A stretch of 64,000 nucleotides of DNA from Candidatus Aenigmatarchaeota archaeon (GTDB lineage Archaea > Aenigmatarchaeota > Aenigmatarchaeia > CG10238-14 > SpSt-28), in assembly GCA_038742305.1 (NCBI GenBank), contig JAVYKI010000004.1, forward strand, positions 19 through 64,018. The letters run 5' to 3'. Positions 1 through 64,000 of the stretch are shown here, one piece after another. Positions within the stretch are counted from its first letter, which is position 1. The number at the start of each line of letters is the position of its first letter. Both the position numbers and the translations under genes were made by a program. The notes under the pieces were generated by a model. That model worked only from the letters and a program-made list of their open reading frames with translations, was not told the origin of the DNA and searched no databases.

Positions 1-198
1 TTCGAAAAGAATAAAGTTCCTTCTAATGTCGATAAAATTAGAAGATATGTTTCTCAAAAACTTAATCAAGAAGTTAGCTGGAATACTGTGAAAAAATATT
101 TAGAAGAGCTTGTAAAATTAGACAAGTTAAAGAAGATAATTTTACCTCATTCAAAAGAAAAAGATAAGGAAGGATTAACTCTTTATGAACCTAAATGA
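1..198 (+). CDS. 3' end of a CDS running in from upstream; C-terminal winged-helix-like segment
   Basis: Frame 1 is open from base 1 to a TGA at 196-198 (…VSWNTVKKYLEELVKLDKL…). It was not in the ORF track because it lacks a start in the window. Calling it an Orc1/Cdc6-like C-terminal winged helix is a guess. Confidence 0.3.
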   Translation, partial: FEKNKVPSNVDKIRRYVSQKLNQEVSWNTVKKYLEELVKLDKLKKIILPHSKEKDKEGLTLYEPK

Positions 199-1114
199 AA
201 TTATAAGAGAATTTCTGAAAAAAGGTTATTTTATAGATGAAGAGGTTATAAAATCTTTTAGTGAAGAAGAACTGAAAATAGTTTTATCTAAAATTTCAAA
301 AACAAGTAAACCTATTAAACTTTCAAAAGAAAAAATTCTTGAAATACTTTCGCTTCCTGAAAAGATAGAAATAGTAAACTTAGCTAGAAAAGGTGAAGTT
401 TCAATGATTGAAGTTTCTAAAATTATAAAAGAAAGGTATGATTATTTTTATAACTTACTAGTGAATAAAACTTTTTTACCTATAGTTTCGATAAATAAAA
501 TTGGAAAGTTTAAAAACTTCGGAATTATAGGCTTAGTTTATGGAATAGAAGGGAATAAAATATATGTCGAAGATATAACCGGAAAAATTGCTATAGAAAA
601 TATTTCAAATAAAAAAGTTTGGGAAGATTCTTGTTGTTTATTCGTTTGCAAAAAAGAAGATAATAAAATTTTGTGTAACGAAATAATTTATCCCGAACTA
701 ACTTTTTCTTCTTTTGAAAGAGAAATTGTCATTACTTTTAATAAAGAGTCTTCTTCAAAAAATCTAAACGCAATTATTTATGATAAAGAAGTAAAAATCG
801 AAGAAAATAGGGTATATCTAAATTTTGAAGTTCAGCCTTGTTTTCAAGTAAAAATTAACAATTCTTTAATAGTTTTTATAGATTTAAATAAAGTTAGCTT
901 TGATTTGGAAACTATTAAAAAGACTAGATTAATAGAAACAAAAATAGAGAAAACAATAAAATATGGAAGAGATATTTTCTTGTTAAAAGAATCTCCAAGC
1001 GTTTTTGTATTAATTGGAAAAGAAACAAAAATAATTGAAAAAGAGCCTTTTGTTGTAGAAATTTCGGAAAATGTAATTTTAGATTCAAGAAAAAAAGAAA
1101 TTATTAACATTTAA
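185..1114 (+). CDS. hypothetical protein; possible degenerate DP1-like (PolD small-subunit-like) N-terminal plus OB-fold protein
   Basis: 309-aa ORF ending 42 bp upstream of polB. The N-terminus (EFLKKGYFIDEEVIKSF) and a central block (GIIGLVYGIEGNKIYVEDITGKIAIEN) recall the DP1 N-domain and OB fold. No phosphoesterase metal-binding motifs were seen. Confidence 0.5.
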   Translation: MNLNEIIREFLKKGYFIDEEVIKSFSEEELKIVLSKISKTSKPIKLSKEKILEILSLPEKIEIVNLARKGEVSMIEVSKIIKERYDYFYNLLVNKTFLPIVSINKIGKFKNFGIIGLVYGIEGNKIYVEDITGKIAIENISNKKVWEDSCCLFVCKKEDNKILCNEIIYPELTFSSFEREIVITFNKESSSKNLNAIIYDKEVKIEENRVYLNFEVQPCFQVKINNSLIVFIDLNKVSFDLETIKKTRLIETKIEKTIKYGRDIFLLKESPSVFVLIGKETKIIEKEPFVVEISENVILDSRKKEIINI

Positions 1115-1155
1115 GTATAGAAAAGTTTTTAAATTAAAAGGTAAGAGCTATTTAT

Positions 1156-3819
1156 ATGAATGTAAAATTTGTGCTTCTAGATGCTGATTATGTAATGCTA
1201 GAAAACAAACCGATTATTAGAATTTTTGGTAAAACTCCTTCAAACCAATCTATTACTATTTTCTTCACAGATTTCTTTCCCTATTTTTATGTAAAAACAA
1301 AATCTGTAAATAAACTTTTAGAGTTTTTGGAAAGGTTTAGAAATGAAATAGTAAAAATTGAGGAAGTGGAAAAACATGAGCCAATAGGTTATAGTGAAGA
1401 AAAAGTTAAGCTAATTAAAATAACTTTAAAAAATCCTTCAAAAGTTCCTGAAATAAGAGAAGAATTAAATAAGCAAAGCTTTGTTGAAAAAACTTATGAA
1501 GCTGACATCCTTTTTAAGTATAGGTTTTTAGCAGATAAAAATCTTTCTGGAATGAAATGGTATGAAGCAGAAGGAAATTTTGTAAATTCAGAAACTGTTT
1601 TTTCTGAACTTAAATTTGAAGCAAAAAATTTTAAAGAAACAGAAGATATTCAATTTGAGCCAAAAGTATTATCTATTGATATAGAATGTTTTAACGAAAA
1701 AGGCAAGCCAGACCCAGAAAAGCATCCTATTATTTTAATTTCTTTAGCTTTCAGCCATGAATATAGAGGTTATAAAAATCTAGTTTTAGCTTCAAAGAGA
1801 ATTCCTTTTAATAACAACTTATTTTCTTTTGAATCAGAGGAAAAAATGTTGGCAGAGTTTTTAAGAATATTGAGAGAATATGATCCAGATTTAATAATAG
1901 GTTATAACATTGTAAATTTTGACCTTCCTTATATAGTAAAGAGAATGCAAGTTAAAGGAATTAAACCTTATTTAGGAAGAGCAAAGAAAATTCCTAAAGT
2001 TGAAAAAATTTCAGAAGGAAAGTATAGAGTATCTATAGTTGGTAGAATCGTTTTGGATATTTACGAAATTTTAAAGGAAATGTCTAAAAAAGGTATGTTT
2101 AAATCAAAGAGATTAGGGTTAGGAGATGTAGCTTCTATATTAATTGGAGAAACAAAAGTTGATATAGATAAAAGCGAAATTCCAAAGCTTTGGAACGGCA
2201 ATTTAGAAGATATTAAAACTTTAATAGAATATTCAAGAAAAGACGCTGAATTAGTTCTAAAATTGTTTTATAAGCTTGATGTTTTTAAATCCTATTCTGA
2301 ATTATCAAAATTAACTGGCTTGTTAATGCAGGATGTTTTAAGTGGTTCAGAATCTCAAAGAATAGAAAATTTATTGTTAAGAGAATTTAATAAAAGAGGT
2401 TTTGTTTTACCAAATAAGCCGAGTAAAAAAGAACTAGAAGAAAGAAAAACAAAAGAAATAAAAGGTGCAATAGTTTTAGAGCCAATATATGGCTTGCATT
2501 CAAACGTTATTTATTTAGATTTTAAATCTCTATACCCAAGCATAATTATTGAATATAATATTTGCACGACAACGCTTTTATTAAACGAAAGAAAAGATTT
2601 AAAATATATTCAAACTCCTTATGGAGCAAAGTTCGTTTCTAAAGAAATAAGGAAAGGTATAATTCCCGAAATATTAAGCTTTTTAATAGAAGAAAGAGAT
2701 AAAGTTAAGAAACAAATGAAGCAAGAAAAGGATGAAGAAAAAAAGAAAATACTAGATGCAAGACAATGGGCTTTAAAAATTTTGGCCAATGCTTTTTATG
2801 GTTATTCTGGATATATAAAGGCTAGATTATTTGTATCTGAAATAGCAAATTCTATAACTAGCTTTGGAAGATATTGGATTACTACTATAAAGAACATTTT
2901 TGAGAATGAGCTAAATAGAAAAGTTGTTTATGGGGATACAGATTCTGTAATGGTGAAAGGTTTAAGCGAAAATTTAGAAGATTTATTTAAAGAAGCTGAA
3001 AGTTTAGAAAAAGAAATTAATTCTAGAACACCACCTTCAATTAAAATGAAAGTGGAAGGAATTTTTAAAAAGATAGTATTCTTAACTAAGAAAAAATATG
3101 CTGGTTATTTGTTTGAAAGCCCAAAAGAAGAGGGAAAAATTATAATGAAAGGAATAGAAACTGTGAGAAGGGATTGGTGTGATCTAGTTACGGAAACTTT
3201 AACAGAATTTTTTAGAATAATTTTAATTGAAGGAACAACAGAGCAGGCAATTAATTATTTGAAAAATGTAGTAGAAAAGTTGAGAAAAGGCGAGATAGAT
3301 GTTGAAAAGCTTGGAATAGTAAAAACTTTATCAAGACCTCTTAATGCTTATAAAGGTCAGCAGCCGCATGTAGAATTAGTTAAGAAAATGATAAAAAGAG
3401 GAGAACCAAATATTCCTTCTGTTGGAGATAGAATTACTTACGTTATTGTTGCTGGACCGCAAAAAATTGTGGAAAGGGCTGAAACAGTAGAATATGTAAA
3501 GAAAAATAAAATACCGATAGATGTTAATTATTATTTAGAGCATCAATTGTTACCGCCACTAGAAAGGGTTTTAGAAGTTTTAGGTTATACAAAAACTCAA
3601 TTTTTAACAGGAAGCAAACAAATTTCTATTTTTTCTATAATTAATTCTCAAAATAATGGTAATGGAAAATCTGCAATTAAAGTTTCTGAGCTTGAAGGAT
3701 TTATTTGTGAAAATTGCAATCAAGTATATAGAAGACCTTTTTTAACTTTAAAATGTGAATGTGGAGGAAAAATAGTTTTTTATTCTAGAAAATATAAATC
3801 AGAAACAATTATAATTTAA
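1156..3819 (+). CDS. polB: family B DNA polymerase with 3'-5' exonuclease domain
   Basis: Exo I LSIDIECF; Exo II YNIVNFDLPYI; motif A DFKSLYPSII; motif B KILANAFYGYSGY; motif C VYGDTDSV; C-terminal Cys cluster CENCN…CECGG. At 887 aa there is no room for an intein. Confidence 0.95.
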   Translation: MNVKFVLLDADYVMLENKPIIRIFGKTPSNQSITIFFTDFFPYFYVKTKSVNKLLEFLERFRNEIVKIEEVEKHEPIGYSEEKVKLIKITLKNPSKVPEIREELNKQSFVEKTYEADILFKYRFLADKNLSGMKWYEAEGNFVNSETVFSELKFEAKNFKETEDIQFEPKVLSIDIECFNEKGKPDPEKHPIILISLAFSHEYRGYKNLVLASKRIPFNNNLFSFESEEKMLAEFLRILREYDPDLIIGYNIVNFDLPYIVKRMQVKGIKPYLGRAKKIPKVEKISEGKYRVSIVGRIVLDIYEILKEMSKKGMFKSKRLGLGDVASILIGETKVDIDKSEIPKLWNGNLEDIKTLIEYSRKDAELVLKLFYKLDVFKSYSELSKLTGLLMQDVLSGSESQRIENLLLREFNKRGFVLPNKPSKKELEERKTKEIKGAIVLEPIYGLHSNVIYLDFKSLYPSIIIEYNICTTTLLLNERKDLKYIQTPYGAKFVSKEIRKGIIPEILSFLIEERDKVKKQMKQEKDEEKKKILDARQWALKILANAFYGYSGYIKARLFVSEIANSITSFGRYWITTIKNIFENELNRKVVYGDTDSVMVKGLSENLEDLFKEAESLEKEINSRTPPSIKMKVEGIFKKIVFLTKKKYAGYLFESPKEEGKIIMKGIETVRRDWCDLVTETLTEFFRIILIEGTTEQAINYLKNVVEKLRKGEIDVEKLGIVKTLSRPLNAYKGQQPHVELVKKMIKRGEPNIPSVGDRITYVIVAGPQKIVERAETVEYVKKNKIPIDVNYYLEHQLLPPLERVLEVLGYTKTQFLTGSKQISIFSIINSQNNGNGKSAIKVSELEGFICENCNQVYRRPFLTLKCECGGKIVFYSRKYKSETIII

Positions 3820-4388
3820 TGATAAACTGGATAACAGAAATCGATAAAAATATTAGTTTATTCTTTTTAAATTTTAAAAACCCAATTTTAATTTCATTTT
3901 TCATAGATTTGTACTATTTATTTTACTTTGTTTTCCTAATTTTTATATTATTCGTTTATTTTATAGAAAGAGATAGAAAAAAATTTAGAAAAATAGCAAT
4001 TATTACATTAATAGGCTTTATATTGGTTTTTTCTTTGAAATTTTTAATTAAAAGGGAAAGACCAGAAACTTCTTTAATAATTAAAACAGATTATTCTTTT
4101 CCTTCTTCACATTCATTCTTTTCTACAGTTCTTTTCGCTTTTTCCGGAAGCGGTTTTATAGGATTGTTATTTAAATTAATTTCTATACTTTCTTTTATTT
4201 CTCTTCTTTATATTCAAGTTCATTATTTTTCAGATGTAGTCTTTTCTATTCTCCTTTTTCTTTTTATCAACTATTTTTATAACTTTATAGAGAATTTCTT
4301 AAAATTAGCAGAAAAGAAGAAACTAGAAGTAGGAAAGATAACCATTCAAAGAAGAAAAATAAAGGTAAAGAAAGCAAGAAAAGAGTAA
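3819..4388 (+). CDS. PAP2-family membrane phosphatase (possible dolichyl/undecaprenyl pyrophosphate phosphatase)
   Basis: Polytopic membrane protein carrying the three PAP2 signature blocks KRERP, PSSHS and HYFSDV. Start overlaps the polB stop (TAATG). Confidence 0.8.
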   Translation: MINWITEIDKNISLFFLNFKNPILISFFIDLYYLFYFVFLIFILFVYFIERDRKKFRKIAIITLIGFILVFSLKFLIKRERPETSLIIKTDYSFPSSHSFFSTVLFAFSGSGFIGLLFKLISILSFISLLYIQVHYFSDVVFSILLFLFINYFYNFIENFLKLAEKKKLEVGKITIQRRKIKVKKARKE

Positions 4389-5640
4389 AGGAGATTAATT
4401 TAACATTTCTCTTTATTAAAGAGATAAAAACAATAGATAAAGGTAAGAACAAAGTGTATACTGGATTATACAAAACGGAAATCGAGCTTATTAATAGTAA
4501 AAATATATAACTTAGATTGAACTTTTTGCTTAAAAATGTAGCAACTAAAAGCAAAATAGAGAAAATTAATAGAAATGGCTTAAGCAAAAAAGCTAAAAAG
4601 GATAATAGAAATAGAAATTCTATCTTTTCTTTTTTAAGAATTAAAACTACAAGAACCGAAAGGAAAACTATAAAAGAGATAATGTCTAGAGTAAATATTT
4701 TGAAGCTTTTATTTTCTTCAAAATGTATTGGAGAAGAGGAATAAAACTTTATATATTCTAAGCTTTTCTTATCTATTGGAGTTTCAGAAATTATTAAAGT
4801 AGAAATTTTGTTTTGAAGTTCGAGAGTAAATGGTATGTAAAAAGAGAAAAGAGATTTGTTATCAATTTCTATTTCAATCGGATTTTCAAAATATTTTTCG
4901 TTAAAAATTATTTTAATTCCGCTTTGATTTAATATTTTTTCTAAAATATTAATGCAAAAATCTTTTAGCTCTATGTTTAAGTAAAGAAATGAATATACTC
5001 TTCTAATTTCATTATAATTAAAACTTTTTATGCAAGATTGATTAAAAAGAAAATATTTTAAAATAGCCGAATTATTTGATATTGTAATATTTTGCCAATT
5101 TTTAATTTCTTCTATTTCATAAGTTTTGTTATCAAATTTTACTGTGTTGTTTTCTATTGGAAGATTAATTAATGTATAAAATTTTACTTCTTTAATTTCT
5201 TTTAGCTTATAATCAGGCTCTTTAAAGTAAACTTTATCAAGCTCTTGATAATAATCTAATTTTGATAATTTTAATCTTTCTATATTTTCTGCTTTTGCTT
5301 CATATCTATTAAAATTTATTGGAATGTTAATCAAATTTCTTTTAATTTCATTTACTTCAAAATAAGAATAATTAGAAAAAACACATTTATACATTCCGCT
5401 TTCAGTTAATAAAAAGAAAGTTTGATTTTCTTTTAATTTTTGAATAAAATTAAAGAAATCACTTTTAGATAAAGGTTTTATGTTTTGCGAATTTGATATA
5501 ACATTTAATAATTTTTCATTAAAAATTTGTTTTTCGCAAGAGTTTGTGGAAATTGTTAAATATGAAGAAGTAAATAAAAGTGAAATAGCTATTGAAGCTA
5601 CTATGCTAATTATTAATATACTTTTAAATGTCAACTTCAT
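4285..5640 (-). CDS. membrane-anchored, sequon-rich putative surface glycoprotein
   Basis: N-terminal signal/TM helix, roughly 300-aa extracytoplasmic region with many N-x-S/T sequons, then a C-terminal multi-helix hydrophobic region. It lies directly downstream of aglB on the same strand. Confidence 0.6.
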   Translation of the reverse strand: MKLTFKSILIISIVASIAISLLFTSSYLTISTNSCEKQIFNEKLLNVISNSQNIKPLSKSDFFNFIQKLKENQTFFLLTESGMYKCVFSNYSYFEVNEIKRNLINIPINFNRYEAKAENIERLKLSKLDYYQELDKVYFKEPDYKLKEIKEVKFYTLINLPIENNTVKFDNKTYEIEEIKNWQNITISNNSAILKYFLFNQSCIKSFNYNEIRRVYSFLYLNIELKDFCINILEKILNQSGIKIIFNEKYFENPIEIEIDNKSLFSFYIPFTLELQNKISTLIISETPIDKKSLEYIKFYSSSPIHFEENKSFKIFTLDIISFIVFLSVLVVLILKKEKIEFLFLLSFLAFLLKPFLLIFSILLLVATFLSKKFNLSYIFLLLISSISVLYNPVYTLFLPLSIVFISLIKRNVKLISFTLFLLSLPLFFFFEWLSFLLLVSSFLLILRNSL

Positions 5641-7912
5641 AAATTTTAACTTCAGGATTATTAAATACTAGCTTAAAGTACTTCATATCTTTACCATTTA
5701 AGAAATAAAGTTTTGCAAAAACGCTGTTAGCAAGCTCTTCATCCGCTAAATATAAATAAGCAGGTAATTGAAGGTTTCCTAAATTAAAAGTAAGCAAAGG
5801 ATCCCCAAAAATTACTAAATTTAAGGTATTCGAGTAGCCAGCATCTTGAGCTTTATAAATTATTGGTTCATTATTAATGCTTAAAACAACTTCTTTAACA
5901 GGCTCATTTCTTATAAATCCTACTATTGAATTGTTTCTAAAAGTTAAATAAATTGGCACTTCTATAATTTGATTTCCAAAAGCTTGATAGCTAACGTATT
6001 TTATTCTATTTTCTTGACTATTTTGAATATCTATTGTGGCTATTCCAAAAACTTTCCCTTCTGCAAGCTTTTTATTATAGAAAAATTCTTCAATACCTTC
6101 TTTTGTATAGCAAATCGCTGTATTAGGATAATATTTTCTAATGCAAGAAGAGAAGTAATAAGGCCAATAAAATTTATAAATTAAATCTTGGGAAGCAATA
6201 AAGTAAATTTTGTTTATTTTAATATTGCAAATACTTTCGTTAAAGAAAGGAAAAGCTTCTTTAACTTTTTTACAATCTTCTTGTGAAATTTGTGAATACT
6301 TTTTCAATAATTCATATGCTTCTGTTTCGTTCGTAGTAGTTAATATTCTACCCATATCCTGTATCCTAATATCGTGATTATAAGGAATGCAATGTTCCCA
6401 ACCGCAATGAGCACCGTCTGCATGAACTTTTAAATTTGTATATCCAGCAAATATATGTCCAGGGTCCCACCAAGTTGCCACTAATGTAGTTTCGTTTCCA
6501 TTATTTTTCAAAAAATCTAAAGCTTTTCTCCAATTTTCATTAACTTCCATACCTCTCATATTATTTGCTAAATCGTTGGCTTGAGAAATATAAAAGAAAG
6601 ATAAAACTAATAAAGAAGCAAAATAGAAAGTAATTAAAAACTTGGAAATTTCTAAATCTTCTTTATATTTCTTTTTTAGAAAGTTTTCTAGTTTTGTAGA
6701 AAATTCTGATATTAAAATAGCTAAGCGACTTACTGAAAATCCTGTAAATATCGATAATGCTGTTGAAAATAATAGCCCAAATCTAACACCTTGAGAAATT
6801 AAATATAGAGAAAGAACAAACCAAACAAACAAAAACATTTCATTTAAAGTAAATTCTTTTCTTTTTATAATTTTTTCTAAAAAGATTATACTAATTCCAA
6901 AAATACTAAAGTAAAGTGGAAACATTCCTACTCTTGCTACAACTTCTTGGCTAAAAATGCTAATTCTTTGCAATTCCGCTACAGAAACGTTTACTAAAAG
7001 TGCATGAGTTAAACCACCTTTTATTAATAATGTTAACTGACCTATAAAAGTGTCTAATGGTTTTGGAAGAGCTAAATAAGGATAAAATATTTTTTCCAAA
7101 ACTATTGAAAGAAGTTGAATAAAAATTAATAAGGAAATAAAAGAAAAGAAGAGGAAAAGTTTATCATTAAACAAAATTATTTTTTTGTTTTTGAAATAGT
7201 TTTTTGCTATTTCTAAAATATAATAAAAGAAAAGGAAAGCTAAAAAAATGTTTGAAATATAATAAGCAGAATTCCAGTTAAAAGCAAAAAGTAAATAAGA
7301 AAAAGCAGAAAAGAGAAAAACTGCCAAAAAATTTAAAATCGTCTTTTTATTTTTCCAAAATTCTTTATTTCTTTCCAAAAAGTTTAAAAACATTAGGGTT
7401 GAAAGTACAGTTAGAAAAGTATAAGTTACATAAATAACATCACTATCAACATATCCAGCCATAGAAACAGAAATAAAAGCGGGGCTAAACGCTATAACTA
7501 TAGTAGAAATAATTGATGCAAAAAAGCTTCTAGTTAAATAATATGCTAGAGCAAATCCTATTAAGCATGCAAAACCAACATAATAAACAACAAAATATAC
7601 ACTAAACTTTTCTAGGCTTATTTCTATAAATTTTGAAACTAAAACATAAAAGAAAGCAATAGTATAAGAATATCCATCAACAAAATAAGGTCTTCCTGGA
7701 GGGAAATAGCTTAGAGTATCCCAGCTAGGTGGAACTAATCCTAGACCATTTTTATAATTTTCAACAATTTCTTTTGCATGCCTATAGAAAAACCATGGGT
7801 CATAATCCATTGGTATATCAACATAAGAAGTTTTTAATCTTATAAACATTGCAAACCATATAACAGTTATCAATATGCTAATCCAAGCTAAATTTTTTAA
7901 TATACTGTTCAT
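5624..7912 (-). CDS. aglB: archaeal oligosaccharyltransferase AglB (STT3 family)
   Basis: About 13 TM helices N-terminally, DxD in first loop (PMDYDPWFF), and a WWDxG catalytic motif (ATWWDPGHIFAGY) at the start of the periplasmic domain. Confidence 0.9.
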   Translation of the reverse strand: MNSILKNLAWISILITVIWFAMFIRLKTSYVDIPMDYDPWFFYRHAKEIVENYKNGLGLVPPSWDTLSYFPPGRPYFVDGYSYTIAFFYVLVSKFIEISLEKFSVYFVVYYVGFACLIGFALAYYLTRSFFASIISTIVIAFSPAFISVSMAGYVDSDVIYVTYTFLTVLSTLMFLNFLERNKEFWKNKKTILNFLAVFLFSAFSYLLFAFNWNSAYYISNIFLAFLFFYYILEIAKNYFKNKKIILFNDKLFLFFSFISLLIFIQLLSIVLEKIFYPYLALPKPLDTFIGQLTLLIKGGLTHALLVNVSVAELQRISIFSQEVVARVGMFPLYFSIFGISIIFLEKIIKRKEFTLNEMFLFVWFVLSLYLISQGVRFGLLFSTALSIFTGFSVSRLAILISEFSTKLENFLKKKYKEDLEISKFLITFYFASLLVLSFFYISQANDLANNMRGMEVNENWRKALDFLKNNGNETTLVATWWDPGHIFAGYTNLKVHADGAHCGWEHCIPYNHDIRIQDMGRILTTTNETEAYELLKKYSQISQEDCKKVKEAFPFFNESICNIKINKIYFIASQDLIYKFYWPYYFSSCIRKYYPNTAICYTKEGIEEFFYNKKLAEGKVFGIATIDIQNSQENRIKYVSYQAFGNQIIEVPIYLTFRNNSIVGFIRNEPVKEVVLSINNEPIIYKAQDAGYSNTLNLVIFGDPLLTFNLGNLQLPAYLYLADEELANSVFAKLYFLNGKDMKYFKLVFNNPEVKIYEVDI

Positions 7913-7928
7913 TAAAAATAATAGAAAT

Positions 7929-8402
7929 TTATTCTAAAATTTCTTTTAATTTCTTAAAATGTTTAGAAGCTTTGTTTTTGGAAAATCTTTTTGTTTCTAA
8001 AATTTCATTCATTAAATTTAAAAATTCTGAAGATTTGTTTCCTAAAACTTTTGGTAAATATGCTTTGTAAATTTCAATCTCCTTTAATTCTCGTTTTAAA
8101 AGATTATAATTTCTTTGACTAACTTTATTTTCTAAAATGTTTTTTATTGTTTCAATCTTTGATGCTAAAACACTTATAGCCTCTTTACTTCCTCTTTCAA
8201 TTAAAGTTCTTTGTAATTCTTGAGCTTTAAATCTTTTCCATAAAACAAAAACTACTAGAATTATAATAATAATTCCTAAAAGCACTGAAAAGAATGAAGT
8301 TGTATAAGAAGCTACTGCATATGCTTCTATATTAAATATTTCTAAAAAGCCAGCTAATATTAATAAAGCAGCAACAAGCAGTAATAATCTTACATCTTCC
8401 AT
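7929..8402 (-). CDS. small membrane protein with coiled-coil tail
   Basis: N-terminal TM helix then a K/E-rich helical region. Sits in the same-strand cluster between the 372-aa protein and aglB. Confidence 0.5.
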   Translation of the reverse strand: MEDVRLLLLVAALLILAGFLEIFNIEAYAVASYTTSFFSVLLGIIIIILVVFVLWKRFKAQELQRTLIERGSKEAISVLASKIETIKNILENKVSQRNYNLLKRELKEIEIYKAYLPKVLGNKSSEFLNLMNEILETKRFSKNKASKHFKKLKEILE

Positions 8403-8412
8403 AAATTATTTA

Positions 8413-9531
8413 TTATTTAAATACTTTAAAATTCCTTTGCTTTTTTATAAAATTTAAAACAAAAGATTTTTTAAACGCTTCCATATCTAGCTTTTTTAAT
8501 TCTTCTTCAAGCTCTTTTACATTTTCAAAAATTTTTATTAGTTTTGCATCCCTTACAGCTTCTCTAACTTTCCAAACCCCTAAAGATGCCGCCAAAGAGC
8601 TTTTTATTTTTCTATAAATAATTACTGCTGCTTGTTTCTTAATTTTATACAAATATTCGCATATTCCTAATTTTGCTGCATAGTAGCCGCCTGCAACATT
8701 TTCTGGATAATCTTTTCTTCCAAACAAACCTTCAAAATCATGATAAATATTTTTGTTATAAATTTCGAAAATTTCGTAAATAAAGCTGTATGGCAAAAGA
8801 AAAATGTAATATTCATTATTTAAATATTCGTTATAAAGAAGCATTGGTTTTTCTATAAATTCGAATTCTCTAATTTGTTTTACTAAAAAATCAGAAATTA
8901 TAGAATCTACTGCTGTTATGCTCCATCTTGTTGGAACTAATTTTCTTTCGCTATATTTTCCAATTAAACCAGCTGAAAAAATTTTTTCTATTCTAGAAAT
9001 TTCTAAATTTTTTGTATAAAGCTCTATTACCGCTTCTCTAGCTTTTATATTTTCATTTATCAAATCTTCTACAATTTTTTCAGCAGAAACGTTATCTACA
9101 ATTTTTACTTCTTGAATTAAAGTTGGATTGCCTATTGGACGAGAAAACTTGAAAAAAGTTATTTTAAAAGAAGGTTTTTTAATTTTTAATTCTACATCTA
9201 TAGGTCTTTTGGATAGAGTAATTTCCTGGAATTTTTCTAGTAGTTTGTTTTTCGAATAAACATTTTCTTTAGTAAAAGAATAAACTAAGTTAGCTCTTAA
9301 TTTTAATATTGAAATTTCATCTAGCCTTTCTTTATACCATAGCTCAGGATAATCTAGAATATAAGACCTTTCATCTTCTTTATAATTTGTTAATATGCCA
9401 ATATTTGTAATAGGGTAAGATTTCGAAGAAACAAAAATGCTTGGAGGAGAAGTTCCAAACAAATTTTCTTTAAGCTTTATAATTTTATAAACTTTAAAGA
9501 ATTCTTTTCTTATTTCTTCAGGAATTTTCAT
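8413..9531 (-). CDS. conserved hypothetical protein (no family recognised by eye)
   Basis: 372-aa soluble protein whose stop overlaps the upstream flavin-reductase-like gene (4-nt overlap). No motif recognised. Confidence 0.55.
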   Translation of the reverse strand: MKIPEEIRKEFFKVYKIIKLKENLFGTSPPSIFVSSKSYPITNIGILTNYKEDERSYILDYPELWYKERLDEISILKLRANLVYSFTKENVYSKNKLLEKFQEITLSKRPIDVELKIKKPSFKITFFKFSRPIGNPTLIQEVKIVDNVSAEKIVEDLINENIKAREAVIELYTKNLEISRIEKIFSAGLIGKYSERKLVPTRWSITAVDSIISDFLVKQIREFEFIEKPMLLYNEYLNNEYYIFLLPYSFIYEIFEIYNKNIYHDFEGLFGRKDYPENVAGGYYAAKLGICEYLYKIKKQAAVIIYRKIKSSLAASLGVWKVREAVRDAKLIKIFENVKELEEELKKLDMEAFKKSFVLNFIKKQRNFKVFK

Positions 9532-10082
9532 TTACTTTCTTTAATTATTCCGTTTGTTGTAAAAAAATTGCCTTTTATGTGAAAAGGTATTTTTACTTTT
9601 TTCAAATCAAATCCAAAACGCTCATCGTACAAATCTTTTTCATATTCTGCATTTAATACTTTGCCAATATAAAATCTTACTTCTCCAACATCAACATAAT
9701 TTATTACTTTGCATTCTGCAAAAGCTAAACAATCTTCTATTATAGGAACATTAGTTTTTTCCCCCTTCTTTACTTTTAAATTAGCTTTTTCTATTTTGTT
9801 AACCTCTCTTCCACTAACACTTCCAAGGAAAAATATTAAATCTATTTTTTCAAAAGGCAAGATGTTTATAGAAAATTCTTTATATTTTTCTATTAGCTCA
9901 AAAGTATATGTTTTTTTATCTACTACAATTCCACAGCTTGGAACATCTTCTGCTATTGGAGTATTCCAGCCACAAGCCATAAAATTTGCATCTTTTCCAT
10001 ATTGACCGCTTCCAACTATTACAACATTTCTTGGATGCATTATTTTCCAAAACTTTTCAAGATTTTTAATTTTAACTTTCAT
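9528..10082 (-). CDS. flavin reductase-like FMN-binding domain protein (flavoredoxin-like)
   Basis: About 180 aa with MHPRNVVIVGSG…ANFMACGWNTPI, typical of the flavin reductase-like split-barrel domain. Confidence 0.7.
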   Translation of the reverse strand: MKVKIKNLEKFWKIMHPRNVVIVGSGQYGKDANFMACGWNTPIAEDVPSCGIVVDKKTYTFELIEKYKEFSINILPFEKIDLIFFLGSVSGREVNKIEKANLKVKKGEKTNVPIIEDCLAFAECKVINYVDVGEVRFYIGKVLNAEYEKDLYDERFGFDLKKVKIPFHIKGNFFTTNGIIKESK

Positions 10083-10157
10083 AAATAAATCCTTCTTAAA
10101 TAGAAAAATTGTTTAGATTATTTTTTTCTTTTTTTTTTTTGCATGCCATAATATATT

Positions 10158-10478
10158 ATGATAACTTTTGAAGAGTTTAAGAAAATAGAAATGAAAGTAG
10201 GTAAAATAGTAGATGTGCAAGAAATAAAGGGCTCAGATAAGCTTTATAAACTAATTGTTGATTTTGGAAACGAAAAAAGGCAAGCAATTTCAGGAATAAA
10301 GCAGTATTATAAAAAAGAAGAACTTTTAAATAAAAAATTTGTTTTTGTAACTAATTTAGAAAGGAAAAAGTTTTTTGGAGAAGAGAGTCAATGCATGATT
10401 TTAGCAGCAGAAGATAATGGAAAAATTGCACTAATAGTGCCAGATAAAGATGTTAAAGAAGGTAGTATAATAAGATAA
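10158..10478 (+). CDS. tRNA-binding domain protein (Trbp111/CsaA/EMAP-like OB fold)
   Basis: 106 aa; FEEFKKIEMKVGKIVDV…DKLYKL.VDFG motif characteristic of the MetRS C-terminal-like tRNA-binding domain. Confidence 0.8.
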   Translation: MITFEEFKKIEMKVGKIVDVQEIKGSDKLYKLIVDFGNEKRQAISGIKQYYKKEELLNKKFVFVTNLERKKFFGEESQCMILAAEDNGKIALIVPDKDVKEGSIIR

Positions 10479-10495
10479 TAGCTAAATATTAATTA

Positions 10496-10615
10496 GGGTG
10501 GCGGCCAAAGCGGCCGGGAACCACCCGTACCCGTTCCGAACACGGAAGTGAAACCGGCCAGCGTACTCCCGAGTACTGCTGCGCATGCAGCGGGAAAGGG
10601 AGTGCGCCGCCACCC
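10496..10615 (+). rRNA. rrf: 5S ribosomal RNA
   Basis: A GC-rich island of about 120 nt in AT-rich DNA. Termini pair (GGGTGGCGGCC… …GGCGCCGCCACCC) and conserved internal blocks (CCGAACACGGAAGT, AGTACTG) are present. Confidence 0.9.
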
Positions 10616-10650
10616 AATTACTTTTAATTAAGTTTTTTATATTATGCTTT

Positions 10651-10723
10651 GCCCCGGTCGTCTAGTGGTCTAGGATGCGGGCCTGTCACGCCCGAGACCC
10701 GGGTTCGAATCCCGGCCGGGGCG
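10651..10723 (+). tRNA. tRNA-Asp (anticodon GUC)
   Basis: Cloverleaf read by eye: acceptor GCCCCGG/CCGGGGC, anticodon stem CGGGC/GCCCG with loop CUGUCAC, T-arm CCGGG-UUCGAAU-CCCGG. It lies 35 nt after the 5S gene with an A/T-rich TATA-like tract (cttttaattaa) about 25 nt upstream. Confidence 0.9.
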
Positions 10724-10755
10724 AAGAAAAAATAAATAAAACTATTTTAAAAATT

Positions 10756-10884
10756 ATGGAAGTTGTAATTATATTGGCAATAGTTTTAATTTTGCTTTTT
10801 TTAGTATCAATTTTATATTTTTCTAGAAAAAAGGTAAAAAAGAAAATAGAAAAAATAATAGATAAACTTTCTTGTTGTGGATAA
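10756..10884 (+). CDS. possible small single-TM protein
   Basis: In-frame Met (MEVVIILAIVLILLF…) downstream of tRNA-Asp. The longer tracked ORF (10675..) begins inside the tRNA and is rejected. Confidence 0.25.
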   Translation: MEVVIILAIVLILLFLVSILYFSRKKVKKKIEKIIDKLSCCG

Positions 10885-11368
10885 AAAATTTGAAAAAGAA
10901 TGGAAAAAGAGCGATAAAAAGTTTTTGGATTATAATAAAAGAAATATTTTAATTAATTTGCTTCAAGCCGAAGAGCATGCAAAAGCTATGCAAACAATTA
11001 GTTTTATTAAAGGAGAAGGTTCTTGTTATCTGAAGCATTTGCTTTTTGTTTTGGGAGAAGTTAAAGAAGCAATTAACCATTCAGCTAATGTAGAGCCAAA
11101 AAATACTAAAATTTTTGAAAAGCTTATGAAAGAAATGGAAGAATTTTTTGATAAAGTTGAAAATAATAAGGCAAATTTTACAAAAAAAGATTTAATAAAT
11201 TTAACTAGAAAATGGAGAAAAACTGTTGAACAAACAATGCCAATATATAAAACTTTTACTTGCAAATGTCTACATGCAATTCCTTATATAAAAATTTTGC
11301 TAATATTTCTTTTCGGAATATTGTTTGGATTTATACTTTACAAAATATTTATATTTTTGGGAATTTAA
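10877..11368 (+). CDS. hypothetical protein with C-terminal TM anchor
   Basis: 163-aa ORF with a hydrophobic tail (ILLIFLFGILFGFILYKIFIFLGI). Confidence 0.5.
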   Translation: MDKKFEKEWKKSDKKFLDYNKRNILINLLQAEEHAKAMQTISFIKGEGSCYLKHLLFVLGEVKEAINHSANVEPKNTKIFEKLMKEMEEFFDKVENNKANFTKKDLINLTRKWRKTVEQTMPIYKTFTCKCLHAIPYIKILLIFLFGILFGFILYKIFIFLGI

Positions 11369-11371
11369 TTA

Positions 11372-12085
11372 ATGAAGAAAATATTAATTGTATTGACAGC
11401 ATCTTTATTTCTTTCTTTAGCTTTTTCTCAACCTTGTGTAATTTACATTAATGGAATAGGCTGTCCTTATTGTGCAAAAGTTGACCCAATTTTATTGGAT
11501 TACGCATTAAAAGGAAAAGTTATTGTAATTGAATATGAAATATATAAAAAGCCTGAAAATTCTCAAATAGCTTTAAATTATTGGCAAAAGTACAATGTAC
11601 CTTCTTTTAGCTATGGAATACCTTTCGTCTTTTTTTCTTCTCAAGAATATTTAGTTGGAGATGCACCAATTCTTCAAAATTTAGAAAGTTATTTATTAAA
11701 ATATAATGAATCTATTTGCTTGCTTTTAGATGGAATTAAAAGATTTGAAGAAATAGATTTAAATAGCTTGCCAGGAAAACCTTCTGTTTGGTATAAAGAT
11801 ATGATTATTGTTAAAGGTAACACATATTTAACTAATGAAATTATTAAGAAATTTTTTGAAGATTTAGAAAGTATTAAAAATCTTTTAAGCGAAAGCTCAG
11901 AAAAATGTTTTGAATATTCTTATGGAAAAAAGTGCTTTGAAAAAGCTTATAGCTTTTATGATTGGAAAATTTATTATTTACCAATAAATGAAAGTTCAAG
12001 CAATTTTTCAAACTATTTTACAATAATTTTGCTAATTTTAATAGTTATTATAGCTTTTGTTTTTTATAAAAAATTTAAGAAATGA
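11372..12085 (+). CDS. extracytoplasmic thioredoxin/glutaredoxin-like thiol-disulfide oxidoreductase
   Basis: Signal peptide followed by an INGIGCPYCAKV (CPYC) active site; C-terminal TM anchor. Confidence 0.7.
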   Translation: MKKILIVLTASLFLSLAFSQPCVIYINGIGCPYCAKVDPILLDYALKGKVIVIEYEIYKKPENSQIALNYWQKYNVPSFSYGIPFVFFSSQEYLVGDAPILQNLESYLLKYNESICLLLDGIKRFEEIDLNSLPGKPSVWYKDMIIVKGNTYLTNEIIKKFFEDLESIKNLLSESSEKCFEYSYGKKCFEKAYSFYDWKIYYLPINESSSNFSNYFTIILLILIVIIAFVFYKKFKK

Positions 12086-12756
12086 TAGAAAAAATAATTG
12101 GGCTAGCTATTGCTGATTCAATTAATCCTTGTGAAATGGGAATTTTGCTTTTAATGCTTATAGCAGTTTCTAGAACTTATAAGAATAAAAGAGCAATTTT
12201 AGTTTTTGGATTAGCATTTATTTTAACAATGTTTCTTGGATATTTTCTAATAGGTTATTTATTAGTAGAAGTTTTTTCAAAGTTTTCTGAATTTTTTAAG
12301 TTAAAAGAAATAATTAACAAAGCTTTAGCAGTTTTTGCTATAATTTTAGGAACTATTAATATTCTTTCTTTAAAATTTGAAAAATTAGAAATTAGAATGC
12401 CAAATTCTTTTCAAAAAAATATTAAATCTTTTATTTCTTCCTTAACTTCTCCTATTGGAGCAGTTTTTCTAGCAATTTTTTCGTTAGTATTTTTAACTCC
12501 ATGCACTATAGGACCTTATTTGATTGCTACAGGATTACTTTCAAACTTTCTTATTCATGAAGTAATAGCTTTACTAATCCTTTACAATTTTATTTTTGTT
12601 TTACCTTTAATTTTAATCCTTTTAATAGTTTATTTTGGCATATCAAAAGCAGAGAAAATATTGAAAAAAAGGGAAAAATATGAAAAAATAATGCAATTAA
12701 TTACTGGAAGCTTGCTATTAATTATAGGAATATTATTGCTTTTGCAATTTACTTAA
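12082..12756 (+). CDS. ccdA: CcdA/DsbD-family transmembrane thiol-disulfide electron transporter
   Basis: Polytopic membrane protein with membrane-embedded Cys in TM1 (SINPCEMG) and a later TM (LTPCTIGPY). Translationally coupled (ATGA) to the preceding CPYC protein. Confidence 0.75.
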   Translation: MIEKIIGLAIADSINPCEMGILLLMLIAVSRTYKNKRAILVFGLAFILTMFLGYFLIGYLLVEVFSKFSEFFKLKEIINKALAVFAIILGTINILSLKFEKLEIRMPNSFQKNIKSFISSLTSPIGAVFLAIFSLVFLTPCTIGPYLIATGLLSNFLIHEVIALLILYNFIFVLPLILILLIVYFGISKAEKILKKREKYEKIMQLITGSLLLIIGILLLLQFT

Positions 12757-12759
12757 TTA

Positions 12760-13728
12760 ATGAAAATAGTTGAAGAAATAAAGAAAGCAAAAAAAGTTCA
12801 AATAATTTGCGATGAAGATTTAGATGGATTAACAGCTGCTTTTTTAATGAGCAGAATATTAAAATTTCTTAGAAAAAATTTTAAGATTACTGTTAGACAA
12901 AATAGTAAAAAGTTAAAAGAGCTTGCCGATAAAAATTTCGATACTTATATTTTGCTTGATTTACCTTTTGAAGATAAAGAGTTAATAGAATTTGCTGAAA
13001 AAAATTCTAAGAAAAAAATAATTTATATAGACCATCATAAAAGAGAAATTCCAGAAAATATTCCAAAAAATTTAATTTATCATGATATAAGAGCTTTAAA
13101 AGTAAAACCATTAACTTCAGTAAGCGGCTATGTTTATAAAATTGGAAAAAATATTTTTGGAAAAAAATTTTTAAAATATTCTATTTTTGGATTTATAGGA
13201 AGCTATGCTGATTATTTTTTTGATAAAGAAATTTTAAAGGATTTAAAAAATCAATATAAAAAACTTTTGTTAAAAGAAATTCCTAACATAGCATTTTTTA
13301 TAGTAGTTTCTCTTTTATATTTTTCTGAGCCAAGAGATTGTTTAAAATATTTAGAGCTTATAGAAAAGGATTTCTACTCTTTTCTTAAAAAAATAAAACC
13401 AAAAAGATTAAGAAAGCTTCTGAATTATTGGAAAAATTCTAGAAAAATTTTTGAAAACAACAAACTTATAGTAATAGAGAGTAAAAAGGCTAGAGAAATT
13501 GCAACCATCTTAGCATCTTTTATTAATAAAACAGTTTTAGTAATTTCTAAAAAAAGAAAAACTGCTAAAGTTTCTCTTAGGTCAGATGAAATTGATTGTG
13601 GAAAATTCTTAGCAGAATTTACTAAGAAATACGGAATAGTTGGTGGTGGTCATCCTCAAGCCGCGGGAGCAACAATAAAGAAAAAAGACATCAAAAAATT
13701 AATTAAAGAATTGAAAAATAAATTATGA
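12760..13728 (+). CDS. DHH/DHHA1 phosphoesterase (NrnA/RecJ-like)
   Basis: DxD (ICDEDLDG), DHH (YIDHHK) and DHHA1 GGGH ([11 protein letters not shown]) motifs. Confidence 0.8.
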
Positions 13729-14447
13729 AAAGAGTTAAAACTTTTATTCCTGGTTTAGATGAAATACTTAATGGAGGAATTCCAGAAAGGAATGTTGTAT
13801 TAGTTAGTGGGGGTCCTGGAACGGGTAAAACAATTTTATCTCAACAGTTTTTGTGGAACGGATTACAAAATAATGAAGCTGGGGTATATGTTGCATTAGA
13901 AGAACATCCAGCTCAAATAAGACAAAACATGCTTCAATTTGGTTGGAATGTTAGGCCTTATGAAGAAAGAAACATGTTTGCTTTAATAGATGCTTTTACA
14001 GCTGGAATTGGAAAATCTAGGGAATATGAAAAATACATTGTAACAGATATAAGCGATGTAAGAGAGCTAATCGATGTTTTAACTCAGGCTGTAAAAGATA
14101 TAAATGCAAAAAGAGTTGTAATAGATTCTGTAACTACTTTGTATATTAACAAACCAAGCATAGCAAGAGGAATAATTTTACAGTTAAAAAGAGCAATAGC
14201 AGGTTTAGGATGTACAGCGCTTTTTGTAAGTCAAATAAGTGTAGGAGAAAGAGGTTTTGGAGGTCCTGGAGTTGAGCATGGAGTAGATGGAATAATTAGG
14301 TTAGATTTAGATGAAATAGATGGGGAGCTAAAAAGAAGTTTAATAGTTTGGAAAATGAGAGGAACTAGTCATAGCATGAAAAGACATCCTTTTGAAATTA
14401 CTGATAAAGGGATAATTGTTTATTCAGATAAAGTATTAAAATTGTAA
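13725..14447 (+). CDS. KaiC-like/RadA-paralog RecA-superfamily ATPase (single domain)
   Basis: [14 protein letters not shown]…[12 protein letters not shown] Walker A in a KaiC-type fold. Start overlaps the DHH gene stop (ATGA). Visibly higher GC than its neighbours. Confidence 0.85.
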
Positions 14448-15410
14448 GCTTTTTAATTCTTCAATAATTTTTTCATCTACAGGAGTATTTGTAGTTTCTG
14501 AAATTTTCTTTACTCTTTGCCAAACAGGAGGATGAGTTTCTATATCTTCATAATCAAAAAAGAAAAGTGCAAAAGATTTTGGAACTTCATGTTTTTCCGC
14601 ATATTCTTTTGTATTTTCTTTTGCAACTTTTATTAAAGCACTAATTAAAGCAGGAGGATATTTAGTAACTTTTACTGCATTGGCATCTGCTAAAAATTCT
14701 CTGTTTTTAGAAAACTTTGATAAAAGTCTTTTCTGAATTATTGGGGAAAGAATTGCTAATATGTAACCAAATATTATTAAAATTAGAGCTATTAATCCTA
14801 AAAATCCTAAGTTTCTTTTGTTGTCTTTTCCAGAGAAAAGAATGTGAGGTAGAACTCTTATTAGAAAATAAGAAATTATAACAGTTACAGCTCCAACAAT
14901 TATTCCTAGAGTCATGTAGTAAGAATCTTTGTTTACTATATGAGAAAATTCATGTGCCAATACGGCTTCTAATTCATAATCATCCAATTTTTCTATTGCA
15001 CCTTTTGTTATGAATAAAAAAGACTTATCTTTTTTAGAAATTACCATTGCATTAATTATTGGCCAATCAATTACTCTAACTTCTACATTTTTAACTCCAA
15101 AAGCAATTTTCATTTTATCAACAATATCTAAAACTCTTTTATCTATAGGCTCTTTTGTAGTTTTTAAAAGCAAGCTTGCAATACTTTCTGGCTTATAATA
15201 AGAATAAAGAAAAATTGGTAAAGTAACTAATAAAGAAAAAATTATTGATAAAAAACTTATAATCAAAAAATCTAAAGCCCCAAAAATAAAAAAATCTATT
15301 GTTAAGAATAGAACAAAACAAAGAAAAAACAATAAAAGAAAGGAAAGCAATATTGCACCTTTTGAAGCACTTTCTAAATTTTCCTGCCATTGATATAGGC
15401 TTTCTTTCAT
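14436..15410 (-). CDS. htpX: M48-family zinc metalloprotease (HtpX-like)
   Basis: Membrane protein with HEXXH (AHEFSHI). Confidence 0.85.
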
Positions 15411-16072
15411 ATTTCGAACTTTGTTAATTCTCCACTCTTCAATTTGCTTTCTGCTTCTTTTCTTTCAGTTTCTGGCAAGTTAAAAAATTCTCTAGGCTTT
15501 TTTCTCAATATAGCAGCTACTATAATTCCTGGAAAACTTTCTATGAAAACATTATAATCATTTACTGCTTGATTATAGAACTGTCTCGCATAAGCTAATT
15601 TATCTATGGATACTGTTATTTCTTTCATTACATCTTGAAAACCTTTTATGCTTTGTAATTGAGGATATTGAGGAATTTGATAAACTATTGGATAAAACAC
15701 TCCAAAAAACTTGCTTGCAGCCCTTACTTTAGTATCTGTATCGCTTTTCATAGCACTTACTAATTCTTTATGAGCTTCTGCAATACTTTCTAAAACTTTC
15801 TTTTCAAATACTGCTGATTGTTTCAAAACGTTTATTAAGTTTGGCAAAAGTTCGTTTATTCTATTTAGTTGTACATCTATATCTGCAAAAGCTTGGTCTA
15901 CTCTTCTGTTTAAAGCTACTATTCTGTTATAGATAAGGACAAAAGCTATTACTATTACTGCTATTATTCCTAGTATTATCCAAAGCAGCATTAAATTATT
16001 TACTTTTGTAAAGTAATTTATAGGAATTATAAAAGAAAGAAATAAAAATATATTGGTTAACAATAGAAACAA
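15407..16072 (-). CDS. lemA: LemA-family protein
   Basis: N-terminal TM then the conserved LemA block (YNRIVALNRRVDQAFADIDVQLNRINELLPNL). The likely true start is the internal Met near 15985. Coupled to htpX. Confidence 0.8.
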   Translation of the reverse strand: MFLLLTNIFLFLSFIIPINYFTKVNNLMLLWIILGIIAVIVIAFVLIYNRIVALNRRVDQAFADIDVQLNRINELLPNLINVLKQSAVFEKKVLESIAEAHKELVSAMKSDTDTKVRAASKFFGVFYPIVYQIPQYPQLQSIKGFQDVMKEITVSIDKLAYARQFYNQAVNDYNVFIESFPGIIVAAILRKKPREFFNLPETERKEAESKLKSGELTKFEI

Positions 16073-16730
16073 GAAATATTAAAACTTCGAAAACGTTTGA
16101 AATAAATGTTAGTAAGTAAATTGGAAAAAGAAGAAAAAGGAAAACCAAAGTTATCAAAAGATTTCCTACAAAAACTTTTAATATATTTATTCCCCTAATG
16201 CTTTTCATAGATAAAGATATAGAACTTGCAATGTCTTTTTTATTTATAACATAAATATAAGGAGAAATAGAAAGCTTTATACTAATTACTAAACTAACTA
16301 TGAGTGAAAAGATAAGTAAGAAGGTTATAATTATTAAATTTTGAGTCAAAAGAGAAAATAAAAATAAAATCAGGAAAGGAGAAACTATAATTAAAAAGTT
16401 AATAAAAGAAATTAGTAAAAATTTTGGAAGAATTAGAAACCCGCTCTTTAAGATTTTTACTAAATCTTGTTTTGGTTTGTATAAAAAAGATATAAAACAA
16501 CTTCCATAGTAAAAGTAGAGAAAAAGAGAAAGTAGCAAAGAAATTATAGCTATAATTTGAAGTTCAAAAGTAGTTATTAGCTTGTTAGTTAAATAAATTG
16601 AAAGTGAAAAATTAAGTAAAGAAGAAAAGACAGTAAAGATTAAAATCAATCCTATTAACTCTTTTTTAGGTTCTAATAAAGAATTAAATGCTTGACCTAA
16701 AGCTTTAGTTAATTCATACTTTTTATTCAT
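15996..16730 (-). CDS. polytopic membrane protein, unknown function
   Basis: Hydrophobic throughout. Its 3' end overlaps the over-extended lemA ORF. Confidence 0.5.
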   Translation of the reverse strand: MNKKYELTKALGQAFNSLLEPKKELIGLILIFTVFSSLLNFSLSIYLTNKLITTFELQIIAIISLLLSLFLYFYYGSCFISFLYKPKQDLVKILKSGFLILPKFLLISFINFLIIVSPFLILFLFSLLTQNLIIITFLLIFSLIVSLVISIKLSISPYIYVINKKDIASSISLSMKSIRGINILKVFVGNLLITLVFLFLLFPIYLLTFISNVFEVLIFLVSIVNQYIFISFFYNSYKLLYKSK

Positions 16731-16741
16731 AAATTATTACT

Positions 16742-17221
16742 TTAAATAGTTAAAGATTCAAGTTCTTTCTTTATCTTCTCAATAACTCTTTTTAGCTCAG
16801 CATTTTCTTTTTCTAATTTTTCTACTTTTAATTTGTATTCTTCTAATTCTTTAGTTTCTGTTTGAATACCTTCTTTAGAATATAACTTTTCTATATAGCT
16901 TAATATCTCATTTAATTTCCCTTGCTTTATTAATTCGTAAGTTTCTCTTACTAATTGTCCTGCTTTACTTTCTCCCTTTAAATGCTTTCTTATAGTTTGT
17001 TCAGTTCTCCCCAATTCTTCTACTATTTGGCTTACTGTCATTCCTGCTTTTTCTCTTGCAACTGCAGCTGCAGCAACCGCCAAGCTATCTACCCAGGTTA
17101 ATCTTTCTTCCGGATTTTTTATTAATTCTATTACTTCAGGTCTAAAAATAGTTGCAATAAGAAGTATGCTTTCCAATTGATGAACATCTTTCTTTCCTAA
17201 AGGTCTTAGCGGTATTTCCAT
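16742..17221 (-). CDS. HTH-containing protein with C-terminal coiled coil (putative regulator)
   Basis: MTVSQIVEELGRTEQTIRKHL helix-turn-helix-like segment, then a heptad-rich tail. Higher GC than surroundings. Confidence 0.5.
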   Translation of the reverse strand: MEIPLRPLGKKDVHQLESILLIATIFRPEVIELIKNPEERLTWVDSLAVAAAAVAREKAGMTVSQIVEELGRTEQTIRKHLKGESKAGQLVRETYELIKQGKLNEILSYIEKLYSKEGIQTETKELEEYKLKVEKLEKENAELKRVIEKIKKELESLTI

Positions 17222-17233
17222 AATATAAATATA

Positions 17234-17908
17234 TTATAGTTCAAATTCTTCTCCTGGAGATAAAATAATTGTTTTAGCTTCTTTTACTTTTTCCAATTCT
17301 TTTTTATCAATTTTTATTAAATCAAAAGTGTTATAATGCATTGGAATAAATATTTTCGGCTTTAACATTTCTAAAGCAATTCTTGCTTGATTAATATCCA
17401 TAGTAAAAATTCCACCTATTGGTAAAATTGCAACATCAATATTTCCAACAATTTTTGGTATTAATTCCATATCTTTAAACAATCCAGTATCTCCAGCATG
17501 AAAAACTTTTTTGTTTTCTATTTCTAAAACATAACTTACTGGATTTCCAGCATATATTATTTCTTCCTTTTCTATTATAGAAGAGGAATGTATTGCATTT
17601 AACATCCAAACTTTTACATCATTAAAATTATAGTAACCACCAATATTCATTCCAAAAGTTTTTACTCCATAAGTTCTATTTAAATAAGTTGCAAGCTCAT
17701 AAATTGCAACTATAGTTGCATTATTCCTTTTCGCAATTTCTACAGCATCTCCTAAATGATCAGAATGAGCATGAGTTATTAAAATTAATTCAATATTTTT
17801 TAAATCTTTAGATTTTATAGGAGCTAAGGGATTTTTATCTAGAAAGGGGTCTATCAATATTTTTTCATTTATTAGAAACGCCGAATGACCCAAATACTTT
17901 ATTTTCAT
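17234..17908 (-). CDS. metallo-beta-lactamase-fold hydrolase (UPF0173-like)
   Basis: HxHxDH motif (THAHSDHLGD) and later His/Asp ligands. Confidence 0.8.
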   Translation of the reverse strand: MKIKYLGHSAFLINEKILIDPFLDKNPLAPIKSKDLKNIELILITHAHSDHLGDAVEIAKRNNATIVAIYELATYLNRTYGVKTFGMNIGGYYNFNDVKVWMLNAIHSSSIIEKEEIIYAGNPVSYVLEIENKKVFHAGDTGLFKDMELIPKIVGNIDVAILPIGGIFTMDINQARIALEMLKPKIFIPMHYNTFDLIKIDKKELEKVKEAKTIILSPGEEFEL

Positions 17909-18195
17909 AAATTTAAAGTTTCTTCAAACTTTTTCTTAATGCTTTTTGAAGTTTCTTTTATTAAATCATTTAATGCTACCCCGAAACCAACTAAAAATAA
18001 ATATATTTGATTAAAAAACGCTGCAAAAGTTGCTAATGTTGCTCCAACATATAAATGATGAATTCTAATTTTTCTTTGTTTATTTTTGATCTTAATAACC
18101 AAATAAGCCTCTTTAATTAAATATTTTGATATTATTTCAGAAAGTATGAATGAAGTAAGTATTAAACCTATTGATAAGGTATTAAGTTCTATCAT
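17905..18195 (-). CDS. small 3-TM membrane protein
   Basis: 96-aa hydrophobic ORF coupled to flanking genes by 4-nt overlaps on both sides. Confidence 0.4.
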   Translation of the reverse strand: MIELNTLSIGLILTSFILSEIISKYLIKEAYLVIKIKNKQRKIRIHHLYVGATLATFAAFFNQIYLFLVGFGVALNDLIKETSKSIKKKFEETLNL

Positions 18196-19007
18196 AACTT
18201 AAAATTCTTCTTTAATTTAACTATATTGTTTCTCCCTCTTTTTTCTATTTCTACTATTCCTCTGTTTTTAAAAGAGCTAAGTATTTTGCTAACCTCAGCT
18301 TTAGATAAACCGCTTAATTCTACTATTTTCTTTTGGTTTGTATTAGGATTTTTAATTAATATATTTAATATTTTTCTTTCGTTTTCGTTTAATAAAAGTA
18401 TTAGTTCTTCAAACTTTCTTTTAGAAAAAATTTTAAAATAAGCAAAAATTCCTGAAATAATTGCTACTGCTATTATTATAACAACTATTATTATAGAAAT
18501 GTTTTGAGGAATTATTTTTTGAGCTTGCTTTATGTTAAAACTAATAGCTGCAGATTGAAAGTTTTGAAATTCATATATTAAGTATATTCTTTTTCCATCT
18601 GTTGCTGTTTTTGGTTTTGGTACTAATTCTTCTAAAGATTGGTTTAATATAAAACCTTCTGGTAAAATTATAGTTAAAAGAAGCTTTTTAATGTTTTGAT
18701 CAGAAGAAAAAGAGAAGTAAAAAAGATTTTCTTGTATTAATTTGTCTGTTGTTATATTTAAGTAGTAACTTTTCCTTTCTAAAGTTGGGAAAATGCATTT
18801 TATAATTGAATTTTCCAATTTACAAACATCAGATTCTACTTTTAAAGCTTTATCTAGTTTAATTACTAAAGAAGAAACATTTTCTGAAGTTAAAAGTAAT
18901 GAAACTTTTGAAGTAAAGTCTTCATTTATTTCTAATTCAAGAGAAATAACAAATATTTCAGCTTTTGCTATTGTTATTAGGAGCAATATTGCAATCAATT
19001 TTTTCAT
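18192..19007 (-). CDS. membrane-anchored winged-helix (MarR/ArsR-like) protein with extracytoplasmic N-domain
   Basis: Signal peptide, roughly 150-aa external domain, one TM (IIIVVIIIAVAIISGIFAYF), then a cytoplasmic wHTH (ILNILIKNPNTNQKKIVELSGLSKAEVSKILSSFKNRGIVE). Confidence 0.6.
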   Translation of the reverse strand: MKKLIAILLLITIAKAEIFVISLELEINEDFTSKVSLLLTSENVSSLVIKLDKALKVESDVCKLENSIIKCIFPTLERKSYYLNITTDKLIQENLFYFSFSSDQNIKKLLLTIILPEGFILNQSLEELVPKPKTATDGKRIYLIYEFQNFQSAAISFNIKQAQKIIPQNISIIIVVIIIAVAIISGIFAYFKIFSKRKFEELILLLNENERKILNILIKNPNTNQKKIVELSGLSKAEVSKILSSFKNRGIVEIEKRGRNNIVKLKKNFKL

Positions 19008-19057
19008 ATTTTTTAAATGTCTTTTAAGTATTTAAGCAGAAAGGTTAAGTACTTTAT

Positions 19058-19106
19058 AAAAAAGAACAAAATTTAAAAATTAAATCTTAAAAAGAACAAA
19101 AATTAA
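19058..19106. repeat. tandem direct repeat AAAAAGAACAAAA(T)TTAAA, two copies 30 bp apart
   Basis: Read directly from the intergenic region between the wHTH gene and the S-layer-like gene. Confidence 0.6.
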
Positions 19107-19180
19107 ATTATAAACTTTTAAAAGCACAATTTTTTATTTATGAACTATTTAAAAATATAATTTTTTTCTTGGTTTTATAG

Positions 19181-19195
19181 TGGAAACTGTTTCCA
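19181..19195. promoter_or_regulatory. perfect 15-bp palindrome TGGAAACTGTTTCCA just upstream of a TTTAAATA TATA-like box (19202-19209)
   Basis: Seen in sequence. Position is about -45 relative to the inferred TSS of the S-layer-like gene. Confidence 0.5.
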
Positions 19196-19232
19196 TTAAC
19201 ATTTAAATACCTTATTTTCTAATTTTAATTAG

Positions 19233-19284
19233 GTAGGAATATCCTATCCAGAGCTTAAGCAATGAAGGATAGGATATTCCTATC
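19233..19284 (+). promoter_or_regulatory. 16-bp perfect inverted repeat (TAGGAATATCCTATCC…GGATAGGATATTCCTA, 17-nt spacer) in the inferred 5' leader of the S-layer-like gene
   Basis: Seen in sequence. Each arm also contains the internal palindrome AGGAATATCCT. It ends 17 nt before the ATG at 19301. Confidence 0.55.
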
Positions 19285-19300
19285 AACTGTATAATAAGAG

Positions 19301-21307
19301 ATGGCCTCAAAAATATACTCCATATTACTTGCAACGACTTTAGTAGCATTAGCTAGCGCAGCAACTTTAGGAGATTTTCCAGGCATATTAGGACCAGAAT
19401 ATGTAATAGTTATTGGTAGAAATGCTGCAGTAGATGATGTATTAAGTGCTATTGATTTAGCAACAAGATTAGCAGAACTTGCTACAAAAGAAGTTACATT
19501 ACCAGGAGCAGTGCAATATGAAGTAAGAGGATGGGATGCAAGAATAAACTTATATGATAAGAATTTAACTCAAGGATTACCAGGAATGCTTATAAATTTC
19601 GATAGAAATGTTTTACCACAATTAAAAGTTTTAGTAGTTAGAAATGGTACTCAAACATTAACAGATGTTCCAGAAAAAGTAACATATTTATTAAGCAATT
19701 TATTTAATGCAGTATATGAAAACACAACATTACAATTAGTATTAGCAGCAAACACACCTTATTTTGAATACTATTTAGATTTAAATGGTAAAGAAGTATA
19801 TGCGGATGCAACAAAAGGTATAATATCTAGAATAACATTAGCAGGTCAACAATTTGCAATATCATCAATTGGTACAGATTCAGTAACAATTTTGAAAGGT
19901 TTCGGACCAGAATGGATAAGTGTAGGTACTGTAAGAGAATTAGCAGGTACAAATTATAAAGTAAGATTAGATGATGTAATAGGATTTGGAGAAGATGCTT
20001 TTGTAAGAGTAAGTGTATTAGATGAAAACAACAATGTAGTAGCAGCAACTGGATTATATCCAGGTCAATATGATGTAGTTCCAGTAGGTGATACAGAAAT
20101 AAAAGTAGTAGTACTAAGAGCATTTGGTTTTGGAGATCAAAAGATGGCTTATATGGTAGCAGGTGTTGAAGAAACTGTTAGCAAAAACAAACAAATAGAT
20201 AAATTGTTTGTTTGGACAGTAGAAACAACAACAAACGGATTATTAAGGAAAATAGGATATAGATTGCAACCAAACGAAACAGTATACTTAAATCCAGGAG
20301 AATCTATAGTATTTCCAAATAATTATCTAAAGTTAACATACATAGGATTAACTTCAAGTGATAAGGACTATTTAGCAACAATTAAAACAGAAATAGTTTC
20401 AATAGATGGTACTAAAGTAACAGCACTAAATGTTGCAAATAATACAGCAATAAAAGTATATGGAGTACCAATATATTCCTCAAGCAAAGCATATTCAGAA
20501 GTATATGTGGTATACAACGGAACTAACGCAACATTAGCAGAAAGAAATTCAACAGGTTATTATGTACCAATAAGTGATTCATTAACTTTGGGAGCAACAG
20601 GACTTGTTCTAAATGTAAATACGATAATTGCCGATAACAACGTAGAAATAAGAATAGGGGGGAATCTAGCTATTAATTATAGCATTGTAAATGGTAATGT
20701 AACTTCAGTTGTCGGAAGTGAAGATTGGTTATTAGGAGTTAATGCAGTACAAAGCAAAGGTAATGTAGTTTACACAGCATTTGGACATAAAGTTAAAGTA
20801 TCTAATGATGCTAAAGTAGTAGAAGCATCTTGGACACCAGTACAAGTATTTGCAAGATTAGTACTAGGCGAAGCAAGACAAAAAACAACAGAAGGAGGGA
20901 CAATAAAACAATTAGATGTAACTAAATTATCAAAACCAGTAGCAAGGTTTGATGATCAAGTTACATTAGATTCAGGCTTAACAACAAACTTAGTAGTTGT
21001 TGGAGGTCCTGTAGTAAACAGAGTTGCAGCAGAATTATTAGGAGTTGAATACGGAAACTTCACAGCAGCACAAGAATACTTTGAAAAGGCAAATGCAATA
21101 GATAAAGCAATAATTAAGTTAGTAGAAAATGTAGCAGGAAGTGGAAAGAATGCAATAGTAATAGCTGGTTGGAGAGCATCAGATACAAGATTAGCTTGCC
21201 AGTTATTGCAGCAATACGATAAGCATACAGCAGAATTAGCAGGAAAGACTGGAGTAGTTGTAGGAGGAACATTAGAAAGCCCAACAATAACTGAGCTAAC
21301 TGCTTAA
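19301..21307 (+). CDS. putative S-layer / major surface glycoprotein
   Basis: Signal peptide (MASKIYSILLATTLVALASAATLG), 668 aa rich in T/V/N/G/A with few charged residues, many N-x-S/T sequons and no TM anchor. Higher GC and biased codon usage suggest high expression. A strong T-tract follows. Confidence 0.65.
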   Translation: MASKIYSILLATTLVALASAATLGDFPGILGPEYVIVIGRNAAVDDVLSAIDLATRLAELATKEVTLPGAVQYEVRGWDARINLYDKNLTQGLPGMLINFDRNVLPQLKVLVVRNGTQTLTDVPEKVTYLLSNLFNAVYENTTLQLVLAANTPYFEYYLDLNGKEVYADATKGIISRITLAGQQFAISSIGTDSVTILKGFGPEWISVGTVRELAGTNYKVRLDDVIGFGEDAFVRVSVLDENNNVVAATGLYPGQYDVVPVGDTEIKVVVLRAFGFGDQKMAYMVAGVEETVSKNKQIDKLFVWTVETTTNGLLRKIGYRLQPNETVYLNPGESIVFPNNYLKLTYIGLTSSDKDYLATIKTEIVSIDGTKVTALNVANNTAIKVYGVPIYSSSKAYSEVYVVYNGTNATLAERNSTGYYVPISDSLTLGATGLVLNVNTIIADNNVEIRIGGNLAINYSIVNGNVTSVVGSEDWLLGVNAVQSKGNVVYTAFGHKVKVSNDAKVVEASWTPVQVFARLVLGEARQKTTEGGTIKQLDVTKLSKPVARFDDQVTLDSGLTTNLVVVGGPVVNRVAAELLGVEYGNFTAAQEYFEKANAIDKAIIKLVENVAGSGKNAIVIAGWRASDTRLACQLLQQYDKHTAELAGKTGVVVGGTLESPTITELTA

Positions 21308-21320
21308 ACTTTTTAGTAAC

Positions 21321-21352
21321 TTTCCTCTTTTTTTCTTTTTTATTTTGTTTTT
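21321..21352 (+). terminator. oligo-T terminator tract (tttcctctttttttcttttttattttgttttt)
   Basis: An archaeal-type T-rich tract starting 14 nt after the stop of the S-layer-like gene. Confidence 0.6.
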
Positions 21353-21738
21353 ATGGAAAGAGATATTGGAGAAATAGCTTTTATAAGGTTTTTAACTCTT
21401 ATTTTTATAATTTCAATAGGAGTATTTGGAATGGGCTATACTTTATATTCTTTCTAGTTTAAACTATTTTCAAAAATTGATTGCTCAAAAATTAATTTTT
21501 CTATAGATGTTTTAAAGAATTTCGATTATATATTGCTAATAATAAAAAATGAAGGCCAAGCTAATATAGAAAGTCAGATTTTATTTCTCAAAATAAAACA
21601 ATTGAAAAAAAGTTTAAGATAGATTTGCTTTCTTATCAAGTTACAAATTTAAAAATTCAAACAGCTTATCCATATGAAAAAATAATAGTAAGAAATAAGA
21701 ATTGCAAAGAAAAATATTATGAAATAAAATAAATATTT

Positions 21739-22146
21739 ATGAAAGGTTTAAGCCCTTTAATAGCTACAGTAATTTTAATTGGTTTAACAATAGTAGTAGC
21801 GGGTATACTAGGAGTTTGGGCTTCTAGTTTTGTAGGTCAAAGATTACAAACTTTTGAAAACGCTTCGGCTAAATGTGAATTAGTAAGCTTTGAAGTTTTT
21901 AGATGCATAAAATCGAACAATTCTTTAAGAATAATTTTAAACAGCAGGTCTACTGTTGATTTAAACGGAATTAGGTTTATATTAATATATTTAGATGGAA
22001 ATACTATTCAGAGAGATGATTTAACTCAATTACAAGCAAACTCTCTGCAAACTTATAATATAACTGATGTTCCAACCGAAAATTTAGAAAGCATAATTAT
22101 TAGGTCATTAGAGTGTCCGAACAGAGAATTAACTATTACTTGTTAA
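21739..22146 (+). CDS. archaeal type IV pilin-like protein with class III signal peptide
   Basis: N-terminus MKG|LSPLIATVILIGLTIVVAGILGV matches the prepilin-peptidase (PibD/FlaK) substrate pattern. Confidence 0.75.
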   Translation: MKGLSPLIATVILIGLTIVVAGILGVWASSFVGQRLQTFENASAKCELVSFEVFRCIKSNNSLRIILNSRSTVDLNGIRFILIYLDGNTIQRDDLTQLQANSLQTYNITDVPTENLESIIIRSLECPNRELTITC

Positions 22147-22932
22147 AATAAACATAGTAGCTAACAATCCTATAGCTATCATTATAACAGAATGCCTTAA
22201 TCCGGCTATAAGGCTACCTTCGGCCATTTTCCCAATAGTTAATCCGCTAAAAAAACCTTGAATTAATATCATATGAGTAAAAATTTGATTCAAAAATTTT
22301 ATATCAACTTTCATTTGAGCCCCTTTTACTATTTCAGGAATTAAAAATTTACTCATTACTATTACAATTCCTATAAAAACAAAGAAAATAATGTAGGAAT
22401 TTGTTATAGTAGAAGTTAAATAAAGTTTTCTTTCTCTCCTAATTTTCTCAATTTCTAGCATGCTTTTAGAAACAGCATCTAATATTCCTGCAACATCTCC
22501 CCCAGCTCTTATGCTTTGTCCAACAGTTAAGCAAATTTTTGAAATAATTTTTGAATTAGTTCTTCTAGCTAAATTGTTTAAAGCAGTATCAAAAGGTATC
22601 CCAATTTTAATTTCTGTAATAAGCTTTTTTACTAATGGAGTCAACCCTTTATAATCTACATCTTTTAAACTTTCTAAGGCATTAGTTAAATTCATTCCAG
22701 CTCTTAAGTTTTCTGATAAATCTCTTAAAAATGCAGTAAAATAAGTTTCATATTCTTTTAATAGCAAAGATTTTCTGTAAAAAATTAGAAAAATTATTAG
22801 TAAAGGAAGTAAAATGCTTAAAGCTTTAAAGATGTTAGATAATAAAACTAGCTGTATAAACAAAGAAATAAAGTATAAAAATATTCCAGAAAATATTCCT
22901 ACAGCAATTAAAACTATTTCTTCTTCTTTCAT
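22129..22932 (-). CDS. TadC/FlaJ-like pilus assembly membrane protein (T2SS-F domain)
   Basis: Polytopic with a cytoplasmic helical T2SSF-type domain. Second of a split FlaJ pair. Confidence 0.75.
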   Translation of the reverse strand: MKEEEIVLIAVGIFSGIFLYFISLFIQLVLLSNIFKALSILLPLLIIFLIFYRKSLLLKEYETYFTAFLRDLSENLRAGMNLTNALESLKDVDYKGLTPLVKKLITEIKIGIPFDTALNNLARRTNSKIISKICLTVGQSIRAGGDVAGILDAVSKSMLEIEKIRRERKLYLTSTITNSYIIFFVFIGIVIVMSKFLIPEIVKGAQMKVDIKFLNQIFTHMILIQGFFSGLTIGKMAEGSLIAGLRHSVIMIAIGLLATMFILTSNS

Positions 22933-23756
22933 GCTTCAACTTCGATTCCCTTAATGAATAATAAAAATATTATATTTAAAAGAGGCAAAAGCAAATAAGT
23001 ACCTATTATTATCCAATCAACTAAAGATAAGCCCATTAAATTTCCGGCTTGAATAATATTCATCATTACTATCATGGAAACAATAAACATTGGAGTAGCA
23101 ATTACTAATCCAACATAAAGTTCAGAAAAAATGCTTAACCTTTGAATAAATTCTTCTCTTTTTATTTTCCATTCAAAAGAAATTTGGTCATACATAACTT
23201 TTAGAAAACCTTTAATATCTCCACCACTTTCTATAGTAGTTACTAGATTATTTAAAAATTTTTGGAAAGTTTTTGAAGGAGTTGTTTTTGCAACACTTCT
23301 TATTGCGCTTATAAAATCTAAGCCATAAACATCCATTCTTCTAACTATTTCTTTTAACTCTTTCCCTACCCCTTCATATTCTTTAAAGCTAGATAAAATT
23401 CTAAACATTACGTGAGGAGCAATATTGCTTTCTACAATAGAAGATAAATGAGAAATTGCATATGGTAATTCATTTTCAATTTTTATTGCTAAAGAGTTTG
23501 CAATATATTTTGGATAAGTGTAAAGAGTAAGAAAAACAATTAAGGGAAAAAGTAATGGTAAAAAGAAATATTTAAAGTTTAAAAAAAGTAAAAGTAAAGA
23601 AAAAATTATTGAAATAAAAAAAGAAATTAGAGTAAAAGAAAAAAGGTTTTTTAAATAAATTGTATAAGGAGTTTTCATTCTCGCAGCTTTTAAATCTTTT
23701 TCTAATGCTTTAAAAAATTTTAATTTTTTTGCTTTCTCTACTAAAAAATTTATCAT
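22929..23756 (-). CDS. TadB/FlaJ-like pilus assembly membrane protein (T2SS-F domain)
   Basis: T2SSF-like block (…LKEIVRRMDVYGLDFISAIRSVAKTTPSKTFQKFLNNLVTTIESGGDIKGFL…) and TM helices. Coupled to the next gene by a 4-nt overlap. Confidence 0.8.
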   Translation of the reverse strand: MINFLVEKAKKLKFFKALEKDLKAARMKTPYTIYLKNLFSFTLISFFISIIFSLLLLFLNFKYFFLPLLFPLIVFLTLYTYPKYIANSLAIKIENELPYAISHLSSIVESNIAPHVMFRILSSFKEYEGVGKELKEIVRRMDVYGLDFISAIRSVAKTTPSKTFQKFLNNLVTTIESGGDIKGFLKVMYDQISFEWKIKREEFIQRLSIFSELYVGLVIATPMFIVSMIVMMNIIQAGNLMGLSLVDWIIIGTYLLLPLLNIIFLLFIKGIEVEA

Positions 23757-23760
23757 AAAT

Positions 23761-25362
23761 TTATTTTACTTCAATAATTCTATAGCCTAATAATTCAGCT
23801 AATTCTTTAGCTTCTTTAATCAAAAGTTCTTTTCTAGCTTCTTCATACTCTTTCTTACCTTCAATCATTTCATCTACAAGCTTTTTATCTTTATAATACA
23901 TTTTAATTATTTCCGCAACTTTTTCATATTCTTTTATGTTGTTTTTTCTCATCCATTCAATAACCTTTTTTCTCTTTTCTAACTCTTCTTTTAATCTTTC
24001 TAAAGAAATACCATATTTTTCGCTTATTTTAGTTAACTTTACGCTTTCATTTTCTTTAACAAAATTATCCTCAAACGCATTCCATCTATAAACAATGTTT
24101 TTATAAACATCTCCAGTATTTTTATCTATACTACTAATTTCAGAAATTTCTACAACTCTTCTTGCAAATTCTGCCTTTTCTTTTGCTCTTCTCATTACTA
24201 TTACTAAATCTAAAGCTTCTAATAAGCCGGTTGGTAATTCTATGGGAGGGCTAATTAATCTTTTTACTAACGTTTCAACACTTTCTGCATGAAAAGTTGA
24301 TAAACATGCATGACCAGAAGCCATTCCTTGAAACATTACATAAATTTCTTTGCCTCTAGTTTCTCCTACAATAACATAATCAGGATTCATTCTAAAACTT
24401 TCTTTTAATAAATCGAACAAAGTAACTTCTCCATACTTTTCTCCAGTTAAAAGTGGTAAACCAAAGCCGCTTCTAGTAACTAGTGGTACCCAATGCTCAT
24501 GTACAAACCTTAATTCTCTAGTATCCTCTATGCTCACAATTTTAGCTTCTGGCCTTATAAATTGGCCTAAAGCTGAAAGCAATGATGTTTTCCCAGAACC
24601 TACTCCACCAATTATTAATGCAGAAACTTTATGCTCTATTAATAGCCATAAATATGCTGCAATTTCTTCGTTTAAAGTATTAAGCTCTATTAATTCAATT
24701 ATTGAAAAAGGTCTTTCAGTAAACTTTCTTATGGTAAAGCTCGGACCTCTACCGCTAATTTCTTCTGAATAAGTTGCAGAAACTCTTGAGCCATCTGGCA
24801 AAGTAGCTTCTAATATAGGCTCGGCATAAGTTACAAACCTTCCGCTTCTTTGAGCTAACTTAACTATAAAATTTTTTAATCTTTCTTCGCTTTCAAAAAC
24901 AATGTTAGTTTTTATGCTTCCATAAACTCTATGAACAACAAAAATTGGTACTTTTGTACCGCTACAGCTAATATCCTCTATATAAGGGTCACTAAGCAAA
25001 GGCTCTATTTCGTTAAAACCAACAAAATCTCTAAAAACATAATACTTTATTTTTTCAAGACTTTCTTTTGAAAGCTTAAGGTTTAAAGTTTTAACAGCTT
25101 TTTCTATAAGCTCAGAAATAACTTTTATTGCAACTTCTTTTTTTAATTCTGTAATATCTACTTCTAAAAACTCTATTATTAATTCTTTTATTTTTTCAAG
25201 TGCTTCTTTTTCTTTTTTATCTAGAATAGGCTCTAAGACTTCATATTTTAGCTCGTTAGAATTTTTATCGAAATAAATATGGGCAAAAGCATATGGAGGA
25301 ATTAATTCATAAGTTATATCAGTTTCCCTAATACTTTTTGCTTTTTCAAAAAAAATTTTCAT
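23761..25362 (-). CDS. FlaI/TadA-family secretion ATPase (VirB11-like)
   Basis: Walker A GGVGSGKTSLLSAL, Asp/Glu boxes and His box in FlaI-like order. Confidence 0.9.
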   Translation of the reverse strand: MKIFFEKAKSIRETDITYELIPPYAFAHIYFDKNSNELKYEVLEPILDKKEKEALEKIKELIIEFLEVDITELKKEVAIKVISELIEKAVKTLNLKLSKESLEKIKYYVFRDFVGFNEIEPLLSDPYIEDISCSGTKVPIFVVHRVYGSIKTNIVFESEERLKNFIVKLAQRSGRFVTYAEPILEATLPDGSRVSATYSEEISGRGPSFTIRKFTERPFSIIELIELNTLNEEIAAYLWLLIEHKVSALIIGGVGSGKTSLLSALGQFIRPEAKIVSIEDTRELRFVHEHWVPLVTRSGFGLPLLTGEKYGEVTLFDLLKESFRMNPDYVIVGETRGKEIYVMFQGMASGHACLSTFHAESVETLVKRLISPPIELPTGLLEALDLVIVMRRAKEKAEFARRVVEISEISSIDKNTGDVYKNIVYRWNAFEDNFVKENESVKLTKISEKYGISLERLKEELEKRKKVIEWMRKNNIKEYEKVAEIIKMYYKDKKLVDEMIEGKKEYEEARKELLIKEAKELAELLGYRIIEVK

Positions 25363-25394
25363 AAATATATTACAACGATAGTTAATATTAAGGT

Positions 25395-25715
25395 TTATTC
25401 CTTTCTCTTTTTTCTAACAGCTTTTCCTGGCTGAACTACTCCTAAAAATCTTGCACATTTTGGGCAAACTCTTAATACAACGCTATTAGTGCTTATTAAG
25501 TTTTTATCTACAGAAGAAAGAATTAAAGGATCGTTAATTAAAAACTTTCTTCTTATTACAAAAGTCTTATACCTAGGATAAAGGCCATTACATAAATCGC
25601 AAGGAATATGGTACTCATTTCCTCTAGCCTTTGTATGTTGATACGTTCTTTTGTACGGTGCTTTACTAATTGGCATATAATTATGTTCTTTAAATAAATA
25701 TTTAAAAAGTTCCAA
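25395..25715 (-). CDS. zinc-ribbon protein, unknown function
   Basis: CDLC…CPKC pairs and a basic tail. Overlaps the next gene by 14 nt. Confidence 0.45.
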   Translation of the reverse strand: MELFKYLFKEHNYMPISKAPYKRTYQHTKARGNEYHIPCDLCNGLYPRYKTFVIRRKFLINDPLILSSVDKNLISTNSVVLRVCPKCARFLGVVQPGKAVRKKRKE

Positions 25716-26040
25716 TTACCCAATGAAAATCGTAATAATTTACAACTTTTTTTCTAAAATAATTTGCCAAGCTTTTATCTTTTTTTTCTAAAACGTTTGC
25801 TAATAATTGCCATAAGTCCCATCTACATATTGGCAAGTTTTTTATTTTTTCTAGTTTTTCTATTTCTCTTTCAAAGTTGCCTTTTTTTCTTAAAAATTCT
25901 TGAATTTCACTAACTATTTTTTTATTGCTAGAATAACCATTCATTATTTCATGACACATTAAACAATAAGAATTTCCAACCATTTCTTCGTAACTAGTTT
26001 TTTCTTCCTCTATAAATTCTAAATAGCAGCTTTCACACAA
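25702..26040 (-). CDS. Cys/His-rich small protein, unknown function
   Basis: MCESCY…CLMCHE motif. Confidence 0.45.
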   Translation of the reverse strand: MCESCYLEFIEEEKTSYEEMVGNSYCLMCHEIMNGYSSNKKIVSEIQEFLRKKGNFEREIEKLEKIKNLPICRWDLWQLLANVLEKKDKSLANYFRKKVVNYYDFHWVIGTF

Positions 26041-26280
26041 TCCATTAATTAAATAGTTTTCGTTTCCACACTTTTCACATATTTCAAATGTATAATCAGA
26101 ATTTATAGCACGAAAATTATTTTGAAAATCTTTTTGCCGGGTATAGGACTTAATCCCCCCCGGCTCTTAATTTTTTGTTAATCTCTAATATAAAATTCTT
26201 TCCACATCCTTTATATCTTTTTTCTACTACAACAGTCATATACTAATTAAGTATAACTCATATTTAAGCTTTTCTATATT

Positions 26281-27183
26281 ATGAATGAGAATTTTTGGCA
26301 AGAGTTTTTAAAAATTAAAAATAAGCTTAAAAATAAATTTGAAAATTTAAAGCAAATAAAGTTGGAAAATATTGTTTGGAATAAATTGCCAAAAGAAAAT
26401 AAAGAAGAAATTGTTGCAATAGATGGTAGCTATAATTATGTAAGATACAAATCCTTTGTTTTCTATGCAATTTCTGCTGTTGCATTAGAATTTAATGGAA
26501 AAAGTAAAATTTATACAAGTTTCGAAAGTGATATTGTATACAATTTTGTAGAAATAGAGGATTATTTAAAAGTTAAAATGATATTAAAAGAATTAGAACT
26601 TGCAAAAAAATTCGATAAAAATGTAATGCTAGATGGTTCTTTTTCTTCTTTTTATAATTTTACACCTTCTTTAATTTCTTTACTTTCAAAAGAAGAAAGA
26701 AAGAAAATAAGGGAAAATTTTGAAAAAATGAATGAAGAAGAATTAGATAAATTGCAAGCAGTTTATTTTAATATTTTAAAAATAAGGAAAATAATAAAAG
26801 AGCTTTCTGAAAAAAATAATTTAATTTTTTCTGTTGCTAAATCAATTTCTGCAAAAAGGTATTCAAAAATTCCAGATATTTTTATTTTCGATTTATTTGA
26901 AGAAGGCTATTCAGAAATTTACGAAGAAAAAGTTGGATTAAATTTTATAACTATATACTTTAAACTTTCAAAAAATTCTCAAATTTTTAAACTTACAACT
27001 TTTGAAAAAAATAAAGATAAAATAGAAAGAATTTTATCAATTCTTAAAGCTTATGAAGTTAATGGATATCCTTACCCTTTAACTCAAGCTCATAAAAATT
27101 GTAAAATAACTAATGAAGAAATTAAGAAAATGATCAAAATAATTGGAATAACAGAAAAAACTGGAAGAGAAGTATTATTATGA
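26281..27183 (+). CDS. nurA: NurA-like 5'-3' nuclease
   Basis: N-terminal IVAIDGSYNY (NurA motif I with catalytic Asp). Size and position immediately upstream of and overlapping herA. Confidence 0.65.
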   Translation: MNENFWQEFLKIKNKLKNKFENLKQIKLENIVWNKLPKENKEEIVAIDGSYNYVRYKSFVFYAISAVALEFNGKSKIYTSFESDIVYNFVEIEDYLKVKMILKELELAKKFDKNVMLDGSFSSFYNFTPSLISLLSKEERKKIRENFEKMNEEELDKLQAVYFNILKIRKIIKELSEKNNLIFSVAKSISAKRYSKIPDIFIFDLFEEGYSEIYEEKVGLNFITIYFKLSKNSQIFKLTTFEKNKDKIERILSILKAYEVNGYPYPLTQAHKNCKITNEEIKKMIKIIGITEKTGREVLL

Positions 27184-28628
27184 TAATTGGAAGATGTATT
27201 GGAGAAGCAAAAGTAAACGAAGTTAGCTTTATTTCTTCCAAAGTTCCTCAAATAGGTCAATATGTAATTCTTGAATACGAGGGTTATAAAGTTTTAGGAA
27301 TGATAGAAAATTTGGTAAGGTTTCATCCTGCACTAGAAGAAGTTTATAATGAAGAAAGTATTGAAAAAATAAGGGAAATTGATAAAGACAGTTTTGTAAT
27401 AAAAGGTAAAATTAAAATAATTGGAGAAGTAGAAAGCTTAAAATTACCAAGAATTCCTCCTTTGCCTGGAACAGAAGTTAAAGTTGCAGATAAGGAGCTT
27501 TTGGAGAAAATTTTTGGAAAAAGTGAAAAATCAATACATATTGGAACTCTTTTAACTAATAGCGAAGTTAACGTTTATTTAGATATAAACAAATTAATAA
27601 GCAGACATTTGGCAATTCTTTCAATAACTGGAGCTGGAAAATCTAATACAGTTGCTGTAATAGTTAATGAACTATTAAAATTTAACGGAACAAGCTTGAT
27701 TTTCGATATGCACAGCGAATATTTAGATGCAAGTTTTGAAAGAAAAATTATTTTGCCTACAAAAATTAATCCTCTTTTTTTAGATGATATAGAGTTTGCA
27801 AAACTAATTAATATAGGAGAAGAAGCATATGTTCAAGCTAGGTATTTAAGAAAAGCGTTAAGAGAAGCTAAGCAAGCGGTTTTTCAAGGAATGTTAGATT
27901 ATAATAAAGAAAAGTTTTTTGAATTTATAATAAAAAAGCTTGAAAAAGATGCTGAAGAAGTTAAAGATTATTCTAATAGAAATTCAATTTTTAAAGTAAT
28001 TGCAAAAATAGAAGATTTTTTGTTAAGGTTTGGAGAAGTAATAGATTTAACAGAAAAGGATACAGTAGATTTATTAAAAAAAGGCTATGTAAATGTTTTA
28101 GATTTAGGCAATGTAGACGAAGAAACCGCAGATGTAATAGTAAGCCATACTTTAAGGAAAATACTTGAAAAAAGGAAAAGTTATAAAATTAGTAAGCAAG
28201 GACTAAGCTTTCCAATATTTGTAGTTATTGAAGAAGCTCATATTCTAATACCAAAAGATAGAGAAACTCTTTCAAGTTATTATGTTTCAAGAATTGCTAG
28301 AGAAGGTAGAAAGTTTGGAATAGGCTTATGCTTAGTTTCTCAGAGACCTAAAAATTTAGATGCAAATGCATTAAGTCAAGCAAATAATATGATAATACTT
28401 AAATTAGTTGAACCTGGAGACCAAAGATATGTTCAAGAAGCAAGCGAGCAATTGAGTGAAGAATTATTAATGCACTTACCTTCTTTAAATATAGGGGAAG
28501 CTGTAGTTATAGGACCTGCAATTAGAATTCCTGCTTTAGTTAAAATAAAGAAGTTTGAAGGTAAAATTAGTGGAACAGATATAGATTTTGTTGAAGAATG
28601 GAATAAAAATGAAGAAATAGATTTATAA
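27180..28628 (+). CDS. herA: HerA-family FtsK-like hexameric ATPase/helicase
   Basis: N-terminal HAS-barrel-like region, Walker A LSITGAGKSNT, Walker B FVVIEEAHIL and arginine-finger region. Confidence 0.8.
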   Translation: MIIGRCIGEAKVNEVSFISSKVPQIGQYVILEYEGYKVLGMIENLVRFHPALEEVYNEESIEKIREIDKDSFVIKGKIKIIGEVESLKLPRIPPLPGTEVKVADKELLEKIFGKSEKSIHIGTLLTNSEVNVYLDINKLISRHLAILSITGAGKSNTVAVIVNELLKFNGTSLIFDMHSEYLDASFERKIILPTKINPLFLDDIEFAKLINIGEEAYVQARYLRKALREAKQAVFQGMLDYNKEKFFEFIIKKLEKDAEEVKDYSNRNSIFKVIAKIEDFLLRFGEVIDLTEKDTVDLLKKGYVNVLDLGNVDEETADVIVSHTLRKILEKRKSYKISKQGLSFPIFVVIEEAHILIPKDRETLSSYYVSRIAREGRKFGIGLCLVSQRPKNLDANALSQANNMIILKLVEPGDQRYVQEASEQLSEELLMHLPSLNIGEAVVIGPAIRIPALVKIKKFEGKISGTDIDFVEEWNKNEEIDL

Positions 28629-28629
28629 T

Positions 28630-29169
28630 ATGGAAAGAACTTTAGTTTTAATAAAACCAGATGCAATAGAAAGAAAGTTAATAGGAGAAATAATAAAAAG
28701 GTTTGAACAAGCAAATTTAAAAATAGTTGCTTTAAAAATGTTGAAAGCAACAAGAGCAAAGCTAGCAAAACATTATGTAGGAACTAAAGAATATTTAATT
28801 TCTTTAGGAAACAAAACTCTTTCTAACATGAAAAAAGAAGAAGTTGAAAAAATTTTTGGAAGTTTAGACCCATATAAAATAGGAAAAACAATAAGAAATT
28901 GGCTAATAGAATATTTAAATAATAAAGAAGTAGTTGCAATAGTTTTGGAAGGGGAAAATGCAGTACAGAAAGTTAGAGAAATTGTTGGATTTACTGATCC
29001 ATCTAAAGCAGCCAAAGGAACTATAAGAGGGGATTTTGGAGAAGACAGTATTGAAAAAGCAAACAGCGAAAAAAGAGCAGTTAGGAATTTAGTTCATGCA
29101 AGCGGAAGTAAAGAAGAAGCGGAAAAAGAAATTTTAATTTGGTTTGGAAAAAATTATTATGAAAAATGA
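28630..29169 (+). CDS. ndk: nucleoside diphosphate kinase
   Basis: RTLVLIKPDAIERKLIGEII N-terminus and NLVHASGS active-site His region, with an internal insertion. Confidence 0.85.
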   Translation: MERTLVLIKPDAIERKLIGEIIKRFEQANLKIVALKMLKATRAKLAKHYVGTKEYLISLGNKTLSNMKKEEVEKIFGSLDPYKIGKTIRNWLIEYLNNKEVVAIVLEGENAVQKVREIVGFTDPSKAAKGTIRGDFGEDSIEKANSEKRAVRNLVHASGSKEEAEKEILIWFGKNYYEK

Positions 29170-29513
29170 AGATAGTCGGAAAGCATGTATATGGAAATTT
29201 GTACGAATGCGAAGCGGATTTGTCTAATGAAAATTTCTTACAAGAAATAATTATAAAAGCTGTTGAAATTTCTAATTCAAAGCTAGAAAAATTAATTTCT
29301 TATAAATTTGGAAAAGGGTTTGGGGTTTCTATAATAGCAATTGTTTCAGAAAGTCATATAAGCATTCATACTTGGCCAGAATACAATTATGCAACCGTAG
29401 ATGTTTATACTTGTGGAAACCATACTGAGCCAGAAAAGGCTTTTGATTATATTGTAAAAGAATTAAAACCAAAAAAAATTACTAAGCATATTGTAGATAG
29501 AAGTTTAGAGTAA
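29166..29513 (+). CDS. speH: S-adenosylmethionine decarboxylase proenzyme (SpeH type)
   Basis: ESHISIHTWPE self-processing-site motif. Start overlaps the ndk stop. Confidence 0.85.
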   Translation: MKIVGKHVYGNLYECEADLSNENFLQEIIIKAVEISNSKLEKLISYKFGKGFGVSIIAIVSESHISIHTWPEYNYATVDVYTCGNHTEPEKAFDYIVKELKPKKITKHIVDRSLE

Positions 29514-29843
29514 CTGAAAATACTTTCCCTTTACAGTTATTTTTTTGTTTACTTTTTCAAGGAGTTCTTTATCTAATGAAGCTACTACAAATTTATCTTT
29601 ATACTTAGTTATTAATTCATCAACTTTTCCCTTTTCTTTTATAAGTTTTATTTTTCCCTCTTTTATTAAAAGTTTTACCAATTTTAAAAATCTTTTATTT
29701 ATATTTCCTATTTCAGCTAAAGTTGTTTCGAAAACGTATATTTCATATTTTCCAAAATTTTCGTTTAAAAAATCTAAGAATAAATTAAACTTTTTTGATT
29801 TGAATAAATAAACTAAAAAGTTTGTATCTAGCACAATTTCCAT
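29505..29843 (-). CDS. PIN-domain protein
   Basis: N-terminal IVLDTNFLV acidic motif typical of PIN nucleases. Confidence 0.65.
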   Translation of the reverse strand: MEIVLDTNFLVYLFKSKKFNLFLDFLNENFGKYEIYVFETTLAEIGNINKRFLKLVKLLIKEGKIKLIKEKGKVDELITKYKDKFVVASLDKELLEKVNKKITVKGKYFQLL

Positions 29844-29847
29844 AATT

Positions 29848-30753
29848 ATGGAAATATATCCTATAGCATTTGATTCTTTGGGAGTAAGAAGTATGGCAAC
29901 TTTTATTAAAGCAAGTGAAAAAATATTTATCGATCCATACGCCGCTCTTGCTCCAAAAAGATATGGATTAAAGCCACATGAAAAAGAATTTGAAGTGCTG
30001 AATTTTTATTTAGAAAAAATATATGAACTAGGAAAAAAAGCTGATATTGCAATAATTACTCATTATCATTATGACCATCATCCAAGACCTTATGATTACA
30101 AATTTTTTGAAAGTTTTAGGAATGTGCATTTTTTAATAAAAGATTTTAGAAATGAGCATAGAAGTGCAAGGTTTAGAGGCAGCATTTTTATTCAAAAACT
30201 TAAAGAAAACGGAATAAGCTTTAACTTTGCTGACGGTAAAGAATTTATATATTCTGAAAGGATCGTTTTCTCTAATCCAGTTTGGCATGGAGAAGAAAAT
30301 AGCAAAGTTGGAAGAGTTATAATGTGTTTAATAAATTCCCTTGTTTTTGGAAGTGATGCTCAAAATTTAATGGATAAAAAAGCATTAAAATTTGTTATAG
30401 AAAACAATCCAAGATATGCAATATTAGATGGCTTTCCTATAGTTTTTGAATGGAAGTTTGGAAATGAGAAATTAGAAAGAAGCAATAATAATATAATTGA
30501 AGTTTTAAAAAGGACCGAAGTTGAATGGATAATTTTAGACCATCATATAGCTAGAGAAAAAAACTATAAAGAAAAAATTTTGGAAATTTTAAATTTTTCA
30601 AAAAAAGTTAATAAAAAAGTTATTAGTGCAGCAGAATATTACAATATGGAAAACCTTTTGCTAGAAGCTAATAGAAGAGAACTTTATGAAGGAAAAAGCT
30701 TTAATTTAGAAATTTATAAAGAAAAAATAAATGAAATAGTTAAAAATGTTTGA
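29848..30753 (+). CDS. metallo-beta-lactamase-fold protein
   Basis: ITHYHYDHH (HxHxDH) motif. Confidence 0.7.
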   Translation: MEIYPIAFDSLGVRSMATFIKASEKIFIDPYAALAPKRYGLKPHEKEFEVLNFYLEKIYELGKKADIAIITHYHYDHHPRPYDYKFFESFRNVHFLIKDFRNEHRSARFRGSIFIQKLKENGISFNFADGKEFIYSERIVFSNPVWHGEENSKVGRVIMCLINSLVFGSDAQNLMDKKALKFVIENNPRYAILDGFPIVFEWKFGNEKLERSNNNIIEVLKRTEVEWIILDHHIAREKNYKEKILEILNFSKKVNKKVISAAEYYNMENLLLEANRRELYEGKSFNLEIYKEKINEIVKNV

Positions 30754-31327
30754 AGAAAGGAAAAGAAAGGCATTAGAAAAACTAGAAAAAGCAATAAAGT
30801 TAAATGAAGTTGACGAACCAATAAAAGATTTTTTAATTAAAGTAAATTCTTATCCAGATGTTTATACAACATCGAGCTGCGCTGGAAGAATAATAGTTTT
30901 AGTTGATAAAGGAAATAAAAAAGATTCTTTTTTTGCAGGAAAATGGCATGATTTAGTTAAGGCAGAATTTGTATGGAAAAGAATAATTGAATATTCAAGG
31001 GAAAGCTTAGTTTGGTTAAAGCAAGAACCTTTTATTTTACATATTATTTGTAAACATTTAAAAGATGCAAGAGAAATAATTAGAATTGCTAGAGATGTCG
31101 GATTTAAGCATAGTGGAATAATAACTATTAAAAAAGAGAGAATTGTTTGTGAAATAAATGGAATTGATAGAGTAGAAATTCCAGTAATAATTAATGGAAA
31201 ATTAACAGTTAATAAAGAATATTTTCAAGATTTAATTGATTTCATGAATTCTAAATTGCTTAGAAATAAAACTTTAAGAGAAAGGTTTATAGAAAGGCTT
31301 ATTTATTATCTAGAACATAAATCTTAG
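30746..31327 (+). CDS. taw3: tRNA wyosine-derivative methyltransferase Taw3/TYW3
   Basis: TTSSCAGRI motif, diagnostic of the TYW3 family. Confidence 0.75.
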   Translation: MFEERKRKALEKLEKAIKLNEVDEPIKDFLIKVNSYPDVYTTSSCAGRIIVLVDKGNKKDSFFAGKWHDLVKAEFVWKRIIEYSRESLVWLKQEPFILHIICKHLKDAREIIRIARDVGFKHSGIITIKKERIVCEINGIDRVEIPVIINGKLTVNKEYFQDLIDFMNSKLLRNKTLRERFIERLIYYLEHKS

Positions 31328-32348
31328 CTTTAAGAGTTCCATAATCAATTTCGTACTTATGCTCCAATTCTAAAGGATATGCAGTTAATATTACAGCTCT
31401 TTTAACTTCTTTAGTTTTTTCTAAAAATTTTTTATATAGCTCTTCTAAATTTTCTGCTTTGCTTTTGTAGCCAAAAGGCATATCAGTTATTATATAATCG
31501 AACTGTGAATAATCTATTTCTAAAGCATCTTTTACGAAAAAATTAACTTTAGCAAAAGAATTTTCCAAATTTTCTTTTGCTTTTTGAATTAAATGACTTT
31601 TTATATCGCTTCCAAAAATTTTCAAATCTTTTTGTTCAATTTTCTTTTCCAATATTTCGAACATTTTACTTTTATCTAAAAAGTAAAATTTCTGAAATTC
31701 AAAGTTTCTGTTTAAATTTGGAATTTTCATTATGAAATGATAAGCTTCTATAGGAATAGTTCCTAATCCGCAAAAAGGGTCAATTATATTTTCTTTTGCT
31801 TCTGAAATTAAAACCATAGAAGCTGAAATGCTTGGTTTTAAAGTTGGAGTATATTTAAAGTACCATCTTTTATGTAAAGAGCTGCCAGTAGTATCTAAAG
31901 CAACTATTAGCAATTTATTTCTAACTATTACTTTTATTCTAATGTTTGGATTATCTAAATTAACTTTTAGCCTTACATTTTTTTCTTTCAAGTATCTATC
32001 TATAACAGCTTGCCCAGCAACTTTTGCTATATCTAAGCTTGTAAAATTATGTTTTCCAAATCTTTCTGCTTTAATTGCAAATGTTTGAGTTTGATAAATA
32101 TATTTTGTCCAATCTATTTCATAAACTTTTTTATAAATATCGTTTAGCTCAGTTATTTCATCAATAAGTAAAACATAGTAAATTTTATGCAATGTTTTTG
32201 AAAGCAAATTTAGAGTAATTATATCTTCTTCTTTTCCTTCAAAAATTATAGAACCTTCAAAAAGCTTTTTTGCTTTCGTTTTTATAAGCTCATTTACTTC
32301 TTTACAAGCAATTTCTTCTAAGCCTTTATTACAAGTAGCAATAAGCAT
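31299..32348 (-). CDS. THUMP-domain SAM-dependent RNA methyltransferase (Trm11/TrmG10-like tRNA m2G methyltransferase)
   Basis: N-terminal THUMP-like region, motif I DPFCGLGTIPIEA and motif IV ITDMPFG (D/NPPY-type). Confidence 0.8.
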   Translation of the reverse strand: MLIATCNKGLEEIACKEVNELIKTKAKKLFEGSIIFEGKEEDIITLNLLSKTLHKIYYVLLIDEITELNDIYKKVYEIDWTKYIYQTQTFAIKAERFGKHNFTSLDIAKVAGQAVIDRYLKEKNVRLKVNLDNPNIRIKVIVRNKLLIVALDTTGSSLHKRWYFKYTPTLKPSISASMVLISEAKENIIDPFCGLGTIPIEAYHFIMKIPNLNRNFEFQKFYFLDKSKMFEILEKKIEQKDLKIFGSDIKSHLIQKAKENLENSFAKVNFFVKDALEIDYSQFDYIITDMPFGYKSKAENLEELYKKFLEKTKEVKRAVILTAYPLELEHKYEIDYGTLKAKIYVLDNK

Positions 32349-32372
32349 ATAGATATTTAACTAATATAATTA

Positions 32373-33272
32373 ATGAAATTAAAAATTTTCTCTCTAGTAT
32401 TACTAACATTTATTATAGTAGCGCTTTTTTATTTGAGAGAAGAAACATCAAATTTAATTTCTCAGGAAAATTTTTATTTTGCATTGGAAATTCTTTTAAT
32501 TTTTCTAGCTTATTTATTCTTAAGCATTTTTATTGATTTTACTATTAAAAATAAATTGCATTATTCTGATTCGGAAGCTTTGAAAAACTTACTAAAGTTA
32601 CTTTTTGCATCTTTTTTATTTTTTTATATTCTTTTTAAAATTAGAATAGAAGGTTTAGGAATAGTTGGTGGAACTGTTTTTGGATTAGTTTTAGGTTTAG
32701 CTGCTCAGCATACATTAGGAAATTTGTTTGCAGGAATATTGCTTATAGCAACTAAAGTAATTAAGCCAGGGGATAAAATTTCAGTATTAAGCGGTTCAAT
32801 TCCTGTATATTCTTTAATTTTCCCCCCTTATAAATTTTACTCTTATGATTATTATTTACCTTATAAAGGAGTAGTTGAAGAAGTCGGTTTGTTCTTTAGT
32901 AAAATAAAAACTGAAGACGGTTTAATAATGAGAATTCCGAATTTAGCTTTTCTTTCTGGAGCAATAGTTAATTTAACAGAATCTAAAAAAGAATTTCTTA
33001 AAGTTTTTGTAAGAACAGAAGTTCCTATTTTTGCCGATATAGACAAAATTATTGAAAAAATTGATAAAGAGCTTAAAAAATATACTTCTTCTAGATTTGT
33101 TTTAGAAAACATATTTATAAGAGAAATTAATTGGTCAGTTCCAGATAAACCTAATTATATTCTAATTATAGAATGTAAAATTAAAGGCTTTGACGAAGAT
33201 TTTACAAGAAATTTAATAATTAAAACTGTAGGAAAAATAATTAAGAAAGAAATAAAAAAGCTGAGCAAATAG
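32373..33272 (+). CDS. mscS: small-conductance mechanosensitive channel (MscS family)
   Basis: TM helices followed by the MscS pore-helix signature GLAAQHTLGNLFAGILL. Confidence 0.85.
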   Translation: MKLKIFSLVLLTFIIVALFYLREETSNLISQENFYFALEILLIFLAYLFLSIFIDFTIKNKLHYSDSEALKNLLKLLFASFLFFYILFKIRIEGLGIVGGTVFGLVLGLAAQHTLGNLFAGILLIATKVIKPGDKISVLSGSIPVYSLIFPPYKFYSYDYYLPYKGVVEEVGLFFSKIKTEDGLIMRIPNLAFLSGAIVNLTESKKEFLKVFVRTEVPIFADIDKIIEKIDKELKKYTSSRFVLENIFIREINWSVPDKPNYILIIECKIKGFDEDFTRNLIIKTVGKIIKKEIKKLSK

Positions 33273-33375
33273 CTACAGCTGTCTACCCCGCTTTTAGCGG
33301 GGGGTGGATTTGAACCACCGACCTCCGGGTTATGAGCCCGGCGGGCACTCCAGGCTGCCTTGGGCCAGCTGTAGC
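33272..33375 (-). tRNA. initiator-type tRNA-Met (CAU) locus with apparently circularly permuted halves
   Basis: Minus strand reads [IR arm GCTACAGCTG]-GCCCAAG-[D-arm GGCA/GCCUGGAG/UGCC – anticodon arm CCGGG-CUCAUAA-CCCGG – AGGUC – T-arm GGUGG-UUCAAAU-CCACC – 3' acceptor CCCCGCU-A]-AA-[AGCGGGGUAG = 5' acceptor strand plus nt 8-10]-A-[IR arm CAGCTGTAGC]. Three G:C pairs at the base of the anticodon stem and the A1:U72 pair are initiator hallmarks. No 5' acceptor strand exists upstream of the D-arm. Confidence 0.6.
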
Positions 33376-33406
33376 TATCATTAAAAATATTTTTCTTCTT
33401 AATATT

Positions 33407-33928
33407 ATGATTTTGAGTGATGTAGAAATAAGAGAGTATTTGAAGAAAGGTTTACTTTTGAAGAATTATAAAGAGGAAAATATTACTTCTTGCTCTGTGG
33501 ATTTAACTTTATCTAACGAAATAGCAATTTATGAAGATATAGGAATTCCTTATATTGATGTGAAAAATTCTCCTAAAATTAAAACTTTGAAAATAGAAAA
33601 CGAATTTTATTTGCAGCCAAAAAGCTTTGTTTTAGCTACTACAGAAGAATATATAACTTTGCCAGATAATATTGCTGGAATAGTTGATGGAAAAAGTAGC
33701 TTAGCAAGAAGAGGTTTATTAGTTCATGTTTCTTCAAGCTTAGTTGATCCTGGATTTGAAGGAAACCTTGTTTTAGAAATGTTTAATGTTAATAATGTTC
33801 CAATAAAAATTTATAAGGGAATGAAAATTGCAAAAATATTTTTTATAAAATTAAGTTCCCCAACTTCTATTCCTTATAATAAAAGAGAAGATGCAAAATT
33901 TAAGCATCAAAAAGAAATAAAATTGTGA
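33407..33928 (+). CDS. dcd: dCTP deaminase
   Basis: IAGIVDGKSSLARRGLLVH active-site block. The tracked ORF start at 33332 overlaps the tRNA and is replaced by the internal Met (MILSDVEIREYL). Confidence 0.85.
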   Translation: MILSDVEIREYLKKGLLLKNYKEENITSCSVDLTLSNEIAIYEDIGIPYIDVKNSPKIKTLKIENEFYLQPKSFVLATTEEYITLPDNIAGIVDGKSSLARRGLLVHVSSSLVDPGFEGNLVLEMFNVNNVPIKIYKGMKIAKIFFIKLSSPTSIPYNKREDAKFKHQKEIKL

Positions 33929-34980
33929 GAGAAGCAGTTCTTTATAAAATTGAAAATGATAAAATAATTTGCACTGCTTGTGCAAGATACTGTAAGCTTT
34001 CTGAAAATCAAATAGGATTTTGTGGAGTAAGAATTGCAAAAGATAAAAAATTATATTTAATGAATTACGGAATTTTTGCCTCTTATGCTTTAGACCCAAT
34101 AGAAAAAAAGCCACTATTTCATTTTTATCCAGGAAGTACAGCATTAAGTTTTGGAACTACTGGTTGTAATTTTGCATGTAAGTATTGTTGCAACTTCGAT
34201 TTATCTCAAAGAAGAAAGGCAGAAGGAATAGAAATTTCTGTAGAAAAAATTTATGAAAAAGCTAAAGAGCTAAAAGAAAAATTTAATGTATCTTCAATAA
34301 CTTTTACTTATAACGAGCCAATAATTTATTCTGAATTTATTTATGATGCGGCAAAAATCCTTAAAAAAGAATTTAAAATAACATTAGTTAGTAATGGATA
34401 TTTTAGTAATGAAGCAATAGATTTTATTTCTAAGTTTGTAGATGCAATAGATATTGATATAAAAGGTAATGCAAACGATGAATTTGCAAAAAAGTTTATT
34501 TTAATTCCAAATTACGAACCAACTTTAAATGCTATAGAAGAACTTTATAAAAAAGGAATACATGTAGAAATAACTGATTTAATTGTTCCAAAAGTTGGAG
34601 AAAATTTGGAAGATTGTAGAAAATTGTGCAAGTTTATTTATGATTTAATGGGGGAAAACGCTTTCATTCATTTTTTAAGATTTTTTCCAAGCTATAAAAT
34701 GATGGATTATCCAGAAACAAGTTTAGAAGTTTTGGAAAAACATGCTGAAATTGCAAAAAACGAAGGAATAAATTATGTATACATTGGAAATGTTTGGGGG
34801 CATGAACTAGAAAATACTTATTGTCCAAACTGCAAAAAAGCTGTAATAAAAAGATATGGCTTTGCTGTTACTGAAGTAAATTTAGATGGTAGTAAGTGCA
34901 AATTTTGTGGCTATAATTTGCCAATAGTTGGAGAGGCAAAAATCTCTAAGCTAACTTTTCCAATATTTATAGATTTATGA
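33925..34980 (+). CDS. radical SAM enzyme, AmmeMemoRadiSam (AmrS/PflA-like) type
   Basis: N-terminal CTACARYC…GFCGVR cluster plus canonical CNFACKYCCN (CxxxCxxC). Confidence 0.8.
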   Translation: MREAVLYKIENDKIICTACARYCKLSENQIGFCGVRIAKDKKLYLMNYGIFASYALDPIEKKPLFHFYPGSTALSFGTTGCNFACKYCCNFDLSQRRKAEGIEISVEKIYEKAKELKEKFNVSSITFTYNEPIIYSEFIYDAAKILKKEFKITLVSNGYFSNEAIDFISKFVDAIDIDIKGNANDEFAKKFILIPNYEPTLNAIEELYKKGIHVEITDLIVPKVGENLEDCRKLCKFIYDLMGENAFIHFLRFFPSYKMMDYPETSLEVLEKHAEIAKNEGINYVYIGNVWGHELENTYCPNCKKAVIKRYGFAVTEVNLDGSKCKFCGYNLPIVGEAKISKLTFPIFIDL

Positions 34981-35231
34981 AAATTGAGGATTGGAATATA
35001 GTTTTTGGAAGTTTAGGCAAGCAACAAAACTTTACTCTTTTATTATCAGCTTTAGCAATCATAATTTTTTCTTTTGCTCAATATTTGGAAAATCAAGGTT
35101 TTCAAAGTTTAGAATTGTTAATTATAAAAAATATTGCAATATTGCCCGCTTTTTATTATTTGGTTTATTCATTAAGCAATAATGGAAGAATAACCAACAA
35201 TAACATCTTCTTCTTTAGTAATTTCTCCTGA
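34977..35231 (+). CDS. possible small membrane protein coupled to the radical SAM gene
   Basis: ATGA overlap with the upstream stop; two hydrophobic segments. It overlaps the 3' end of the convergent Memo-like gene, so it is uncertain. Confidence 0.3.
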   Translation: MKIEDWNIVFGSLGKQQNFTLLLSALAIIIFSFAQYLENQGFQSLELLIIKNIAILPAFYYLVYSLSNNGRITNNNIFFFSNFS

Positions 35232-35984
35232 ATTATAATAGCACAAGAGCTTTGGCTTTTTGTTAAGTATTTTACAAAAAGAAATAAATGCTTGAAATGT
35301 ATACTTTCCGCAAACAGTAGGATAAAATTCTAGAAGTTCTAAAAATTCTTTTTCATTTAACTTTAATATAGAATTTATTATGTGCATATCAGCATTTCTA
35401 ACCTTTTCAATTCTTTTTTCTGTAAAAATTACAAAGCCATAGATTTCTCCATGATGAATTAAATCTCCAGAAAAAATTAAAGCAGTTTCATTATCTAGAA
35501 GATTTGATAAATTTTTTGAAAAGTCGTAAATTTCTTCGAAGCTCATGTTATTTATTAAAATTGGGACTAATTTAAAATTTTTTAAAAAATATTCTAGAAA
35601 AGGAATTTGAACTTCTATCGAATGTTCATATTTATGAATTTCATCATTTATTTCGACATTTTCGAATTTACTTATTTTTTCAATAAATTCTTTATCAGTT
35701 TCTATTTTTCCAAAAATTCCTTCCCAATCCTCCTTTCCTACACATATTTTATTGCATAAGCCATTATGGTCAACTCCAAAAATTATTACTCTTTTTACTT
35801 CTTTATCTAAGTTAGCATAGCTATGCAAAGCACAAAAACCAGAATAAATATAGCCAGCATGCGGAACAATAGCAAGCTTTGCTTTATCTTCAATTTTTAT
35901 CTTTTTTAAATTTTCTTTGATGAAGCTCTCAATTTCCTCTTTTTCATAAGGATAAAAGCTTCCTCTAAACCTAAGGCTTCTCAT
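35172..35984 (-). CDS. Memo-like protein (AmmeMemoRadiSam system protein B family)
   Basis: LAIVPHAGYIYSG and later His-rich metal-binding positions typical of Memo. Confidence 0.8.
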   Translation of the reverse strand: MRSLRFRGSFYPYEKEEIESFIKENLKKIKIEDKAKLAIVPHAGYIYSGFCALHSYANLDKEVKRVIIFGVDHNGLCNKICVGKEDWEGIFGKIETDKEFIEKISKFENVEINDEIHKYEHSIEVQIPFLEYFLKNFKLVPILINNMSFEEIYDFSKNLSNLLDNETALIFSGDLIHHGEIYGFVIFTEKRIEKVRNADMHIINSILKLNEKEFLELLEFYPTVCGKYTFQAFISFCKILNKKPKLLCYYNSGEITKEEDVIVGYSSIIA

Positions 35985-36217
35985 TATTTTTCTTTTAAAT
36001 AATAAATTGGCAACCCTTTATAAGCAGAAAGGAAAAATATGAGAATTAAAATTAAGAAAATGCTAATTAAAAGAATTAAACCGAATATTGGAATTTTTTC
36101 TTCCGAAAAAGTATTAACATAAATTGTGAAAATTATTGATAAAATCATTATAATAGAAAATAACCAAGCACTCCATTTTGGAAGTATTACCTCTCTTATT
36201 TTTTCTCTTTTCGCCAT
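35984..36217 (-). CDS. small 2-TM membrane protein
   Basis: 77-aa hydrophobic ORF whose start overlaps the next gene's stop. Confidence 0.4.
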   Translation of the reverse strand: MAKREKIREVILPKWSAWLFSIIMILSIIFTIYVNTFSEEKIPIFGLILLISIFLILILIFFLSAYKGLPIYYLKEK

Positions 36218-36219
36218 AA

Positions 36220-36735
36220 TTATTTATGCTTAACAACTTTTCCTTTTTCAGAAGGAATAATTTTCAATTTTGCATTTTCAAATTCTACAAAAAATTCTTT
36301 ACTATCAAATATTTTATCTAGAAATATTGCTAAGGCAGCCACTTCTGAATGGGGTTGATTAGTAATTGAAATATTGTAATCAGCAATTTCATAAACTTCT
36401 CTTGGAACTTTTTCAGAACCAATTATTACTAAAATTTTTTCTTTATTTTTTAGTTCTTCTAATTTTTGAATTAAAGGAATTCCATACATTGTTAAATGAA
36501 CTTTTGTTGCATTAAAAGATTTTAAAAAGCTTTTCCAATCTTTAACATATTCTATTTCAAAACTGCTTCCAAAATTTTCATTAACTTTTCTAATAGTTTT
36601 TTCTAATTCTTCGTCTTTTTGTCCGCTATAAAACATTTTCTTTGCTAGAAAAGCTCTTGCTACTAAGGCACAATGTGTTGTAACTCTTTTATCTCTTTCT
36701 CTTCTATGACTTAATCTTAGAATATATACTTCCAT
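36220..36735 (-). CDS. tRNA (cytidine56-2'-O)-methyltransferase aTrm56 (SPOUT)
   Basis: N-terminal LRLSHRRERDKRVTTHCALVARAFLA matches the aTrm56 signature; about 170 aa. Confidence 0.8.
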   Translation of the reverse strand: MEVYILRLSHRRERDKRVTTHCALVARAFLAKKMFYSGQKDEELEKTIRKVNENFGSSFEIEYVKDWKSFLKSFNATKVHLTMYGIPLIQKLEELKNKEKILVIIGSEKVPREVYEIADYNISITNQPHSEVAALAIFLDKIFDSKEFFVEFENAKLKIIPSEKGKVVKHK

Positions 36736-36779
36736 TTTAATCTTTATTTGTTATCATAAAAAAAGTATAAATACTTATT

Positions 36780-37394
36780 GTGAATTTTATAGTGATGGAA
36801 AATAAAATCGAATTTTATGTAAATAAACTCTATGAGTTAGATAAAAAATTTCAAGAGAAATTCGGAGAATCTTATAAAGCTACTGAAATAGTTTTTTCAT
36901 CTTTAGAAAGTCTAGATAATTTTTTCCTAAATTTTTCCCTTTTTGTTGATTTTATAGATTATATGTTTAGTAAAGGCGAGATAAAATCAGAAGAAGATAT
37001 TAAATCTCTCTGTTATGTGGCAAGAGGCACGAAGCTTATACAAAGTTTAATAGAAAAATATTTGAAAGGCTTAGAAATTAAAGTAAAGGAGGAACTAAAA
37101 AACGCAGTAAGAAGTTATCTCTTTTCAAGAGGATATTTTTTTGAAATTGATATTATTTCAGTTTTTTCGGTAGGTTTAGTAGGAATATATCTAAATGAAG
37201 TAAAAGGAAATTGGAAGAACATAAGAAAAAAAGAATATCGAATTCAAGTAATTTCAGATATAGTTTTTCGTACTCTTTTATATATTTTTAGAGATTTAAA
37301 ACGAGATAAATTAAAAATCCTAAAAATAAAAGAACTAGTAAGAAAATACTTAGAAAATCAAGTAGACTTATGTTCAAATTACATAAAATCTTAA
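36780..37394 (+). CDS. hypothetical protein
   Basis: 204-aa ORF with no recognised motif. Confidence 0.5.
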   Translation: MNFIVMENKIEFYVNKLYELDKKFQEKFGESYKATEIVFSSLESLDNFFLNFSLFVDFIDYMFSKGEIKSEEDIKSLCYVARGTKLIQSLIEKYLKGLEIKVKEELKNAVRSYLFSRGYFFEIDIISVFSVGLVGIYLNEVKGNWKNIRKKEYRIQVISDIVFRTLLYIFRDLKRDKLKILKIKELVRKYLENQVDLCSNYIKS

Positions 37395-37889
37395 ATTTTC
37401 ATCCAAATCTTTTTTAACTCCTATTCTTTTTGAAGAAAAATATTTAACTTTCTTTCTTGTATTTATAAAATTGATTGGAGAATTTTCTATTGTAGCATCT
37501 ATACCATTTAAACTTTTATCTATTTTTAAAGCTTTTGTAAGTTTTCCTGGGCCATTCGTTATTGCTTTAAAGTTTAAAGGTTTAACAGCTCTAATTAATA
37601 CTGCACCGACTTTATTTTTTTCGTGAGCAACAACATTTAATAACCAATTTGAATGAACCATATAAATTAAAAGCTTTCCAGGTTTATCGTGCATTAATTC
37701 AACAACATATTTAGGCTTACCTAAATAAACTCTCGAAGCAGGGTCTTCTTTTCCGTAGTAAGCTTCTGTTTCTGTAATTTCCGCTTTTAAAATTTTTCCA
37801 TTAATTTTTCTAACTAGAATTTTTCCTAAAAGCTCTATAGCAACAATTTTAGGTTCTCTTTCAAAAAATTTCCTTTTTAAAATTTTCAT
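37374..37889 (-). CDS. mpg: DNA-3-methyladenine glycosylase (AAG/Mpg family)
   Basis: ITETEAYYGKEDPASRVY block characteristic of AAG-family glycosylases. Confidence 0.8.
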   Translation of the reverse strand: MKILKRKFFEREPKIVAIELLGKILVRKINGKILKAEITETEAYYGKEDPASRVYLGKPKYVVELMHDKPGKLLIYMVHSNWLLNVVAHEKNKVGAVLIRAVKPLNFKAITNGPGKLTKALKIDKSLNGIDATIENSPINFINTRKKVKYFSSKRIGVKKDLDENLRFYVI

Positions 37890-38947
37890 TGTTCAAAAAA
37901 TATTATTCCTTTTTCTTTTGCATATCTTAAAACTTTTTCATATTCTTCTTCCAAAATTCTTCTATTAATTTCTGGATATTCCTTTGCTTTATATTCTGGT
38001 CTATATTGGTTCATTATGTTTAAAACATATTTTTCTTTTAAATTATCTTTTATCCAATCTATTATTTTGAGGCTACAACATTCTATATGATTTGGTAAAA
38101 CCAAATGCCTTAATGAAAGTTCTGAAAAATTGTTTGCAAACTTTATATTTCTTGTAGCTATTTCAAAATAATTTCTAACTTTTGATAATCTTTTTGCACA
38201 TTCGTTATTTCCATATTTTATATCGTAAAGATAAACATCTACAATTCCAGCAAGTAAGTTTATTGCTATTTCGCTTTCATAAGCATTTGAATTCCAAACA
38301 ACTGGAATATTCGAATTTACATGCTTTAAAACTTTTAAAATATAATGTAAATTTGGAGTCGGCTCTCCTCCAACAAAATTTACATTTCTATTCCCTTCTA
38401 AAAATGCTAAATCTATTTCTTTTGCAACAATTTCTTCTTTTATATAGATTCCATTTTTTGAGTTTTGGGATATATCAAAATTTTGACAAAAAACACATCT
38501 AAAATTGCAACCAGCAAAAAATATTGTAAAAGAAGGAGTTATCCAGCTTTCTTCTCCCAAATGCATAAACATTGAAGAAATTCTTGGATAATAGCTTACT
38601 CCACAATATCCAGCTCTTTCTTTTCTATTTACTTTGCACTTTATTTCGCAAAATTCACAACTTTCAACTATTTTTTCTGCAATTAAAATTTTCAAGTCTA
38701 ATAAGCTTTTTTCAGCACCTTTATTTCCAATATTTTCTAAATTCTTGAAAAAGTCTTTTATTTCTTCATTATGAATTTTCATTAATTCTTCTAAGCTTTC
38801 ATTTTCATTAAAATCTACTTCATATCTTTTTGCTAATTGAAACAAAGGAATTTTATTACCATTAAGTATATTATAATATCTAGGCAAAAATTCTTTGATC
38901 GTTTCAAGTCCAAAAACAGCATCTAACCTATATATTTGCCAATTCAT
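37886..38947 (-). CDS. radical SAM enzyme, second AmrS/PflA-like paralog
   Basis: N-terminal CEFCEIKC…AGYCGV cluster plus CNFRCVFCQN (CxxxCxxC). Same architecture as the 33925..34980 protein. Confidence 0.8.
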   Translation of the reverse strand: MNWQIYRLDAVFGLETIKEFLPRYYNILNGNKIPLFQLAKRYEVDFNENESLEELMKIHNEEIKDFFKNLENIGNKGAEKSLLDLKILIAEKIVESCEFCEIKCKVNRKERAGYCGVSYYPRISSMFMHLGEESWITPSFTIFFAGCNFRCVFCQNFDISQNSKNGIYIKEEIVAKEIDLAFLEGNRNVNFVGGEPTPNLHYILKVLKHVNSNIPVVWNSNAYESEIAINLLAGIVDVYLYDIKYGNNECAKRLSKVRNYFEIATRNIKFANNFSELSLRHLVLPNHIECCSLKIIDWIKDNLKEKYVLNIMNQYRPEYKAKEYPEINRRILEEEYEKVLRYAKEKGIIFFEQ

Positions 38948-38973
38948 ATTTTTATTTTTACAACAATTAATTT

Positions 38974-40392
38974 ATGATAGATGAAGAAAAAATTAGAGAA
39001 GTTTTAAAAGAAGCTTATAAAATTGTTGTCCCAACAAAAGCTGAACAAGAAGCACTTCTTAATTTTGCTAATAAAATTGTAAATATTGCAAACGAGTTTG
39101 CTAAAGTTTATAATGCAGAAGCTGTATTAGTTGGAAGCGTTGCTAGAGATACTTGGCTTCCGGGAAAAAAAGAAATTGATGTATTCATCCAATTACCACT
39201 CTATTTTTCAAGAGAAAAGCTAGAAGAAATAGGTTTAATAATAGGAAAAAGAGTAGCCGAAGCAATTGGGGCTGAATATGTTATAGAATATGCAGAGCAT
39301 CCATATGTTAGGCTTAAATTTCAAGATTTTCAAGCAGATATAGTTCCTTGCTATAAAATAAAAAGTGTAGATGAAATGAAAAGCTCAGTAGATAGAAGCA
39401 CTTTGCATAATGAATACTTAAAAAGTAGAATAGGCTTAATTTCTAATGAAGTAAGGCTTTTGAAACAATTCTTGATAGCTAATGAAATTTATGGAGCTGA
39501 AGCAAAAGTTAATGGATTTAGCGGTTATGTTGCTGAGCTATTAATTTTAAATTATGGAACTTTTTTAAATCTTTTAAAAGATGCTATTAGTTGGTTGCCA
39601 GGAAAAATTATAGATGTTGCAAGACATTATGATGAAAGCGAACATTATAAACTAAGAAAAATTTTTAAATCAGCTATTATAGTAATTGATCCAGTAGATA
39701 AAAATAGAAATGCAGCAGCTGCTTTAAGTTTTTATAACTTTTTTAAGTTTAAAAATTTAGCAAGGAAGTTTCTAGAAAATCCATCTATAGAATTTTTCTT
39801 GAAAAAAGAAGTTAAACCCTTTACTTATCAAGAGTTAGTATACTTTCAAATAAAAAGAAGAACTAACTTAATAGTTTTAAGGTTTAAAAGGCCAGAAGTT
39901 GTTGATGATATAATTTATCCTCAACTTAGAAAATTTGTTAGAAGAATTCTAAAAATACTTGAACAATATAATTTCAAAGCATTAAATTATGATGTTTTTG
40001 CTTCAGAAAAATATGGTTATGTTGTTCTAGAAATGGAAATATTTAAGTTGCCAAAAATAGAAAAAAGAATTGGACCAATTGTTTTTGATATAGAAAATAG
40101 TATAAGATTTTTGAAAAAATATGAAAATTATTTAACATATGTTGAAAATGATAAATGGGTAGCTGAAATACCTAGAAGGTTTGAAAAAGCTATAGATAAA
40201 ATAAGAGATAGTTTAAATAAAAGCGAGGAAATTCTTTTAGCTAAAGGTATTCCAAATTATATTGCAAAAGAAATTTCTAAAAAATATGAAATAACTGAAG
40301 AAAGTTCTCAAATATTAAAGTTTATGGAAGAAGATGTTGAATTTGCAAAATTTTTAAGAAAGTTTTTTGAAAAAGTAAAATTATTGCTATGA
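38974..40392 (+). CDS. cca: archaeal CCA-adding enzyme (class I tRNA nucleotidyltransferase)
   Basis: LVGSVARDTWLPGKKEIDVFI (GS…D.D nucleotidyltransferase motif) and archaeal body/tail length. Confidence 0.9.
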   Translation: MIDEEKIREVLKEAYKIVVPTKAEQEALLNFANKIVNIANEFAKVYNAEAVLVGSVARDTWLPGKKEIDVFIQLPLYFSREKLEEIGLIIGKRVAEAIGAEYVIEYAEHPYVRLKFQDFQADIVPCYKIKSVDEMKSSVDRSTLHNEYLKSRIGLISNEVRLLKQFLIANEIYGAEAKVNGFSGYVAELLILNYGTFLNLLKDAISWLPGKIIDVARHYDESEHYKLRKIFKSAIIVIDPVDKNRNAAAALSFYNFFKFKNLARKFLENPSIEFFLKKEVKPFTYQELVYFQIKRRTNLIVLRFKRPEVVDDIIYPQLRKFVRRILKILEQYNFKALNYDVFASEKYGYVVLEMEIFKLPKIEKRIGPIVFDIENSIRFLKKYENYLTYVENDKWVAEIPRRFEKAIDKIRDSLNKSEEILLAKGIPNYIAKEISKKYEITEESSQILKFMEEDVEFAKFLRKFFEKVKLLL

Positions 40393-41129
40393 GAATAATA
40401 GCAATTACTAGCGGCAAAGGCGGAGCAGGAAAAACTTTTATTTCTGTTAATCTTGCAGCTGCTTTGGCTTATTTAGGAAAAGATGTAACTTTAATAGATG
40501 CAAACTTTACTACTCCAAACACTGGCTTATTTTTAGGAATTTCAACTTATAAAAATACTATTCACGATTTACTTTCTGGAAATTTTAATTCAAACTTTGT
40601 TTATTCAACCCCTTTTGGCTTTAACGTTGTTCCAGGAAGCTTAAGCATTTATTCTATGGTTAATGCAAGAATAGAAAATTTTGATAAAGTTTTTGAAAAA
40701 ATAAATAGCGAATTTGTTTTGCTAGATACTGCAGCTGGAATAGGAAGGGAATGCAGCTATGTGCTACTTTCTTCAAAAGAAGTTTTTATAATAGTTAATC
40801 CAGAAATTACAAGCATAATAGATGCTTTAAGAGTTAAAAAGGCAGTTGAATTAATGAAAAAAAGAGTAATAGGAATAATAGCTAATAAAGTTAGAAGTTC
40901 AAAAGATTTGGAAAGGATAAAAAATTATTTTGGAGAAGAAATAGTAGCTGTTTTACCAGAAGATAAAAGAGTATTAAATTCTTTAGAACAAAAAATTCCC
41001 TTTATTCATCTTTACCCTAAATCTGTTATTTCTTCTCAAATTTTTAATTTGGCTGCAAAAATTTCAAATAGTTTTTTAGAATTTAAGCCAAGCTTTTTAG
41101 AAAAAATGAAATTTTTATGGATGAAATAA
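40389..41129 (+). CDS. MinD/ParA-family P-loop ATPase
   Basis: Deviant Walker A IAITSGKGGAGKTF. Confidence 0.85.
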   Translation: MRIIAITSGKGGAGKTFISVNLAAALAYLGKDVTLIDANFTTPNTGLFLGISTYKNTIHDLLSGNFNSNFVYSTPFGFNVVPGSLSIYSMVNARIENFDKVFEKINSEFVLLDTAAGIGRECSYVLLSSKEVFIIVNPEITSIIDALRVKKAVELMKKRVIGIIANKVRSSKDLERIKNYFGEEIVAVLPEDKRVLNSLEQKIPFIHLYPKSVISSQIFNLAAKISNSFLEFKPSFLEKMKFLWMK

Positions 41130-42598
41130 TAAGTGCAGTAAAAAAAGTTGTTGGAAATTGTGAAGTTGTAGAAGTTGGAGTAAAAGAGGGAAAGGGAAAT
41201 TATATTGATTTTGATTGTAGAGTTTTATATAAGGAAGATATTGAAAAAATACAAGAAGAATTAGATAAAAAAGGTATATATGTTTATATAACAGCTTTTT
41301 CTTCTAGCTTTTCTAAAAAATTAAATAAAGCAACTCAAAGAATTTATTTTAGATTTTTCAATTCTTTAGAAGAAAAAGAAAAATTTATTAAAGAATTAGA
41401 AGAAGCAAAGAGAAGAGACCATAGATTTTTGGGAGAGCAACTAGATTTATTTCATTTTGAAGAAGAAATAATTGGTTCTGGCTTGCCGCTATTTCACTTT
41501 AATGGAGCAATAATTAGGAATGAATTAATAAATTTTATTCGAGAAATTAATGAAGAGCTTGGATTTAAAGAAGTTTTTACTCCTCATTTAAGTAAAGCAA
41601 ACTTGTGGAAAATTTCTGGACATTATGATAAATATAAAGATAAAATGTTTTTGTGGAAGCAAGATGAAGAAGAATATGGATTAAAGCCTATGAATTGCCC
41701 AATGCATTTAATGATTTTCAAGTTTAAAGTAAGAAGTTATAGAGATTTGCCTTTTAGAATTGCAGAATTTGCAACTGTTTATAGAAAAGAACAAAGCGGA
41801 GAGCTTCATGGATTATCTAGAGTATGGAGCATTACTCAAGACGATCATCATGTAATTTTAACTTTAGAGCAAGTAAAAGATGAAATAAAAAGAATAATTG
41901 AAAAAGTTTTGTATGTTTATGATAAGTTTAATTTAAAAGATGCTAAGCTTTATTTATCTACGAGACCAGAACTTTATATAGGAGGAATAGAAGAATGGAA
42001 TTTTGCTGAAGAAAAGCTTAAAGAAATATTAAAGGAAATTGGAGTTTCTTTTGAAATAAAAGAAGGGGAAGGAGCTTTTTATGGTCCAAAAATAGATTTC
42101 GAAGCTAAAGATGCTTTAGGAAGGTTTTGGCAATTAACAACTATACAATTAGATTTTAATTTGCCTAGAAGGTTTGAAATAACTTATGTAGATAAAGATG
42201 GAAAAGAAAAGTATCCAGTAATGATTCATTTTGCAATTTTAGGCTCTATAGAAAGGTTTATGTCTATTATAATAGAGCATTATGCTGGAAGATTTCCTTT
42301 ATGGTTAGCTCCAATTCAAGTAGCAGTATTACCTCTATCTGAAAAATACTATAAAGAATCTTTGGAATTTTTGGAAGAATTAAAAAAGAATAAAATAAGG
42401 GCTGAAATTTTTTCTGAAGGAACTTTAGAATATAGAATTAGAGAATGTGAAATATTAAAAATTCCTTATATTGCTGTTTTGGGTAAAAAAGAAGTAGAAA
42501 GCGGAAGTGTAACTATAAGATATAAAGGAGAACTGCTTAGTTTGAAAAGGGAAGAATTTATTAAAAAGTTGAAAGAAGAAATTTCGCAAAGAATTTAA
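41117..42598 (+). CDS. thrS: threonyl-tRNA synthetase, catalytic-type (no recognisable N-terminal editing domain)
   Basis: RDHRFLGEQLDLF, class II motif 2 FRIAEFATVYRKEQSGELHGLSRV, motif 3 region and anticodon-binding tail. The roughly 95-aa N-terminus is too short for the archaeal editing domain. Confidence 0.85.
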   Translation: MDEIISAVKKVVGNCEVVEVGVKEGKGNYIDFDCRVLYKEDIEKIQEELDKKGIYVYITAFSSSFSKKLNKATQRIYFRFFNSLEEKEKFIKELEEAKRRDHRFLGEQLDLFHFEEEIIGSGLPLFHFNGAIIRNELINFIREINEELGFKEVFTPHLSKANLWKISGHYDKYKDKMFLWKQDEEEYGLKPMNCPMHLMIFKFKVRSYRDLPFRIAEFATVYRKEQSGELHGLSRVWSITQDDHHVILTLEQVKDEIKRIIEKVLYVYDKFNLKDAKLYLSTRPELYIGGIEEWNFAEEKLKEILKEIGVSFEIKEGEGAFYGPKIDFEAKDALGRFWQLTTIQLDFNLPRRFEITYVDKDGKEKYPVMIHFAILGSIERFMSIIIEHYAGRFPLWLAPIQVAVLPLSEKYYKESLEFLEELKKNKIRAEIFSEGTLEYRIRECEILKIPYIAVLGKKEVESGSVTIRYKGELLSLKREEFIKKLKEEISQRI

Positions 42599-43125
42599 AT
42601 TATATAAATAGGATTTTTAAGTGAAAGAATAAGATGTCTAATAATAACTGCTAATTTATCATTTCTTAAATAGTTGTCTGGTAAAGTATTTATTTCAGGT
42701 AACGCTAGTTCTTCTAAATCTCCAAAGTAAATTTTTGTTGCAAAACCTTCCCCCAAACTTATAACTAAAATGCCATCTTTATTATATACATTTATAGTGA
42801 AATCAGCAAGTTTTTTTGAATAAGAAATTAATTTTTCTAAACCATTAAAGAAAACGGAAATAATTCTATCATTTAGATGTATTTCATACATTTTTGCAAA
42901 TCCTCCATAAATTTTAAGGAAGTTTTCTAAATCTTCTAATTCGAAGTGAATATAATATTCACCATTATAAATCATACCATAACTTTCATCAATTATATCG
43001 TCTTCATCTTCTACCTCTTTTCTGTAACTTAAAGATTTATTACTAAGACTGCTTTTATGTCTTATTAATGGAATTTCAATATACAAACACTCTTCAATAC
43101 CTTTGAGTGGTGAATATCTTTCCAT
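42595..43125 (-). CDS. hypothetical protein
   Basis: 176-aa acidic soluble ORF with no motif recognised. Confidence 0.5.
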   Translation of the reverse strand: MERYSPLKGIEECLYIEIPLIRHKSSLSNKSLSYRKEVEDEDDIIDESYGMIYNGEYYIHFELEDLENFLKIYGGFAKMYEIHLNDRIISVFFNGLEKLISYSKKLADFTINVYNKDGILVISLGEGFATKIYFGDLEELALPEINTLPDNYLRNDKLAVIIRHLILSLKNPIYII

Positions 43126-44254
43126 ATATCCTTTCCATTATTTATTAATAAATTTAAATTTTATGATTTGTAAACATTTTGGAATTTGTGGTGGCTGTAC
43201 TTTTCAAAACTTAGACTATAAGGAAGAAGTAAAATTAAAAAAGCAAAAGCTAGAAAATTATTTAGATTTTGTTGATATAAGTAAAAAATTTATAGAAGCA
43301 AAATCAAGATTTTTCTACAGAAACAGAATGGATTTTGTTATAAATAAAGAAAATGAAAAAATATTAATAGGATTAAGAGAAAAAGGAAGATGGTTTAAAG
43401 TTGTAAATCTTGAAGAATGTTTAATTTTTTCTGAAAAAACTTTTGAATATTTGAAAAGTATAAAAGAGTTTTTAGAAAAGAATGGTTTAGAAGCTTATGA
43501 TTTAATAAATAAAACTGGAAATGTTAGGTATGCAGTAATAAGAGAAAGTAAAAATATTAAAAAAATTCATGTTAATTTCGTTGTAGCTAAAGATTTTCCT
43601 GCTGAAAAATTTTTAAAAGAATATAACAATCTTTTTACATCAGTTTCAGTTTCTATTAATGATACCCCTTCAGATGTTTCTTACGGAAAATTAAAAGATT
43701 ACTATGGAGAAATTTATAGCGAAAAAATTTATGATTTAGAATTTATAATTAGTCCAAACTCTTTTTTTCAAACTAATACTAAAATGGCAGAAGTTTTATT
43801 AAAAGAAGTAGAAAAATTTGTTGAAGGAAAATTTTTGCTAGATTTATATAGCGGAGTAGGACTATTTTCTCTTTATTTTGCTAATAAGTTTGAAAAAGTT
43901 ATAGGAGTAGAAATTGAAGAAAGCTCTGTAGAAGATGCTAAGAAAAACGCAATTTTTAACAGTATAAGAAATGTAAATTTTATAAAATCGAGAGTAGAAG
44001 ATGTTATAAGAGTTTTGAATGGAGATTTTGCAATTGTAGACCCACCAAGAGCTGGATTATCTAAAAAAGTTATTAAAGGATTAATTTCTAATAAAAATAT
44101 CAAACGGCTTCTTTATGTTTCTTGCAATGTTAAAACTTTAGCTAGAGATTTAAAAATTTTAAAAAACGAATTTGAAATATTGGATGTAATTGGTTTTGAT
44201 TTCTTTCCAAATACAGAACATTTTGAAATAGTAAGCTTTTTAAGTAGAAAATAG
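43103..44254 (+). CDS. TrmA/RumA-family RNA (uracil-C5)-methyltransferase with Fe-S cluster
   Basis: CKHFGICGGC cysteine cluster, SAM motif DLYSGVGLFS, catalytic YVSCN. Confidence 0.85.
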   Translation: MSGEYLSIYPFHYLLINLNFMICKHFGICGGCTFQNLDYKEEVKLKKQKLENYLDFVDISKKFIEAKSRFFYRNRMDFVINKENEKILIGLREKGRWFKVVNLEECLIFSEKTFEYLKSIKEFLEKNGLEAYDLINKTGNVRYAVIRESKNIKKIHVNFVVAKDFPAEKFLKEYNNLFTSVSVSINDTPSDVSYGKLKDYYGEIYSEKIYDLEFIISPNSFFQTNTKMAEVLLKEVEKFVEGKFLLDLYSGVGLFSLYFANKFEKVIGVEIEESSVEDAKKNAIFNSIRNVNFIKSRVEDVIRVLNGDFAIVDPPRAGLSKKVIKGLISNKNIKRLLYVSCNVKTLARDLKILKNEFEILDVIGFDFFPNTEHFEIVSFLSRK

Positions 44255-44269
44255 TAATATTATAATATT

Positions 44270-45307
44270 ATGATATTGTTTTTTGACCCTTTATATATAG
44301 CTTTAATGATAATCGGATATATAACAATGATTTTCTTAGCTTCGTTTATAGCCCCTAAAATAGCAGCTAGATTTGCTGGAAGATTTTCCCTTTATACTTC
44401 AATGTTTATTCTAGCAATTTTAACTATTTTCACCTTTTCCTTTACTCTTTATTTAATTATTTACTTTGCATTCCAATATTTACAAATTTCAATATTAAAC
44501 TTATTCTTCTCTGTGCTAATAGGTGTAATAATTTTAAACTTAATAACTTACTTGCTTTCTCCTTTAATATTAAAAATTGCTTATGGATTAGAAGAAAGCA
44601 AAGAAGTACAACAAATTGTTGATAAAGTAAAACAAAAGTTAAATTATAAAGGAAAACTAATAGGAGTAATAGCTAGAAACTTTCCTTTGCCAAACGCTTT
44701 TGCTTTTGGTAATTTTATTTTTGGTAAATATGTTGCTGTAACAGAAAGCATGCTAAAGCTTACTAATGAAAAAGAATTAGAGGCAGTAATTGGTCATGAA
44801 ATAGGGCATCATATGCATAAAGATAATGCAATAATGTTAATGTTCGGTCTTTTGCCTTCTATACTTTATTTCATAGGATATTACTTAATAACTTCTAGGC
44901 AAGAAGAAAAAAGTGCTGCATTTATTTTATTAGGAATCTTTGCTGTAATTATTTCTTTTGTAGTTCAAATATTAGTTCTAGCTTTTAGCAGGTTAAGAGA
45001 ATATTTTGCTGATCTAGAAGGAGCTAAAGCTGCTGGAAAAACAAGTATGCAATCAGCTCTAGCTAAGTTGCATGCTTATTATTCAAATAATAAAGAAGAA
45101 ACTGAAGACACCGAAGATTTAGGAAACTTAGGTAAAACTTTGTTTATTTATGCTTTTACAGAAACTTTAGCAAATCCATTAGTTAGCATTAACAAGAAAT
45201 ATATAGAAAATTTGAAGAAGCAAGAAGTAAGTGCTTTAGAAGAATTTTTATCCACTCATCCCCCAATTCCTAAAAGGTTAAGATTTTTAGATTCTTTACC
45301 TTATTAA
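44270..45307 (+). CDS. htpX: M48-family zinc metalloprotease (HtpX-like), second copy
   Basis: HEIGHHMH (HEXXH) with four TM helices. Confidence 0.85.
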   Translation: MILFFDPLYIALMIIGYITMIFLASFIAPKIAARFAGRFSLYTSMFILAILTIFTFSFTLYLIIYFAFQYLQISILNLFFSVLIGVIILNLITYLLSPLILKIAYGLEESKEVQQIVDKVKQKLNYKGKLIGVIARNFPLPNAFAFGNFIFGKYVAVTESMLKLTNEKELEAVIGHEIGHHMHKDNAIMLMFGLLPSILYFIGYYLITSRQEEKSAAFILLGIFAVIISFVVQILVLAFSRLREYFADLEGAKAAGKTSMQSALAKLHAYYSNNKEETEDTEDLGNLGKTLFIYAFTETLANPLVSINKKYIENLKKQEVSALEEFLSTHPPIPKRLRFLDSLPY

Positions 45308-46290
45308 TGATATCTTTAGGAATAGAGTCTACTGCTCATACAATTGCAATAGGAATAGTTGATGAAAACAAAATTCTTGCTGATGTAAGAAGTACTGTTT
45401 CTACTGAGCCGGGAAAAGGTTTTTTGCCTAGAGAGCTTTTTCAGCATCATGCAAAAGAAGTTGAAGGATTAATTGTTAAAGCTTTAGAAGAAGCTAAAAT
45501 TAGTTTAGAAGAAATAGATTTAATAAGCTTTTCTAAAGGAATGGGAATTCCAAATGCTTTAAGAGTAGGAGCTGCTGTTGCAAGATATTTAGCAATAAAA
45601 CTTAATAAACCTTTAATTGGAGTAAATCACGGAATAGCTCACATAGAAATAGGAAGGTTATTAACTAATTGTAAAGATCCTGTAGTTGTCTATTTGTCTG
45701 GAGGCAACACTCAAATAATAACTTATATTAATGGAAGATACAGAGTTGTTGGAGAAACTGAAGATATTGCAATAGGTAACGCTATAGATGAAATTGCAAG
45801 GTTTTTAAATTTAGAAATGCCTGGTGGCCCAAAAATCGAAGAAATTGCAAAAAAAGGGAAAGAATATATTGAAATGCCTTATACTATAAAAGGCGCTAAC
45901 ATGAGCTTTAGCGGAATTGTTACTCATGTAAAAAAGTTAATAAATAGTAAAAGTTATAGATTAGAAGATATAATTTTTAGTTTTCAAGAAACAATTTTTT
46001 CAATTATTGTTGAAGCTACAGAAAGAGTTTTAGCAGCTACAAATAAGAATGAAGTTTTGTTAGTTGGAGGGGTAGCTACAAACAAAAGACTTCAAGAAAT
46101 GATGAATATAATGTGTAATGAAAGAAATGCAAAATTCTATGTTGTTCCTCAAAAGTATGCTGCAGATAATGGAGTAATGATAGCTTATACAGGCTTATTA
46201 ATGTATAAAAGTGGATATAAAGAAGAAATAGAAAAAAGTAGTGTTAAAAGAAATTGGAGAATTGAAGATGTAGAAATAAAGTGGTATTAA
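45307..46290 (+). CDS. kae1: Kae1 (tRNA t6A37 threonylcarbamoyl transferase, KEOPS catalytic subunit), not fused to Bud32
   Basis: MISLGIESTAHTIAIGIV N-terminus, HIAHI metal-binding motif and SGGNTQ. No kinase domain follows. Confidence 0.9.
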   Translation: MISLGIESTAHTIAIGIVDENKILADVRSTVSTEPGKGFLPRELFQHHAKEVEGLIVKALEEAKISLEEIDLISFSKGMGIPNALRVGAAVARYLAIKLNKPLIGVNHGIAHIEIGRLLTNCKDPVVVYLSGGNTQIITYINGRYRVVGETEDIAIGNAIDEIARFLNLEMPGGPKIEEIAKKGKEYIEMPYTIKGANMSFSGIVTHVKKLINSKSYRLEDIIFSFQETIFSIIVEATERVLAATNKNEVLLVGGVATNKRLQEMMNIMCNERNAKFYVVPQKYAADNGVMIAYTGLLMYKSGYKEEIEKSSVKRNWRIEDVEIKWY

Positions 46291-46538
46291 ATTAATTCCT
46301 TTTCGTTTACTATTACAAAGTCCCCAATATTTTTTACAGCGCTAAAAGGTATTAGATATCTTCCTGTTTCATCTTTCTTTAAGTTAAACTCTTCCAAATA
46401 TTTTGTTGGGCTTTCTACTACTATATTTAAAAGTTCTCCAGTTTCTACTATAAAGTCTATGTTATAAACCACTCCCATTTTTTTGCCGCTTTCTCCTACA
46501 ATTATTTTTCCTATTATTTCTTGAACTCTTGGCTTCAT
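46287..46538 (-). CDS. PRC-barrel domain protein
   Basis: 83 aa; pattern of small archaeal PRC-barrel proteins (GKKMGVVYNIDFIVETGEL). Confidence 0.55.
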   Translation of the reverse strand: MKPRVQEIIGKIIVGESGKKMGVVYNIDFIVETGELLNIVVESPTKYLEEFNLKKDETGRYLIPFSAVKNIGDFVIVNEKELI

Positions 46539-46563
46539 AATATAATTAATCTTTATATTAATA

Positions 46564-47082
46564 ATGAGAGTTTTTATTGCTTCTTTTTTGCCAAACGAAT
46601 TAAAAGGGGAAATAATAAAAATTCAAAACGAAATAAAAAATTATGTTGTTGCAAAGTTTGTTGAAGAAGAAAATTTACACATATCTTATTCTTTTTTAGG
46701 AGAAATAAATGAAGAAGAATTAGAAATTGTAAAGCGAAGGCTTAAAGATTTAGAATTTGAAAATTCTTTTGAAATAATTTTAAATAGCATTAAATTAATT
46801 CCTTCTCCAAATTTTGTTAGGGTAATTGCTCTAGATGTAAAAAGTCAAAAAGGAGAAGAAATAAGGAAATGGATTGAAGAAAATATTGGAGGAGATTCAA
46901 AACCTTTACATTTAACTTTATGTAGAGTAAAAACTTTTACAAACAAAAAAGGTTTTATGGATTATTTGAAAAGCAAAAAAATTAACTTTAAATTTATAGT
47001 AAATGAAATAGCAATAGTAAAAAGTACATTAACTTATAGCGGACCAATTTATGAAAAAATCTTTTCAGTTAAATTACTTTGA
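46564..47082 (+). CDS. ligT: 2'-5' RNA ligase / 2H phosphoesterase (LigT/ThpR)
   Basis: Two H-x-T/S-x motifs (HISYSF and HLTLCR). Confidence 0.8.
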   Translation: MRVFIASFLPNELKGEIIKIQNEIKNYVVAKFVEEENLHISYSFLGEINEEELEIVKRRLKDLEFENSFEIILNSIKLIPSPNFVRVIALDVKSQKGEEIRKWIEENIGGDSKPLHLTLCRVKTFTNKKGFMDYLKSKKINFKFIVNEIAIVKSTLTYSGPIYEKIFSVKLL

Positions 47083-47670
47083 ATTAATGCAAAATTCACA
47101 AAGCCATCTACCTTCTACTAATGTTAAAGTACCAACATTGCCACATTCTTCACAAATTCCAATACTTTCTGTTTCGAGCTCTTCTAATTTACTTTTTTTA
47201 ACTTTTCCGCCTAGCTCTCTTTTTAAAGCTAAAATATCCAAATAGTCAGGAATATATCTTGCAATATCTGTAGCAGAAATTATACCAACAACTTTTCCAT
47301 TATCCACTACAACTAATCTTTTTATTCTATATTTTTTCATTAAATATGAAGCTCTTTGAACGTTTTCATTTGCCTTTATAGTAATTAAAGGAGTACTAAC
47401 AACATCTTTCGCTTTTACTTTTTTTGGGTCTAATCCTTTTGCTACAACTTTTTTAATTATATCACTATCAGTTATAATTCCATATATTTTTCCTTTTCTT
47501 TTTATTAAAACAGATCCAACTTTTTTCATCTTTTTTGCAATGTTTTGAATGTTAGAATTTTCATCTGCAGTAACTAGTTTTTTTATCATTAAGTCTTTAA
47601 TTTTTATCTCCATAAATTTAATAAGATTTAAATAAAATATGGAAGAAGTTAAAAAAGGTACAACAACCAT
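47074..47670 (-). CDS. CBS-pair domain protein with C-terminal zinc ribbon
   Basis: Tandem CBS motifs and a CEECGN…CEFC tail. Confidence 0.75.
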   Translation of the reverse strand: MVVVPFLTSSIFYLNLIKFMEIKIKDLMIKKLVTADENSNIQNIAKKMKKVGSVLIKRKGKIYGIITDSDIIKKVVAKGLDPKKVKAKDVVSTPLITIKANENVQRASYLMKKYRIKRLVVVDNGKVVGIISATDIARYIPDYLDILALKRELGGKVKKSKLEELETESIGICEECGNVGTLTLVEGRWLCEFCINSK

Positions 47671-48244
47671 TGGAATAATATGTAAAAATGGTATAATATT
47701 AGCTGCTGAAAAAAAGGCAACTTTAGGCTTTTTAGTAGCAAGTAAAGAAACAGAAAAAATAGTTAAACTTTCAGATTATATAGCAATGACAACAGCAGGA
47801 AGCGTTGGAGATAATCAATTATTAACTAGATTAATGAGAGCTGAAATAAGATTATTCGAAATAGAAAACAATAGAAGAATAAGCGTTAGAGCAGCAGCAA
47901 CATTACTTTCAAACATTTTGCAATCATACAAATTCTTCCCGTTTTATGTTCAATTGCTTTTAGCTGGATATGATGAATATGAAGGCTTTAAACTTTTTTC
48001 ATTAGATATGCTAGGAGGAATGGAAGAAGAAAAAGAATATTCAGCAACTGGAAGCGGAATGCCTTTCGCATTAGGAGTTTTAGAGGCATTATATTCAAAA
48101 GATATAGATGTTGAAAAAGGAAAAGAAATAGCAATTAAAGCTATAAAAGCTGCTATGGAAAGAGACATTGGCTCTGGAGGAAAAGGTATAGATATAGCAA
48201 CTATAACAGAAAAAGGTATAAATATAGAAACTATAAAAATATAA
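47639..48244 (+). CDS. psmB: proteasome beta subunit
   Basis: Short propeptide then catalytic TTTIGIICKNGIILAAEK (Thr1), conserved Asp/Lys, GSG region. Confidence 0.9.
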   Translation: MEEVKKGTTTIGIICKNGIILAAEKKATLGFLVASKETEKIVKLSDYIAMTTAGSVGDNQLLTRLMRAEIRLFEIENNRRISVRAAATLLSNILQSYKFFPFYVQLLLAGYDEYEGFKLFSLDMLGGMEEEKEYSATGSGMPFALGVLEALYSKDIDVEKGKEIAIKAIKAAMERDIGSGGKGIDIATITEKGINIETIKI

Positions 48245-48272
48245 TTATTCTCATTATTCTTTTTGCGAAATT

Positions 48273-50120
48273 ATGATAGAAGAAAAAATAAAGAATAGCT
48301 TAGGTAATCTTGTAGAAGATATAAAGTATGAAGGGGCGGAAATAATTATTTATACCTCTAATGAAGAATTTTTCTTAAATTATTACGAAAAAATTAAGCC
48401 TTTGGTTGAAGAGCTTAAAAGAAGAATAGAAGTTAGAATGATTCCCTCAAAATGTAAAGATAAAGAGTTTACTATTCAAAAAATAAAGGAAATAATACCT
48501 CAAGAAAGCGGGTTAAAAGAAATAATTTTTGAAGAAACAAGAAGTTTAGTTTTTATAGAAGTTGAAAAGCCTTATCTTGCAATAGGAAAAGAAGGAGAAA
48601 TAGTTAAAAAGTTGAGAAGCGAAACTTTTTGGACTCCTAGAATAGAAAGAGCACCTCAAATAGAATCTCCAATAGTTTCAAATGTTAGAAAGTTTTTGCA
48701 TGAAGAAGAAAAATTTAGGAAAAACTTTTTGAACAAAGTTGGAAATAAAATAATTGAAGTTTCTCAGCAAAAAAGAAACTGGATAAAATTAACTTTTCTT
48801 GGAGGAGCAAGAGAAGTAGGAAGAAGTTGTTTATTAGTAGAAACTCAATATTCAAATGTTTTAATTGATTGCGGAGTAAAAGCTGGAGTATATAATGAAA
48901 ACGGTTTCCCTCTTCTAAAAACAATTGATATTTCTTCTTTAGATGCAATAGTTGTTTCTCATAGCCATTTAGACCATGTTGGCTTTATTCCTTTCTTGTA
49001 TGAAATTGGATTGGATATTCCCATTTATATGACAGAACCAACTTTAGAACTTTATACTCTTTTAATGACAGATTTTCTAGAAGTTATGCAAAAAAACGGA
49101 ATTAGCATTTTTTCTGCTAAAGGAGTAAAAGAATCTTTAAAAAGAATAATTACTTTAGAATACGAAGAAGTTACGGATATTACTAATGATATAAAATTAA
49201 CTTTTTATAATGCTGGACATATTTTGGGAAGCTCTATAGTTCATTTGCATGTTGGAGAAGGATTATACAATATAGTTTATGCATTAGACCAAAAATTTGA
49301 TAGAACAACTTTATTAGAGCCAGCTCATACAGAATTTAAGAGAATTGAAAGTTTAATAATAGAATCGACTTATGGCTCTAAACAAGATATAATGCCAAAA
49401 AGAAAAGATACTGAAAAAGAGCTTGTTGATACAGTAAATCAAGTAATGGAAAGGAATGGAATAGTTTTAATTCCTAGCTTTGCTGTAGAAAGGGCTCAAG
49501 ATATTATAGCAATACTTTCTCTCAATAACTTTCAATATCCAGTCTTTATTGATGGAATGATATGGGATGCAACAAGCATTTATACAGTTTATCCAGAATA
49601 TTTAAATCCTAGAATAAGAAAAATTTTAAAAGAAGAAAACATCTTCAAAAAAGACAATTTTATAAGAGTTTCTACAAAACAGCAAAGAGAAAAAATAATT
49701 GAAGAAAGGCCGAGTGTTATAATTTCTACTAGCGGAATGATGACTGGAGGCCCAATAATAGAATACTTTAAAAAATTGTGTGAAGATGAAAGAAATTTGC
49801 TTTTGTTTGTTGGTTATCAAGGAGAAAATACTCTTGGAAGAAGAATTCAAAATGGAGAAAAAGAAGTTCAATTAGAAGAAAATGGGAAATTAAAAAATTA
49901 TAAAGTAAATCTTGAAGTTAAAACTCTAAAAGGATTAAGTGGTCATTCAGATAGAAGGCAATTAATAGCTTATGTTAATAACTTATCTGTTAAACCAAAA
50001 AGAATATTTGTTGTTCATGGTGAAGAAAGTAAAGCAAGCGAACTAGCTAGTACTTATCAAAAAATTTTTGGAATAGAAAGCTATGCTCCAAGAAATTTGG
50101 ATTCTTTAAGAGTTTTATAA
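48273..50120 (+). CDS. aCPSF1/FttA (KH + metallo-beta-lactamase + beta-CASP RNase)
   Basis: N-terminal KH-like region; MBL motif VVSHSHLDHVG; beta-CASP His/Asp motifs; about 615 aa. Confidence 0.9.
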   Translation: MIEEKIKNSLGNLVEDIKYEGAEIIIYTSNEEFFLNYYEKIKPLVEELKRRIEVRMIPSKCKDKEFTIQKIKEIIPQESGLKEIIFEETRSLVFIEVEKPYLAIGKEGEIVKKLRSETFWTPRIERAPQIESPIVSNVRKFLHEEEKFRKNFLNKVGNKIIEVSQQKRNWIKLTFLGGAREVGRSCLLVETQYSNVLIDCGVKAGVYNENGFPLLKTIDISSLDAIVVSHSHLDHVGFIPFLYEIGLDIPIYMTEPTLELYTLLMTDFLEVMQKNGISIFSAKGVKESLKRIITLEYEEVTDITNDIKLTFYNAGHILGSSIVHLHVGEGLYNIVYALDQKFDRTTLLEPAHTEFKRIESLIIESTYGSKQDIMPKRKDTEKELVDTVNQVMERNGIVLIPSFAVERAQDIIAILSLNNFQYPVFIDGMIWDATSIYTVYPEYLNPRIRKILKEENIFKKDNFIRVSTKQQREKIIEERPSVIISTSGMMTGGPIIEYFKKLCEDERNLLLFVGYQGENTLGRRIQNGEKEVQLEENGKLKNYKVNLEVKTLKGLSGHSDRRQLIAYVNNLSVKPKRIFVVHGEESKASELASTYQKIFGIESYAPRNLDSLRVL

Positions 50121-51176
50121 AGTTAAATAAGATAAAGTAGCTAAATAAGGCTCTATAAATTCTTTGTAATAGTAATTAACATAGAAAATAGAAGAAAGAA
50201 GCAATTTTGGAGTAATTTGAACCTTTTTCTTGCTTATTGTTAAAAGATAAGAAAGCAAAAGTTTTTTTAATTTTAAATCTTGGTCTGAAGTAGAAGTTAA
50301 AAACTGAGTTAAATCTCTATTTCTTAAAAAGTTTGCAGTCCAAATATGAATATTATCATTATACCAATTAGCAGCTGCTCCTGCAATTCCATTAATAGAA
50401 TTTTCTTGAATTAAAATGTTATCTATTCCACAAACAGCTATTGAAGAATTCAAATAATTTGAAATTACATAATTTTCTGGAAAACTTGTTAAATAATTAG
50501 ATTTAGTTAATATTTTATAAACTTTATAGCTGGCATTAGAACCAAAAAAAGGTTTGCTTATTTTTACGTTTAAATTATTGTTATTATTGCAATTTGTTGT
50601 TAATCCAAAAACAGAATAGAAAAAGGATTGAAATCTATTATAAGTTGAAGCATCTAAATCGCAAATCATTAATATTCCTGCATATCTAGTAAATTTTTCT
50701 AGAGAAATAATAGAGCTAGAATCTAAATTACAACTCCAAACAACTAAACCATCTAAAGCAAAATCTTTTTCTGTTAAAGAAGGTATTGTAGGAGAAAAGT
50801 ATAAATAAATTTTTCTTCCGTTTATATCAACACCATCTTTAAATAAATTATTTAGCAATAATAATTGTTCTTCTGTGCAAACACATGAAAAGTTTAATTT
50901 TGATTTAATTTTTCCCTCTTCGCTAAGTATAGCATATATTCCTAAATTTAAATTTTTAATTATTTCGTTAATTTTATTTTCAGTTAATTGGTTTACAGAA
51001 TCTAATGAAAAAAGCAAATCGTACAATATAGTTTTTATTTTTTTATCTTCTAAAGAAGTTTTTTGGAATACTGTATAAGAAATTACAAAAAATATTATTA
51101 AAAATATTGTAATAGCTACTATAGTTTCATAAATTAAAGATTGTAATTTCATTCTACTGAAACAGAAAGATAACAT
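50115..51176 (-). CDS. hypothetical secreted/membrane-anchored protein (possible pilus-associated)
   Basis: N-terminal hydrophobic helix (MKLQSLIYETIVAITIFLIIFFV); last gene of the second pilus-like cluster. Confidence 0.5.
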   Translation of the reverse strand: MLSFCFSRMKLQSLIYETIVAITIFLIIFFVISYTVFQKTSLEDKKIKTILYDLLFSLDSVNQLTENKINEIIKNLNLGIYAILSEEGKIKSKLNFSCVCTEEQLLLLNNLFKDGVDINGRKIYLYFSPTIPSLTEKDFALDGLVVWSCNLDSSSIISLEKFTRYAGILMICDLDASTYNRFQSFFYSVFGLTTNCNNNNNLNVKISKPFFGSNASYKVYKILTKSNYLTSFPENYVISNYLNSSIAVCGIDNILIQENSINGIAGAAANWYNDNIHIWTANFLRNRDLTQFLTSTSDQDLKLKKLLLSYLLTISKKKVQITPKLLLSSIFYVNYYYKEFIEPYLATLSYLTL

Positions 51177-51571
51177 ATTAAATTATTCATTGTAGCAACT
51201 CTAGTTATTTTGGCTTGAGCTATATATTGATTAGAACATGTATATACATTATTTCCACAAGATAAAGTAATATTAAAATTGCTTACATTAAAGAAGTTTT
51301 TAATAAAATCTTTGTTAGAATTGCAAAAATTGAAAAAATTGGAAACTTTTTGCTGAGAAAGAATAGTATAATTTAAAGTTGAAAGAGAGAAAGAAGAATT
51401 AGAATATAGTAAGAATTGGGAAATTATTAAGCTTTTTATAACATTTTTTTCATTTTTCATGCTAACAATTTCTGCTGATTGTGTATTTAGAAAAATAAGA
51501 GAAATTAACGTAAAAGCTCCTAAAAATAAAGAAAGAGAAATTACTATTTCAAAATTTGTTAAGCTTTTCAT
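51149..51571 (-). CDS. pilin-like small protein (N-terminal hydrophobic helix)
   Basis: MKSLTNFEIVISLSLFLGAFTLISLIFL N-terminus; 140 aa. Confidence 0.45.
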   Translation of the reverse strand: MKSLTNFEIVISLSLFLGAFTLISLIFLNTQSAEIVSMKNEKNVIKSLIISQFLLYSNSSFSLSTLNYTILSQQKVSNFFNFCNSNKDFIKNFFNVSNFNITLSCGNNVYTCSNQYIAQAKITRVATMNNLICYLSVSVE

Positions 51572-52479
51572 AAAAATCCTATTTTTCCTAAAAGCAATAA
51601 AGTAAAGAAAGTTATTGAAAAAAGTATTAAAGAATGAATTAATCCTTTAATTAAGCTTCTTTCAATTCCAATACCTATTATAATGCCTGAAAAGAAAGAT
51701 TGAATTATTATCGCTGTGAATAGTAATCCGAAAAGATAAAATTCAGCATATTTATATTCTTTTTTAAACAGTTTCATTTCGTTTTCATATAAGCTACAAA
51801 CAAAAGATTGTAAAGGAGTATATGGAACTTCACAAGGAATTTCAACATATTGACCTTGTCTTTGCATGTTTTCAACAAAAGAAGAAAAAATTGGTACCAT
51901 AATCCTTATTATAATTATTGTAATTACAAGAAAAATTAAAGATATTGCATAAAACAAAACTATATATTGATTTATTAAACCTTTTCTCTCAATTTCTACA
52001 GAAGAAATTTTTACAATATAATTGTATACTCCATCTATAATTTCTTTAATTCCATATCCTGTAGTAAAAGCTTCTTTAAGTATTGTCAAACCATTTTTTA
52101 TTTTTTTATTTTCTTTAAATTTAGAAATTAAAAAATCAAAAGCATTTTTAACATTAATTCCAGCTTCTAGTTTTCTTGCAAAAGTATAAAATATTCTCGT
52201 TAAATTTCCATATTTTTGTTTTGAAGTTTCTATTAAAGCTTTAATTATTGGCACCTTTGCTCCAACATTTCTAGACAAATTTTTTAGAAATACAGGAAAA
52301 TACTTATCAGCTTCTCTAATTTTTCTCTCTTCTTCAAGTAAATAAAAGAGGAAAAGCAAGGAATGAGAAATAATTACTATAATTAAAACATTTACTGCAG
52401 TATAAACATCAAATAAAAAATAGATTAGTAAAACTATTCCTAATGAAATCGGCAATGTTATTTTAAATTTATCTATCAT
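51568..52479 (-). CDS. TadC/FlaJ-like membrane protein (T2SS-F domain), locus 2
   Basis: T2SSF-like cytoplasmic domain flanked by TM helices; 4-nt overlaps with neighbours. Confidence 0.75.
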   Translation of the reverse strand: MIDKFKITLPISLGIVLLIYFLFDVYTAVNVLIIVIISHSLLFLFYLLEEERKIREADKYFPVFLKNLSRNVGAKVPIIKALIETSKQKYGNLTRIFYTFARKLEAGINVKNAFDFLISKFKENKKIKNGLTILKEAFTTGYGIKEIIDGVYNYIVKISSVEIERKGLINQYIVLFYAISLIFLVITIIIIRIMVPIFSSFVENMQRQGQYVEIPCEVPYTPLQSFVCSLYENEMKLFKKEYKYAEFYLFGLLFTAIIIQSFFSGIIIGIGIERSLIKGLIHSLILFSITFFTLLLLGKIGFL

Positions 52480-53327
52480 GGAATAAAAGATTGTAATAAT
52501 TTACTCATCATTAAACTTATTATTGGAACTAAAAAGAAAACTATGAAAAATTGCAATTCTATGAGGTTTGGAATTGGTTGAATTAGAGAGAAAACGGAAG
52601 TTATAATAATTAAGAATAAGCTTCCTATAACAACAGCTATTATATATATTTCAAAAAAAAGTGCAAGTTTTCTGGAAGATTCTCTTATAAGGTTTCTATA
52701 TTCCTCAATTTCATCATTAGCAACTTTAGTTACATAATCCTTTATACTTCCACCAGTTTTAATAATAGTAAGCAATCCAAAAAGAAAATTTCTAAGTTTT
52801 TTTGAGGGAGTAGTTTCAATTTTTTTATCAATTGCACTTATTATATCTAATCCACCATATTTTACTAAATTATAAATTTCTTGAAACTCTTTTGAAATTA
52901 GAAAATTTGGATTAGATTCTACAAAAGATTTAATAGATTGGTCTAAAGGAGTTTTATCAGAAGCAAAAGCTGAAAAAATTGGAATTGCATCATACATTTC
53001 CTTATTAATTCTAGATTCTAAACTCATAAGTCTAAAAGAAGGAAGCTTCAAGTAAACAAAAAGAAAAGCAAAAGGAATTCCGATAGAAATTATTAGTGCC
53101 GAAGTTAAAGCAAAAGCAGGATTTCTAGTTATTGAAGAAAAAAATACAGTTGAAAATATTGTTAGAAAAACAAAAAGGAAAAAAGAAATTGTAATACCTC
53201 TTGCAATATAATATTCTGAAGAAACATTATATTTCAATATTCTTAAATTAATTGGTAAGTCTTCATTTAATTTTAAAAGGAAATCTATGAAAGGTTTAAA
53301 GGAATTGAGGAAAAATTCTGTAATCAT
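52476..53327 (-). CDS. TadB/FlaJ-like membrane protein (T2SS-F domain), locus 2
   Basis: T2SSF-like block (…ISAIDKKIETTPSKKLRNFLFGLLTIIKTGGSIKDY…). Confidence 0.75.
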   Translation of the reverse strand: MITEFFLNSFKPFIDFLLKLNEDLPINLRILKYNVSSEYYIARGITISFFLFVFLTIFSTVFFSSITRNPAFALTSALIISIGIPFAFLFVYLKLPSFRLMSLESRINKEMYDAIPIFSAFASDKTPLDQSIKSFVESNPNFLISKEFQEIYNLVKYGGLDIISAIDKKIETTPSKKLRNFLFGLLTIIKTGGSIKDYVTKVANDEIEEYRNLIRESSRKLALFFEIYIIAVVIGSLFLIIITSVFSLIQPIPNLIELQFFIVFFLVPIISLMMSKLLQSFIP

Positions 53328-54985
53328 AGATATGCTTCTATAGCTTCAATTAATTCTTCTTTATTTATGTAATAGCTGTTTATTACAGAATAAAAGCTGT
53401 TTATATCTGTAATGTTGTATCTATACATAAAATCTAAAAGCTTTGCTCTGTTTATTATTTCTTCTCTTATTTCTCTTTCTGTTAATCCAAATAATGAAGA
53501 TATTTTGTATAAAGTATAACTTTTATTTTTTATTTCAAAAGAATCGTTTAAAGGATTCCAAGCTATTACATCTCTATAATCTACATCTTTTTCTGTAGCT
53601 CCTAGAATTTCTACAATGTTAGAAACTCTTCTTACAAATTTTCCTTTGTAATATATTCTTTTTACAAATACTACTAAATCTAGAATTTCTATTAAAGAAG
53701 GACTTAATTCTATTGGCTTAGTTTTTAATCTGTCAACAAGCTTTGTCATATCTTCTGCATGAATAGTTGCTAAGCCAGTATGACCTGTTGCCATTCCTTG
53801 AAATAATACAGAAGCTTCTTTTCCTCTAACTTCTCCAACTATTATATAATCAGGCCTTTGTCTTAAAGCAGCTCTTAATAATTCGAATAAATCAACTTCT
53901 CCCTCTTTTCCAGTACTTTCCGGAACTCTTGCTACATGTTGTATCCAATGAATATGTGGCAACTTTATTTCTGGAGTATCTTCTATTGAAACAATTTTTT
54001 TATCAAATTTTATAAAGCTAGAAATTACATTAAGTAAAGTTGTTTTACCAGTACCAGTGCCTCCAGAAATTAATATATTTCTTCCGTGTTCTATGCAAAA
54101 CCATACAAACGCTAAAGATAGTGGATCGATAGTTTTGCTCTTTATTATTTCTATTGGAGAGAGAACTTTTTGAGGAAACTTTCTAATTGTAAAGTTAGAA
54201 CCTCTAATAGCAATATCAGTTTCTAAAGTTGCTTGCAATCTGCTACCATCTGGTAAAATTCCATCTACTAGTGGCATAGCTAAGTTTATAGTTTTTCCGC
54301 ATAACTGAGCTAACCTAATTACTAATGAATCTAATTCTTCTCTATCATAAAAAATTATGTTTGTAGGAACACTTCCAACTAAAGGATTTTTATGAATTAC
54401 AAAAACAGGAATTCCCAAACCATCGCAACTTATATCTTCTATGTTTGGGTCTTTCATTAATGCATGGATTTTTCCATAGCCTAAAAAATCTTTTTCTATA
54501 TAATAAAGTATTATTTCTTTTTCTTCTTCAGTTAAAGAATACTTCGAAAGAAAATCTTCAGATAACTTCTTTATTTCTTCTTCAGGCCTTTCTGTTAATA
54601 TTCTTCCTAAATTTTCTCTTAAAAAATCTTTTAAAGTGCTATATAACATTTTAAGTTTATCGGATAGTTCTGTTTCTATAACTTTATAAATTAAACTATT
54701 ATTCTCAAATTCTATTCTAGCAGAAGCAAAAACTTTACCGTTTTTAACTATTAAAGGATATTCGAGCTTTATTTCTTCAGGCCTTAATTCTTCTTCAAAA
54801 ACAAAAGTATATATAGGCAAATTTATTCCAGGATATTCTTTTTTCTCTTCATACTCTTTAAAAACTAATAATGGAGGTTCTTTTCTTATTCTTCTTTTTC
54901 TCAGTTCTTTTAATATTTTTTGATAATAGAGCGGCGAGGTTAGTTCTAAATATCTTCTAGCAGCTCTTATTATTTTAAATACCAT
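53324..54985 (-). CDS. FlaI/TadA-family secretion ATPase, locus 2
   Basis: Walker A ISGGTGTGKTTLLN, Asp box, His box. Confidence 0.9.
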   Translation of the reverse strand: MVFKIIRAARRYLELTSPLYYQKILKELRKRRIRKEPPLLVFKEYEEKKEYPGINLPIYTFVFEEELRPEEIKLEYPLIVKNGKVFASARIEFENNSLIYKVIETELSDKLKMLYSTLKDFLRENLGRILTERPEEEIKKLSEDFLSKYSLTEEEKEIILYYIEKDFLGYGKIHALMKDPNIEDISCDGLGIPVFVIHKNPLVGSVPTNIIFYDREELDSLVIRLAQLCGKTINLAMPLVDGILPDGSRLQATLETDIAIRGSNFTIRKFPQKVLSPIEIIKSKTIDPLSLAFVWFCIEHGRNILISGGTGTGKTTLLNVISSFIKFDKKIVSIEDTPEIKLPHIHWIQHVARVPESTGKEGEVDLFELLRAALRQRPDYIIVGEVRGKEASVLFQGMATGHTGLATIHAEDMTKLVDRLKTKPIELSPSLIEILDLVVFVKRIYYKGKFVRRVSNIVEILGATEKDVDYRDVIAWNPLNDSFEIKNKSYTLYKISSLFGLTEREIREEIINRAKLLDFMYRYNITDINSFYSVINSYYINKEELIEAIEAYL

Positions 54986-55015
54986 AATATAAATAGTTAA
55001 GGATTATTATTATTG

Positions 55016-55450
55016 TTAATCTACATTAAGGATTGAAAAAGCTTCTGAAAAATAAGAAAAATTAAGTAATATATTTTTGTTTATAGTTGCAGCTGCAAAT
55101 ATAGGATATTTATTAGTTAAATTGTAAAAAGAAGAATAAATTTCCTTATCTTCTAAAGAATAAACAATAAGCTGGTTTTTAGAATAAACTAATAAAGGCT
55201 GATAAATTCTAGGTGAAAACGTTTTAGTTCTTAAAACTATTTCAAAATAGCAAAAATTGCAAACAGAATAACCAGCAATTCCAGAAAATTCTAGAGCTTC
55301 TTTAAAATATTCTAAAAATGCTTGAGATTTTTGAGATTTTAAAACTTGAATAGAAGTATTCCAGAAATATAATAAAAAAGTGAAAAGCGAAAAAACTAGG
55401 AAAGAAAAAAGTAAATAAGTTAAAATTGAAACTTGAGCTTTATGAAACAT
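55016..55450 (-). CDS. small protein with N-terminal TM helix (possible minor pilin/assembly protein)
   Basis: 144 aa; hydrophobic N-terminus. Confidence 0.45.
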   Translation of the reverse strand: MFHKAQVSILTYLLFSFLVFSLFTFLLYFWNTSIQVLKSQKSQAFLEYFKEALEFSGIAGYSVCNFCYFEIVLRTKTFSPRIYQPLLVYSKNQLIVYSLEDKEIYSSFYNLTNKYPIFAAATINKNILLNFSYFSEAFSILNVD

Positions 55451-56012
55451 CTATAAAAATGTTGTAAGTATTTGTAGAAGCATCAAAATTTCTTAAAGAA
55501 ACTATGACAAACCTAGAAGTCCAGAGATTTTTTGAAGGAATAAAATTTATTTTTAAATCTTTGTTATCTTGCTTAACATCTATAGCTGTTAATCTATAAG
55601 TAATTTCGTAAGTATCTTCAATTTTTCTTGCTTTTCCTTCAATTTTGTAAAAGGGATCTAATCCAAAATAGCAAACTTGCTTTGTGCAACCTTCTATAAG
55701 TACCCATGCATTATTATCAGAAAAAGGAGAAACAGAAGAATAAAAAGTTACTTCTATAGTTTTTGATGTAATGTTCCAGTTAACTTCAAATGCAGCATCA
55801 ATTCTTGTTTGTTCTCCAGTTAATATAGCTTTTCTAACCGCTTCTATTAAAGAATCTTTTGAACCAAACAATTTGTTATAAATTAAATTAACTTTTGTTT
55901 CATCTTGAGATTTCCTTATATAAGGTAAAAAGTAAAAAAGTATAGTAGAAATTAAAGAAATTGCAACTAGAAAAATTAATAAGTATGAAATTGGCTCAGT
56001 CTGCTTTTTCAT
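55440..56012 (-). CDS. small protein with N-terminal TM helix (possible pilin-like)
   Basis: 190 aa; MKKQTEPISYLLIFLVAISLISTILFYF N-terminus. Confidence 0.5.
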   Translation of the reverse strand: MKKQTEPISYLLIFLVAISLISTILFYFLPYIRKSQDETKVNLIYNKLFGSKDSLIEAVRKAILTGEQTRIDAAFEVNWNITSKTIEVTFYSSVSPFSDNNAWVLIEGCTKQVCYFGLDPFYKIEGKARKIEDTYEITYRLTAIDVKQDNKDLKINFIPSKNLWTSRFVIVSLRNFDASTNTYNIFIDVS

Positions 56013-56019
56013 AAATTAA

Positions 56020-56523
56020 TTATTTCTTTTCCAATAATACTAAGCCTTGCTGAGGTTGTTGAGGTTGCTGTGTTTGTATTGGTAATCTTATAGGCAATTG
56101 TGCAGGCTGTTTTTGTTCTCTTGTTCTTCTTTCTAATAACTCTAACCTTTCAACTAATTGTTTATTTGTTAATGAAACATCTTTTAATAATTCAACCATT
56201 TCATTCATTTTCTTTACTAAAGGTTTAAATGCTTCTTCTCCAATAGCTTCTTGGAATGCAGAAGCTTTTATAAAGTTTAGCAATTCTTGCATTTGTAAAA
56301 CTAAAGAATCTAATTTTGGATATAATTTAGATATTTCTAGCTTTAATGCTTCATTAGATTTTACAACTTCATCAATTATAAGCTGATTAACTTTTATTAT
56401 ATCTACAATTTCCTTTAAAAATTGGCTACCACTCTCTCTTTTTATTTGTTCTTCAAGCCTTTCTATTCTTCTTTCTAACCTTCTTAAAGGGCTTACCGGA
56501 ACTATTTCAAATTCTTCTTCCAT
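56020..56523 (-). CDS. coiled-coil protein with Q/P-rich tail
   Basis: Heptad-rich ORF ending QTQQPQQPQQ. First gene of the minus-strand cluster ending at 50115. Higher GC. Confidence 0.5.
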   Translation of the reverse strand: MEEEFEIVPVSPLRRLERRIERLEEQIKRESGSQFLKEIVDIIKVNQLIIDEVVKSNEALKLEISKLYPKLDSLVLQMQELLNFIKASAFQEAIGEEAFKPLVKKMNEMVELLKDVSLTNKQLVERLELLERRTREQKQPAQLPIRLPIQTQQPQQPQQGLVLLEKK

Positions 56524-56569
56524 AATTATTTTATTTTATATATTTATAGTTTATGTTTATCATTGAGGT

Positions 56570-57598
56570 TTATTTCTTAAACCAAGAAAATAAAGAAGTT
56601 TGTTTCCATTTTTTAAACCCTTCTTTTAATTTTTCTAAAGCATTTTTAACTCTTTCTTCATTAAAATCTCTTTCATCAACCATAAACTTTAAAATTTTTT
56701 CTTCTTGAACTTCTCCAATTTTTATTTCAACTTTATCAGTAACAACTGGATTTAAAAAGAAATTATAAACTTCGTCTATATAATCTTCTTTAAACTTTAA
56801 ATGCCTTTTCAAAGTTTCAAAATTTTTATAAGTTTTTACAGCTTCTAAAGCTTTTTTTATTCCATAACCTTTTATTCCTTCATTATAATCTGTTCCAACA
56901 ATTAATCCGATTAATATTAATTGTTCTCTAGTAATCTTGTGCTTTTCTAAGACTTTTTGAAGCTCTATTAATTCTGGCTTAACTTCTACATAAATTTCTT
57001 TTCTTGGCAGTTTTCTTTTTCCTTCAATGCTTAAATTTCTTATTAGTTTTGGAGAGCCAAAAAGCAAAGAATCGTAATCTTGAGAAGCTGAAGCAAATAC
57101 TAAACCTTTAGAAGCTAAATAAGCAGCTTGAGCTTCCCCTTCGCTTGGAGCTTGAACTATTGGAATTCCCATATAGCTTAGCAATTCTTTTGTTTCTTCT
57201 ACCATTTCTTTTGTTAAAACTGCAGCAGCTTGAGCATAAGTAATTGCCTCTTCTCCTTTTTCCAAAGCTTCTTGCCATTTTTTATAAGCTTCTTCTTTTG
57301 CTTTTAATCTTTCTTCAATTTCCTTTTTCTTAAATTTTGGAGGTTCTCCATCAAAAACATAAACAGGCTTAATTCCTCTTTCAATAAAATTTACAGTTCT
57401 GTAAAATAATCCAGAAATATGGGAAGTAATTCTTCCTTTAGAATCTCTTAAAGGCATTCCAGTATCTTTATCTCTAATAACGCTTAAAAACTGATATAAA
57501 ATATTAAAAGCATCGAAGGCGACCCATTTGTTTAGCAGAGCATTATCATCTATTTCTACTTTTACTTCTTCTACTAACTCTCTTAAGTTTACTCCCAT
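56570..57598 (-). CDS. fen: flap endonuclease FEN-1
   Basis: [10 protein letters not shown]-terminus, N and I nuclease domains with conserved acidic residues, C-terminal PIP-like FSWFKK. Confidence 0.9.
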
Positions 57599-57859
57599 CT
57601 ATTTCTTCTTTTTTCTCTTAGCTTCCTTTTCTTCCTTTTCAACCTCTTCTTTTAGTTCTTTTTCTATTTTCCATTCGTCATAGTATAGCCATGCTATGAA
57701 AAATCCTAGAAGTACTAAAACTATTGGTATTGCACCGTTTATTACTACTTTTACATCTTGGATTGCTGGCTTTATTATTCCTGGTATACCATATAGTGCA
57801 TAGTAAAGTCCTGCTAGCGCTATTAGTATTCCTATGAAGGATTTTACTAAAGGATGCAT
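57599..57859 (-). CDS. small 2-TM protein with K/E-rich tail
   Basis: 86-aa ORF adjacent to fen with no gap. Confidence 0.45.
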   Translation of the reverse strand: MHPLVKSFIGILIALAGLYYALYGIPGIIKPAIQDVKVVINGAIPIVLVLLGFFIAWLYYDEWKIEKELKEEVEKEEKEAKRKKKK

Positions 57860-57892
57860 AGAATATTATTGAATTTAAATTATTAAAGCACT

Positions 57893-57966
57893 TGGGCCCG
57901 CTGGGATTTGAACCCAGGTCAGTGGCTCCGAAGGCCACCGCTTTATCCAAGCTAAGCTACGGGCCC
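57893..57966 (-). tRNA. tRNA-Arg (anticodon UCG)
   Basis: Minus-strand cloverleaf: acceptor GGGCCCG/CGGGCCC, D-stem GCUU/AAGC, anticodon arm GUGGC-CUUCGGA-GCCAC, T-arm CUGGG-UUCAAAU-CCCAG. Confidence 0.85.
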
Positions 57967-57993
57967 ATAATGCAAATTAGAAAAATAGAAAAA

Positions 57994-58064
57994 TGGGTCC
58001 GCCCGGAGTTGAACCGGGATCCCCGCCTCGTAAGGGCGGTGTCCTACCGCTAGACTACGGACCC
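57994..58064 (-). tRNA. tRNA-Val (anticodon UAC)
   Basis: Minus-strand cloverleaf: acceptor GGGUCCG/CGGACCC, anticodon arm CCGCC-CUUACGA-GGCGG, T-arm CCCGG-UUCAACU-CCGGG. Confidence 0.85.
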
Positions 58065-58091
58065 ATAATCAAATAAAAATAGTAATATATT

Positions 58092-58283
58092 ATGAGAGTA
58101 AGAGTAAATAGAGAGAAATGCATTGGATGCGGAGCTTGCGTTTCATTAGTTCCAGAAGTTTTTGAATTTGTAGAAGGATTAGCAAAGGAAAAAGTAAGTG
58201 AAATAAATGATGAAAAATTAAAGCAAGCAGTAAAAGAAGCTGCTGAAATTTGTCCTACTGGAGCAATAGAAGTTGAAGAATAA
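58092..58283 (+). CDS. fdx: small single-cluster ferredoxin
   Basis: CIGCGAC…CP (CxxCxxC…CP) in 63 aa. Confidence 0.8.
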   Translation: MRVRVNREKCIGCGACVSLVPEVFEFVEGLAKEKVSEINDEKLKQAVKEAAEICPTGAIEVEE

Positions 58284-59302
58284 TGATAGAAATTGATGGA
58301 AGTTATTTAGAAGGAGGAGGCCAAATATTAAGAACTTCTGTTGCACTTTCTTGCATATTAAAAAAGCCAATAAGAGTTTTTAATATTAGGAAAAATAGAC
58401 CAGAGCCAGGATTAAAGCAACAACATTTAACTGGAATAAAAGTTGCAGCTGAACTAACTAATGCAAAAGTAAAAGGATTATTTATTGGTTCTACTGAAAT
58501 AGAATTTGTTCCTGAAGAAACTAATATACCAAGCTTTAAGGAAATAAACATTGGAACAGCAGGAAGCATTTCTTTATTATTGCAAACTATTTTACCAATT
58601 ATTCTTTTTCTTTCTGATAAAAAAGTTAAGCTAAGAATAATTGGAGGAACTAGCGTTTCTCATTCTCCAACTTGCGAATATTTAAGGCTAGTTAATTTTC
58701 CGATTTTAGAAAAAATTGGAATAAAAGTTAGTATAGAAATAATAAAAGAAGGTTTTTATCCTAAAGGTAATGGAATTGTCGAAATAGAAATTGATCCAGC
58801 GAAAAATATTAAAGGAATTGAATTAATAGAGCAAGGAAGTTTAAAAGAAATAAAAGGAATTTCTGTAATTGGCTCTTTACCTTTTCATGTAGCTGAAAGA
58901 CAAAAAAACTCTGCTTTAAAAGTTTTGGAAAATCTAAATGTTCGAAAAAATGTAGAAATAAAAGAGTATAAATCATTAAGCCCAGGAAGCTCCATAACTC
59001 TTGCAGCATACTTTGAAAACTGTATTTTAGGTTCAGATGCTTTAGGCGAAAAGGGAAAGCCTGCTGAAAAAGTTGGAGAAGAAGCTGCTTTTAGTTTATT
59101 AAATTCTATAAATTCTAAAGCATGCCTAGATAAGTATATGGCAGACCAAATATTAATTTTTCTTTCTTTATCTAATGAAAAAAGTATAATAAAAGTTGAA
59201 GAATTAACTCCTCATGTTTTAACGAATATTTATACAATAGAGAAGTTTTTTGGAAAAATTTTTGAATTTAACGAAAAGGAAAAAATAATTAAAAAGATTT
59301 AA
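58283..59302 (+). CDS. rtcA: RNA 3'-terminal phosphate cyclase
   Basis: IDGSYLEGGGQILRTSVALS N-terminal signature; about 340 aa. Start overlaps the ferredoxin stop. Confidence 0.85.
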   Translation: MIEIDGSYLEGGGQILRTSVALSCILKKPIRVFNIRKNRPEPGLKQQHLTGIKVAAELTNAKVKGLFIGSTEIEFVPEETNIPSFKEINIGTAGSISLLLQTILPIILFLSDKKVKLRIIGGTSVSHSPTCEYLRLVNFPILEKIGIKVSIEIIKEGFYPKGNGIVEIEIDPAKNIKGIELIEQGSLKEIKGISVIGSLPFHVAERQKNSALKVLENLNVRKNVEIKEYKSLSPGSSITLAAYFENCILGSDALGEKGKPAEKVGEEAAFSLLNSINSKACLDKYMADQILIFLSLSNEKSIIKVEELTPHVLTNIYTIEKFFGKIFEFNEKEKIIKKI

Positions 59303-59304
59303 TT

Positions 59305-60636
59305 ATGAAGACTGTATTTGTAAAAGATATATTGAAAGATGAATTAGTAAATAAAGAAGTTGAAATTTGCGGCTGGATATATAGAATGAGAGATTTAAAA
59401 GACAAAATATTTTTTGTAATAAGAGATTCTACAAACATAATTCAAGCAGTTGTTAAAAAAGAAAATGTTAGCGAAGAAACTTGGAAAAAAGCTGAAAACA
59501 TGCAAATTGAAGGTTCTTTAAAAGTAAAAGGTATCTTAAGAAAAGATGAAAGAGCTCCTACTGGTTATGAAATAGAAGTAAAAGAAATTGAAGTTTTTGA
59601 TTATGGAAAACCATTTCCATTAAAAGGAGATGAAGATGTAGATACAATTCAAAGATATAGGCATTTATGGATTAGAACAAGGTGGTTTACTTCAGTTTTA
59701 AAAATAAAACATAGTTTACTAAAAAATTTGAGAGAATGGTATATTAATGATGGTTGGTTTGAAGTTCATCCTCCTATATTAGTAGGAAATGCTTGCGAAG
59801 AAACAACAACATTATTCGAAGTAAAATATTTTGATGATAAAGCATATTTATCTCAATCTGCACAACTTTATTTAGAAGCTTTAATTTATTCTTTAGAAAA
59901 AGTTTTTTCTTTAACTCCAAGCTTTAGAGCAGAAAAATCTAGAACAAGAAGGCATTTGCACGAATATTGGCATTTTGAAGTTGAAGCTGCTTGGTATGAT
60001 TTAAACGATTTAATTAAAGTTACTGAAGAATCTTTAAAATATGCAATTAGAAAAACAATTGAAGAAAGAAAAGAAGATTTTAAAATAATTAAAGAGCACA
60101 CTGGAAGAGAAATAAAGGAGCTTGAAGAAATTACTGAGAAAAAGTGGAAAATTTTAGAATATAAAGATGGAATAAAAATTTTGCAAGAAAAAGGATTAAA
60201 TGTAAAGTATGGAGATGATTTAGGAGCTGATGAAGAAAGAGCGTTAACTCAAGATTTTGATGTTCCAATATTTTTAATTTATTATCCTAGAGAAATTAAA
60301 GCTTTTTACATGTATGATATGAATGGAACAGTAAAAAATTTTGATTTATTAGCTCCAATATATGGAGAAATAATTGGTGGTTCAGAAAGAGAGTGGAGAT
60401 ATGAAGTATTAAGCAAAAAAATAAAAGAATGGAAATTAGATAGTTTAAAAGTTAAAATTGGAAATGAAGTTATTAATGCTTATGAATGGTATGAAGATTT
60501 GAGAAAATATGGCTCAATTCCTCATTCTGGCTATGGATTAGGATTAGAAAGGTTTACAATGTGGATTTGTAAACTGGAGCATATTAGAGATACTTTAGCT
60601 TTTCCAAGGCTTAGAGAAGGTTGGTTATATCCTTAA
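59305..60636 (+). CDS. asnS: asparaginyl-tRNA synthetase (class IIb; AspRS not fully excluded)
   Basis: N-terminal OB fold, motif 2 FRAEKSRTRRHLHEYWHFEVE (AsnRS-like EFW-type), GGSEREWRYEVL, motif 3 GLGLERF. Confidence 0.75.
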   Translation: MKTVFVKDILKDELVNKEVEICGWIYRMRDLKDKIFFVIRDSTNIIQAVVKKENVSEETWKKAENMQIEGSLKVKGILRKDERAPTGYEIEVKEIEVFDYGKPFPLKGDEDVDTIQRYRHLWIRTRWFTSVLKIKHSLLKNLREWYINDGWFEVHPPILVGNACEETTTLFEVKYFDDKAYLSQSAQLYLEALIYSLEKVFSLTPSFRAEKSRTRRHLHEYWHFEVEAAWYDLNDLIKVTEESLKYAIRKTIEERKEDFKIIKEHTGREIKELEEITEKKWKILEYKDGIKILQEKGLNVKYGDDLGADEERALTQDFDVPIFLIYYPREIKAFYMYDMNGTVKNFDLLAPIYGEIIGGSEREWRYEVLSKKIKEWKLDSLKVKIGNEVINAYEWYEDLRKYGSIPHSGYGLGLERFTMWICKLEHIRDTLAFPRLREGWLYP

Positions 60637-60640
60637 TTTT

Positions 60641-63166
60641 ATGTTAAACGAGAAAATTTTGAAAATTTTTAGGGAAAAGTTTAGCTCTTTTACTAAAATT
60701 CAAGAAATTTCTATACCGAAAATTCTAGAAGGGAAAAATGTTGTTATAATTGCTCCAACCGGAAGCGGAAAAACTGAAGCTGCATTGTTGCCTTGCTTAA
60801 GCAAAATTTTAGAAAATCCATTGCCTTTATCTTTAATTTACATTACTCCATTAAGAGCTTTAAATAGAGATCTATTGGATAGATTTAAATTTTGGGCAAA
60901 TGAATTAGAGCTAGAAGTTGCAGTAAGGCACAGTGATACAACGAAATATTTAAAAAGGAAGCAAACAGAATTTCCTCCTCACATTTTAATTTCTACTGTA
61001 GAAAGTTTTCAAACAATTTTTATAAGCAAATTAAAAAATTATTTGGAAAATGTAAAATTTGTAATAATTGATGAAGTTCACGAAATAATAGATAGTAAAA
61101 GAGGGGTTCAGCTTGCATTAGGAATAAATAGACTAAGAGATTTTTCTAATTTTCAAATAATAATGCTGTCTGCAACAATTGGAAATTTTGAAGCTATAAA
61201 AATGTTTACTGAAAATTTCGAAGTTGTTGAAGATAAAACAACTAAAAAATATGAAATAGAAATTATATTGGAAAAGGATTTTGAAAAAAGGTTGAAATTA
61301 ATTGAAGAAAAAGTTAAAGATAAAAGTGTAATAATTTTTGTTAATACGAGAGAAGAAGCAGAAATATTAACTAAAGAATTGAAAAATAGAATAAATGTTG
61401 GAATACATCATTCGAGCTTAAGCAGAGAAGTAAGAGAAGAAACTGAAAGAAAATTTAAAAATAAAGAAATAAATGCAATTGTTGCAACTTCTAGCTTGCA
61501 ATTAGGAATAGATATTGGACATGTAGATTTAGTAATTCAATATAATAGCCCTAGGCAATGCAATGTTTTATTGCAAAGAGTTGGAAGAGCTGGGCATTTT
61601 ATTGAGAAAGTTTCTAAAGGTATAATTATTTGTAGCGATGAACTAGAATATGAAGAATCGAGAATAATTAAAGAATTAGCATTAAATGGTTTTATAGAAA
61701 AAGGTTATTTTTTTAAAAAGCCATTAGATGTTTTAGCAAATCAAATAATTGCATATTCTTTTGAAAGAATAAATTTAAAAGAACTTTACAAAAAAATGAC
61801 TAGAAATTATTGTTATAAAGATTTAACTTTTTCAGAATTTTTGGAAGTTGTTGAATTTTTGAAAAAGCACAAATTAATTTTTGTTGATAATGAAACTATT
61901 AGAAGAAGCAAGTTGGGTTTAAAATATTTTGTAGAAAACATTTCCTTAATTCCTTCTATTAAGCAGTATGAAGTAATAGATGTAGTAAGCAATAAAAAAA
62001 TTGGAACTCTTGATGAAAATTTTGTTGCATTAGAAGCTGAAGAGGGAAAAACTTTTTTAATTAGAGGAGAAGCTTGGAAAATTGTGAAAATAGATGATAA
62101 AGTTTATGTTGAACCGAGCAAGGAAGAAGCTATTATTCCAAGCTGGGAAGGAGAACTTTTGCCAGTAGAATATGAAGTTGCTTTCAAAATGAAAGTAGAA
62201 GAAAAAGTTGAAATATTTACTGATAAAAAGCATTGGTTTTATGTTTTTATTTTGCCTTACGGAAATAGAGTAAATGAAACAATAATGTATTCTATATTAA
62301 AAACTGTAGCAAATTATTATCCTTCACTTTTTTATAAAGCAACAAGTTATGGAATAATTTTTAGAGTTGAAAAAAGAAACGATGAAATATTTAAAGAGGC
62401 ATTAGAAAATTTAAGTTTAGAAATAGAAGATGTTTTAAGAATTTCTAAACTTTATGAATGGAAATTTTTACATGTTTTAAAAAGGTTTGGAGTTGTAAAA
62501 AAAGATGCCGAAATAAGCAAAAAAATTTTGAAAACTCTTATTATTAATTATCAAAATACTGTTGTAGAAAAAGAAGTTTTTAACGAGATATTTACTGAAA
62601 AACTTGATATAGAAAACTTTTTAAAAGTTTTTGAAAAAGTTAAAAAAATAAAGTTTGAAGAAAGAGAAAAGCCAAGCAATTTTGCATTACTACTATTAAA
62701 AAGAGTTTTTAGCTATTCTGAATATCCAACTTTTTTAGAAACTCAAATATTGGAAAAAGTAAAGAAAAGGCTTTACAATACAAAAATTTATATTCATTGC
62801 TTGAATTGTGGAGAAGTTTATAGCTATAAAGTTCAAGATATAGATTTTTATAAATGTAGAAAATGCGGCTCAATACTTTTAGCTCCTTATAAGAAAGATT
62901 GTTCTTATTTAGTTAAAAAAGTAATTAAAGGTGTAAAGATTAAAAAAGAAGAGGAAAAAATTTATCAAGAATTGCAACTTTCTTCTAGCTTATTCAATTC
63001 TTATAAAAAGTTTGCAGCTTTAGTTATTGCTGGAAAAGGAATTGGACCAAAAACAGCAGAACAAATATTTAAAAAATTTTATGGAAAAGAAATAACTGAA
63101 GAAAAGCTTATTAGGGAAATTTTTGAAAAAGAAAAAGAGTTTTTGAGAATAAGGCAATTTTTATAA
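60641..63166 (+). CDS. DEVH-box superfamily 2 helicase (Lhr/Hel308-like) with C-terminal zinc ribbon
   Basis: Walker A APTGSGKTEAALLP, DEVHEI, SAT, motif VI QRVGRAGH, plus CLNCG…CRKCG zinc ribbon. Confidence 0.85.
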   Translation: MLNEKILKIFREKFSSFTKIQEISIPKILEGKNVVIIAPTGSGKTEAALLPCLSKILENPLPLSLIYITPLRALNRDLLDRFKFWANELELEVAVRHSDTTKYLKRKQTEFPPHILISTVESFQTIFISKLKNYLENVKFVIIDEVHEIIDSKRGVQLALGINRLRDFSNFQIIMLSATIGNFEAIKMFTENFEVVEDKTTKKYEIEIILEKDFEKRLKLIEEKVKDKSVIIFVNTREEAEILTKELKNRINVGIHHSSLSREVREETERKFKNKEINAIVATSSLQLGIDIGHVDLVIQYNSPRQCNVLLQRVGRAGHFIEKVSKGIIICSDELEYEESRIIKELALNGFIEKGYFFKKPLDVLANQIIAYSFERINLKELYKKMTRNYCYKDLTFSEFLEVVEFLKKHKLIFVDNETIRRSKLGLKYFVENISLIPSIKQYEVIDVVSNKKIGTLDENFVALEAEEGKTFLIRGEAWKIVKIDDKVYVEPSKEEAIIPSWEGELLPVEYEVAFKMKVEEKVEIFTDKKHWFYVFILPYGNRVNETIMYSILKTVANYYPSLFYKATSYGIIFRVEKRNDEIFKEALENLSLEIEDVLRISKLYEWKFLHVLKRFGVVKKDAEISKKILKTLIINYQNTVVEKEVFNEIFTEKLDIENFLKVFEKVKKIKFEEREKPSNFALLLLKRVFSYSEYPTFLETQILEKVKKRLYNTKIYIHCLNCGEVYSYKVQDIDFYKCRKCGSILLAPYKKDCSYLVKKVIKGVKIKKEEEKIYQELQLSSSLFNSYKKFAALVIAGKGIGPKTAEQIFKKFYGKEITEEKLIREIFEKEKEFLRIRQFL

Positions 63167-63218
63167 TCAGAGGTACTCCAACTTCATCATTAATCAGATG
63201 CGGCGGCATTCATCATAA

Positions 63219-63413
63219 TTATTTTTTAGAAAGAGTTTTAGAAGCATTTATATTACCATTTTTATAATTAACTTTGAAGCCTTTCGATTTTAAAAAATTC
63301 TTTAATTTTTCTATTTCTCCATAGCTTAAGTTCAAAGTTTCTATTTTTAAGTTTATTGAAATTTTATTAATTTTTCTAATTATTTCTTTTGCTTCTTCCA
63401 AGCTAGTTTCCAT
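63219..63413 (-). CDS. small hypothetical protein
   Basis: 64-aa ORF immediately downstream of the 86-aa gene (3-nt spacer). Confidence 0.4.
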   Translation of the reverse strand: METSLEEAKEIIRKINKISINLKIETLNLSYGEIEKLKNFLKSKGFKVNYKNGNINASKTLSKK

Positions 63414-63416
63414 ACT

Positions 63417-63677
63417 TTATTTAGTAAAATAATCTTTATATTTTTCTGGAATTTCTATTAAATTTAAATGCAAACAAGCATCTAAATAAGCCCAAGAAAT
63501 TACTACACATTCAAAAGCTCTAATAAAATCCTTCTTTTCTAAAAAGTATTTTGAATCTATTAAGTATGAAATTGCTAAATTATAAATTTCTAAGGCTTTC
63601 GGCTCTAAAACTTTTACTTCTTTAATTACTTTATCCATTTTTTCAATTTCTTTTCTTGCAATTTCTTCTAAATTCAT
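63417..63677 (-). CDS. small helical hypothetical protein
   Basis: 86 aa; start ATG overlaps the stop of the upstream partial gene (ATGA). Confidence 0.5.
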   Translation of the reverse strand: MNLEEIARKEIEKMDKVIKEVKVLEPKALEIYNLAISYLIDSKYFLEKKDFIRAFECVVISWAYLDACLHLNLIEIPEKYKDYFTK

Positions 63678-64000
63678 TTTGGTTTAATTTTAAATTTTTC
63701 TAATGCAATTTTTTCAAGCTTTACTATTTGTTCTTTTTTGAATCCAATGTATATTCCACCTTCTTTACCTCCAACCCAAGTTCTAATCCTTTTGCCACTT
63801 CCTAAAACATCTTTTAAATATTCATGAAAAATCTTTATTGAATTTTTATTTATTCTTATTTCAATTCCATTTTCTAAACCATAAATATCATAAAATCCTC
63901 CTTCTTTTGGTTTTAAAACATTTATTTCTTCACTTTCAATATCTAAATGAGTTACTCTTGCTAATGAATAACCTTTTAAATGAATATAAACATCTGCACT
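63674..64000 (-). CDS. 3' portion of a CDS running off the window end
   Basis: The minus-strand frame is open from 64000 to a TGA overlapping the next gene's ATG (…GSGKRIRTWVGGKEGGIYIGFKKEQIV…). It is not in the ORF track. Confidence 0.45.
   Translation of the reverse strand, partial: SADVYIHLKGYSLARVTHLDIESEEINVLKPKEGGFYDIYGLENGIEIRINKNSIKIFHEYLKDVLGSGKRIRTWVGGKEGGIYIGFKKEQIVKLEKIALEKFKIKPK

Follow-up and report, generated by a model that had tools for sequence, protein, structure and literature searches.

The window, meaning the whole 64,000-nt stretch of DNA that was analysed, opens on the forward strand with the 3′ part of a small winged-helix-like ORF (1..198), followed by the gene studied here (185..1114) and by a gene for a family-B DNA polymerase (PolB, 1156..3819). 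Ten proteins of the window match GenBank entries exactly (MEM04808xx/MEM04809xx, labelled Candidatus Aenigmatarchaeota archaeon), and a candidate permuted initiator tRNA is probably present at about 33270-33377. The gene at 185..1114, a miniaturised and inactivated homolog of DP1 and of polymerase B-subunits, encodes 309 aa from an ATG start and corresponds to MEM0480876.1, which derives from a Candidatus Aenigmatarchaeota MAG and carries the GenBank label "hypothetical protein". The initial annotation had placed an ORF of this length at these coordinates and had singled out an N-terminal and a central peptide, EFLKKGYFIDEEVIKSF and GIIGLVYGIEGNKIYVEDITGKIAIEN; the ORF is present exactly as claimed and contains both peptides. 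Its position directly before polB also stands, with a small correction to the spacing, since the spacer measures 41 nt (1115..1155) and the 42 bp originally given counts from the final base of the stop codon to the ATG of polB.

The homologs of this ORF, of which 11 are close and about 106 distant, together with their invariant columns exclude a chance ORF: 43 columns are invariant among relatives of 43-61% identity, and the reading frame is unbroken in all homologs found. Scans of GTDB genomes using either the DP1-like alignment or PolB found no relatives. In the window and at loci L001-L010, members with an intact phosphoesterase domain included, the DP1-like gene precedes an orthologous PolB gene of like orientation, and the two are direct neighbours at nine of ten distinct loci. 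The exceptions in spacing are L001, where a 103-aa ORF intervenes, L002, with a gap of 321 nt, and L011/12, where the genes lie 6 kb apart; at L003-L009 the gap is 1-76 nt. The 41-nt spacer in the window (forward strand) is AT-rich and, as read from the sequence only, holds a T5 run, a TATA-like element (TTTAAAT) and a Shine-Dalgarno-like element (AAGGT), of which the T5 run and the TATA-like element count against assuming co-transcription with polB.

The winged-helix-like ORF, missed in the initial annotation, extends beyond the left end of the window, and its last 14 nt overlap the DP1-like gene from the ATG at 185 onwards. Full-length orthologs have about 85 aa and are found directly upstream of the DP1-like gene at L001, L002, L003, L006/7, L008 and L009. 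They share an invariant SWNTVxKYxxELV motif and, in most full-length copies, an N-terminal MKRGRP; winged-helix matches in Pfam were sub-threshold only, and a profile of the ORF found nothing significant in the PDB.

Homology to DP1 and polymerase B-subunits

DP1, the small subunit of PolD, is the ancestor of the eukaryotic polymerase B-subunits. As a single sequence, the 309-aa protein gave no match to Pfam or NCBIfam even at E<=10 and nothing useful against the PDB; a profile of 11 close relatives found no match in the PDB, and the protein lies below the curated Pfam/NCBIfam thresholds for the DNA_pol_E_B, Metallophos and DP1 models. Homology became visible only once an exhaustive HMMER search had widened the family, whose distant members alone match Pfam (nine DNA_pol_E_B, sub-threshold where listed, seven Metallophos and six Metallophos_2). 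The A2 profile, comprising 96 sequences of the DP1-like family, matched DP1 with E=3.3e-36, human POLE2 with 9e-5 and the DP1 N-terminal domain (2kxe) with 8e-4. The A3 profile, built from 19 relatives that all lack the phosphoesterase motifs, aligned positions 60-184, i.e., the OB fold and the preceding linker, over residues 121-261 of DP1 (6knb_A) at a full-sequence E of 2.4e-15. Unrelated families reached no comparable score with the family profiles.

The AF2 model of the protein is very confident (pLDDT 95.1, pTM 0.89; an earlier run with 11 sequences gave a pLDDT of 61.6 and was discarded). Its best 30 Foldseek matches in the PDB, with E-values from 1.8e-11 to 4e-5, are exclusively DP1 and the B-subunits of Pol ε, δ, α and ζ. 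The best is POLE2 (7pfo_A, E=1.8e-11, 516 alignment columns against a 527-residue chain), 6tny_B is matched with E=3.5e-10, and the TMq of the model to DP1 is 0.57-0.59.

The N-terminal domain (residues 1-57, 185..355) is modelled as four helices (3-12, 19-23, 27-36 and 48-56) with a pLDDT above 90. The DP1-like character originally proposed for it holds up as the weakest leg of the homology, resting on the A2 match to 2kxe, for which A3 alone gave E=0.11, and on human POLE2 as the best structural match. The OB fold occupies residues ~103-170 (491..694), with AF2 strands at 111-168, and the resemblance to DP1 suggested for this region is borne out by the A3 profile, with VEDITG aligned over (I/V)ED(A/K)TG. 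Among close relatives, V128-E-D-x-T-G133 (V128-E-D-I-T-G133 here) and Y169-P-E171 are invariant in the OB region.

Loss of the phosphoesterase active site

Residues 171-309 (695..1111) constitute a remnant of the calcineurin-like phosphoesterase (PDE) domain, as delimited by columns aligned with relatives in which this domain is intact. The C-terminal segment aligns weakly to DP1 residues 423-492, which include the KKxR(H)L motif, kept here as K245-K-T-R248-L, and the former motif V strand. The segment from P170 to R248 spans 78 aa, compared with 122-143 aa in the six relatives with motifs I and V preserved, and the column alignment places the deletion over motifs II-III. At the ligand columns, the D-x-H of motif I has become E188-S-S190, the His of motif IV is replaced by D233, and the G-H-x-H of motif V reads I277-G278-(gap)-K279. 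The earlier observations of a protein far shorter than DP1 and devoid of phosphoesterase metal ligands are both correct: its 309 aa compare with about 600 aa or more, all His ligands are gone by alignment, and a regex search of the protein found no D-x-H, GDxxD, GNHD or GHxH. Judged from the aligned residues, a residual single-metal site is at most conceivable at the former ligand positions E188/D233.

Both motifs I and V are kept in six of the 96 family sequences, one of them in four and neither in 86, whereas R248 is conserved in 95 and P170 in 92. The family spans a graded series from motif-bearing to truncated members, all beside the same kind of PolB, and this series indicates the indispensable parts of a B-subunit, namely the N-terminal domain, the OB fold and, within the PDE, the C-terminal part with its KKxR motif. 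The 309-aa gene is a shrunken, catalytically dead relative of DP1.

The adjoining PolB and its zinc ribbon

The polB gene (1156..3819, forward strand, MEM0480877.1) encodes an 887-aa family-B polymerase of the Aenigmatarchaeota type with an exonuclease domain (Pfam DNA_pol_B, E=3.8e-117; exo1, 5.8e-40). In the PDB it is closest to Thermococcales PolB and to Pol delta, and more than 100 orthologs of ~880-915 aa occur in Aenigmatarchaeota. DP2 was not found in the 64-kb window, where no ORF exceeds 887 aa.

At its C terminus, PolB carries a 4-Cys zinc ribbon (C851, C854, C867 and C869) with a YRRP loop (3697..3783). The A4 profile of this C-terminal domain (CTD) matched the Zn-III ribbon of DP2 (6knb_B residues 1126-1162, E=4.7e-8; 6hms_B, 4.2e-7) with near-identical signature residues; a homolog search using the C-terminal fragment alone returned nothing, and full-length PolB was used instead. 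All 31 aligned PolB tails share the four Cys without variation, exactly four Cys lie within the last 60 aa in 101 of 119 PolB homologs, and the pattern in this sub-clade is CxxC-x12-CxC instead of CxxC...CxxC. Profile comparison identifies the ribbon as a homolog of the DP2 Zn-III module, and by analogy with PolD it is presumed to be the docking site for the DP1-like protein. In PolD, the Zn-III ribbon with its KxRRxP loop docks at the groove between the OB fold and PDE of DP1, and the affinity of DP1 for a 20-aa peptide of Zn-III is in the nanomolar range (PMC6355029). The helical bundle with which DP2 also contacts the PDE in PolD is absent from the PolB tail, suggesting an interface smaller than that of PolD. 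We considered that truncation of the PDE might track the loss of the DP2 bundle in PolB and rejected this, as the L008 PolB, beside a PDE-intact gene, has an equally short single-ribbon tail.

A candidate B-subunit for an archaeal PolB

We think it probable that the 309-aa protein is a dead DP1 descendant serving as a non-catalytic B-subunit of the adjoining PolB. The analysis itself establishes the homology and fold, the lost active site, the DP2-type zinc ribbon on PolB and the conserved adjacency; physical binding of the truncated form to PolB and the role of its N-terminal domain are inferred. According to this proposal, DP2 would have been replaced in this Aenigmatarchaeota lineage by a PolB that keeps only the Zn-III ribbon of DP2 at its C terminus. 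The basic YRRP loop of the ribbon would dock in the groove that the OB fold forms with what remains of the PDE, in parallel with Zn-III in PolD and with CysB/Zn-2, the second zinc module of the CTD, in eukaryotic Pol α/ε. Proofreading would be done by the exonuclease domain of PolB itself, which, we propose, would have left the DP1 nuclease site free to decay and, in part, to be deleted. The N-terminal helical domain would probably tether the polymerase to other replisome factors, by analogy with eukaryotic B-subunits. The parallel with these subunits drawn in the initial annotation is strengthened by the Foldseek matches and by the Zn-III-like ribbon on PolB, and the two options it offered, a partner of PolB or a remnant of PolD, are compatible, as a remnant of PolD DP1 could be retained as a partner of PolB.

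Alternatively, the gene might be a decaying relic of PolD, a functionless, pseudogene-like leftover of DP1 that lies beside polB through ancestry alone. Every catalytic His is lost, about 60 PDE residues are deleted and no curated profile recognises the protein, all of which favours this reading, but the intact frame in all homologs found and the 43 invariant columns at 43-61% identity argue against it, as do the conservation of R248 and P170 in the wider family (95/96 and 92/96), the very confident fold prediction, the preferential retention of the OB fold and surrounding conserved residues, and the tight adjacency to PolB, kept across lineages of 21% to 40% GC. We regard such a relic as improbable.

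We consider it highly improbable that the protein is a stand-alone OB-fold ssDNA-binding protein of the RPA or Stn1-Ten1 kind, acting independently of PolB. Its OB portion does match Ten1, RPA14 and RPA32 in Foldseek (E ~4e-4 to 1e-2), and the A2 profile weakly matches RPA2 and RPA14 (E=0.026 to 0.2). However, the RPA/Ten1 matches cover ~80 residues with a TMq of ~0.2, whereas those to DP1 and B-subunits cover the whole chain with E-values 6-8 orders better, and we rejected the RPA-like reading because its Foldseek matches rank below 30 DP1/B-subunit matches. Eukaryotic B-subunits have lost the conserved basic residues with which the OB fold of DP1 binds DNA (PMC6355029), so that the non-catalytic forms are not defined by DNA binding, and the linkage to a PolB whose ribbon is of the DP1-docking type, conserved as it is, speaks for a polymerase subunit. 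Finally, a still-active nuclease or phosphatase with a metal site remodelled around E188 and D233 is extremely improbable: acidic residues do stand in two columns that once held ligands, all close family members share D233 and PDE-intact relatives belong to the same family, but with motifs II and III deleted, both His of motif V gone and the His of motif I replaced by Ser, a calcineurin-type binuclear site cannot form, and PolB keeps its own exonuclease domain.

As a non-catalytic partner of PolB, the 309-aa protein can be set against known DP1 homologs. Archaeal PolD DP1 (P. abyssi 5IHE/6HMF/8PPT, T. kodakarensis 6KNB) has the same order of N-terminal domain, OB fold and PDE, an EDxTG motif in the OB fold, an LLKxRHxxP motif (KKTRL here) and docking of a Zn-III ribbon by way of its basic RRxP loop, which is proposed here. 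In contrast to the 309-aa protein, which lacks His ligands and has PolB as its proposed partner, PolD DP1 has five metal motifs (D-x-H, GD, GNH(D/E), H and GHxH), is active as a Mre11-like 3'-5' exonuclease and pairs with DP2. The eukaryotic B-subunits (POLA2, POLD2 and POLE2, that of Pol δ being shared with Pol ζ) are likewise non-catalytic DP1 descendants with an OB fold and an inactive PDE; each binds a family-B catalytic subunit at its Cys-rich CTD, and together they are the best structural matches of the protein. They differ in having a full-size PDE and partners with CysA, CysB and a helical bundle, whereas here the PDE is truncated, the partner has one ribbon without a bundle, and sequence identity is ~10%. 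There is an outside chance, based on synteny, that the ~85-aa AT-hook/winged-helix protein, the DP1-like protein and the Zn-III-bearing PolB form a minimal three-subunit Pol δ-like holoenzyme in which the winged-helix protein plays the part of the Pol32/p66 N terminus. The N-terminal winged-helix domain of Pol32/p66 binds the B-subunit. On this unlikely reading, the DP1-like protein would represent the smallest B-subunit scaffold, an N-terminal domain, an OB fold and half a PDE, that suffices to link a family-B polymerase with the replisome.

The pairing of PolB with a dead DP1 is already published for this phylum, and the present locus is an extreme further example. Kazlauskas 2020 (NAR; PMC7544198) describes B6 PolB with a DP2-like zinc CTD, an inactivated DP1 and the absence of DP2 in Aenigmatarchaeota, and a 2025 study in Nat Ecol Evol (PMC12680538) reports that Aenigmatarchaeota DP1 and PolB-DP2CTD interact in yeast two-hybrid assays, together with AF3 results on the DP1-PolB interaction of other Aenigmatarchaeota proteins; most Aenigmarchaeota are without DP2 (PMC7544198, PMC12680538). 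Our locus shares with the published system the phylum, a DP1 homolog whose phosphoesterase site is dead, the absence of DP2 (here within the 64-kb window) and, as in the published PolB ('B6-aenigma1', 'degenerate DP2CTD'), a single DP2-like zinc motif at the C terminus of a PolB, here putatively of the B6 type. It differs in that the protein is too reduced for Pfam/NCBIfam and annotated 'hypothetical', and in that the PDE has lost roughly half of its N-terminal part, motifs II-III included, the published group being compared by description. The link to the published 'Aenigma_GB_GCA_002789635-like' DP1s runs solely via Aenigmarchaeota-annotated family members, e.g., MBS3055869.1. The portions of PMC7544198 and PMC12680538 drawn on here contain no mention of the gene adjacency or of the upstream winged-helix gene.

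Among archaeal arrangements, the combination of an inactivated DP1 and a PolB whose zinc tail derives from DP2 comes nearest to eukaryotic Pol α/δ/ε and is central to current models of the origin of eukaryotic replicases, an established picture that this locus leaves unchanged. Decay of the DP1 partner goes much further here than reported, again with the published group compared by description, and reaches below Pfam/NCBIfam detection, such that surveys scoring DP1 as present or absent with standard HMMs could undercount it. Together with PolB and the small winged-helix gene, the DP1-like gene forms a conserved cassette that offers a compact system for B-subunit biochemistry.

Homology of the 309-residue protein to DP1

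The initial annotation placed a short protein, resembling the N-terminal domain and OB fold of the PolD small subunit DP1 and represented by two quoted peptides, upstream of polB. We found both peptides in a 309-aa ORF at positions 185..1114 of the forward strand, whose product was identified by exact-match look-up as MEM0480876.1 ("hypothetical protein QXQ14_01685"); the same look-up returned the GenBank MAG label Candidatus Aenigmatarchaeota archaeon for the window, which has a GC content of 26.4%. After a spacer of 41 nt follows polB (1156..3819, forward strand), which encodes an 887-aa protein (MEM0480877.1) with Pfam DNA_pol_B (E=3.8e-117) and exonuclease (E=5.8e-40) domains.

As a single sequence, the 309-aa protein gave no match in Pfam, NCBIfam or PDB, and a profile of 11 close homologs gave none in PDB. 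An exhaustive HMMER search with this profile recovered 106 proteins of about 300-400 aa, 96 of which were scanned one at a time against Pfam, with matches to DNA_pol_E_B in nine, Metallophos in seven, Metallophos_2 in six, an OB-fold model in seven and the Pol δ subunit OB domain in one. Among solved structures, a profile of the 96 sequences matched DP1 in 6knb_A (E=3.3e-36) and from P. abyssi (1e-31 to 1e-33); it also picked up human POLE2 (9e-5) and 2kxe, a structure of the DP1 N-terminal domain alone (8e-4). To guard against a signal coming from motif-bearing members, we used a control profile of 19 relatives, all without phosphoesterase motifs, which matched DP1 at E=2.4e-15 across the OB fold and the linker before it (the C-terminal end weakly) and gave no unrelated match of comparable score. 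AlphaFold2 modeling with the 96-sequence alignment gave a pLDDT of 95.1 and a pTM of 0.89; with 11 sequences, pLDDT was just 61.6. The top 30 Foldseek matches in PDB were without exception DP1 or a B-subunit of Pol ε, δ, α or ζ (E 1.8e-11 to 4e-5), with a best TMq of 0.59 against P. abyssi DP1. A stand-alone ssDNA-binding protein is unlikely, since RPA/Ten1-type OB folds ranked below these 30 and covered about 80 residues. The profile and structure results therefore support the proposed structural interpretation in all its parts.

Decay of the phosphoesterase domain

The window protein comprises a four-helix N-terminal domain (residues 1-57), a long linker helix (74-92), an OB fold (~103-170) with invariant V128-E-D-x-T-G133 and Y-P-E171, and a mostly β remnant (171-309) of the calcineurin-like phosphoesterase (PDE) domain. 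Aligned with relatives retaining FISDLH, LGD, GExD, xHG and GHFH, it carries E188-S-S190 for motif I (D-x-H), D233 for the motif IV His and I277-G278-(gap)-K279 for motif V (G-H-x-H), and the segment of motifs II-III is missing, in agreement with the earlier remark that the metal-ligand motifs are absent; a remodelled nuclease is an improbable reading of the protein. The P170-R248 stretch spans 78 aa, compared with 122-143 aa in motif-bearing relatives and roughly 170 aa in DP1 6knb as read off the HMM alignment, and the DP1 signature LLKxRHxxP is retained as K245-K-T-R248-L. Across the 96 family members, R248 is kept in 95 and P170 in 92; motifs I and V are both kept in six, one of the two in four and neither in 86, and the N-terminal half of the PDE domain is shortened in 58 of these 86. 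The family thus forms a graded decay series, with the window protein near the reduced end.

Conserved gene neighborhood

At the loci of relatives L001-L005, L006/L007, L008 and L009/L010 (L001 and L002 from close relatives, L004 and L008 PDE-intact), the DP1-like gene immediately precedes an orthologous PolB gene on the same strand, with PolBs 42-71% identical to window PolB; we consider a functionless relic unlikely. The gap between the two genes is 1-76 nt across L003-L009 and 321 nt in L002. A 103-aa ORF with long hydrophobic stretches ("membrane ORF") is inserted between them at L001:6912-7223 and is absent from the window and L002, hence strict operon contiguity is not required. The exception is Aenigmarchaeota GCA_018304635.1 (L011:6832-9089 / L012:6793-9089), in which PolB lies 6 kb downstream of a DP1-like gene that still carries PDE motifs and overlaps the cdc6/orc1 stop; its 362-aa product, MBS3055869.1, bears the annotation 'metallophosphoesterase family protein'. 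We take this layout to resemble the canonical oriC-cdc6-DP1-DP2 replication operon with DP2 missing, and it may be the ancestral state in the phylum.

Directly upstream of the DP1-like gene, an ORF of about 85 aa (71-89 aa across loci) is conserved in the window (1..198, forward strand, partial at the window edge) and seven other loci (L001:5760-6017, L002:977-1234, L003:273-542, L006:5728-5988, L007:825-1085, L008:7769-7984, L009:7740-7991), with an overlap between the two genes in four of these (window, L001, L002, L003). SWNTVxKYxxELV is invariant, LPHSKE occurs in most copies and most full-length copies start with an AT-hook-like MKRGRP. Pfam searches gave sub-threshold winged-helix matches only (TBPIP/Hop2 winged helix in 7/7, best 5.4e-5), and there was no PDB sequence match; the product may belong to the DP1-like/PolB cassette as a third component, or may regulate it. 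A second, paralogous copy lies just upstream in L006/L007.

Downstream, the stop codon of polB overlaps, as ATGA, the start of a PAP2-family phosphatase gene (3819..4388, forward strand), followed on the minus strand by genes for a 451-aa protein with many hydrophobic stretches and no Pfam match (4285..5640) and a 762-aa STT3/AglB-type oligosaccharyltransferase (5624..7912; Pfam STT3 5.2e-12). PolB, PAP2, a ~430-aa ORF and a ~745-aa ORF occur in the same order in L001 and L002. The gene for archaeal Nre, a putative DNA-repair factor that associates with PCNA, lies on the strand opposite to polB and some 4.6 kb beyond it (8413..9531; Nre_N 5.4e-70, Nre_C 1.6e-22). The stretch 10497..10724 (forward strand) carries a stand-alone 5S rRNA gene and, about 35 nt further on, tRNA-Asp.

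A GC-rich tRNA-like unit on the minus strand (~33270..33377) overlaps the start of a mechanical ORF (33332..33928, forward strand). Rfam scored it at 33.7 bits as a tRNA with a "missing"/'deleted' D-arm, the matched stretch having 66% GC against 26% for the genome, and ARAGORN called nothing in the unit as it stands. Its parts run D-arm, anticodon arm (CAU), T-arm, 3' acceptor strand plus discriminator, 3-nt spacer and 5' acceptor strand (AGCGGGG+UA), and a perfect 12-nt inverted repeat (TAGCTACAGCTG / CAGCTGTAGCTA) lies on both sides of the whole. ARAGORN calls tRNA-Met once the two parts are rearranged; the A1:U72 pair and GGG/CCC anticodon stem suggest a probable initiator tRNA-Met(CAU) gene in circularly permuted form.

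The PolB zinc ribbon and a proposed B-subunit

A homolog search placed window PolB in a large, uniform Aenigmatarchaeota polymerase clade of about 880-915 aa, whose C-terminal tails carry a single 4-Cys ribbon (all four Cys invariant in 31/31 aligned tails; exactly four Cys within the last 60 residues in 101/119 homologs). One ortholog of 1251 aa, P0197, is an intein-bearing form of this polymerase (Pfam intein/homing-endonuclease domains PF14528 and PF14890). The tail profile matched Zn-III, the zinc module of the PolD catalytic subunit DP2 that docks onto DP1, in T. kodakarensis (residues 1126-1162, E=4.7e-8) and P. abyssi (residues 1119-1153, E=4.2e-7), with an almost identical signature, F-C-x-KCN-x-x-YRR-x-PL-x-GKC-x-CGG-x-I. 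Window PolB retains V-Y-R-R-P in the Zn-III-type loop and, unlike DP2, has no helical bundle after it. The PolB tails are alike beside intact and truncated DP1-like genes, and we therefore rejected the idea that PDE truncation co-evolved with loss of this bundle. In the PolD cryo-EM structure, the Zn-III loop (KxRRxP motif) enters an electronegative groove at the DP1 OB/PDE interface, and DP1 is also noted to bind a Zn-III peptide of 20 residues at nanomolar affinity (PMC6355029).

Kazlauskas et al. [quoted passage not shown] A 2025 study (Nat Ecol Evol, PMC12680538) terms the Aenigmatarchaeota PolB tail a "degenerate DP2CTD", reports a yeast two-hybrid interaction of Aenigmatarchaeota DP1 with PolB-DP2CTD and argues that two-motif "B6-aenigma2" sequences are Baldrarchaeia contamination. 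By these descriptions, the window locus thus belongs to the published system.

We show here homology, fold, active-site loss, a PolB ribbon of DP2 type and conserved gene adjacency; the ORF is confirmed and its DP1-like interpretation supported. The window protein is most likely a B-subunit with no catalytic role that attaches to the Zn ribbon of PolB; binding by this truncated form is inferred, as is what its N-terminal domain does. Proofreading would fall to PolB's own exonuclease, and the N-terminal domain would be free for replisome contacts, by analogy with eukaryotic B-subunits. To the published system, as it is described, the window locus adds four features: the degree of reduction, below every curated profile and with motifs II-III deleted; a graded decay series inside one DP1-like family; the tight linkage of the DP1-like gene and polB; and a conserved, putative winged-helix gene upstream of the DP1-like gene.
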